Positions 1 to 64,000 of a stretch of 64,000 nt of DNA are shown here, one piece after another. This DNA is from Iphione sp. A-MEVVRFRX5. Its lineage: Eukaryota. Below the pieces are notes generated by a model. The model made no database searches, had not been told where the DNA came from, and worked only from the letters and a program-made list of their open reading frames with translations. The stretch lies in the NCBI GenBank assembly GCA_976226885.1, contig OZ320321.1:46128001-46192000 (forward strand). Reading direction: 5' to 3'. Position 1 is the stretch's first letter. Each line of letters begins with the position of its first letter. The translations under genes and the position numbers were made by a program.

Positions 1-414
1 CCTACTTATAATCAATAAAAGGCTGCTTTTGGTCTCTACTTGGACCTTCTAGTGCTCATTTCAGACAAATTCTTTGGTCTTTGTTTATTAATTGGTTGTA
101 CGACAGTAGATTTAGACAAAAACATGTACATACATGTTAAGTGAGTGTGAATAAGTTTGTATAGCGGATAGGGCCTACGTCAGAATTTGACGTTACGCCG
201 TAACTCTCAATTTTTTCACTAGGTGGCAGCACTAACCAATCAAAACACTTCTAAATTTAGTGTGGTGCATTCTCCACTTAGCGGTGACAATGTCGGAACA
301 AGCCGACTCGATAGTTCCCGGTCTATAGTCTTGCGCTACCCTGATTTCAATTATTTGTTATATGTTTTGTGTAACCGACATAGTGTAGTTGAAGTTCTGA
401 TTATTATTAGCATA

Positions 415-3400
415 ATGGTAAAGAGGTGCGAGTGGGGAGACTGTTCCTCCGATTCACGATATCCCGAAAGATTGAAGAATGGTGTTTTCTTTGAACGTTT
501 TCCCGACCCAAAGAAGGAAAGAAGGAAATGTCTAATTTGGATTAAACGGTGTGCAAGGCCATATAGCCGTTTAAATATCAACAAGATTGATTCCAGACGC
601 TATGTTTGTTCCAAGGTAAGTTTATTTGTAGTATTTGTGCTTGGCTTTATATTTGGTTATAGAAATATTTCGTTACTCGCATGATAGATCTGGTTTGTAA
701 GCAACGATAGGAAACATCGGGACTGTGATTTACAAGAGATGCTGACATATGTAATGTATTATTTTATTTAGCATTTTTACAAAGGCCTCGGACCCTGCAA
801 AAAGTTCCCTCATCCTGTCCAGGCTACTATGTCACTGGAAGGAAGTTCTAAAAGAAGGAACTATACTACGGATGTTTATCATGAGTAAGCTGGATACTCG
901 AACATATGGTCATTCATTTGTCACGTTTTAGTTTCTTGAAGGACCGATTTAATTGTTCATTATCTTGCCGTTATTCCTTACAAACGTTAAGTAATTATCA
1001 TCACTGATTACTGAGTTGCAAAGTACATGTCAAGTATAATCTAGATATGAGTGCAAGTCTAGTAACATCTCGGAAACTTGTGAACGGCGGCATCTGGGTC
1101 ATATGCCGGCTCACCGTGAAGTTACGGAAATTTGGCGTTAGAAGTTTGGTGTAACGTGCGAAGGTATTACTCCTGGGAATGATGGATTCGAGAAATTTTC
1201 TTCAAGCTACCTGTTGTCTTCTGTTGACTTGATGACGAATTTTTCCAAGCGGAAGAATGTTAAACACCTTGTTCACCCACATGCTACGTTTAAGTACACC
1301 GAGCACGTTCCAAAAGTAAGTGAGTTGCCGTTTAGTAAACGGTATTTGCATCATCTGATTTTTAGAAGCATTTCTTGAATTTGTAATTGTGCAGCTCTGT
1401 TTTTTGGGAGGACGGCAAACTGTGTGACATAGTGAAAATTATTTGGTGCATCCAGTGACATTTTCGGTTTACCTAAAACAAAATGGCGGATCTAACGGCG
1501 GCATACACCTAATCATTTTATGAAGGTTGCCTCCTTTTACATAGAAGCACGTTGCGGCATTTATATTTTATATTTATATGCAATTTCTTGCTGGTCATAT
1601 TTGTATGTTAAAACAAACTGTCTACATGGCCAAATTTGAATTAGGTAGTATCATCATTACGTTGTGCCATTTCATTGACTGCCTTGATAACATGGCAAAG
1701 GTTCTTTGGTGCGTGTACATGATAATCTTAAAAATAAATATATGAGAATTAGCTAATAAAAATGATACATAATTCTTATGTGCTCTACATGTAATTTCAA
1801 TACAGTACCTGCAAAATAGAAGTGTACAAATACAGATAAGTATCTCTTTTCCAGCAAAATTTTAACAATTTANNNNNNNNNNNNNNNNNNNNNNNNNNNN
1901 NNNNNNNNNNNNNNNNNNNNNNNNNNNNNNNNNNNNNNNNNNNNNNNNNNNNNNNNNNNNNNNNNNNNNNNNNNNNNNNNNNNNNNNNNNNNNNNNNNNN
2001 NNNNNNNNNNNNNNNNNNNNNNNNNNNNNNNNNNNNNNNNNNNNNNNNNNNNNNNNNNNNNNNNNNNNNNNNNNNNNNNNNNNNNNNNNNNNNGAGCAAT
2101 GGAATGGGAGAGAGGGAAGAAGTGAGGCAGGGGTAGGGAGGGAGTGAGCAAATGGCAACGTTTTGTCTGAAAATGTATAGTACTTTACAGTTGATTAAGG
2201 CTCTATTTTGATATTGCCATACTGTCAAAGAATGTTAATTAATGGGTAAGCATGTTTCATACAATAGCAGGTATTTCTTTCGTTTCATTTTCACAGGAAA
2301 AGGCACACAGACGGAGGCAATATTCCTCGAACATGTGCAATATGAACAAACTGAGAATGGATTTCCGTAATGAAGAACATCATCTGTTGTTTGGGACGAG
2401 GAGATATTTACTAGTTATACAAGGCAAACTTCATGGAATATATACATGTACTACATATGTAATTGAAAGTGCGGTAATTGTACGCATTCGTGTCACAAAC
2501 ACCTAACAATGATGTACTTTACGTTGACAATAAAACTGACATATGCCTTCACGTGTTCCAGTGTCATTTCATTGTTAGGAATAGGTAATAGGCACTATTA
2601 CAGGAAGGGTAACAAATATCCGTATCTTATTATTCCATTTTCCATATATTAGTGACGAAACACCTCAAACAGATGTGGCAATGGAAGTTGCGTCCCAAAG
2701 CACAATGACAACTACAGAGGAGACATGCACCTCTTCACAAACTGATTCGCAATGTAAGTTATTAACACTTTCAATTTAATTCTACGTATAGCAGATATCA
2801 AAACAGTGGGGAAAAAAGTTTTCCTATATATATAACATTTCTAAAACTATAATGTGAAATGGTGTGTAATCGTTCAAGTCAGTACCCGACTAGTTGAAAT
2901 TTGTAATGAATCCCTTCAATAACATTACAATTTAGTTCTGCTCACATATCTAACCAGCCATGCAAATGATGTTATGGTATTTTAAACAAGTTTACCATAC
3001 AATCACATCCCGCTGGTAATCTTTACGTAGTTGAAATTACATGGCAGTATTTCATTCTTTTCACCAATCTACAGGGATAGATCCTCTAGACTTTCTCTCT
3101 AACTGCCAAGAAATTCGTGAACTTCAGCAACACAACACACAGACACAAATTGATGTAAATTGGTTACATGGCAACATAGAAAGACTAACAAATGAAAGGG
3201 ACATTCTCAAGGAAGAAAACGCCCGTCTTCAAGAACAACTTCACAACCTCAAAGGTGATTGAATGTTACTCATATGATAAAATTGAATCATAATGAATGG
3301 TTTCAGTAGTTGTTTTTATACGTTACATGCAGCTTAACCACTATGAAATTACAAAAATGTTCACGTTGACAGATAAAAGTAGAACTCTGTCCAACAATAT

Positions 3401-4619
3401 TACTCCTTGTAGACTCTAGAAACGTGTCTAGTAGTAAAAATTCGTACAAACATACTTTTTTGCAAATAACGATCTTGACAAATATCACTGATTGCCCATT
3501 TAACTGACAGCTTCAACTATGGTAGAATCCCTACTACAATACAGCGAAAAACTTCGTTTGGAAAACTGCCTTGATGAATGCCACAAGGAAAGAGAAAAAT
3601 GCCACAGAGACAAGGAAGCGTTTGCAGAAAAATGTGAGAGTCTGACGGCAGAACCGCAGGAGGCAAAGAAGTCAGCTGCACAACCGTTGAGTTTGATTAA
3701 ATTAACATCAAGCCCTATTCCCGGCCTTCTTAAGTACTACACCAGTTTCGACATTGACATGTTCAACAAACTGCTTAACATACTTCTACCAAACGGAACA
3801 GTACAAGGTGCTTTTCGGTTCACAAAGAACGTAGCTGGGACAAAAAAGCTACCAACCCAAGACCAGTTCCTGTTGGTATTAGTCAAGTTACGTCGAGGAA
3901 CTAGCAATAAAGATTTAGCTTTCAAGTTCAATATATCAACCCAAGACGTATCAGTCATCTTCACCAACTGGATAGGATTTATGTACTACCGCTTCAGTTC
4001 AGTGTGTTTCTGGCCCAGCAGGGAAGTGATCATTTCTCGCATGCCCAAGAAATTCAAGGAAGACTTCCCGGACACTTTAGTCATTCTCGATGGAACTGAG
4101 ATAAAAGTTCAAAAACCGAGCTCGCTGGCATGCCATTCGCAAATGTATTCTGAATACAAGTCTTCACCAACACTCAAGAGCCTCGTAGCATGTGATCCCC
4201 GTGGTGGAATCATATTCATCTCGCATCTGTTTACTGGCAGTATTTCAGATAGAGAACTCACACAAGACAGTGGTTTTTACGATGTGCTCAAGTCACACTT
4301 GCAATCGGGCCTAATCCAGAAAGGGGATGCATTGATGGCCGATAAGGGGTTTACGATAGAGGACAAGGTCAATGCACTAGGACTATGTCTGAACATCCCA
4401 CCCCGTGCCTCCATTTCAGCCCAAATGACAAAGAGCCAAGTTCGCAAAACACGCAAGATTGCTCAGCACCGCGTGCTGATTGAACGAGTGATCGCAAGAA
4501 TAAAGAATTTCAGAATTGTGACCAACAGAGTTGATATTGTTAGCATGACGCATTTTGACCAGGTTTGGTTCATCTGCGGCATGCTGTGCAACTTTCAACC
4601 ATTCATAGTTAAAGACTGA
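415..4619 (+). CDS. ISL2EU (PIF/Harbinger-like group) transposase, multi-exon: THAP finger + coiled coil + HTH + DDE_Tnp_4. Exons 415-615, 772-884, [unresolved link], 2297-2366, 2653-2753, 3075-3254, 3511-4619
   Basis: THAP motif MVKRCEWGDC...FPDP...W...VCSK|HF is completed across a GT-AG intron (616-771). The last exon has an HTH_Tnp_4-like segment (DQFLLVLVKLRRGTSNKDLAFKFNIS) and a DDE triad (LVILDGTEI, LMADKGF, RVLIERVIARIK). Splice phases are consistent from 2297 onward. The exon ending at 884 (phase 2) does not join the exon at 2297 (phase 1), so a linking exon may lie in the N gap at 1873-2093. Confidence 0.85.
1873..2093. other. Assembly gap (221 N)
   Basis: Run of N. Confidence 1.
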
Positions 4620-6997
4620 GAGGTACTTTGAGGAAATGCGAGCAGTTCATGTCCACACAATTGGAAAGCTTCCATCTTCTGACCAGAATTAAGAGGAACT
4701 CCATACGCAAGGACGTGATATGGGAAAATGGTGAATTCTTCAAGCACTAGCCCGGCATTGCATAGACATGCCATATTACGTTTACTTAAGCATGCAACCA
4801 ACAGCTTCCATGAGACAGTTGTTACACTTCTATTATCGTTGAAATTTCTAACATGCTGGATGTAAAATGTATACAATCTCTTCAACATATCTTCACAGAA
4901 CGCAGTATCAGGGTAAATGTCCTCCTCATGCATCTCTTGCCCTGTGTAAAGTACAAAGATGCATTTTGTTGCTCCAGACACCAACAATTGACCTTGGATT
5001 TGGGTCCAGTTTGGATGACTGTGTCTCAAAGACCATAACCCATCTGTGTTTTGAAGACAGAATGCCTTGTTTACCTTACTTACTGTCTGCAGGTCACTGT
5101 TTTTACCCTTGAATGGGCATTTGATTTCCATGATGTATGTTGAACCATTGTCACAGATGATTGCATCGGGAGAAGCTGCCAGAAATGGGAAAGATGGATT
5201 AACTAAAACACCTACTGCATGCACATGATGTTTTGGATGAGCACGTTGGTATGCAGATTTAGCGAGGACCTCGCTTGCCTTTCCGTGACGGGTAGCCTCA
5301 TTGGTAAATGTACTTGGTCCCAACAGCGAAGACAGGAAACGCTCATTGACTTCAGCTCTCCTTGAAATGATCCTATGGAAGTTTGACGCTGTCAGACGCT
5401 TCCTTCTAACCTCCCACCACACATCTGATTTTGTCTGCAACTTGGTATTCACTTCCGTCCGATAGGCTTCTTCAAGCGAAATGTCAACTTCGGCCCACAG
5501 TGATGCATCCATTGCATCTAATGCGATGGATGACGGACGGGGGTACTTCACATCGCCACAAGGCTGTACATCATTTGCCATTGTGATAGATTCAACAATG
5601 AATTTTGCCTACAAGAAAAAAAATCCATGAAACTTTAAGTTATATGGAAATAATCCATATAAACGTCATAACAACACTCATAACTTTGTCAGCCTATATA
5701 GCAAAAATGAATCAACCCTCACATTGTAATGCAGGCCAGATGCTTGATTGACCATCCCAAGTGATGAAGGCACCTTTATACTGGGGGCCAATGACAGATA
5801 CGCAGCGGGGACATCCATATTCTGTATGCTACTGAAATCCATCTCCCCTACACTTGGGTCTCTGTTTCAAATTTGACAAAAAAATACCATATGATGTCAG
5901 TTGAAATTGTTTAAATGACTGTATTGCTAATATGTACAATTTGTTTTAATGAAGGCAAAGTTAAATCATTAGCTGGTAAATGTGGTAGACAGGGAAAACT
6001 GTACAATTACTTTCCAGGATAAACATTTGCTACGATGTTTGATGTTTCATTCAAATCCAAAGAAAAAGAAACCCTGTTCAAATAGGCATGACTTGGACAA
6101 GTTTAAGAAAAGAGGGTATTCTCATAGGGTTTGCTTGTTATCGCGCATTCAAAGCATAGACATATAGAATTTTGTTCCTGAGATGGCACATCAATAATAA
6201 CTTTTTAAATACTATTGTTACGACAACATGCTTACTGACCTGTTGTCATGGTAATCAGGCATTACTGGCTTCCTTTTCCGATTCATATTTGATGGTTTGA
6301 AGAATACAAGAGATGCTGATGGAGCTGGCTTCAGAAAATTTCCTCTTGGTCTTCCCCAAGTCTGAGGTACTGATGTACATGCGGGGTTTTCAGGGACATC
6401 AATAAGACCTTGTTCTTGCCATTCCATTAGGGCATAAACTGTGGCCAATACATGGGCGCATTCTCCTTCGATACTTCATCAGGGCAAAAATGGTAAAAGT
6501 TAATATATGTATAAATTTCAAAGAAAAAAAAATGTTGACAGATACATGATGATCGGGATAAGTCAGGAGTTTACATGATTAATTTTACATGTATACAGAG
6601 AAAAAAGCAGACAACATTACAAATTTAAGTCTAGATATTAAGCTAATTCAAATAAACGCTACAAACAAACACCCCTACATAAACTTTACTTTCAATGATA
6701 TTATACATACCCAGCCATACAAGTGCATGTAGGCATCTCAATTTCCTTTGAAATTGTGAAATTGATCTGGTGCGGCTTCTCCCTCTTCCGTTGACTCCTG
6801 TAGCAGCTGGCACGCACGGCAATTTTGTCACCCTCCCTATACAGCCGAACACTTTCAAAGTAACTACCCCTTTGAAAACGTCTAGCTTTCACTCTCATGA
6901 GCTTAACTCTGGGATAGTCCAGCATTTCATCTGAGAAATTGTCAGGTAGATCAAGCAGAAGAGCCCCTTGCGATGAACTTGGTTTGGAAGATGCCAT
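4595..6997 (-). CDS. SWIM-finger + YqaJ/lambda-exonuclease-family protein (ISL2EU ORF2), ~547 aa. Exons 6997-6711, 6473-6240, 5831-5723, 5608-4595
   Basis: YqaJ motifs RLTASNFH, HGKASE, FLAASPDAII, MEIKCP, QIQGQ. A SWIM-like CTCMAG|IEGECAH motif is rebuilt across intron 6710-6474. All four exons have GT-AG boundaries and join in frame without stops. Confidence 0.88.
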
Positions 6998-7851
6998 TAT
7001 GTGCACTATGTGCTATTAAACAAACCTACAAAGATGAATACACCGAAATAGATTTTTAAAATATGAAATCACATCATATTCGTACGATTTCACTACTTGT
7101 TAATCGACAGAATTAAGTTCCGACTTGTATTTGTTAGAGGAGATGCGCATTGCAGCCAAATCTCGTTATATGTAACAAGAAAGTGGTAAAATTTTTTACG
7201 AAATTTAAGGTTGCATTAATTCTTCCCAATCATTCTTTCATCCTTCTTGAACAGATACTGTAATGGATACTGATATCTTAGCCAAGTCTATAAAATCCAG
7301 ATATGTTCATTAAAAAAAGTCCAAGAGTTCAAAGGGGCCTATCACACAAATTTTCCACTCCAGCCATATAGAGTGCTTAAAGCGTCAATTAAGATATGAG
7401 CAAAACCACATTTGTATTGCACGTCAATAGGAATATATTTGCATTGGTAAATTATGAGAATATCCCTAAACTAAGGGACAGTGGCTGAATAGAATTAAAT
7501 GGGTAAACAGACGGTAATAATACTCGGTTTGGCCAATCTGATGTTAATAAGACTATGTTAGCTTTAGCCAGGCTTGACCACTTGTTCTCATTAGCAACAA
7601 TAGAGTTTCTTTATCGGGAATTGACCAATGGCCAATTTAAACATATACATTATATGCGAGCGACATACTATCTATAGAACGTGCAGGCGGGAAAGGTGTT
7701 ATCGGACGGATAACATCCGTCTCATTGGGTAGTAGCGCGGGCATGCGCAGTACACCTAATTAATTTGGACGTTACATCATGCACATTGGTCTTAATACAA
7801 GTTCCTTAGTGTCACTAAATTTCTACCATCGGATTGAACACTGTAGCTACA

Positions 7852-8004
7852 ATGATGGAGGAAGTATGGACATGTTTAACATATATTCAGCAAAGTATCT
7901 ATCATGTGTGTCATCATTGCCTACGATCGTCCAACCAACAGTCGTCGTATGTGTTAGAGCTTTATCGGCTACCGCAAAGCGAAAAAGAAACTTCTCAATC
8001 ACAG
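7852..8004 (+). CDS. Candidate first coding exon of an unidentified small protein (MMEEVWTCLTYIQQSIYHVCHHCLRSSNQQSSYVLELYRLPQSEKETSQSQ)
   Basis: 51 open codons from ATG ending at a phase-0 donor CAG|gtaatg. No homology recognised. Confidence 0.3.
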
Positions 8005-8690
8005 GTAATGTTTTACAGCATTCTTTCTTAATAAAAAAAAATAATATAATTTTCTTATGTTCCTGTCAAAGATTTCAATGAATATACTCACACCCAAAGG
8101 ACCACTTGATGAAACACTACACATGAATAATGGAGACTACATGAACGTTTACATGGCAGGGACCTCAATTTAAGATCTGATAAACGTAAATTTATGTACG
8201 TGTCAAGGCCTAGTACTAACAAAATGGGATCATTTGTTGAAAAGCGAAGTTTTTTGATTCACCTGGATAATATTAAATGCAAATCCACTTCACACAACAA
8301 AGATATTCAACAAATTTGACGAGAAGCGGGGTATTTGGCGTCCATTTTATTGCGGCGTGAGAATCACGTGTAGTGCATGTCACGTGATGTAAACAAAGCT
8401 CGGCGATACGTCATGCAGTAAACATATGAAATCCGTTAGATGGTGCCACAGGAACATGGCAACGAGCGTGAGGCTGTAAAAGGAGTTGCAGTAGTACACC
8501 ATGGGTTAGGCCGGCTTTCCATACATCCGGAAATTGTCTCCGCAGCATGGAGTCCATCCGGAAATTTTGCCAGTTTTCCTGTATCACCAGACAGGTGCTT
8601 TCCATGTGTGCATGCGTGGGTGCGTGCAGAGAAAGAGAGAGACAGACAGACAGACAGAGACAGACAAAGACAGAGAGAGAAATTCTGTGT

Positions 8691-8840
8691 CTTTTCATGG
8701 AGATTGAAGCATATTGGTGGAAATTGTGCAGTTTTTCATGGAGTTTGAAGCATATCGGTGGATGTTGTGCATTTTTTCATGAAGTTGTGCAGTTTTTCAT
8801 GGAGTTTGAAGCATATCAGTGGAAATTGTGTGGTTTTTAT
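8691..8840. repeat. ~39-bp minisatellite (tttcatggagtttgaagcatatcggtggaaattgtgcagt-like)
   Basis: 3-4 degenerate tandem units visible. Confidence 0.7.
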
Positions 8841-10350
8841 CCAAATGATAAGCAAATTAGAAAATATTTCACACCATCTATCATGAGATAGACAGTGTCT
8901 ATCCAGCTGAAAACATCCATTTCTCTATCCTACCAATCATAATGGGCATCCGTGCTCCGGAATCCGGAGAAATTTATGGCCTAGGTTTTTGACCTCTGGA
9001 CACAGAGCACGGAGCATGGACACATGGGTGACCCTTTGTTAAAGCCAGTAAGTTCATTTTTTTCCAGAGAACGGACTTCGTGCTCCGGAGGTAATTTCCG
9101 GATGCATGGAAAGCCGGCCTTAAGGAAGACCTAGACCGAGGGAGAGAGGGCAGATAACACAATGAGTAAGCTTGCACAGATTTCTACCATCTGTTTTTTG
9201 CTGCCCCTTGGTCGGAATAACATTTTGAAAGTCTGTAAGGTTGACTCGGTATTTCTAGAGCAGAATCCCCACACTCTAATAAACAGATTCGGACCACATC
9301 AAACAAAATCTGACTGTCAAATTCTGTGTCAAGGAGAAGGTCTTGCGCCTGCATAGTACGTTTCCCAGTTTTCATGCAAGAACTCATTCAACGACAAGGC
9401 TAAAAGAAGCATCCTACAAGCCACATGCTTTTTTGTTTATCTTTACATCACCTAATTATCATATTGAGTCATTCAGCTGACTTGAGACCCCTTTCAGTTA
9501 TCAGCGAATAGATAATTGGAAGTAAATTGATTATTATTCATCTCTCATTTCACATATTCTTCTTACGGGTTCCCACTTCAGCGTCACAACAGCTGTTGGC
9601 AGACATCTGTCATCCAGGAGACTTGGAAGTCCTTTTTTTACAAAAAACATGATTATCTTGAGGGAAAAATGATATTTTTACGTTAATACGACGAATTAAT
9701 GGTGAAAGGGTGGGTTCATTTACTTCTTGAACACGATTTTGAAAAAATACAAGTGCTTTCATCGCTTGCACTGGATGTGTGTGTATGTGTGTGTGTGCCT
9801 GCTTGGATGCTTATCCACAACGGCTAGTTAGTACAGCTGTTGCCATGCAGAGGCTGTCATGGGAGGTGAGTGATCTGCCGCCTGGTGAGAAACGAATTGT
9901 TTAAAGAAAGAGAAGGTAACATTATATACATTGAAGTATATCATGGGTTGATGATCCGTATTGTTTTGCCTCACCCTATGATGCCCCCTCCTCACCTCCT
10001 ACTAAGGGATTGGGCTGGTAAGTGAGAGATTTCGACCCAACCGTCGGTCGACCATACTCAGCTGAAGGAGGGTGCAATATTGCCTTTGTAGTGTGAGAAA
10101 AAGTTCTTCTGTGTCTTCAACAATTCCTTTGTCTTCACGGTAACTCCTATGCTGTACAGTGTAAGCATTATCTCCATGTACGCAAACCTTACCTCAGCCA
10201 CCAGTGGCATGGTGCATCCTGCCGGGACCTCCCCGCCACCTGATGTGGGGCTTATCCCATGTACATGGGTTATATACACTGTCTTTATTGTTTTTCTTAC
10301 ATGACAAAAGTATACCCAACATATTTTAAATTCTTTAAAATTAATTAATG

Positions 10351-10560
10351 TTTTTGTTGAAAGTGAGACATATCTGTGGACATTTTGTGGCTTTCTGTTG
10401 ATAGAGGGACATATCCATGGAAATTTTGCCGCCTTTTGTTGAAAATGAGCCATATCGATGGAAATTTTGCAGCTTTTTGTTGAAAGTGAGCCATATTGGT
10501 GGAAATTTTGCTATTTTCTGTTGAAAGTGAGGCATATCAGGGAAAATATTGCAGCTTTTC
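10351..10560. repeat. ~40-bp minisatellite (ttttgttgaaagtgagccatatcgatggaaattttgcagc-like), related to 8691-8840
   Basis: About 5 tandem units sharing the catatNNNTGGAAATT core with the 8.7 kb array. Confidence 0.75.
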
Positions 10561-10639
10561 ATGCAAATGTACTGCAAATTTTAAATAACTACGCATGTTT
10601 TAAGGCATTTAACATGCATTTTAGATGTCTGCCTATTCC

Positions 10640-11110
10640 CAGCCTGCATGAGGTGGCAGGGTGTGGGTGGACCAGACCACAAACGATCAGCCCACATGGA
10701 CGAGGTGGCGGGTCCAGATGGTCCACTTGCACGGGGATAGTTGTATTTGATTGCCTAGAGGCAGTCTTCCTGCTTTCCCAGCTACCAGTGGTGGATCTGG
10801 ACTGTTCACATGCATTGGGATAACGCTTTAGACATAACACATCCTTGGGTTCCTGCCATGTATTCCTTCAAGCATTTCACTGCGTATAGCAAGCAGTCCT
10901 CTGATATTGAAGTGAGCGTGATTTTATAACCTTTATTCTACCCAGCACAGAATATTTGAGTGGCGAAGAGAACACATTTGTGACCGAATTTGTCTGATCT
11001 GGAGAAAATATTTGGAAGCAAGTTTTTGAGGACCTTCTGTGCCCATCCACAGGAAGACAGTGGGAGTAATATATTTTTTTCAGAGTGAAGTCTTTGACTG
11101 AAAGACAAGC
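10640..11110 (-). pseudogene. Heavily decayed DIRS-type tyrosine recombinase fragment
   Basis: Minus-strand frame patches occur in YR order: LSVKDFTLK..TVFL, GHRRSS (catalytic Arg region), CLLYAVKCLKEYMAGTQ (cf. ICVLRCLKCYIRVTS in the intact YR), SRSTTGSW (cf. SVSTLGRW). Many frameshifts and stops. Confidence 0.5.
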
Positions 11111-11440
11111 GCCTTCAGCACTTGCACTGGCTGTTTACAGGGTGGGGGAATTTTCTATGATGATGTCATCAGTGGGAAACCCTAATTTCAAATGGCTGAA
11201 TATGCCCAGCTCAGGTTGCGAGCCCCCTTTCACCCTACTGTCAATTCTCCACTGACATTGAGGGCCTGATGCAGGGTGACCCAGATTTGTAAGTAGGACA
11301 ATATCACTGCACCAAGTTACCAAATAGTGCAGCTCTCCCTAAATATTTTTCGTATTATTGCATTCTAATGTTATTTTACAGCAAGTCTTTCTAAAAGTTA
11401 CCCCTGTGAAGGACAATTACACATAAATAACATATTTTGT

Positions 11441-11665
11441 AAACCAGAAGAAGAAACAGCTTGACCGATCTACTTTCAGCCCACTTCTGGCAACCGTTTT
11501 AAAAGAGGGAGTGTAAACCAGAGGAAGGAACTGCTTGACCAATCCACTTTTCAGCCCACTTCTGGCAACCGTTTTAAAAGAGGGAGTGTAAACCAGAGGA
11601 AAGAACTGCTTGACCATTCTACTTTCAGCCCACTTCCAGAAGCCGTTTTAAAAAAGTGAGTGTAA
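11441..11665. repeat. Tandem repeat, 3 x ~75 bp
   Basis: Unit aaaccagaNgaaNNaacNgcttgacc...ctttcagcccacttc...ccgttttaaaa..gagtgt occurs three times. Confidence 0.9.
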
Positions 11666-12094
11666 TAAGCATGAGGTGACAGTCATGGACAGTATCTACA
11701 TCTGTATTTTGAGCCTTGATTGTTCTTCATTCGTACAAAATTAACAACGTAGCTGAGGTGGGTATAGACCTCTGACGGATCCAAACAGGATCTGTCCTCA
11801 CCGACTAAAGGTCCCAACCATCAGAGGAGATCACAGACGTAACTGGACTAACAGTCATCTCCCTCCGGACTGGTGGATTATGATCCAGTAGGCCCCATTG
11901 TTTTTTTGGTTTTTTTTTGTTCTGCGAAAAATATTGCACATGAATTTACCTTGAAAAAGGTGGACCACTTAATTGGCCAATTTTTCCATCAGTACATGTA
12001 CTTTAGTGGCGGCCAATTGGGACTGAATAAACTTCTGGCGACTTTTGTTAATTATAAGAGTTGACACATTCTAAATCTCAAGGTAGGTGGATTA

Positions 12095-13893
12095 ATTAGG
12101 AGATAGTATGAACTTACCAGTGAAATATAATTATAATTTTAAGTAAGAGCTTGGCCACAAGTGTGGTCATAGTGAGATCCCTCCAACCCACCCAGCAGTC
12201 CACCCCACCTCAGTTGTTTAAAATGTTTCATGACCTGGAATGCAGAGACATTAAAAAAAGAACAGGGAGGGTTAATAAGGGAGGACACTATGACCACACT
12301 AGTGGACAAGCCCTTACTTAAAATTAGGATATTTCACTGGTAAGTTCATATTATCTCTTAACTTTGTCTTGTCCACCAGGTGGACATGAGACTTTAAAAG
12401 ACATGGCTCAAATGAACAGGTCACGAAAAACAGACATACCAACTTAACCTACCTCAGATAGAGGGTTTGGAAGGTAGCTCCATGTGTCCACATACCCTTC
12501 TTCATTATTTCATTCAAGGACATATCCATTTTGGTTACTTGGACACAGATGCTGATCTGGTGCCGAAAATCTAAACACATCAATGCCAGCTTATCTCATG
12601 ATTTTAGTGTGGTCCATCAGGCCAAAGTGGAACTGCTGTGAGGCTTGAGGTTGCCACCTCTATTAATTATTTGCTGGCTACAGAATCTTCTGTCAGCAAG
12701 GGGGTCCAAATGGGGATGGAGTGATTCATGGTAAGCCAATAGGAGACCACAGAATAAAAGACCAGGGGCAACAAGAGGAAGGCCAAGTTCAATAGCGTCC
12801 ATCTTGAAATGTCTGTAATGAATAGACAAATTTGATTTAGAAAGGTCAAGAATCATACAGAAAGAACCATTTGTTTAGGACAAAGAAAAATAGTTATGAA
12901 GAAAGAACCCTCAGGAAAATACTCTATGACAGAAATGGAGCCTACCTCAAGAAGATTAGACAGTTCTTCTCTCACAAAGATACATTCTTCCTCACTAACG
13001 CAAATACATTTGGGAGATCTAAATTTAAAAAGGTTGTTTTAAAATCCTAATGGGACCCCGAAATGGCCTGTAAGACATAGGGTCTAGGTAACTGACAGCT
13101 ATTGTGCCTTATACTAAGATCAGTTTCCCACAATAAATGAAGATTCCACTTCCTTATCTGCAGGGCAGGAAGGGCCTGCTGTTGTAGGCAGGTATTGCTG
13201 CTGGCTGCTGAGGCTGAACCTGAGGCTGAAAGAAGGGGAATTGTGTGAAAGTGCTGTGGTACACTAACATCCTCCTCTGACCCCTGGGAAACCTGATTCT
13301 CCCCCTGTAAAAGTTGCCAAACCCTCTTTGGAAAGAAAAGATTTGGCCTCTGCCAAAACCCTTCTTTGCCTTGTTGACATGACTGATAAGTTTCAACACA
13401 TCCTCAAAACTTTTTAATGACCATTTGAGATTGTCCCCCAAAAGGAGGATAGTCATCTGATGTGAGCCTCTTGTGCTTGGCCAACAGATGGGGCTTTATA
13501 TCCATTTTTCTCAGCTATGTTATTAGGGAATTATTGTTCCCTAAAACCATGGCAAGATCTATCAACATCTTGCCCATACGAGCCACCCACAAAAACTCTG
13601 AATCATGTTGGTTTGCGAGTTATCATCATCGTCGTCGTCGTCGTCATCATCATCACCATCGTACACAAAAAATGCCTTGTGGCAGAAGCAATGGTCATAG
13701 AAGAAATACAAATTAAGAAAAAGGTTAATAGGAAGAACTTAACTGCAGTGGTGGTCTATGGAAGAATCCAGACAGCAAACAATCCAAATCACTGAGGGGT
13801 AAGTGTGGAATGGCTGGCAGCAGAAAGCACACTGAGGTGGGATGGTAATGCTAGGTGGGAGGGATCTCACTATGTCTACCTGTGGACAAGACG
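12095..13893 (-). mobile_element. Internally deleted (non-autonomous) DIRS1-like retroelement, ~1.8 kb, with both termini and ICR
   Basis: 12095-12175 is an inverted copy of 12285-12360 (right end versus ICR). The left ITR (~13825-13892) is inverted relative to 12165-12212 and matches the second ICR half (gtcttgtccac). Interior remnants: YR C-terminus (~12440-12500), RT (MILDLSKSNLSIHYRHFKMDA, 12780-12856), gag tail (RGFGNFYRGR...QPQQP, 13154-13456). Confidence 0.8.
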
Positions 13894-14467
13894 TATTAAA
13901 ATCCTATATCCTCCTTTTTCAGGGTCATTATTTACAAATTTTATTGAAGTGTGCTTCGTTGCCACGATCTTTCTCCTTTTCTCAATGAACATTTTAGAAA
14001 GGATATGTTAAGTGTTTCATTTATTCTTTGTCTATTCCATGTGCAAGTACGTTTTGCACACTTTACTGTTTTTACCTATGGCCATGTATAATTAGTAGGT
14101 AAAACGAGCTTACCTTAAGTAAGTGATGTTTAAACAGAATTTTAATTCTGTACTTGCCCACTAGGGGGCAACAATGAGATGACGTCAGCAACCAACCAGA
14201 GGACACACACCAGGCTTTGAAAGAAGGTTCTTCCTGCAGAGACTGAAAAGAGAAAAAACAGAAACATATTAGGGTGGGCCCAGAGGTGGGCATTGTTGCC
14301 CCCTAGTGGGCAAGTACAGAATTAAAATTCTGTTTAAACATCACTTACTTAAGGTAAGCTCGTTTTACCTACTAATTTTAATTCAGTACATGCCCACTAG
14401 AGGGCTCCAATGAGACTTGAAAGATATGAAGGCTCAAAGGAAGAACCTGAAGTAGTACGAGCTCACC

Positions 14468-15646
14468 TTAACAAACTGTTTTCAAATAGAAGGTTTTAAA
14501 AGTATTTGCATGACTCCACATGCCCTTCTTCATAATATCTGATATTGGCATGCCCATTTGTGTCAGTTTTGACACAGAAGCAGACCGTGTTGAATGTGCC
14601 GTAAATTTAGAAACATCCACTCCAGCTTCTTTAAGAACTGATTTAGTCCAACGACCCAAAGTGGACACAGACACTGGCCTATGAGGCTGCTTAAAACTAA
14701 TAAGTAACTGATCTGTTGTACCTCTAATAGAAGAGGTAACCCTTATATAACATTTAAGACATCGCAAGACACAAATCGAGGGCACAGCCTTAAATGGCTG
14801 CAAAACTACCTTAGAAGCAGGCTTGCCCTTCCTAGCATGTTTCAAAGGAGTTGAATAATTAACCTGTACAGAACCATCTGGTAGGTAATGAATATTCGAT
14901 AATCTCATCGAATGGATAGTCTGCAAGCGGCCACAAGAAGCCAGCAGAAGCAAAAGAAGACACTTATGAGTTAATTGTTTCAGGGTCAAGGACTTATTTG
15001 GATGCCATGTTTTCAAGAAATTCAGAACTAGGGAAACGTCCCAAACATAATTTAAACGGGCTACAGGTGGTCTTAGATTGAAAAAACCACTAAGCATACG
15101 AACTGTATCCGGATGCTTACCAAAAGCAAAACCATCATAAAAAGGCAAGATAGCAGACAATGCACTACGTGCAGTATTCAAGGCACTGTAACGTACTCCT
15201 TTGTTATAAAGATCGAGGAGAAAATGAAGCGCCTGCCTCAAAGAAGGTTTCAAAGGATCCCAGTCCTTAAGGAAACATTTTGTTTTCCAACGATTCAAAT
15301 AGGAAGTATAAATAGTTCTAGTCTTAGCCCTCCAAGACTGCAACATGATAGATTTCATAGAAGGAGACAAATCTTTCATGTCCAAAGATGCTTTCAATAA
15401 AGAAGTGCCATAATTTCTATACTTTCCATGGCGGACCGGCCTAGATGATTGACGAGATTCAACGGATGTTTCTTGAACATTAACGGCTGGCTTTTGGACA
15501 TGGACACCGCCCTGCTGTACCAGGACCTGTTCGGCCACACCGGAATCAGCAGTACCAAGTGAGGAAATTCTCGTTGAATCTTTTGGAGGCACCTGGCAAT
15601 TATAGAAAAAGGTGGACAGGCATAAGCGAATGAAAAGTCTGACCAA
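14468..15646 (-). CDS. DIRS tyrosine recombinase (first plausible ATG at 15379)
   Basis: SAM-like N-domain (WRAKTRTIYTSYLNRW, ALNTARSALS), catalytic R (ASCGRLQ), HSTR and FYLK motifs. Frame is uninterrupted. Confidence 0.93.
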   Translation of the reverse strand: MVRLFIRLCLSTFFYNCQVPPKDSTRISSLGTADSGVAEQVLVQQGGVHVQKPAVNVQETSVESRQSSRPVRHGKYRNYGTSLLKASLDMKDLSPSMKSIMLQSWRAKTRTIYTSYLNRWKTKCFLKDWDPLKPSLRQALHFLLDLYNKGVRYSALNTARSALSAILPFYDGFAFGKHPDTVRMLSGFFNLRPPVARLNYVWDVSLVLNFLKTWHPNKSLTLKQLTHKCLLLLLLASCGRLQTIHSMRLSNIHYLPDGSVQVNYSTPLKHARKGKPASKVVLQPFKAVPSICVLRCLKCYIRVTSSIRGTTDQLLISFKQPHRPVSVSTLGRWTKSVLKEAGVDVSKFTAHSTRSASVSKLTQMGMPISDIMKKGMWSHANTFKTFYLKTVC

Positions 15647-17109
15647 TTACGCGAGAAAGCATCTACAAAAGCAGCGCCAGGGTCTGGTAGCCAACTGGCA
15701 TACACAGGCAGCTTGTTGTTAATTCTTGATGCAAAAAGATCAATGTCAGGCAAACCCCAGGTGGAGACTATAACCTGGAAATTATCAGGATGCAAACCCC
15801 ATTCTAGGTTATCTTTAAATCTCCTCGAAGCATAGTCTGCAGTAGTGTTGAAAACACCAGGAATGTAAAACGCCCTAAGGTATGAATCACGGGCTTCCAA
15901 GAAAAGCCAAATTTTCCTAGCCACTGACCTGCATGGGGCAGACTTTGTGCCACCCATATGGTTCACATACGAGATTGCGGTAGTATTATCAGAAAAGACA
16001 AACAGAGTCTTGCGGGAAACATCATTGAAATAACTCCTTAGGGCTAAATATATTGCCTTCAACTCAAGGACATTAATATGGAGGCCTTGTTCATGGGACA
16101 ACCATCTACTACCAATAGTAGAATGTCCATACGAAGCGCCCCAACCAAACTCTGACGCATCAGTGTAAAAGATACTGTCAGGGGATAAAGGTAGGAATGA
16201 CCTTTCCAATGTCGATATATTTTGGAGCCACCAATGAAATTCCGAAATTGAGGCTGGGCTTAACGACATGACAGCATCATAGGACTTATGGACGCCCAAA
16301 GCAAAATTTTTGTCCATTTCAATAATTCTGACATGATTGCGACCATAAACAGAGGCTCTCGTGAGGTCCACCAAATATCCTAATACAGTGGCCAATCTCC
16401 TTATTGAAAAAGCTGACATAGACAAAATAGAATTGATTGCATCGGTAACTTTAGAGATCCTCGATTGTGTCGGATAAACTGTCATAGACATAGAGCTCAC
16501 ACCATAGCCTAAGAAAACTATTTCATTAGATGGCGTTAACATAGACTTGTCATAATTAATCGAGAACCCCAGATGCAACAAAAGATCAATAGTGAGAGCA
16601 ATATGTTCATGGCACTGTTGTTCTGAGTCTGCTATAGTCAGCAAGTCATCAATGTATGACACGATTACAACCCCTCTGTTCCTGAGGTAAGCCAACGGTG
16701 GAGCCATTACCTTTGTAAACAACCTTGGGGCTGATGAAAGGCCAAAAGGTAACGCATTGTAGGAATAAACATTATTATTCCACACAAAGGACAAAAATTT
16801 GTGATGAGAAGGTAGAATTGGAATTGAATGATATGCATTTTTAAGGTCTATAGAGGCAAGAAAACAACCAGGGGACAGAAGTGGCAAAACCGACTCCAAA
16901 GTTTCCATCTTGAAATGTCGATAGTAAATGAAAAGGTTAAGTTTAGACAAATCAAGGATCATTCTATAGGAGCCATTAGGCTTAGGCCTAAGGAAAATAT
17001 TTGAGAAGTATGAGCCCACTGGGGGAGAAGAAACAAGAGATATTGCCTTGGACTTTAACAAGTTATCTAGTTCATCAGCAACAAAGCCATTCTCTTCAGA
17101 AGAAAACAA
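15394..17109 (-). CDS. DIRS pol: reverse transcriptase + RNase H + adenine-methyltransferase-like domain (frame continues upstream through one TAG at 17209-17211)
   Basis: RT motifs YRMILDLSKLN, IDLKNAY, LPFGLSSAP, YIDD. RNase H motifs YTDAS, INVLELKA, SDNTTA, NTTADYASR. MT-like motifs PDIDLFAS, DAF, YACPPF. Confidence 0.93.
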   Translation of the reverse strand: MFSSEENGFVADELDNLLKSKAISLVSSPPVGSYFSNIFLRPKPNGSYRMILDLSKLNLFIYYRHFKMETLESVLPLLSPGCFLASIDLKNAYHSIPILPSHHKFLSFVWNNNVYSYNALPFGLSSAPRLFTKVMAPPLAYLRNRGVVIVSYIDDLLTIADSEQQCHEHIALTIDLLLHLGFSINYDKSMLTPSNEIVFLGYGVSSMSMTVYPTQSRISKVTDAINSILSMSAFSIRRLATVLGYLVDLTRASVYGRNHVRIIEMDKNFALGVHKSYDAVMSLSPASISEFHWWLQNISTLERSFLPLSPDSIFYTDASEFGWGASYGHSTIGSRWLSHEQGLHINVLELKAIYLALRSYFNDVSRKTLFVFSDNTTAISYVNHMGGTKSAPCRSVARKIWLFLEARDSYLRAFYIPGVFNTTADYASRRFKDNLEWGLHPDNFQVIVSTWGLPDIDLFASRINNKLPVYASWLPDPGAAFVDAFSRNWSDFSFAYACPPFSIIARCLQKIQREFPHLVLLIPVWPNRSWYSRAVSMSKSQPLMFKKHPLNLVNHLGRSAMESIEIMALLY

Positions 17110-17252
17110 TATAGGCTTAGGCCGAGAAAATTGGAAAGGAGCTGAGGAAAAATCTAAGTGATACCCTTTAACAGCCTGGATTACTTCAGGATCAGAGGTA
17201 ATGGTACGCTATTGTGGCACACATTTTGACAAACCACCAGCTTGGAAAGGAA

Positions 17253-18989
17253 TTATTTCCTTACCGGAGGGGCCGTCAGCTGCTTCTGGGGTAAGGGCTG
17301 CATCATCAAGGGAGGCACCTGCTGCTGCTGCTGCTGTTGGTGTTGAAACAGCTGAGGCTGAAACTGGTAAAAAGGGGCTTGAGACGAAAAAGTACTCTGG
17401 AAAGACCACCTTCTCTTGGATCCTCTGTAATTGTTGCGACCCCTGCCCCTGTACCTCTGGGCATAATTCCTGTACTGATAACCGGACTGAGGGCGGTGAA
17501 ACCCCCCCCTCCGAGCCTTGTCAACACGATAACAAAACTTTGACATATTCTCTGAGGTTTTCATTGAGGACTCGAGGGAATCTCCAAAAAGCAAAGTGGG
17601 AGAAGGGGGGCAGTCAGCAGAAGCTAACCGACGATGCTCTGGAAGCAAATGTGGTTTGATGCTGTCTCGACGTAACTTGATCAAATGGGAATTAAGAAGA
17701 CCAATAGTAAACGACAAATCTGTCAAAACCTTGCCAAGGCCCGACACCCAAGCCAGAGGTGATGACTGAGATGGAGGATTGACTGGCTGAGGGGTATGGT
17801 CATTAACCACCTCCAACGCCCGAGAAAGAATAGAAAGGGCGATAACTGACTCAGACTGAGCCCTCTGAATAGTCCGATCAGCAATTTTTGTGTCTTTGTT
17901 CAACGAAAGCCAAATTGGCTCATTTACCCTTAAAACTCTCAACCAATCTGAATTAGAAGGGAAAGGGTACAACTTCTTCAGGTCAGCAAATGCTTCCAAG
18001 GAATAAGGGGTGTGGACACACTTATCCACAAAATCTGCAACCAACTGGTTAACTGGAGCCCCCAAAACAGCATCAGAGGTCAATTCAGACGAAGCCGTGA
18101 CTAAAAAATTTTCGGGGCCAACGTCAAGGTCCCCCTCTTCATTGTCACTTCCAGACCCAGCCTCCTCTGTATGAGGGGCGTCCTTCGCAGCTACTTTCTT
18201 CGACACTGTAGTAGTCTCTGTAGCCTCGCCCTCAGCATTGTCATCATTATCATTATCCGAACCTTCCTCAGAAGAGGAGGACGAAACCTCATGAGTAGAC
18301 TTAGCACGGGACACTTTAGGAGTGGCGTGTGAGGGCCCAGGTTCCTGAGACTGAGACTGAAGTTCAGGGGGGTCTGCGGCAGCAGACACAGCATCAACAA
18401 CAACATTAATGCCATCTGACAAATTTTTTCCCAAACTCAACTCCAAAGACTGCATTCCAGCAGTAAAACTATGGGACAGGGCAGTAATTGCTGACAACAA
18501 AGCATCCTGACCCGAAGCGGCCGGCTGAGACGAAGTCCCAGGGTCAACAATAGCTTGGGGTGGCAACACCGGTGGGATTGATTGGGGAGTAAGGGTGGGA
18601 GGGGGCGTTTGTTCAGGCGTATCCAGCTGATTCTGCTAGGACTGCGTTTGCTTTGACTTTTTCGCCGGCGGTTCGTCAATGTCCGAACCAGGACCTTTGG
18701 ACTTGGTTTTCTTAGGTTGAGGGGAACGACTGCCTTGTGGCGAAGTCTTTTTCCTTTGAGGAGACTTCTTCCCTTTTGTCTTAGGGGACTTCTTTTTGGA
18801 AATATCAGAAGACCCTTCCAGGAACTTTGATAACGAAAAACCTAAAGTGACATGGTGAAAAAGACTCACCACGAAAAGAACACAATATAATGGACGTAAC
18901 AGTGGCAAGAAGCTGGAATAGGGAGGGCCAAAAAGAGAAAAATGCACATACAACCTGGCCGCCACGTGCAGACAAACAGCATAAGCCAC
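17253..18989 (-). CDS. DIRS gag-like ORF, interrupted by one in-frame TAG at 18636-18638
   Basis: Supplied ORFs 18636-18989 and 17253-18569 are the same frame separated by one TAG. The C-half has DIRS gag-like segments (LRVNEPIW, LRRDSIKPHL, LLFGDSL). No in-frame ATG was found at the 5' end. Confidence 0.75.
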
Positions 18990-20552
18990 AGAGCAATGAG
19001 TGCGTGCGTCCGGTCTGGTCCGAAGCTAACTGAAGACTGGTGTGTGTCCTCTGGTTGGTTGCTGACGTCATCTCATTGGAGCCCTCTAGTGGGCATGTAC
19101 TGAATTAAAATGTAGATGGTGTAAGTTTTTTGTTTTTCAGAATGCAACTACGTGTATACTGTCTGATTTCAAATTTAAATTTCGTGATGTTACAGCCTTA
19201 AGATATCCGAGAGACTTAACTGAGGCAAAAAGACGTCGCGTATTGAACAAATGAATAAAATGGATTTGTCTAACACACTGATGTCATTGGTCTCACCGAG
19301 TAAAAAACTTTTAAAAAATCTAATTAAAGAATGAAACGAAGAAGATGGTATACATTGAGATGTTTCTTTTCTTTTCTCCTTCAGACAAATAGGATATGAT
19401 GCATCTTAGTTAGGAAGAAGACCACGACGAAAACAGATTCACATTGGAGTATTGTTCACAGATATTAAAAACAGATTTTTTATTAAAAGCAGGTACGGTA
19501 CCCGTCTCCAACACCTGCACATATACAAGTAGATGCAGTTTTAGCTTCTCCACTGATCTGTTTTAACTTTACCAGAAATTATTATTATTAGCAAGATACT
19601 GATTGGATCATGTAGCGTTGAGAATCTCAATGAAAATGTCTGTCACGACGTAAAACTTTTTCTGTTGGGTTCAAAGAGAACAGCACTGATACATCCGATA
19701 CGAAAAATTTGTCTCCTCTCATGACTATCAGATGGCAGGTAAACAGTACGTCCAAGTTTATTTCACTCGCCAGGGAATGAACGTCCTCAAATACAGACAG
19801 ACTTGACTATTTATCTCAGTGAGGTCCACATCCTTAGCAGAAGTCCATACATGTACAGTCTATCAGACTGTTTTCTGGGGGATTTTTTTCGGCCTCACAC
19901 CTCAGAGAAGCCAACAAAAAAAGATCCAGGATGGTGAATAATAACTTAGAATACTGTTTTTATAATCAATACATGTAACACAGAAGGAGCCTGGTGACTG
20001 AACAAAACCAAGCTACTCCCCTGGTAGCTTAATTAGATTTTTGATAAGTTAGACCTCATATAAACATTTCAGATAAATACAAGGGACATCCTGACCAAAT
20101 ACCAGAGTACGTCTTGAATTTGAAACATTGTACAATTCAACTTTGAATCTGATCAACAGTCAAGTCACTATCCCGCAGCAGAAATAACATGTTTAATAGA
20201 TTATACTGACCTGGAAGTCAGCTCCTTCTTGATGCAATAATCAACATAACAGAAAACCTTTATACACACGAGACAGGAGAATCATCAATTCAGAATTACG
20301 CACACAACAGTAATCCAGTGTTTTAGAAACAGAAGTAACATCTTATAAATTCGGCGAAGGATAATCCGTACTTTCATGTATATATACATAATATGTGTGT
20401 TTTATATTCAGTTAAGTACTGTACAAATATGTACATACCAACACTTAAATGCACATCCACTACTAAATGCACGTGGTTCTAGTACGTCACATTTTTTTCA
20501 CCGCATATAAAAAGTATTCAAATAATACATGTACACCCTAAGATCACATTCA

Positions 20553-21704
20553 TTACTCAGGACAAGGGTACACCGACAGGATGCTGGTGTTGTCCGCCAC
20601 CACGATGACCTTCTGTTGCGAGCTCACCCCGGAAGTCACCCAGTTGACCTTCTCCCCGTGTTCGATGGTCCACTTGGGCGCCATGGCCTCCAGACCTGTG
20701 GGCACACGAGCTGCATAGTCGTCATAGTCATCCACGTCAGCGTTTGCCGCATGTCCATTTGCTACATGTCCGTTTGCCACGTGTCCATTCGCCACATGTC
20801 CGTTGGCTATATGGCCATTCACCGCGTGCCCATTGTGGGTGGCGACGCCGTTGCTGGGTCCAGCCCTCTGCCCTTGAAGCGGGCTGACATCCCAGAGGCC
20901 GACACGCCCATCGTTGCCCGCAGACACCAGTAAGGCATCGGCGAACTCCGGGAAGTGCACCTGCGAGACACTCTGGGTGTGACCGTCGAGGGGCCCCAGG
21001 TACTCGGGCGTGCGCTTGCTGGCGTTGAAGACGTACACCAAGGAATTTTCGGCGCCGCACGCCAGGAGGCCGCCGCTCGGCGAGAGAGCCATGGAGTGGA
21101 TGAAGGGCGGGTTGATGAGGTAGGACCCTGGAGGAGAGGAGGGCCCGGCGCTCAGTTCGTGGAGGTTGATGCGGCACAGGGAGCGGCCGCGCGAAAAGTC
21201 CCACTGCATTAGCATGCAGTCGAAGCCGGCGCTGAAGAGGTCCCACGGTCGGCGCGGGCGGAAGCAGACAGCCGACGATATATTCGCGTGTTTCCGCAGC
21301 GTCTTGAAGACCCGCCGCTCCTGGAGGTTGATGACCTTGATGTGACCTGAATCATCGCACGCCGCCAGGAAGGCCTCCTTCTCGTTCAGCGCCACCTGGT
21401 TTATCTCCTCCTCGTTGAAGTCGAAGGAATGTAAAGGCTCCCCGCCGATGTTACGCGTGTCGTACAGCAGGACGCTCTGGCCACAGGAGGCGTACAACTC
21501 GTGCGGCTTCCGCTTGGAGCACACTAAACAGGTGACGTCGCCCACGTCACCGGGCACGGAGACACGGTACTTCTGCGGGGCGGCCCCGTCCAGCGTCCAG
21601 ATGGCAAGCTCGCCATTCTCTCCGCCAGAAATAATTCTACCGCTGGAATCGACGGAAACACACAAAACGGACTCCGAGTGACCACCTTCGAGTTTTGTTG
21701 CCAT
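20553..21704 (-). CDS. WDR53: WD repeat-containing protein 53 (single coding exon, 383 aa)
   Basis: MATKLEGGHSESVLCV..., FNEEEINQ, LAACDDSGHIKVINL, HANISSAVCFRPRRPWDLFSAGFDC, NPPFIHS and HGEKVNW resemble WDR53. GC-rich coding island with a 5' UTR splice acceptor at ~21728. Confidence 0.88.
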   Translation of the reverse strand: MATKLEGGHSESVLCVSVDSSGRIISGGENGELAIWTLDGAAPQKYRVSVPGDVGDVTCLVCSKRKPHELYASCGQSVLLYDTRNIGGEPLHSFDFNEEEINQVALNEKEAFLAACDDSGHIKVINLQERRVFKTLRKHANISSAVCFRPRRPWDLFSAGFDCMLMQWDFSRGRSLCRINLHELSAGPSSPPGSYLINPPFIHSMALSPSGGLLACGAENSLVYVFNASKRTPEYLGPLDGHTQSVSQVHFPEFADALLVSAGNDGRVGLWDVSPLQGQRAGPSNGVATHNGHAVNGHIANGHVANGHVANGHVANGHAANADVDDYDDYAARVPTGLEAMAPKWTIEHGEKVNWVTSGVSSQQKVIVVADNTSILSVYPCPE

Positions 21705-35557: not shown

Positions 35558-38500
35558 TCATTCTCGCTTTTCGTACCGAACTGTGTTGTGAGCACAGCTG
35601 ATAACCTTGCTGAGCGATAAGTACAAATCTAGGAATAAAAGATGACACCTGATAATTGTGCGCTCTCTATAGGCCTACTTTTATAAATGACAAAAGTGTA
35701 GTTAATATAGGCCCTATCCACCACCTATTTGGATTGAGCCGTAAAACCATGATCTTCGAATCTTCGTTAGTAACACAGATAAGACTGAGAGTAGTCCTTG
35801 TTATTTATGAGTGCTTAATATAATATGCATACAGTGTACAAAATGTATATATTATAGTGATGAAATGCTCCCAAATACTAGTGCTTTTCAGTCCTGCGAC
35901 TGTCATCTGTTACACAGATGTTAATTAATATGAGTAAGTTGAACGATCCGAAATATTTTTCTGGTAAATGTCATCTGAAATACGGTAACATCATCCTGAC
36001 ACTTTTCCCAGCGCAAGAAGTCACAAAATGAAACCGATTTCATATACATGTATATGTCTACGTGTATCAAAGTGTTCTAGTCTTGCGGTCTTACATCCAT
36101 TCAGCCGATGCAGACAGCCCAGTCTTACTATAAAGTTTGACTGATTCACAATTAGTTGAAGTTCATTGGACTGGTGAGTAATGTAAGAGGCAACACCACT
36201 TTTTGTCTCATATATTAGCTAGACCTGTCCCATCGTCATTGGGCAGAAGAACGGAACTAGTCTTTCCATCCATTAGGCCTACATTGATGCAGGGTCCACC
36301 GTTCTGAACTTAATAAGACCAAGAATCTCTTGCATAGGGCAGCGTCATTGGAAGATGTGTGCACCATCTGATATTCCCTCTGTTCTCCTCGTGGTAGAGT
36401 TAATAGGAAGCACATCAGTAATATTGTGTCCAGTTTGTCAAGGCAATGGCATAGCTAATGGAATGCATGCAAGCTACTGTGTATCGATAGAGTCACCAAG
36501 GGATATCAATTGTCTTTTATCTCCTCGTTATGGCAAGGTAAATGGAGATTATCAGCAGTCTCATCATCTCCTCGTTGTCGTATGGTTAAAGAAGGATATC
36601 AAGTGTTTTGGATGTCCTCATCATTGTATGATTAATGAAGGATATCAAATGTCTTGTATGTCTTCGTTAATCCAGCGTTAACAAGAGGCAATTCAGCAAG
36701 TGGTAATTTCTTCCCGCCTCATCGAAGACCTAATAGAAGTTTGACGGCCATTCTGCTACTTTTTAAGTATGTAAACGAAATCTGCAATAAAAAAAGACAA
36801 AAGGCGATTCTCATTTTAATAATAACTAAGACATCACTTTTCTGTCTTAAACGACGTTTTTCCAAGAAATATTCCGATTCCTCACTATGATAATTCATCT
36901 TTTCATGTATCTGTATAGTCAGAAATAGAAGTAACTATTATGTAATATTTGAAATGTTCTACTTCCATTAGTTATTAATCCGGTCTAGTCTGTTTCATTC
37001 TCCAAGTGGTAGTTTTCCTGTAGATTTCATATTTCCTACCTTCATAACTAACTATATTGTTGTCTGCTCTTGATCCTATAAGATATTCCCCTTGGCAGAA
37101 GGAGTTTTCATCGAATAAATTATTCTGAATATCCTACCTTCATAACTGACTAATCCATTCTTATCTCTGTCTGCTTCTGTAAACATCAGTTGGAGCATCT
37201 TGTCTGATAACCGCTCACCGAGCAGTTCCATCCCATCTTTTAAGTCACGCTGGAAGTGAAAAAAGAATACATGCTATCTCAATGTTAAACTTAACAGTCT
37301 ATATTTTGACTCTTAGTACAGGCTGTATCCAAGATGGCATACCAGGTTCATGTTTGTCTACCCCTCTGCGAGTTTTCGAGATAAAAAAAATCACTCCATA
37401 GAGTAGCACATAATAAATATGAGGCGGTTGCGAAGCGGGGGGGGGGGGGGGGCTTGCTCCATTTCACCATGGTGATTATGTCTTTCGCTAAGACAGAATT
37501 ACTTCAAGAGGTTGGTGTAAATTATAGTAGACAAAAACCCTACTATGTAAATGTACACGTTCATGCAGAGGAGGAGTTTATGAATTAGGTACATTCAACA
37601 GTGCAATATGGCCACATGTTTGGTACATGTATTAGCCTGATAGACGCGCAATATTCATGTTAATGAATATGTTTTCTGAACAAGTGCAAGATATAATTCA
37701 AATCAATGATGGACAATGTCCAAGCCTCTCGGCAATCGGACAATTATTCCAAAATAAAAAAATAGGTGTGTTTCTGGTAAGCCCCCCCCCCCCAAAAAAA
37801 AAACAGTTGTGTTCCTGGTAACCCACCCCTACTGATTCAAATCTCACCCTACCTAAAGATTTTTTGGCCCCAAAGAGTTTCCAAGGATGAATTTCTTTAG
37901 ATATGTGTTTTCATGGTACATGTTTTTGGTAAATTCAGTACAAAACAACAAAATCCATGGAAATTCACCCCAAACTAAAACTCATACAGTTTGGTCAAAA
38001 TTCTTCATATTGTCCTTATCATTATTGAAAACCAGAGGAAGAAAGTGGAAAAAAATACCCCCTCCCTACCTAGGTTTATGGCTGGTTTTTACCTGAAACA
38101 CACCTATTTTGGGGGGCCTAACCCACCCCTACCTAGTAAAACCTCACCCTACCTAAAAATGTTTGGGCTAAAGGTTTTTAAGGCTGAATTTCCTTAGATA
38201 CATGTTTTAACAGCACATGTTTTGGGTAAATTCAGTAGAAAAACAACAACATCCATGGAAATTCAGCAAAAAACTACAAATTGGTCAAAACTCTTCATAT
38301 TGCCTTTACTATTAGTGAAAACTAGAAGAAGAAAGTAGAAAAAAATTTAAAAGATACCCCCCGCCCTCCATACCTAGGTTTTGGGCTGGCCGTTACAGGA
38401 AACACACCTATTTTTTTGCCTTAGAAACCTTATTTAAAATATACATGTTTGTCAATAGAATCATTATTACTCCTGTACATAATCACACGACCGTCAAATA

Positions 38501-41500
38501 TACTCATACGTACAGCACCCCATCGGTCCTACACCTTCCATAATAATAGACACAATTGCTGATGTCGCCAGTTGGCAGAGATTCATCAGACATTTGATAG
38601 GGTGGTGACTCACTCTGTTCCGCTGTTCTCTTCGTACAACATTCCTAAAAGGACAGGTAGTTTGTAGTTTCTCCTGACACTGTTAAACATCAAATTCTTT
38701 ACGCTTCCACCCTTGGGGTGCTTATGTGGGTACCACATAAGATTAGCCATGTGTTGCTACGTACAACATGTACATTGTATGTGTAATTCATGGCTTCCAG
38801 TGGGATATCTTTGACGTTGCCCTGCAACTGGAAAGTGGCTCAATATATCATATTCCAGGAGAGATATAGTAATCCTAAACAGTAATATTTTTCAATATCC
38901 ATATGTTTATATTTGGCCTCATACTGGCACTTGAAGCTGAATACTCCACAAACACAAATAATAGGACATTACTATCAGTTGACTGTCAGATTTCTCACAC
39001 CGTCTACATATCCCGTGTCTTTCATAAGGTAACATATTGATGTCTATATTTATGAAAGAATAATTCATTCAATCTGATTGGAAACAAAACCGCTTCTTGT
39101 CGATCTCACAAGGACCTGTCATTTCGAACTCTAGCGGGAGCGGGAGCATATTTCCGCCTTCATCACAAAGGAGCGATTCATTCACATTGCACACTGTGAT
39201 GCTAACACACAGACAAATATATTACTGAATGGCGAACAGATAATTCACACACGTAGTCTTGTAGAAACTCTGATACACAAACACGATCATCCTCTGGGCA
39301 ACTTAACTAGGAAGGCGACTCAGAATTCACGGCAGACTTGCAGGTCCCAATACTGTAAACTACATGCACCTTTATGGCGGCTAGGTAACTCAGAGGTGTA
39401 CATGTATTCATGCAATTAGAGATTTCTGTATTACAGATAGTATTCCAAACCGTTAGATAAGGCCAAAAAATAGGTGTGTTTCTGGTAACGACCAACCCAA
39501 AACCTAGATAGGGAGGGGGGGGGTATCTTTCTTTTTATAATTTTGTTTCCACATTGTTCCTCTGGTTTTCAATAATAATAAAGGCAATATGAAGATGTTT
39601 GACCAATTTGCATGAGTTTTACAGTTTTTTTGTATTTTTATGGATTTTGTTGTTTTTCTACTGAATTTACCAAAAATATGCACTATGAAAACACATATCT
39701 AAGGAAATTCAGCCTCAGAAACTCCTTGGGACTAAAACATTTTTAGGTAGGGTGAGGTTTTACTAGGTAAGGGTGGGTTACCAGAAACACACATGATTTT
39801 TTTTTGCCCAAGGAATCCCCATAGAATAACATCAAAACACAAGTAACTAAACGGAATGAAAATTATCAAATCAGCATGAATTCTATTAAGTCACCAAGAA
39901 CTTAATCAAGTAAAGTCGACAAGATTTCAATGCGATTACATGTACTGAGGTTTTGTACTGAAAGGACCCCGCCCTATGACGTACAGTAAAGCAAAACTCA
40001 CATTTAATGTGCTCTGATATAATAACATATGCACCAAGCAATAAGTCATAATTATTAACACAGCATTAATCACATGACCTGACCTAGGCCCCATTATATA
40101 CAGCGGGCTACTCGATGGTGGTTTCTTCTATATATTATAAATTATACTATTGCTCGTGCTGACACCTAGCGGCACCAGGTAGAATTACGAACAATTTTGA
40201 AGTGCCGGGACAGGAATTGCTGCAGTGCAGTGTTATCATTGGCTGCCAGAGCGCCGGCAGTATTTTATTGGGTAAGGGGGAGAGGTACGTGTAATTAACA
40301 TTGGCTTCGTGGTACATGTATGTGGATACACAGGCACACACCAACGCGGCGGTTGTAATGACACAAAATATTTTGAAATCAAGCCAAATCAATACTGCTG
40401 TACGTTCGCAATCTAAGGTCATTGGACAGAAAATTCAACCTAGTAGCCTTGATGAAAAATATTTATAAAACTGTGTAAGAATCACAGCAGCTTGCCTGTC
40501 AGAATTTAGCCTACATTAAGATAGCTCTGAGTGGTGACAGAATACGGTATGAACAATATAAGTTGCCTTATCTCATTTGAGTTGGATTAGTTTAGACGAA
40601 TCAAAACGTCTGCTGTTAGACCTATTCCAACAGGCTGAATGGACATTTGTAAATAGCTTGCCCAGGATAGGATTAGTGAAGGGTGTTGGTCACATTATTA
40701 AATCTGTGTATGCCAAAAACCTAACAATGTTTCCAGGGGACAGAATTACTATACAATATACTTGAAATCTCCTGATATGACATGTATAATTTTGGCAACA
40801 TAAATATCAGCTCGCTGCCAAATCAACTGCTAACCTGTTGACCACCTATGCCTGTATCAAGCGCAGCCATGGCCGTCTTAAAGGTGACTCTTAACGGAAC
40901 GCCTTGCTATACAGAATCATTTTGTGGGAACTAAGTGTAAATTTTAGTTTAAATACGAATCTTTATGAATCTTTATATTATACGGATTATTCATTATAGA
41001 GACAACAGTACTGGAACAAATGGGATCTATATAGGCTATTGGTGCATGACAGTACGCGCTACATATAGAATGGACCACAATAATACGAACTATACCTACT
41101 ACAGGCTACATCTAGGGCAGAGTACAGCTTACACAGACTGCAACTAATATAGGTGGTGCTATAAGAGATTCAACTTTGCATAGCCTGGGCTTCGTCGTGT
41201 ACGGAAGGGAGCCCCGCGGACAGTGTAAGCGTGGGAGACATTGTTCTCAGATGTGTTTGAAGGTTTAAGTTTATACTTATGTATTATACTGTCACCAGAG
41301 GATAATGCCCAAGGGAAAGACAATAGGTCTATCGCCGGGAGGATTGGATATATTACTGTGGAACTCCAGCAAAACTTCAGTTCCCCTTTTCTTTGACTAT
41401 CTGTGTGGAACTTGCTTTCCACTTGCCTTCGACTGCCGACACAAGTTAAACCCTATGCATTTCTTCATGTATTTCTTTAGAGGTAACCTTTCTCTGTACA

Positions 41501-42377
41501 GCAAGGGTCTGTAGCTATAGGAAATATAATTGCATCGGTACGACAGTTAAAGAAAATGGGAGCTGAAATTTTGCTGGAGATGCGGCTTTTTTTGTAGCAA
41601 TTCCTCACGTCAAAATGGGTGCCCAATCAAAGTGCAATGTTTCCTCGATTCTTACGCAAAGGTCCCGCTATAGCGGATTTTTTGTCAGTCACCAGCGAAA
41701 CCTCAATTAGACAATGTCCGAACCTAGCACTGGTGAGTGAAGCATGGGAACTTAGCTTTGCAGTTACCGGCCGCACTCGAACTTGTGTCTCACCATAGAA
41801 ATAAAGCCATCGCCGTCTCTGTCCAGCACCTGGAAGGCGTTCCTGAGGACGCCATCGTCCCCGCTTCCCATCCGCTGCATCCACAAAATGAAGGAATCTT
41901 CGTATATCTCCCCATCTAAATACAAGGACATGGCATTAGGGAGATACTAAGACAGTTTAAGAAGATGATGTGGTCAATAGATTATGAGGTCGATAGTAGA
42001 CATATGAATGTTAGCGTCAGAGGAGATAAGCCGGAGTTAACGTGAAGCAGGGTGTAATTTTTCTTCAAAATATACCAACAAAAGTTACAACAAAAGAATC
42101 CACAGGGATTTTGGCGGTGCCTTCTGTGAGGTCAGTGTGAAAGTATGCAAAAGTACTCTCCAAAAAAAATCAATATTATGCGAACATTCGTTAAAAAAAA
42201 TAGCTGTAAATGTTGACCCAAGGTTAGACTTACATCTGTTTCCCGCGTTTTTTATGACCTTGTCGACAATGTCGTCTGCGTCCTCCTGACCAAGCATCTG
42301 GAGGCAGGCGTGTAGGTCCTCTCGACAAATCTTGCCATCCTGGTTTTGGTCAAACATGCAAAATGCTGTTTGCAGCT
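35558..42377 (-). CDS. Calmodulin-like four-EF-hand protein (5' exon(s) not resolved). Exons 42377-42234, 41915-41794, 37249-37138, probable last exon 35628-35558
   Basis: Translates to ELQTAFCMFDQNQDGKICREDL...VIKNAGNR|YGEIYEDSFILWM...LRNAFQVLDRDGDGFISM|RDLKDGMELLGERLSDKMLQLMFTEADRDKNGLVSYE|DLYLSLSKV...*. Phases join, and AATAAA lies at 35494-35489. The last exon is less certain than the others. Confidence 0.8.
37755..38420. mobile_element. Two tandem copies (~300 bp each) of a short-TIR non-autonomous DNA element, inside the EF-hand gene intron
   Basis: Units ~37805-38115 and ~38115-38420 align. Terminal motif AAAATAGGTGTGTTTCTGGTAA ... TTACNNGAAACACACCTATTTT. Confidence 0.75.
39461..39810. 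mobile_element. Third copy of the same TIR element, inverted relative to 37755-38420
   Basis: ggccaaaaaataggtgtgtttctggtaa ... ttaccagaaacacac; the interior is the reverse complement of the tandem units. Confidence 0.75.
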
Positions 42378-43987
42378 CTGAAGAGAGAAAATCGTACCTC
42401 GTCGTTTAGGAACAATTTAGACAATCAAATTTTATTTTTAACTTAATGAAACTGCAACATCATACACTGTGTAATGATTGCAAGTTACAATCACGTAATT
42501 TTTGTCTTAAGGTGTATGAAGTAATTTACTCTCTTCTTGACTGAACAGAACACACGAGAGAATTTCAATTGGTGTAACGTTATTCCCAGTCAACATGTTA
42601 CAACTGCATAGCCACTGAAACGTGAACAATAGGAAGGACAGGCCTCACGTCTCTCACATCTTCACTTCTTCTACCAATAATATAGAAAACTGCTTTGGTG
42701 TATCTCAACTTATAACCATACACACATTTAAGTAGAAACTAGGTGTCACTGTGGAGAGCTCCCCTGCTTGGTCGACGCTTATAGTCTGATCCCATACTGA
42801 TGACCATTTCCAGAAATTTCCATGATATACCATATAATATTGATATCAATGAGCACAGGTATGCAAGACGCCATTTACAGAGCCAGCAATGAATGGGCTT
42901 ATAATGACCGGTAAAAAGTATGTCTGTAATTAGGTAAGTAGGTAGGCGGGTGGGTGGGTAGAGGGAGGCTCGAACCAGCACCGTCTCCTCCAGGTTCAAT
43001 CAAAATGCCTTCTTTCCTTAAACTTTACACACCCATCCACACCCAATATACGCAACAGTTCTGATTGCCTCTCAGCCGAGGTCTCCAACTATAAGGCTAT
43101 GTCAATACATGTTTTTAGATGTGTGATATGTGTGTTTATAGTTGTGTGCATGTAGATGTGTAAATGTGTATTCAGGTATAAGTACATGTATATATATATT
43201 AAGTTATGTGTATGTAAGTGTAGATATGTGTGTAAATGTGTAATATATACATATAAAGTTGTGTAGATTGGAGTATATGTATGTGTACGTAAATAAATTT
43301 ATGTAAATGTTGATGTGTGCAGATATGTGTACAGGTATGCTGGCATAAGGATATTCTACAAGTCGGCATGACGTCACAGTGACTGATAAGGCTTGTAGCT
43401 TTAGTCAGGTTGCCTGGGGTGGAGGTGAAAAGAAGTGTGTTTCTCTCTTTGAACTATTATAATGTTTATGCCCACAATAATCTGTTGGCAATGATTTCAG
43501 AGGTAACAATGATATTGTGATGACAATACATGTAAAACTACCTCTAGATTAAGTGCATATGTCAAAATTATCATTAGTTTGTTTTCACCAGGCCTAAGAG
43601 TTTATATTAGAATATGTAGGAACTCCCTGATTATCACCCACTCTTCACCTCTGCAGTATTTTTGCTAAATTAAAACTTTTAGAAGAGTATTTTAATCTAA
43701 ACACTAAAGTGATCAGTTACATTAAGGGTTAACTTATACATTGTCCACAATGAAAAGATATGATGCTTTTTAAATTGGTAAGAATTTAGCTCTGACAACT
43801 GTTTGTTTACATGCTCACTAGCTAGAAGTGCCCGGATTGCCGACTCCAAGAATGTAGGTTTATGTATGCATGTGTTTGATATGTGTGTAACACTGTGTGC
43901 ATGTAAATGTGTGTAGGTGTGTATAGATGTGTATTGAACATGAGCTGATGAATCTGTGTAGGTGTGCCTATCTATAAGAATGTGTAG

Positions 43988-44024
<37 letters not shown>

Positions 44025-47000
44025 TTTTTCTCTAGGTGTGTATGTCAATAGGTGTGCAATGTAGGGGTTAAGTTGTGTATGTATGGGTGTGTATAAATAT
44101 GTGTAGGTTATGATTGTATAGGTGCATGTAGATATCTACATATGTGTATAGATGTGTATGTGTGAAATGCATGTCATTGTAAGTATTTGTGCATAGGTGT
44201 GTGGACATATGTGGATATGTATTTGAAGTATGAATAGGTGTCAGCATGTGTATGAAAGTGTACATGGAGATGTGTGATTTTTAAAGATTTGAATGAGTAT
44301 GTGTAAATGATTTCATGTATATGTATATATGTAGTTCTATGGATTTAGGTGTGTAGTGTTACTCATGATATAATTTTGTTAAGTGACAGTTGAATCAGAG
44401 CTGTCATTAATGCCACTCACTTATATCTTTCTATATTCACTGTTGTCAAGATTTTTAGATAACTAGAAGTTCTTATTCAGGGGAGTCCAGCATTTGCCAT
44501 CCCAGATTAACATGGAGTAAGTTTTACATCTCATCCATATAGCCTATATGACTCCACTTAGACTACATTTACTCCTTTATAAGAAGATTCAATGATCACA
44601 TGACTCTATTCTAAAAAGAGTCAAATATATGAATCTAGTCTGAGTGGAGTCATATTGACTCTGTTGTGGAAGAGAGTCAAAACTGACAGCTCAGGAGAGT
44701 GAATCTGGAGACAAGTGATGGACTCCACTTTAGAGTCACCCTGACTCCCATTTTGTTTTCAGTGAAGCCAAACAGGCTACACATGCGTTTGCATGCAAAA
44801 GCACAGACATGCACAAACATGTACACAGTCACACACACATATTCATATTCACCTCCGAACCTATGCCTGTAAAATAGGGAAATCTTTCCGCCGTGTTTAT
44901 TCAAAATCTTCCTAATTTTTTCAAATGGCATGTTTCTCTGGACAAAGGAAACAAACCTTTGACATGATAGATGATATGCCCCTTGTCAGGCATATTCAAA
45001 GGCTGATCCCCCTTAGGAAAAAACAGTATTTCTAAATGCAAACATGGCATGAACTCTGCAGTTTCTTCAGTATTTACAGATCTGTCACTCATAATGGTTT
45101 AGGTGCCTTTCACATGCATCCGGATTTTTCCATTCCATGTCTGCACACGGGGACGGATATTTCCCAGCATATTCTAAGCAGTACGGTACTTCAGATGCAT
45201 CATGATTTTTCTGTATCTGTACATGGGTGCAGATGTCAAACCATCGATGATGGGTTTGGGCCCAAATAATGTGTGGATTCCATAGGATGCAATGGTTAAG
45301 AGACAGCTGCAGACCATATGGTACTTAGCTAACACTCTCTGTAGGGGGTTTCTCCGTGTCCACACACAGGGACGGATTTTTCATCCTGATACATGTGAAC
45401 AGCGCCTTGCATTGTGCCAGGCACTATATCTGGACCATGAATCATGTGGTTAATAATACCAAATGTAAATCCAGGTTGGCAGGCACGGAACAAGACGAGA
45501 CAACGTTTTGCTGCTGACATTTAATCGTGAAGAGAGCAAAAATTATAGTGACGAAGAAGGTGAGGCCACAAATATGAGATATAAGTTTCACATCGTCAAT
45601 CCTACAAGTTGGATTTCACCATGAACGGTTCTGTGATGTGAGTGATCAGTGAAGCAAGGTATTACAACATCTGTATACGTGTGGCAATCCAATCCAATTA
45701 CTATATGCATATAATGTGTATGTAGATAATATTTAACGTGTACATTTATGATGATCTTTTAACGTGTACATTTATGAAAAAAACATAGAGTGCCATATCT
45801 ATCAAAGGGCCAAAGCATATGAAACAAAAGGAAAAAATGTTTTTTTAAAAGGGAAAAAACTACCGAGCAATGGGCAGTACCTGAGAACATTTTATTGTTT
45901 ATTTTTCATTTTGGAAACGGTCCGACAACTGAACAAGTTCAGCGAAACACCACACGCTGAAAAAAACTCACAGCCATATCATTGTGGGGAGGCACAACAG
46001 AGCCGTTGTAACCACAGCTGTTTTTGTGGCTACCGTGATGGTCCTTCTGAGGTTTTCGTCTCAGTCTTTTTAAATTTTTGGCTGGAGGGCATAAAGGCAG
46101 TCTGCCAGCGAATACCAGAGAAGGACATCGAGACCAGAGGGTCTTTGTCAAGGTGGTAAAGCTTGTGGGGAAGCGAGCGTGCGGGGGGGGGGGAGGGGTG
46201 GAGGTGAATGAGAGTCAGGGGATAGACGGTTCGTGCAAAGTGGTTCGTAAAGGGAAACGAGGAAGAAGGACGAAAGGGAAGAGAGGGGTACGAGGAGGAA
46301 GGGACGACTGGGGAGGAGGACATTTTCAGTGATGGAGGGAAAAAAGAAGAGGAAAGATCAGGGAAAGCAGAAGCGGGAGACCAGGATGGAGGGAGGGAGT
46401 GAGGAAGGGAGTGTAAATTTGATGACGAAAATATCCAGGGAAAGGCAAAGAGGTGGTTGGGCAAGGGAAACAGGCATGGGAGGGACGGGGTGAATGAGAG
46501 TGCGTGGAAGGGAGGATGTGAAAAGAGGAGAAGGGTGGCGGGTTGCAAGAGAAAGGCACAGGGAGGAATAGCGAGAGATGGAGAGAGGAAGGGTAAGGGG
46601 AGACAGATGGGATGAAAGAGAGGGGAGAAACAGGGGAAGGCAATAGCAGAGAGCATGTAGGAGAATGTGTGGAAAAGGGAAGGGGCAACAGAATAAAACA
46701 GAAAGCGAAAGCGGGAGAGAAGGATGGGCAGAGAGGAGAGGGAGAGAAAGATAGGACGAGAGGATGGTGAGAGAGACGTTTCTGGGCCTGGAGAGTAGGG
46801 TAGGGTAGAGTAGGGGCGGACAGGAGGCAGAGCCAGTGAGGTTTATATAGGCCGGGTATTTATTTTAACTTTCTGATATTACATATATATAATACATTGG
46901 TCTTGTGTCAATTTATATGTGTAACATATCAGTCTCGTCTTAACAGCCCCGTAGTGAAAAGATTAGACTAACCTTAACATCAGTGTGATGTTATATTTCA

Positions 47001-48330
47001 TTTTCATTTCATTTCATCGTATCTTTAACCAGGAACTATATAAAAGACTTGTTTATACTGTTCATTTCAATTAGTCTCAACTCATTCATTAAAATGGGCA
47101 TAAAAAGGAGTAAAGTGTCCCAGTACACCACTCTATTACGATTTAGTCCTGAAGATAAGAAAGTGAAAGATTTACAACACCGCTATCACTTTGATTATTA
47201 AATTTCAGGCTTTTTTTTCGAACGGTGAGGACTGACAAATGTCTTTTCATACGGCATGCACAACAGGAAATTATTTAAACAACGAAGCATATAGACGAAG
47301 ATAAAGGTCATCTGTACTGATGTATTATTGAAGGTACCGGAAATCCTGGATGTATAAGTCGTTAAAACCGTCGTTAACAAGGCGAAGGCTCCAAGTTATT
47401 TATGATCAGAGATCAACCGAGACAGATAGCTCATTAAAGATAACATCTTTGGTGTCGGGATGAGTTGGGCTAGCTTTAGCTAAGTGTGCCTCTCTCATAC
47501 AATTAGCTATCAGAAGGTTGGCATCCCACTTCAGACCCGGTGCACATTCTTTGAATGGTTTACAGTTAGGTGCGAATCACTTTTCAAGTTCACTTCACAA
47601 GTTCGCATCATACAATATCACTGTGCAAAGCCATTTTTACAATTTAACTTTACGCATTCATCCACTTACTTTGCAATTTCCCTTTTAAAGTTAACACTGT
47701 GAAGGTACCCCAATGTTTTACTGTACACGATCAGTTTTTGTTTCAGTGTACTCTATGCATTTTAGTTCATTTCCAGAGTCTGATCTGTGGGATATCACAC
47801 AGGCGTAGGGGTTTTCAGACTGGGACAAAACGATTAATCCCACACTTTTCTAAACAAAGGCCAGTATATCCAACGTATATCCGATTCTGTCCCTTGTGCC
47901 TGTTATAAATGTGCATTATGTACACAATTTAATTGATATTTCAAAGATAAAGATTTCCAGCTACTAGAAAATAATACATCCGGCTGTGCATATAGGTATA
48001 ATTATTGTATGCTTCGTAAGAAACTAAATACACTGTAATTCAAGATTTGGTACAAACTAGATTCATCTCAGCTACATCTACGTTCTTTCTGATTGATGCA
48101 TTACGACTTAGTACCTTGGATATCATTGTGTCTCATTTTACATTCGTGAACTGTGATGTACATTCGTGTTAAATACAACTGTAATAATAAAATGACTCCA
48201 GAGGTATACGAAGCTTCCCACATACTATTGAACTATAGTTTCTATTTGACCAAGATTTCTACAGAATATCTGAATCTAGCATAATAGAAATTTGTGACAT
48301 AAGCATATGTGTAAACATGCATATTTTTAT

Positions 48331-48750
48331 TTTATGAAGACTTTTCCTGTCTTTGGAGAGCTAGCACCTGCTGGGAATTGAACCCCATGAAAGGCTAACA
48401 CCTAACAACAGCTAAAGGGAAAACACTGCTTGCCATGGGCTATAGGTTGACTTTCTGGATTCATTAACTTAGCACTCTCTCCTTACACAATTGAATTGGC
48501 ATGTACCACTCATGCAATTACTGTACATATATACACTTCTTTTGGCATTTTCATATATTAAGATCATTTTGGTTCTCCACCAGTTTTAGTTTATGAAGAT
48601 TTTTCTAGTCTTTGGAGAACTAGCACTTGCTGGGAATTGAATCTCAGACCTTTGGCATGAGAGGCCAACACCCAACCATCTGAGCTAAAGGGGAAAGCAG
48701 ACTAGCCAAGGGCTAGAGGTTGAACTTCTAGCATCATTAACGTAACACTA
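48331..48750 (-). mobile_element. Two diverged copies of a tRNA-derived SINE-like sequence (48331-48478, 48590-48750)
   Basis: The copies align with each other. The minus strand has A box TAGCTCAGATGG (second copy) and B box GGTTCAATTCCC / GATTCAATTCCC. Confidence 0.55.
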
Positions 48751-50945
48751 TATACAGTGTGTGTAAAAAGCATAATTCTTCGAGCACTATAATCAGATTA
48801 TGCTATGTATTTGTTTATCTTTATAAAGCAGTGTGCAGTGTAGCAGTAATGCATTCCAACAGAGACCTTTTACACACAGACTGCTCAACACACACTCCCG
48901 TATGTACTCACATGCACAGCCAAGGTCATCACAGTCCACTGTCTTATACTAGCAACTTTTGCAGAAATGCAATTTTGTGAGGGGAAATCCCACCCACTGA
49001 TGGCTAACCTGTTGACTGCCCCAGTCATGGTCCCAACTGAGCAGTGCACAGTAACTTTGATCAAAAAGCCTTTTTTCCATGCAATGATCTTTTTGAAAAT
49101 TTGCAGTCTGGTAGATAATGCCTTGCTCTTTCCTACAAAGTTTGAACAAAATAACTATCTTATATAGTTCCATTTTTACAAATCTTTCAAAGATCTAATA
49201 CATTAGCATTCAGTGAGAATATTAGATAACAGAAAGGAACATACATCATAAGAAGCCTAATCTGTCAGATTTAATTTGATGTATACATGTATATATTGTG
49301 TATGCATTACGTATTATGAGGGAAATAAATTGAAAGTGGCCACCTCCCATTCCTTACACATCCTCTGTTCATATTCACATTGCTTGTTTTGTAATGTAAG
49401 ACTATAGTTCATGAAAATACTTTTTGAATGTTACTAATGAATTTGCCACACCTGAAAACATTTGTGTATGAAGTTTCATAGTTAAAAAAAATGTTTAGGC
49501 AAGTCTATCATGGTGCCACATTTTAGTCAGTTTTCTACAATATTTCAACCAATTCTTCTCTTTTTATGGTATGAAATCCTTTGTAATTCAACAACCACTT
49601 GTGCAATTTTAAAAATTCAAAAAGCTAAATAAAGGACAGGGTATACTCCAACTACTAGATATAGTGTTAATGTCATAGAAGAGATTTAGAAAAATGGTGT
49701 CACATTGCTAGTTATACTAGATCGGGTTGGGAGATATTGGAGTCTTCCCTCCTTGTAACACTGATGGGAGAGAGATAAGGGTCAATGGATTTTCCTTTTC
49801 TACCACAGACTGGTGGGTTACTGGATTCCCCTGAAATACCGCTTGATTCCCGTTTAACCATGGAATGATGGGGTGGGGTTATTGCAGTACCCTAGCTGTT
49901 GTACCATAGAATGCTAGGGCTTGCTGCATGGTTTGCCCTGGTACACTATAGAAAAGTAGGGGTTAACAAATTTTCCTGTTATACCCCATATTAATGAGTG
50001 CTACTGGAGTCCCCTGTTGTACATTGGAATATTAGGGGTTATTGCTCTTAGTATTCTCGCTGAAAGATAAGGCCAATCATGGCTGGATGGTAGTCCTGAC
50101 ACGGATAACCATAATATATGAGTCCAGTCTGCCAGAGCTGTCACCCAGTATGACAGAACCTGGCATGACCTATCGATGTAGATGTGCCCATCCCCTCTGC
50201 GATCTGCCAGGTCAGTGGGTAAAAGGCTCTGAGTGTGATATGTCACTGTACAGTGGGTTTTTTCCCTCTCTCACTCCCTCTTGTCACCCTTCATCTTTTC
50301 CACTCGAAGTCTTTACTCACTTATTCCCTCTCCTTCTATCTTTTATCTTCCCTCTCTTTCCTCTTAACCCCTTTTTTCATTGTGTCTTTCCTGATTTTTC
50401 TACTTTTTTGCTATCTCAACGTCTGGTTCACCTTTCCCCCTTTGCCTTCTCTTTCTCTCCCCCATCTCTCTTTCTCTTTGACTGTCTCTCTCGCCCTCTT
50501 TTGTTAAATCTTTTTCGCTCTATCCTTTGGTCATTTGAAACACTTACCCTGATCTGTCTTCACCCTCTTAGTCTTCTTTCTCCCCTCGCTTTCTGTTATC
50601 TTTCTCTTCCTATTGTGACTTTCTTTCTCGCCTGAACCTTTCCATTAAATGTCCTATCATATTTACCGGAGATACTTGAACATACATAAACGATTGTTCT
50701 AAAATGCTTAAGAGTGAGAGGTATATTGACTATAGAGACTAAAAAAACAAGCTTAAACGGCAGTTCTAAAATGGTTTGCCGTGACGCTACACTGATTTCT
50801 ATATCCCAGGAAACGTATTGAAACGAGGGCCCCATCACGCCAAGATTTTAAGAGAGAAAGGCCGCACTAAATTAATGTATTTTAGCTGTAATTTCACTTG
50901 AAACCATTTCAGAACCACTTGAAACCATTTCAGAACCGCGACTCT

Positions 50946-51047
50946 GTCTCGTGCTGGGCTGCATATCCCAGTGCCTCTGGCCTTGGGCTTGGACTGCGTC
51001 CAAGCCCTCGGCCATCGGCACTGGGATATACAGACCCAGCACTCGAT
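50946..51047 (-). repeat. Hairpin H1: ~45-bp stem, C-GCA-G triloop, symmetric GA/GA internal loops
   Basis: Minus strand reads gtgctgggtctgtatatcccagtgccGAtggccGAgggcttggac-GCA-gtccaagcccAAggccaGAggcactgggatatgcagcccagcac. Confidence 0.9.
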
Positions 51048-51290
51048 TCCGTCCTCAATCGCTTAGACTAATCACGGCCCAGTTAAATGCGTGTCAATGC
51101 GCATGCTTAGGAGGTCATAAGCATGTGCACTGCAGTCATCCAAAATGGCAGTAAATGTAAACAGACCATTGGAGAGTCGTTAGAGGTAAACATGCCTTGT
51201 AGTTGTACTGAAACTAAGACGGAAATGATTGAAATACAAGTATATTTTAATGAAAATCATTTTAGAACCGCATTTAACAACTCCATTTCG

Positions 51291-51377
51291 TTCCTGGTGG
51301 GAAGTTTAGACACTCAATCCCTCGGGGCTGGACTACGTCCAGCCTCTGGTTTCGTGTCTAAACCTCCTCACCAGGAA
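51291..51377 (-). repeat. Hairpin H2: ~40-bp imperfect stem, C-GTA-G triloop, one GA/GA loop
   Basis: Plus strand reads ttcctggtg..tttagacacTCaa..ggctggac-TAC-gtccagcc..ttTCgtgtctaaa..caccaggaa. Confidence 0.85.
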
Positions 51378-53110
51378 TTCAATTCCTTCATTAAACCCGA
51401 CGATCAAAGACATTCTGTGCAAACAGGCTAACAGAGAAACTCAGAACCTCCAGCCTTCAGTGAGAGCCAGCCAGTCTAGAAGCCAGCTATATTCTACCAA
51501 TAGGATTCATGCACTTGACACAGTGACCGGCTGATGAGGTTAGTAAGACAGAAAACAATCTACTCTGTGAGCTGTATTTACTCTAGGTTTGCTTTGAGAA
51601 CTGCAAATTGTATTGTATCAATATTTGTCCTGACCACTGTGAATTGATAGATAGTTTGTTTTATATCGTCACTGACAGAGAAGGGGAATAGCCACTTGTT
51701 ATGTCTCACTAATAAAATGGGCATTTTCTGGTAAATTGCACTATCTTACTCTTCATTCCAACCAACCAAACTAACCAACCAAACTACAGATGGGCAGATA
51801 AGGCATATCTTCTACAGCGGAAAGAAGATATACCAGATGGCCTATCATCTTCAGGAGGAAAACGCCCACTGGCACAGAGCTGAACACACAGGCAGATCGG
51901 TCTACAACACACACACCCAATCAACACAAGTAGGCACTTACACACTATCAATTCTATCTCACAGTATAAAATAGTGCATCAGCATCAGCAATGGCATCAT
52001 TCACGTACACTTGAACCATTATAAGATATAAAAATTGCGAAAATTATCATTTGTTTGAAAAAAAGACAAAAGTGACTTCTGTGATTTTCTTAATTCAATG
52101 TTATTCAAGGAGAGTAAAAAAGAACACTATAATGATATGCTTCTTTAATATAAAGATTATGCAATATTACATAATGTTTGTATTTGAACATAGCTTCTAA
52201 AGTAGGTAATTGTGGATCACATTTTCATTATTTTCTTCAATAAGAAGTCATAAAATGCCTCAAATATATTCTGAAGATAACGTTTTAACCACATAATCAT
52301 AAATTTTTAAAAGCCCTATGCCTTATCATTTTAGATGATTTTGTCAGGCTTATGTCCATGGATATATACTGAAATATTTACAACCAAGGTACACTGTATG
52401 TTATCCTGACATGCCATGTGTCTGTTTCTCCGTGGCAATCCAGTGTACTTTACACAATTCCATGTGAAACTAGGTGGCGAACAATATGCTCTTGGTTTGT
52501 GCTAAACATTAAAGAAATCCACAAATCGTTTAATAGATAACCTCTAACGTGAAAATTAACCACCGTATACGTATGATCGGTAGCCTTTGGTCGGTCCTTG
52601 CTATTTCCTCTTTCTTATAGAATGCTTAACCAAACTCCCCATTAAACTGAACCTTTTTTTATATGAAACGAATCTGGTTTGGTGCTGACTGACTGCAGAC
52701 GCCTATACATACGATTTACAACTCATCTCATTCAAATTAAGATTCGTAATTCTTCTTGCACATTCTAAAGTTTCCTTACCATGCGAATATCAACCGATCT
52801 TAAAGAGTGCATGTACATAATGTATACCTATATACTTGTACTTCTGTGAGAGACAATCTATAATCTGAGCGAGACTTCAAGGAATCTTGATAAACAACTC
52901 AGGGAGTGGAGATAAGAGAGACAGGTTATTAAGTACTGTATACGACATTCTTTGCTTGTTAATGGATAATGCAACATTCCACATACGATTATTGAAACTA
53001 CATTTGCTTGAGAGAGTGACATATTAAGAATATTCTTGGCCCTCCAGGAGATGTCTATATATGTGTATGAGAGGGGCGGCAAGTTGGCTAAGAGAGGGGG
53101 GAGGGGGAGG

Positions 53111-53112
<2 letters not shown>

Positions 53113-53165
<53 letters not shown>
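53113..53165. repeat. (GA)n microsatellite (others: (TG)n ~24670-24722, (TA)n ~27824-27849, (CT)n ~54146-54190, (GA)n ~60535-60597)
   Basis: Direct reading. Confidence 0.95.
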
Positions 53166-53173
<8 letters not shown>

Positions 53174-54141
53174 AGAGAGTTGTTAATAATGACAGGGGTC
53201 TAACTCGTTACTGGAGCATAACTATGTTCGTGTGTACGCGGAGGGGAATGAGCTGTCAGGGTGAGACCCGAAGGCTACTGATCATACACAGCGATAAAAA
53301 GCATTGTGGTCACTCTGCGGGCAAAAACATGGAAATGACGTTTAGTAAGGACAGGAATGTGCGGCTGACAAGTAAACAAATACATGGGCCTTGATCTTAC
53401 TCGCGCCAGTCACTCGGCCACTTTCTCCCTCATTTATACACTTCCTAGCTCAGCCTATTTGTAGATATATTTATCATGTGCTCGGAGAGGGATATTTTCA
53501 CGAAGATATTTTCTGGCACAGAGGGTACGTAAAAAATCCTTCTTCATACATCCCCGATTCCGTGCTATATTCCATGCACTATATATGCCCTGCAACTTTG
53601 TATAGTTCTTATTTCCAACCGATGTGGGTATATTCTATGTTTAACCAGCATCAAAATTAAAACTACGCAAAACTCTTTCCGCAGTATATGCTGATTTGAC
53701 TGGACATGAGACAGTCTGAGACCTATTCGTATACATGCCTATATATAGACATGTAGGTATTTGTTTTTGCTTTATAATCTGCGTTGAGTCAATTTTTTTC
53801 TCTCTACATGCACACATATTTGGATCTGAGATTCCCTCTTCGCTAAGTAGGCCAAACTGTTGAAAAAATATAGGAAATCTTTGTGTGGATGCTTAACATT
53901 CCCCGTGATATATAGTTCCACCTGTAGGCTCAGCCGTACATATACTAAAACCACCATAATGTACTCGTAAACTCGTACATTATAACGTGTATTTGCCTGT
54001 CCTTGTACTTTATCTAAAATGCACATGCATACATGTAGCGCTGATCATCGGTACTTCCAATATCTTATTCATTTGCGGCAATTCGCTCTAGTTAGTGCCT
54101 TAATAACCCTGATTTGATATAGGTTGGTGCGAGTATGGTAT

Positions 54142-54195
<54 letters not shown>

Positions 54196-55324
54196 GCGGT
54201 CTTATTTGCTCTTCGTCCTCTCTCTTTGCCCCTCTTTTTTTCTCGCTCCCTATTTCCACTAGGCGTCCCTGTCTTTCTTGCGCTCTGTATCTCGGCTTTT
54301 CTCTACAGCATACAGGAATATGTTCTGCTTTGTTGGTCACAAAAAATATATGCATGTACACAGCACTAGTTTGTTCAGAGAACCATTCTTACATATCACT
54401 TTCTGCTGGCAATGCTCTCACCCATACGATTTCCATGTGTAATTGTTGCTTTCACCTACAGACCCAGAATATTCCCCTGGGGTATCTGGTATATCTGGTA
54501 TATTTATTGATGACGTATTAACAATGGTGGGCTGAATTGATAAATGTATATATTTGCTGCTATGAGACCATACTGTAAAGCGACAAATAGCTTTAACATG
54601 GCAAAATGAACTCAGAAGGAACTTTTCGCATATGTTAACCTATGTAGCATAGTGCCACTATGTGACCAACCCGTGATGCGACCATATCAACATACGACCT
54701 CGCCTACCTATCTCATAATTCTCTACCAATCTTTACTTATACGTCTTGTCTCATTCGTTGTCCTGTCACTGTTTTTACAGTACTATGACCCCCCCCCCAA
54801 CAGAAGTATCGCCACACATATGTCGACCAATATTAATCCTTTGTCGATCTAGACATCAGATGTTTTTTGTTACTGTTAATGCTTTGAGCTGCATCACAAT
54901 ATAGCCTGCACGTCCAGTCTGTCACTCTGTCCCTCTGTGTGCGAGTGCCAGCCACTCAGGCCCCATAACAGCCAATCCACAGGGTCATTAACTTGGTCCA
55001 GCCTGTTGTTCACGGCTATTACCTCGCTGGTTTGATGGAAACCTGCCATGGTGGGGGCACAATCCCACTCGAAGTGAGGGGCTCGATTAGATTTGGTGGG
55101 ATACAGACAAGGCTTGGTCACATTCTATGCTCTTCTCAAAGTGAAGATGGAAACAGGGAGATCTTTGGACAGCATGCCTGGGGGCAACCATGGCAGTGAA
55201 GACGGCCACACAGAAAAGGATAAAGAACACATGTAGTGGCAAGATAGATAGAAAAAACATGAGGAGAAATGGTTGGTGATAATGAAACCATTAATAAAAA
55301 GGTGAATATAGTACATATATTTAA

Positions 55325-56206
55325 AGCACGGGCGCCATCTTTTTTCTTCTTTGAGCCTATGTAGCCGTGCAGTGCGAATATATCGCATACTGCACGAGGG
55401 AACAGCTGTGAAGTACGCTGCCACAGGTGAATGGGAGCGCGACGAGGTGTTGTTAGCTGTGGATTAGTGGGTGGGTGGTGTGCAATCAGTAGTAAAGTGT
55501 GTGGTAGACATTGAAAAATACATAGGCTGGTGATTTGCAGGGGATTCGAACCCATGTATTTCCATTCTGCATTAGATGCCTAACCCACTAGACCACGGCG
55601 ACATGACTTCTGGTTAAAATGAATTGGGTNNNNNNNNNNNNNNNNNNNNNNNNNNNNNNNNNNNNNNNNNNNNNNNNNNNNNNNNNNNNNNNNNNNNNNN
55701 NNNNNNNNNNNNNNNNNNNNNNNNNNNNNNNNNNNNNNNNNNNNNNNNNNNNNNNNNNNNNNNNNNNNAAGAGAGAGGAGAGGGAGAGAGGGAGGCAGGA
55801 GAGAAGGAGAGAGAAGGGGAGAGGGAAGAGAGGGGAGAGAGAAAGAGAAGGAGAGAGAGGGAGAGTAAGAGAGAGGAGAGGGGAGAGCGAAAAAGAGAGA
55901 GAGGCAGAGAGAAGGGAAGACAGGGAGGGAGAGAGAGAGGAGGGAAGAGAGGGGGAGATAAGGAGAGAGAGGAAAGAGAAGGAAAGAGAGAGAGGAGAGA
56001 CAGAGAGAGGGGAGAGAGAGAGGCAGACAGACAGAGAGAGAGGGGGAAAGAGGGGGAGAGAAGGAGAGAAAGAGGAAAAGAGAGGGACAGAGAAAGAGAG
56101 AGAGGGGGAGACAGGGAGAATGAGAGAGAAAGCAAGAGGGAGAGAGAGACAAGGAGAGGGACAGAGAGGGAGAGAGGGAAGAAGGAGAGGGAGAGAGGGC
56201 CGTGCT
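55325..56206 (-). mobile_element. Element A: TTAA-flanked, 7-bp TIR (AGCACGG/CCGTGCT), with purine/pyrimidine tract and tRNA-like A/B boxes (Kolobok-like termini by inference)
   Basis: TTAA at 55321-55324 and 56207-56210. A box TGGTCTAGTGG (55595-55585) and B box GGGTTCGAATCCC (55553-55541). Contains a 139-N gap. Confidence 0.7.
55630..55768. other. Assembly gap (139 N)
   Basis: Run of N. Confidence 1.
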
Positions 56207-56210
56207 TTAA

Positions 56211-56351
56211 GCTACATACAGAACGAGGGCATGCATGTAGGGGATACATTGTCACGGTGGGGATTTGACATACTCGGCTGCGCCTCGTGCATTCAAATCC
56301 CCACTGTGCCAATATATCCCCTACATGCACGCCCTCGTTCTGTATCTATCA
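56211..56351 (-). repeat. Palindrome P1 (~53-bp outer arms; core GA-ggc-GCA-gcc-GA on minus strand)
   Basis: atacagaacgagggcatgcatgtaggggatacattgtcacggtggggatttga pairs with tcaaatccccactgtgccaatatatcccctacatgcacgccctcgttctgtat with 4 mismatches. Core at 56274-56286. Confidence 0.92.
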
Positions 56352-57803
56352 CGAACATGATCATGTGGTGAAGGATAGAGAGGATTCAGGAGGTAAATCT
56401 AGTAAAGTACAGTCAAAAAGAATTAGAGTAAGAAGAAGCCATGTTAGATATTTAACATAAGATAATTCAAACAGGCAGTTAGAAATGTATCCAGTCATTA
56501 GAAATATATAAAATGTAGATAGGTAGATGGTTACTAATCAGAATTCATGCAACAAAATAGCAAACAATGTAGAGTTATGGTATGCGTATCATTAAGGAAA
56601 TTATCAATGCAAGATAGCAGTTAATACGGAATTATACATGACACGGAAGAAACAGAACTTGGAAGTACAGTGTCAAACAACAATCATTTTTCCAGTAGGT
56701 ACATTGGAAAACAACGAAAAGTTACTAGTGAATCAGTGACAGATGAGGACGATTGTGCCGCCCCTGCAGCCACTTCTTAACTATCCCTATCTCCCTAATT
56801 ATTACCTCTGCCGGACCCTCTCGATACTTGAATAGCACTTTAATAGTACACAACCTATTATTTCCAGCGGAAGTAGAGGCAGCTGGGTCGCCCCTTTCAT
56901 ACCCTTGTCGTCTGACTTTTAAAACTGCTGCATACCGGACTATAATGGGTCGCTGTTAGCACAAGGCAGACAGGCACTGGCGCACATACTGACATGAATT
57001 GGGCACTTCAGAGGTCATTGATAGCACTCTAAAGATCATTAGGGACTAATTACTGCGCAGCCGACGTCGAATTAAAAAGCGATTCAAACCAACGTCATGG
57101 CCGCCGTAGGAACGTGCAGACGGTAACTGAATGGTGAGATAATAATAAGTGTGTTGCTGGAGTGACATAGTCACGCGTGTCTCAAGCTTATGAATGCAGT
57201 GTTACGGCTTAGTAGGGAAGTGTAGATCGGTCTCCCCTGGATTAATAGCTAAGTTAATAATAGATACAAGATAATCTAGCTATTGGTAGTAAGGGCTTTA
57301 TCACGACTAGAGCTCAAGCTGAGCTAATAATGGGATGGATATCTGGCTACTCTAGGACCAGGTCAACAGCTAATCCTATAAATGGAGGATATCTGCTTAT
57401 TTCTAGTGGTATAAATCTACAGTAGAGCCAGGTGAACAACTAAGCTATGAATGTAGTGGGCAAGGTAATCTAATGGGAGTGGAAATAGTGAGGAAGCGAG
57501 GATGAGTAAGAAAGCGGTGGCCTTCGGTCTGGAGTTGGACGTCTCCCATGAGCACAGCATAGTCAAGGCCCCGGGAATCCCTGACAAAAGGAGATACATT
57601 GAACAGGGAAGTATGCTTTCCCTCGGACATTATACATTTTCACCAGAAAAATGGCTTGTTTACTGAAGGGCTTGCATATAAGGGTTTGGACAAATTAATT
57701 CTGCTCCGAGTTGAACCTGCTGTATTATAGCGAGGTTGCAGCATAGTTGAGATGACTGCGGCTCCATGGGTCATTGTAAATACTGTATGTGTGTACATAT
57801 ACA

Positions 57804-57937
57804 TGATAGATACATACCGAGGAGAGCATTGTACATGATATATTCACACAGAAGGGATTAGCACGAGGCGCAGCCGAGTGTGATAGCCCTTCTGGGCGAA
57901 TATATCAAGTACTTGCTCTCCAAGGTGTGTATCTCAC
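57804..57937 (+). repeat. Palindrome P2 (homologue of P1, inverted; core GA-ggc-GCA-gcc-GA on plus strand)
   Basis: agatacataccgaggagagcattgtacatgatatattcacacagaagggattagcac-GAggcGCAgccGA-gtgtgatagcccttctgggcgaatatatcaagtacttgctctccaaggtgtgtatct. Core at 57865-57877. Confidence 0.9.
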
Positions 57938-57941
57938 TTAA

Positions 57942-58056
57942 AGCACGGCCCCCTCCCCATCCCTCTTACCCCCTCTCTCTCCCCCCTCTCTATATCCTAT
58001 ATTCTGGGCGAATATATCAAGTACAAGCTCTCAGGTATGTAACTAACTTAAAGCAT

Positions 58057-58101
<45 letters not shown>

Positions 58102-59187
58102 CTTCAAGCCCTTCTGTACCAATACATCAAATACACATGACACAAGGTATGTATCTCACTTAAAGCACACCTCCCTTCTGCCCTCTATCTCTCTCTCTCC
58201 CCCCTCTCTCTCCCCCTCTCTGTATCCCCTCTCTATCTATCTCTCCTTCTCCCTTCCCTTGTCCCACTCCTTTCTCCCTCCCTTTCTCTCCCATTCTCTC
58301 TCTTCCTCCCTTTCTCTACTGTTACCTCTCTCTTTTCTCTCCCTCTCTCCCTTTTTTATCTCTCTGCCTCTCTTTGCCTCACTCCCTCTCTCTCTTTCTC
58401 TCTTCTCTCTCCCTCTCTGCCTTACCTCTCCTCTCTCTAACTCTCTCTCTCTTCATGCCTCAATCCCTACCATGCTTTCTTGCTCTTCCTTCTCTCACTC
58501 TTCCTCTCTGTCTTCCTTTCACTCTCCTTGCCTCCCTCTCTCTATCTCTGTCCCTCTCTCTCCCCTCCCTTTTTCTCCCTGTTTATCTCTCTTTCTCCTT
58601 TTCTCCCCTCTCTCCCTCCCTCTATCCCTCTTTCTCTCTCTCACTCCCCTCTCCCCTCTATCTCTCGCCCTCTCTCTCCCCTCCCTCCCTCCCTCTCTCC
58701 CTCTATCTCTCCATCTCTCTTCCTCTCCTCTCTCACTCCCTCCCTCTGTCTCTCTCCCTTTCTCTGGCCCCTCCCTCTCCCCCTTTACTACTACCTATAT
58801 CATGTAACAAAAGTGAGGCCTTATTGGTCTAGTACGTTAAGAGAAAACACATGTAAAACACATACTAATGCAGATGGAGGGCAAAAGCAGGCTAACGCAG
58901 CTCAACGTATGTAAGGAAACTGACACTTAGTGTACTACTTTTAACTGTGCCGCAGTGGTCCAGTGGTTAGAGTGCTTGCCTGGTAACATCTGCTATACCT
59001 GTGTGGATTCGATTCCCATCAGGAACTTTACAGAACACTGATTTCGTCGCCAATACCACTTGAATTGCCAAACCCTGTTAATTGCTCTCTCACACCTACA
59101 AATGCTAATCCAAACAATGACTTTCTGTGATATATTGATACACTTGGCCATATAGGGCCAAAGAGAAAAAAAGATGGCCACCGTGCT
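57942..59187 (+). mobile_element. Element B: inverted homologue of element A (TTAA-flanked, AGCACGG/CCGTGCT TIR, CT tract, tRNA-like A/B boxes)
   Basis: TTAA at 57938-57941 and 59188-59191. A box TGGTCCAGTGG (58956-58966) and B-box-like GGATTCGATTCC (59005-59016). Tail aaagagaaaaaaagatggccaccgtgct matches the element A tail aaagaagaaaaaagatggcgcccgtgct. Confidence 0.7.
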
Positions 59188-60534
59188 TTAAATGCAAACA
59201 CATGTAAATACATTCACATTATAACAAAACAAAATATGGCAGATGGTACTGTTCAATTGTACCTAACTCTCAACTTTCACTCACCGCGTTACATAGTACA
59301 TACATACTTTCATAAGCTATGGTTACCCTCGTCTTACAAAAATATTTTAAACGGCTTGCGTTTTTGTCTTTAATTGCGAAACCACAAGTGACCCGTGGGT
59401 TTTATTCAATTTGCAATCCGCATTTATATTGTGGGTGTTTGTCTCCTTATCCAACCGTCAGATCAGATGATGATTGACATTCCTCTCCCTCCTACTTCCT
59501 ACCTTCTTCACATCCCTTAACTGTATCTGTAGACTCAGCTCGATCCCTAGCCCACCCATACACTACCGTAAAAACTCGACTGAGACCAGCGCGTAGACCT
59601 TGGCAGTTTTGGTTGCGAATCTTCTCTAATTTTCAAATTCTAAAAAACTCCCGCTTTGTTCAAATTGTTTTCTTTGTTATAATGTAGAAAGGGAATTGTA
59701 TATATTCCAGCCTGCCAGATGATACGCGAAGACACATTTCTTATATTCTATGACGTTCCTTCTGCTAGCAGATGCCATGGCACACACTACTGAGTTGACC
59801 CGGGTAAAGAGTCAAATTAAAATGATCGGCAGTTCAAACACTAAAACCATACGAAACTGTGGTGGTGTTGGACAATAGCAGTCTACAGATGCAGTTTGAA
59901 AGGAAGAAAATGCTTTTCCCTTAGAGATATACAGTTGCATCAAGTGAATTCTTTAGGGTCCGAATTTGCATATACTTTCCATCCTTCTGAAGCTTTTCTG
60001 ATCAACACGCGATGTGCCTATTGATCAGATTATTAAAGGTAGGCGTAGGGGGGCGGGTACAGGTGCGGGTGCGGGTGCGGGGTTATATGATATACATGAA
60101 GGAGCGCTAAGCAACATGCAACTACATGTACATTAAACACCATTATCTGCCAACTGTAAAATCAGTAAGGAGGAGGGGGCTCGCTGGAGATGGGAGGTTA
60201 CTGTGGATGCAAGCTCTTCTCCCACCCTTGTTCCACAGGCCTGATGCTGATATCTTTTTATTCGAGGCAATTCATTTTAAACAAAAGAATATAAACAAAA
60301 ACACCGACGTGGCTGGTTGGAAGGTTGATGAGAGCGTTTGTCTCTCAGCTCACGTAGAATCAATATATAATGAAACGATTCCCTCCGTTACAAGTTTGAA
60401 TAGACCCACTGGCTGCAGCAGCTAAAGGTCAGGTCACTTCCCGTCTAGCCTGCATATTGATAGATAGTCCATGTCATACTGCACTGTGTATGCGGGGACG
60501 TGTGTGTTTGTCTGCATGTGTGTGCGTGACTATC

Positions 60535-60598
<64 letters not shown>

Positions 60599-63500
60599 GA
60601 ACAGACAGACAAAGACATAGCAGGGAGAAAGACCCACAAAGAAGGAGTTGAGGGAGGGGAATATTTGTAAACACGTATGGATATGTACATCTTAATACAA
60701 AAAGAAACAATCTGTCTTTCTGTATATCTATATCTGGATGACAATATGGTAACACCGTTACATTATACATTTAGTTACGAAAAATATAATACATGTACAT
60801 GTCTGAAGTTATTTTGACATTTCAGGTTTACGTGTGCTTAGTGTGCTTTATTATAAAGTTAGAAATGCAAGTGATGAAGGATGCAATGTATGGTTGCAGG
60901 AAACGTTTCTAGCACGTATATAAATAGAATCTGATCAATTATGCTGCTGTATGTGATAGGGAGAGCACTGAAAGGGTACTAGACGTTAGTAAGCATCAAA
61001 AATGTCTTCTTGTGTTTATCAGAGTAAATTGTAAGTCTGAACAAGAACAGGAAGTGAGGATATTATAGAGTAATAAATAACCCTCTGACCTTGGCATGTA
61101 AAGCTCTTAAGATTAGGTAAACGTTGATATTTAAATTTAACCACATGTCTGAGCTCATAAGTAAATTGTAAAGACACTTCATGGCAAAACTAGATTTAGA
61201 TTTATAAGATTATCTGATATGAACACCAGAGGTCTGCTCACAGCAGCTATCAGCATTGATATTGTAGCAATGAACACCAAAACTTGCAAATTGTATTCGA
61301 GTTGTACATTATTTGCATTTGCTTCTCATGACCTCAAGACTGAACCTTGCTTCTGTGGACATGAATTTTCATGCGGTGTAATTCTTGTTTGAATCACGAT
61401 GAAAACAGTATCTAAGGGTATTATATATCGTTAACATGGTATACCCCACTGAAACGCAGAGATTTTGTACTCCGGGGTGGCTCTAGCGTATAGGGGAGCC
61501 AAACAAATGCCTTTTTTCAGTGGCATTCCACACAGCAGAAGAGATCGATCCACATGTCGCGATTCATCAGCATGCTTCTTAGATAGGTACTCTTTACTCC
61601 AGTAAGAAGTGCATGACTTTGTGTTATACAGGTGGTAGATGACCTTACTATATAAATATATATTTTACATATACTCACAATCCGAATACAGCCGTTATCC
61701 CAAGTACCTGGGAATACTGGCAGAATAAGATGACATATTTTCACATTTTCATGCGTTTCGTTTCTAATTCGGGATGTTTGCGCTGTAAAGATACAGTTAT
61801 ATTAAGAAAGACAGTGGCACGTCTCATCCGGTAACCATGTTCTCTAATTCACGCATTGATATGAAGATGTAGAAAATGGCAGCGCGAAAGTTTATTACAC
61901 GCAAAAACAAAACTTGTGCTACGGCCTATGAACATAATTGTAACTCTTGACATATGTCTTCCTTCTACTGACGTCATCGCTCTCTATTCATAATAGCTTC
62001 TGCAAAAAGAGGCCAACCAACCATGACCTGTCTGTACTGAAATTAAAAAGAAAACCACCCAATATTGGAAGAGGGCACCTTCAAGATCACCAGTTGCTGA
62101 TTCGTCTGCCATCTTTAAGAATAGTGATGCTTACTTACCTGGATCTATGTACTTAAATATATTCTTAAATGCGCGATATTGAAAAATGGTCGTTATGTAG
62201 TTTTCTTGCACTTATGCGATATTAAAACTTTCTGGTCATAAGTAAATGAAGAATGACGATTTTAGTGTCAGTTTCCATATACAAGAGTCCTTCCCTGAGA
62301 ACAAATCCGATCCAATTCAGTCATGTAGAAAGAGCGTGAATATATTTCAGCATAAATTTATGGTTTTCATGAGCTAGACTATAAAAATCCCTCGATTAAA
62401 CAAGATGGGTAGTATGAGGTTAATGTCCCAGACCATGAAGAATCATAGGAACTATTACTTCTTACAGTATGCATCAAAGTAGGATTTGCATGGGCTAAAT
62501 TATGAATCTCATCGTGATAATTCTTCTTATCCACGTATCCTTTGCTCAACCATTGGGACAGCATGAACCACAAAAAAAATGAATATACAGATTTGTTAAT
62601 AATCATTCTCTGACCAGGTTTGAATGATACATACATAGGAAAGGGCGGATGGGGGTGAAACCAGGTCAAGCATAGGTCTATACATAGGCATGTCCAAGCT
62701 GGCACCATCCGCCCACCACTGTGTACCTTATAATATTGTTACTGAAGCATGAGCGTCTGGGTTGGACTCTTTCTTTCAAAAATAAACTAAATTAATTTTA
62801 CATCTTGTTTCAGATGATGGACTTCTACTTTGTCAGGAAAGAAGTCGCCTCTATACCACAAGCTCCTTAAAAAGTACACTTTAACAAACACACACACATT
62901 ATATATGTACACATGTTATAAACTCTCGCTTGGTCGACAACGTGTGGGACACTTGTGGTTTTGTCTTCTCGGTGGTCTTTTTCTATATAGAAAAATGTGC
63001 TTGGTACTACATGTATTCACATCTGGTCTCTGATGTGGTCTTGTTTCCCCTGTGATTCGTAAGTGAGAGTCAACTGTACATACACATAGAAGCACTGCAA
63101 GGTCTATCCAGAGGCATGGGGAGTTATGCAAAGGTTCATGCCTAAAACACAACTAATGTTGATACCGAATCACGTGATACCCACTTTCAAATTTCAGTCA
63201 CGTGTTCAGACAATCCGATAAGGCCACAGACTTACTAACGTACTCAATGGACAACACTGGGGAATTGCCTTTCTGTGGCAATATTTGGATTGCAAATGGC
63301 AGCGTGAATAATGGTCTAAATTTGATCATAGCAACTGATTAACATACAACCTGTTCCTTATACGGTTTCCTGCTATATGAAAATTTTGTGCAGGACCTTT
63401 TCGCCGTGTGGCTGAGACGAGTAGGGTGAGGCTATGTTTAATGAGTTCGCTTTGTGCAGCCGCAGTCAAGGTCAAATAGGGGAATGATTGAAGGAACGGC

Positions 63501-64000
63501 TCTCCACCGGGCTTGCGAAGGCGACCAGAAAAGGTGACCAAAGCGATCGTCTAGGGGTGGCCAATACAATGCCAACTTTCGAGGGTCTAAATTGCCTGCG
63601 TCGAGCATTTGACTTCTCTCTTTTCACAGGGGATTAGTTATTCAGGCAGATGGGTAGGAATAGGGGGAGGTCGGCCTGTGTGAACCAGTCTGAGGAAGGT
63701 TCTAGTGAATGGGGTCCACAATAAGAGTTTTCTTCTCTTTCTCTCCTTGTCGTGTATCACCCCGGACTAACCGCCACACGCATCCCTCACCGACCGCCTA
63801 CCAATATATCTATGATTGGGTTACGCCTGAGGGTAGTCCGCGGCGTTATCATTAAGAGTTACTTGCTTGAATTGTGGGTGGTAATACCCGAAATGGGAAG
63901 TGAGGGCCATCCTGATTAGGTGGTAAAAAGAAGACCACATATACATAGTGATCCCTGTGCGGTATGTGGAATATGTGCTTACACGGTCCTTTAACTGTAT

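What the first reader, a model, noticed from the sequence alone, without database searches (positions are those of the whole stretch)
55321..59191. Mirror-symmetric ~3.9 kb composite: [A][P1] - 1.45 kb spacer - [P2][B]
Seen: two diverged copies of one multi-part unit lie back to back. Read from the inner boundary outward, each unit is TGATAGATAC, a ~130-bp palindrome, TTAA|AGCACGG, a long CT tract, tRNA-like A/B boxes, AAAAAAGATGGC..CCGTGCT|TTAA, then a short similar flank. Every module mirrors in order and strand, yet the arms look only ~70% identical by eye. Inference: this is either an unnamed composite non-autonomous element inserted twice, or a composite-transposon-like unit whose outer TTAA ends could move the spacer as cargo.
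Basis: partly seen in the sequence, partly recalled or inferred. Interest (0 to 1): 0.72.

Follow-up and report, generated by a model that had tools for sequence, protein, structure and literature searches.

The report
Two inverted gene-less Crypton transposon copies
The mirror-image structure is two separate insertions, facing each other, of a short gene-less relative of a Crypton jumping gene (moved by a tyrosine recombinase); the pairing is ordinary, but the family has a clear end structure, a short inverted repeat beside a long DNA hairpin, that animal Cryptons were reported to lack.

Summary
The mirrored layout is real. It is not a composite of a TTAA element plus a palindrome. Each arm (55321-56352, minus strand; 57803-59191, plus strand) is one complete copy of a single 0.86-1.5 kb non-coding repeat family, with at least 536 exact terminal modules genome-wide.

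The unit, read in gene sense, runs: 135-142 nt hairpin, TTAAAGCACGG, CT-rich tract, tRNA-like A/B boxes, conserved tail ending CCGTGCTTTAA.

Hairpin copies that lack a nearby tail carry a Crypton-type tyrosine recombinase gene (DUF3504 and Phage_integrase) directly inside the hairpin. Ten recombinase genes elsewhere have the hairpin end or the tail at the expected distance and strand. The arms are therefore gene-less Crypton derivatives. My first reading, Helentron HINE, failed.

The arms fall in different subfamilies (100/100 split). Each has a 95-96% relative elsewhere, so they are independent insertions. The 1,450-bp spacer is single-copy, which gives no support for cargo movement.

A nested insertion gives exact ends and shows no target duplication, with xTA microhomology at the junctions. 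TTAA belongs to the element's inverted repeat.

The assembly gap lies between the tRNA-like module and the microsatellite. Both sides fit one element, and I did not fill it.

Earlier notes of this scan describe the same Crypton end layout on other DNA of this genome.

The parts
55321..56352 (-). Left unit: complete gene-less Crypton derivative of the P1-type subfamily. Gene sense is the minus strand. It contains an assembly gap.
   Evidence: Both ends match the family. Hairpin is 95% identical to copies on C17.
55321..55425 (-). Conserved terminal module of the left unit. In gene sense it ends ...AAAAGATGGCGCCCGTGCTTTAA. The terminal copy of the 11-nt inverted repeat is at 55321-55331.
   Evidence: nhmmer E 4e-25 against a profile of 22 copies. 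The pattern occurs 536 times in the genome against 0 for the control.
55542..55595 (-). tRNA-like module with B box GGTTCGAATCC (55542-55552) and A box TGGTCTAGTGG (55585-55595), in gene sense.
   Evidence: Read. An A/B pair at this position is kept in 14 of 22 complete copies. It is not a tRNA for ARAGORN or Rfam.
55630..55768 (.). Assembly gap (N, length estimated) inside the left unit, between the tRNA-like module and the GA-rich tract.
   Evidence: It was left unfilled.
55769..56199 (-). GA-rich (CT-rich in gene sense) degenerate microsatellite, occupying the position of the recombinase gene in autonomous copies.
   Evidence: The ORFs here are low-complexity only.
56200..56210 (-). Internal copy of the inverted repeat (TTAAAGCACGG in gene sense), abutting the hairpin.
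56211..56352 (-). Terminal hairpin P1. Its outer end reads GTGATAGATAC in gene sense.
   Evidence: Fold -53.9 kcal/mol, z -13.3. 20 of 39 stem pairs show compensatory changes across 29 copies.
56353..57802 (.). Host DNA between the two hairpin ends. Single-copy and without a credible ORF.
   Evidence: Only the self match in the genome. ORFs are 68 aa or shorter.
57803..59191 (+). Right unit: complete gene-less Crypton derivative of the P2-type subfamily. Gene sense is the plus strand.
   Evidence: The compared parts (406-nt 3' portion and hairpin) are 96% identical to sister copy G000:C10:53697782 (L047).
57803..57937 (+). Terminal hairpin P2.
   Evidence: Fold -36.6 kcal/mol, z -9.3. Belongs to the P2-type clade, 100/100 support.
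57938..57948 (+). Internal copy of the inverted repeat, TTAAAGCACGG.
57949..58180 (+). Two further partial reiterations of inner hairpin arm plus repeat-like motif plus short CT tract, with a period of about 110 bp.
   Evidence: the repeat finder families D5 and D7. P2 partial matches. Also present in L047.
58181..58784 (+). CT-rich degenerate microsatellite.
58956..59016 (+). tRNA-like module: A box TGGTCCAGTGG (58956-58966) and B-box-like GGATTCGATTCC (59005-59016).
59087..59191 (+). Conserved terminal module ending ...AAAAAAAGATGGCCACCGTGCTTTAA. The terminal inverted-repeat copy is at 59181-59191.
   Evidence: nhmmer E 5.5e-24. 1,138 first-look candidates in the genome.

Best explanation
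The region holds two independent insertions, hairpin ends facing each other across 1,450 bp of unique host DNA. Both are non-autonomous (gene-less) derivatives of a DUF3504-type (CryptonA-like) Crypton transposon, from two diverged subfamilies.

In gene sense a family member runs: outer end GTGATAGATAC, a 135-142 nt hairpin, TTAAAGCACGG, then the body, a tRNA-like A/B-box module, and a roughly 105-nt tail ending CCGTGCTTTAA. In autonomous copies the body is the recombinase gene. In the two window copies it is a CT-rich microsatellite.

Proposed mechanism, inferred and not shown. The recombinase of autonomous copies acts in trans. It excises the element as a circle, in which the terminal CCGTGCTTTAA meets the hairpin end and pairs with the internal TTAAAGCACGG. 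The two ends thereby complete one long palindrome that carries the crossover point. The circle then integrates at a host xTA by exchange over a 2-3 nt microhomology, without target duplication.

The mirror symmetry of the locus is a by-product of two insertions in opposite orientation. It is not a functional unit.
For: One unit. In all 22 distinct complete copies the terminal module and the hairpin lie 0.86-1.5 kb apart in one orientation.

Copy number. There are 536 exact terminal patterns and 162 exact P1-type hairpin ends, against controls of 0 and 3.

Crypton link.
- In L010, L005 and L012/L013 the DNA just inside the hairpin and inverted repeat encodes DUF3504 (E 1e-20 to 1e-10), a Phage_integrase C-terminal part (1.3e-4) and a QRICH1-like N-terminal ORF.
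- These proteins are 64-80% identical to each other and sit at the same spacing from the hairpin.
- The GHRSNAVRLY tyrosine motif is present.
- Seven recombinase genes elsewhere have an exact hairpin outer end 730-816 bp upstream on the expected strand. Three on C1 have the exact terminal module ending 386-816 bp downstream. All 10 fit the expected geometry and none contradicts it.
- L016 holds a 1,147-bp deletion derivative with both ends and a remnant of the recombinase N-terminal ORF.

Ends and target.
- Removing the nested copy in L016 rejoins CTGTAT|CTATCAT of the host hairpin exactly, so there is no duplication or loss.
- A paralogous empty site for L009 is collinear with the joined flanks.
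- The element starts with TTA (my orientation), and the flank beyond the hairpin end is N-T-A, with T in 19/22 and A in 21/22.

Structure. 20 of 39 stem pairs change on both sides yet stay paired. The joined ends extend the stem through the junction.

Independence of the arms. They sit in different clades (100/100), each with a 95-96% relative elsewhere. The spacer is single-copy.
Against: - No autonomous copy was read end to end.
- In L010 the box expected to read HxxR reads HSGK. Activity of the recombinase is untested.
- No sequencing run was listed, so there are no empty alleles, circle junctions or transcripts for these two copies.
- The left unit contains an assembly gap.
- The layout (subterminal inverted repeats, microsatellite, terminal hairpin) is also that of Helentron-derived HINEs, and intact Helentrons exist in this genome.
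Confidence: 0.85

Rival explanations
1. The units are Helentron-derived non-autonomous elements (HINE, DINE-1-like or pearl-like), moved by rolling-circle transposition through the Rep-helicase-endonuclease proteins of the intact Helentrons in this genome.
For: The layout matches published HINE hallmarks: 11-15 nt subterminal inverted repeats, a microsatellite, a palindrome after the second repeat, and no target duplication (PMC4067079; PMC7492417). Intact 2,136-2,168 aa Helentron ORFs with Rep, PIF1 and Exo_endo_phos domains are present. This was my own reading up.
Against: Neither BLAST nor nhmmer profiles of the two ends find anything in six 20-kb Helentron loci and twelve 3.5-kb ones. A tyrosine recombinase gene sits inside these very ends at more than 10 loci. 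The target is T|NTA (G|ATA in the nested case), not TT. The hairpin is about 140 nt, against stems of a few to some tens of nt in HINEs.
Confidence: 0.05
2. The whole 3.9-kb stretch is a functional pair. Either it is a composite transposon that carries the spacer, or it is a recombinase-invertible cassette in which the two inverted hairpin and repeat sites flip the 1.45-kb spacer.
For: The 11-nt repeat and the 16-nt loop core are identical in both arms despite roughly 68% overall identity. Family members cluster more than uniform chance predicts: on C1, 93 exact ends give 4 clusters within 6 kb against about 0.29 pairs expected (my count). Inverted pairs of gene-carrying copies recur.
Against: The spacer is single-copy, so the composite has never been copied. 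The clusters are heterogeneous, both tandem and inverted, at distances from 0 to 6 kb, and some are inverted duplications that include host flanks (L012/L013). No read data exist to show the inverted state. Excision between inverted sites is not expected for a tyrosine recombinase.
Confidence: 0.04
3. The mirror structure arose by inverted duplication, through palindrome formation or fold-back repair, of one unit.
For: Long hairpins promote such events. L012/L013 looks like exactly that, with identical flanks on both outer sides.
Against: The arms are only 64-68% identical. Each has a 95-96% relative on another chromosome, and they fall on opposite sides of a 100/100 branch. The outer flanks are unrelated beyond the target preference.
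Confidence: 0.02
4. A piggyBac-type TTAA-specific miniature element (TTAAAGCACGG...CCGTGCTTTAA) or a tRNA-derived SINE, each time next to an independent fold-back element P.
For: TTAA sits at both ends of the sub-element, with perfect 11-nt inverted repeats. A/B boxes and an A-rich stretch lie before the tail.
Against: The sub-element was never seen as a complete copy without P, and P was never seen without the adjacent repeat. The nested insertion shows the mobile unit includes P and makes no TTAA duplication. The A/B boxes lie about 1 kb inside the unit, not at its 5' end, and there is no target duplication, so it is not a Pol III retroposon.
Confidence: 0.02

Closest known systems
[quoted passage not shown]
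   Same: These are gene-less copies that share both end regions with a tyrosine-recombinase (DUF3504/YR) element, far outnumber the autonomous copies, and make no target duplication (here).
   Different: That paper reports no terminal repeats of any kind in animal Cryptons. This family has an 11-nt inverted repeat (one copy terminal, one internal), a roughly 140-nt terminal hairpin, a microsatellite body and a tRNA-like A/B-box module.
Helentron-associated interspersed elements (HINE, DINE-1, pearl, DTC84, Cg_HINE)
   Same: The overall layout is the same: an inverted repeat at one end and just inside a palindrome at the other, an internal microsatellite and tandem reiterations, high copy number, and no clear duplication.
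   Different: The gene found inside these ends is a tyrosine recombinase, not Rep/helicase. The hairpin is much longer. The target is xTA rather than TT. A/B boxes are present, whereas pearl and DTC84 lack complete ones.
DIRS retroelements (inverted terminal repeats plus an internal complementary region)
   Same: An internal segment is the reverse complement of the sequence formed when the two ends are joined. The enzyme class is also a tyrosine recombinase.
   Different: There is no reverse transcriptase. The elements are 1-2.6 kb DNA elements, and the internal copy is part of a hairpin stem.
Folded single-strand recombination sites of bacterial tyrosine recombinases (integron attC, CTX phage attP)
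   Same: The hairpin's pairing is conserved while its sequence drifts, and the recombination point lies in a stem.
   Different: This is an analogy only. No evidence here shows that the Crypton site is used in folded or single-stranded form.
piggyBac-type TTAA miniature elements
   Same: The letters TTAA occur at the boundaries of the inner part.
   Different: TTAA is inside the element's inverted repeat. There is no TTAA duplication, and the two true termini are not inverted repeats of each other.

Membership tests
Crypton (DUF3504 / CryptonA-type), non-autonomous derivative | Autonomous relatives encode a tyrosine recombinase (the DUF3504 domain is Crypton-YR derived) | tested here: met
   DUF3504 at E 1e-20 to 1e-10, with a Phage_integrase C-terminal part, in ORFs of L010, L005, L012 and L013. 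128 scored relatives at 54-86% aa identity. Tyrosine motif GHRSNAVRLY present.
Crypton (DUF3504 / CryptonA-type), non-autonomous derivative | The gene-less copies share both end regions with the gene-carrying copies | tested here: met
   The hairpin and inverted repeat of gene-carrying copies are 88-94% identical to P1. Seven further genes have the exact hairpin end 730-816 bp upstream, and three have the exact terminal module 386-816 bp downstream. The L016 deletion derivative has both ends and a gene remnant. No single autonomous copy was read across both ends.
Crypton (DUF3504 / CryptonA-type), non-autonomous derivative | No terminal inverted repeats at the two extreme ends and no target-site duplication. 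Short direct repeat or microhomology at the junctions instead. | tested here: met
   The ends GTGATAGATAC... and ...CCGTGCTTTAA are unrelated. Exact rejoining in L016 and the paralogous empty site. TTA inside one end matches N-T-A in the flank of the other (T 19/22, A 21/22).
Crypton (DUF3504 / CryptonA-type), non-autonomous derivative | Complete catalytic tetrad R-H-R-Y and movement through a circular intermediate | tested here: inconclusive
   Tyr and His motifs are present, but the HxxR box reads HSGK in L010. Circles cannot be tested with these tools, and no runs were listed.
Helentron / HINE | 11-15 nt subterminal inverted repeats, the second one followed by a palindrome, often with a microsatellite or central repeats | tested here: met
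   Definition from PMC4067079 and PMC7492417.
Helentron / HINE | Autonomous partner encoding Rep-helicase(-endonuclease) with the same ends | tested here: not met
   No match of either end in 18 Helentron loci. A tyrosine recombinase gene lies inside these ends instead.
Helentron / HINE | Insertion within a TT dinucleotide | tested here: not met
   The base before the element is T in only 13/22 copies. The flank after it is N-T-A. The nested insertion lies between G and A.
piggyBac-type miniature element | TTAA target duplication on both sides of the mobile unit and inverted repeats at both extreme ends | tested here: not met
   The hairpin end is flanked by NTA with no duplication. The inverted repeat partner lies about 140 nt inside the element.
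tRNA-derived SINE | Pol III head at the 5' terminus, target duplications, tail at the 3' end | tested here: not met
   The A/B boxes lie about 1 kb inside the unit, 150-250 nt from the tail end. No duplication. No tRNA call.

The most novel reading that the evidence does not exclude
The 11-nt inverted repeat plus the roughly 140-nt hairpin is the actual recombination site of this animal Crypton lineage. It would be a palindrome split by integration and rebuilt on circularisation, read by the recombinase as a cruciform or folded strand. The tRNA-like Pol III-type module would assist mobilisation.

If so, abundant 'HINE-like' miniature elements of marine invertebrates without a known Helentron partner may in part be Crypton derivatives. 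Inverted pairs such as this one could be substrates for recombinase-driven inversion of host DNA.
Probability: 0.3. Interest if true: 0.75.

Novelty: new variant of a known kind. Interest (0 to 1): 0.45.

Why it matters
The mirror composite itself does not matter: it is two insertions. The family behind it is useful for three reasons.

- **Mechanism.** How Cryptons move is still a model by analogy, and animal Cryptons were reported to have no terminal repeats (PMC3212892). This family has hundreds of copies and base-exact ends from a nested insertion. Its hairpin keeps its pairing through compensatory change, and the internal repeat pairs with the far end. Together these give concrete, testable candidates for the recombination site and the crossover microhomology (xTA).

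- **Annotation.** The layout imitates Helentron-derived HINEs closely enough that I misfiled it myself until the gene inside the ends was found. Structure-only classification of such miniature elements can therefore be wrong.

- **Open observation.** A tRNA-type A/B-box module kept in 14 of 22 gene-less copies of a DNA transposon is unexplained.

Tried and rejected
1. **Helentron/HINE reading.** Intact Helentrons exist. However, there were no shared ends, no convincing subterminal repeat plus palindrome within 7 kb of their ORFs, and no profile hits. I abandoned this reading.

2. **piggyBac TTAA element, SINE and inverted duplication.** All rejected; see the rival explanations.

3. **Read-level test for empty alleles or spacer inversion.** The look-up of sequencing runs listed no run.

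4. **Fetching second copies of Helentrons, and later full Cryptons.** After that only coordinates could be used.

5. **One search used wrong coordinates.** The query included the hairpin itself. It still showed that the L009 flank is a repeat. Paralogue alignments start at query base 148, which fits the no-duplication join, but I treat that as weak evidence.

6. **Literature search for the end motifs.** It found only unrelated primers. A search for Crypton together with hairpin or palindrome listed no paper describing such ends. That ranking is not an exhaustive test.

7. **Rfam.** It gave only sub-threshold miRNA-precursor hits on both strands of P1, a generic long-hairpin effect.

8. **Repbase and Dfam.** They could not be searched with these tools.


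Full report
**Observation**

Reading 55000-59500 and the repeat scan confirm the mirrored order of modules. TTAAAGCACGG is found exactly four times in the 64-kb window, at 55321 (+), 56200 (-), 57938 (+) and 59181 (-), plus one one-mismatch copy at 58048. None of 100 shuffles gives five matches. The 16-nt loop core of the two palindromes is unique to them.

P1 (56211-56352) and P2 (57803-57937) fold as long DNA hairpins with z-scores of -13.3 and -9.3. The arms are 64% identical in the terminal 110 nt and 68.5% in the hairpin.

The tRNA-like parts have good A and B boxes but are not tRNA genes. There are no real ORFs in the units or the spacer. The window holds no further copy.

**The assembly gap**

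The gap at 55630-55768 lies between the tRNA-like module and the GA tract of the left unit. The terminal module on its left is of the type that accompanies P1-type hairpins in other complete copies. Order, strand and total length (1,032 bp, against a family range of 862-1,521 bp) fit a single element.

This makes continuity likely but does not prove it. Nothing coding crosses the gap.

**One element, not two**

A search of the window's own 1.18-Gb assembly shows P1 is a repeat with 366 first-look candidates. In the loci returned, the 'TTAA element' end lies 0.8-1.4 kb from the hairpin, always in the same relative orientation.

The same holds when starting from the other end of the right unit. 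That search gave 1,138 first-look candidates, a 96% sister copy at G000:C10:53697782, and P2-type hairpins at the expected distance.

Twenty-two distinct complete copies of 862-1,521 bp were delimited. Exact-pattern counts are 536 for the terminal module and 162 for the P1-type hairpin end, against 0 and 3 for reversed controls.

**Independent insertions**

In a tree of 29 hairpins the two window copies fall on opposite sides of a branch with 100/100 support. P1 is 95% identical to copies on C17. P2 is 96% identical to L047.

The spacer 56353-57802 matches only itself in the genome. The locus is therefore neither an inverted duplication nor a unit that has ever been copied as a whole.

**First classification, and why it failed**

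The layout is that of Helentron-derived HINEs: an 11-nt repeat at one end, its inverted copy just inside a terminal palindrome, an internal microsatellite and tandem reiterations (PMC4067079; PMC7492417; PMC3879986). The genome also has intact Helentron ORFs of 2,136-2,168 aa with Rep, PIF1 and endonuclease domains.

However, neither BLAST nor nhmmer profiles of the two ends hit any of 18 Helentron loci. I could not find matching end structures near those ORFs either.

Earlier notes of this scan (ids s1-313916, s1-312010, s1-313926) described Cryptons of this genome with 'TTAA-IR ... IR-TTAA plus terminal hairpin' and a tRNA-like cassette. I took these as a lead to test.

**The test**

Four P1-type loci had shown no terminal module within 1.5 kb of the hairpin. 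In those loci the DNA directly inside the hairpin and inverted repeat carries ORFs with these Pfam matches:
- DUF3504, at E 1e-20, 1e-10, 8e-13 and 2e-13
- a Phage_integrase C-terminal part, at 1.3e-4
- a QRICH1-like N-terminal domain

DUF3504 is the Crypton tyrosine-recombinase-derived domain (PMC3212892; PMC13465315). The proteins of L005, L010 and L012/L013 are 64-80% identical to each other and sit at the same spacing from the hairpin. The motif GHRSNAVRLY, with the catalytic-type tyrosine, is present, although the HxxR box reads HSGK in L010.

A genome-wide protein search returned 128 scored relatives. I crossed their coordinates with the pattern lists. Seven have an exact hairpin outer end 730-816 bp upstream on the expected strand. 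Three on C1 have the exact terminal module ending 386-816 bp downstream. None has a contrary geometry. By chance well under 0.01 such coincidences are expected.

L016 contains a 1,147-bp copy with both ends and a 141-aa remnant of the N-terminal ORF. This bridges the gene-carrying and gene-less forms.

The gene runs away from the hairpin, so gene sense is the plus strand for the right unit and the minus strand for the left unit. The tRNA-like module is in gene sense. Autonomous copies should be about 2.4-2.6 kb.

**Ends and target**

In L016 one copy sits, inverted, 7 nt inside the hairpin terminus of another. Deleting exactly GTGATAGATAC...CCGTGCTTTAA rejoins CTGTAT|CTATCAT, the normal hairpin end. 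The ends are thus defined to the base, and nothing is duplicated or lost.

A diverged paralogue of the L009 insertion site, at window 45272-45408, is collinear with the joined flanks.

Across 22 copies, the base before TTAAAGC is T in 13. The three bases beyond the hairpin end are N, T (19/22) and A (21/22). The element's own TTA at one end and the host's NTA at the other resemble the short direct repeats or microhomology described for Cryptons. They fit an exchange between a circle junction ...CAC|TTA... and a host xTA.

TTAA is therefore part of the element's inverted repeat, not a target duplication.

**Hairpin**

Across 29 copies, 20 of 39 stem pairs show changes on both sides that keep the pair, while the loop core stays constant. 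When the two ends of either window unit are joined in silico, the terminal CCGTGCTTTAA pairs with the internal TTAAAGCACGG and lengthens the stem through the junction.

This is a structural potential, not evidence of use.

**Pairing**

Family members cluster. On C1, 93 exact terminal modules form four clusters within 6 kb, two tandem and two inverted, against about 0.29 pairs expected under uniform spacing (my count). The same is seen for hairpin ends and recombinase genes.

The arrangements are heterogeneous. They include a zero-distance nested pair (L016), inverted duplications with shared host flanks (L012/L013), tandem arrays with periods of 794 and 1,280 bp, and pairs like the present one. 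No recurrent composite architecture emerges.

I could not compare this clustering with that of other repeat families.

**Verdict**

The element is a new, structured variant of a known kind, a non-autonomous Crypton. The same end layout has been noted by this scan on other DNA of this genome.

Noticed in passing
L016:1507-2789 (G000:C15:45044460-45045742): A nested, inverted insertion of one family member 7 nt inside the hairpin terminus of another. The inserted 1,147-bp copy keeps both ends and a remnant of the recombinase N-terminal ORF.
   Followed up: yes
L012/L013 (G000:C22:11074065-11077262); also C19:15504003/15507736, C19:24764572/24769592, C13:9432436/9435547: Inverted pairs of gene-carrying Cryptons 3-5 kb apart with equal scores. 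In L012/L013 the outer host flanks are identical, so this is an inverted duplication that includes host DNA.
   Followed up: partly
G000:C1:50833960-50835568 and C1:102243211-102244512: Tandem arrays of the terminal module with periods of 794 and 1,280 bp, all copies on the same strand.
   Followed up: no
G000:C1:82284638-82284786: A 149-bp mini copy in which the exact terminal module and the exact hairpin outer end lie only 149 bp apart.
   Followed up: no
L033+L039 (G000:C2:18364798-18371301) and five other loci: Intact Helentron ORFs of 1,932-2,168 aa. The 2,168-aa one was scanned and shows a cysteine-protease-like N-terminus, DUF6570, Helitron_like_N, PIF1 and Exo_endo_phos. Their ends were not found within 6-8 kb of the ORF.
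   Followed up: partly
window:45272-45408: A copy of an unrelated dispersed repeat, 72% identical to the DNA around the L009 insertion. It serves as a paralogous empty site.
   Followed up: partly
window:56214-56348: Sub-threshold Rfam hits to miRNA precursor families (mir-4803 at 44 bits against a gathering score of 90, MIR2118, MIR408), mir-4803 on both strands of the hairpin. This is a generic long-hairpin effect, not an miRNA call.
   Followed up: yes
window:55362-55391 and 55351-55410: The terminal module of the left unit contains a small hairpin (GTGCAGTGCGA..TCGCATACTGCAC) that weakly resembles the middle of the big hairpin (nhmmer E 0.03; the repeat finder family D6).
   Followed up: no
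window:1873-2093 and 30976-31105: Two further assembly gaps in the window, outside the finding.
   Followed up: no
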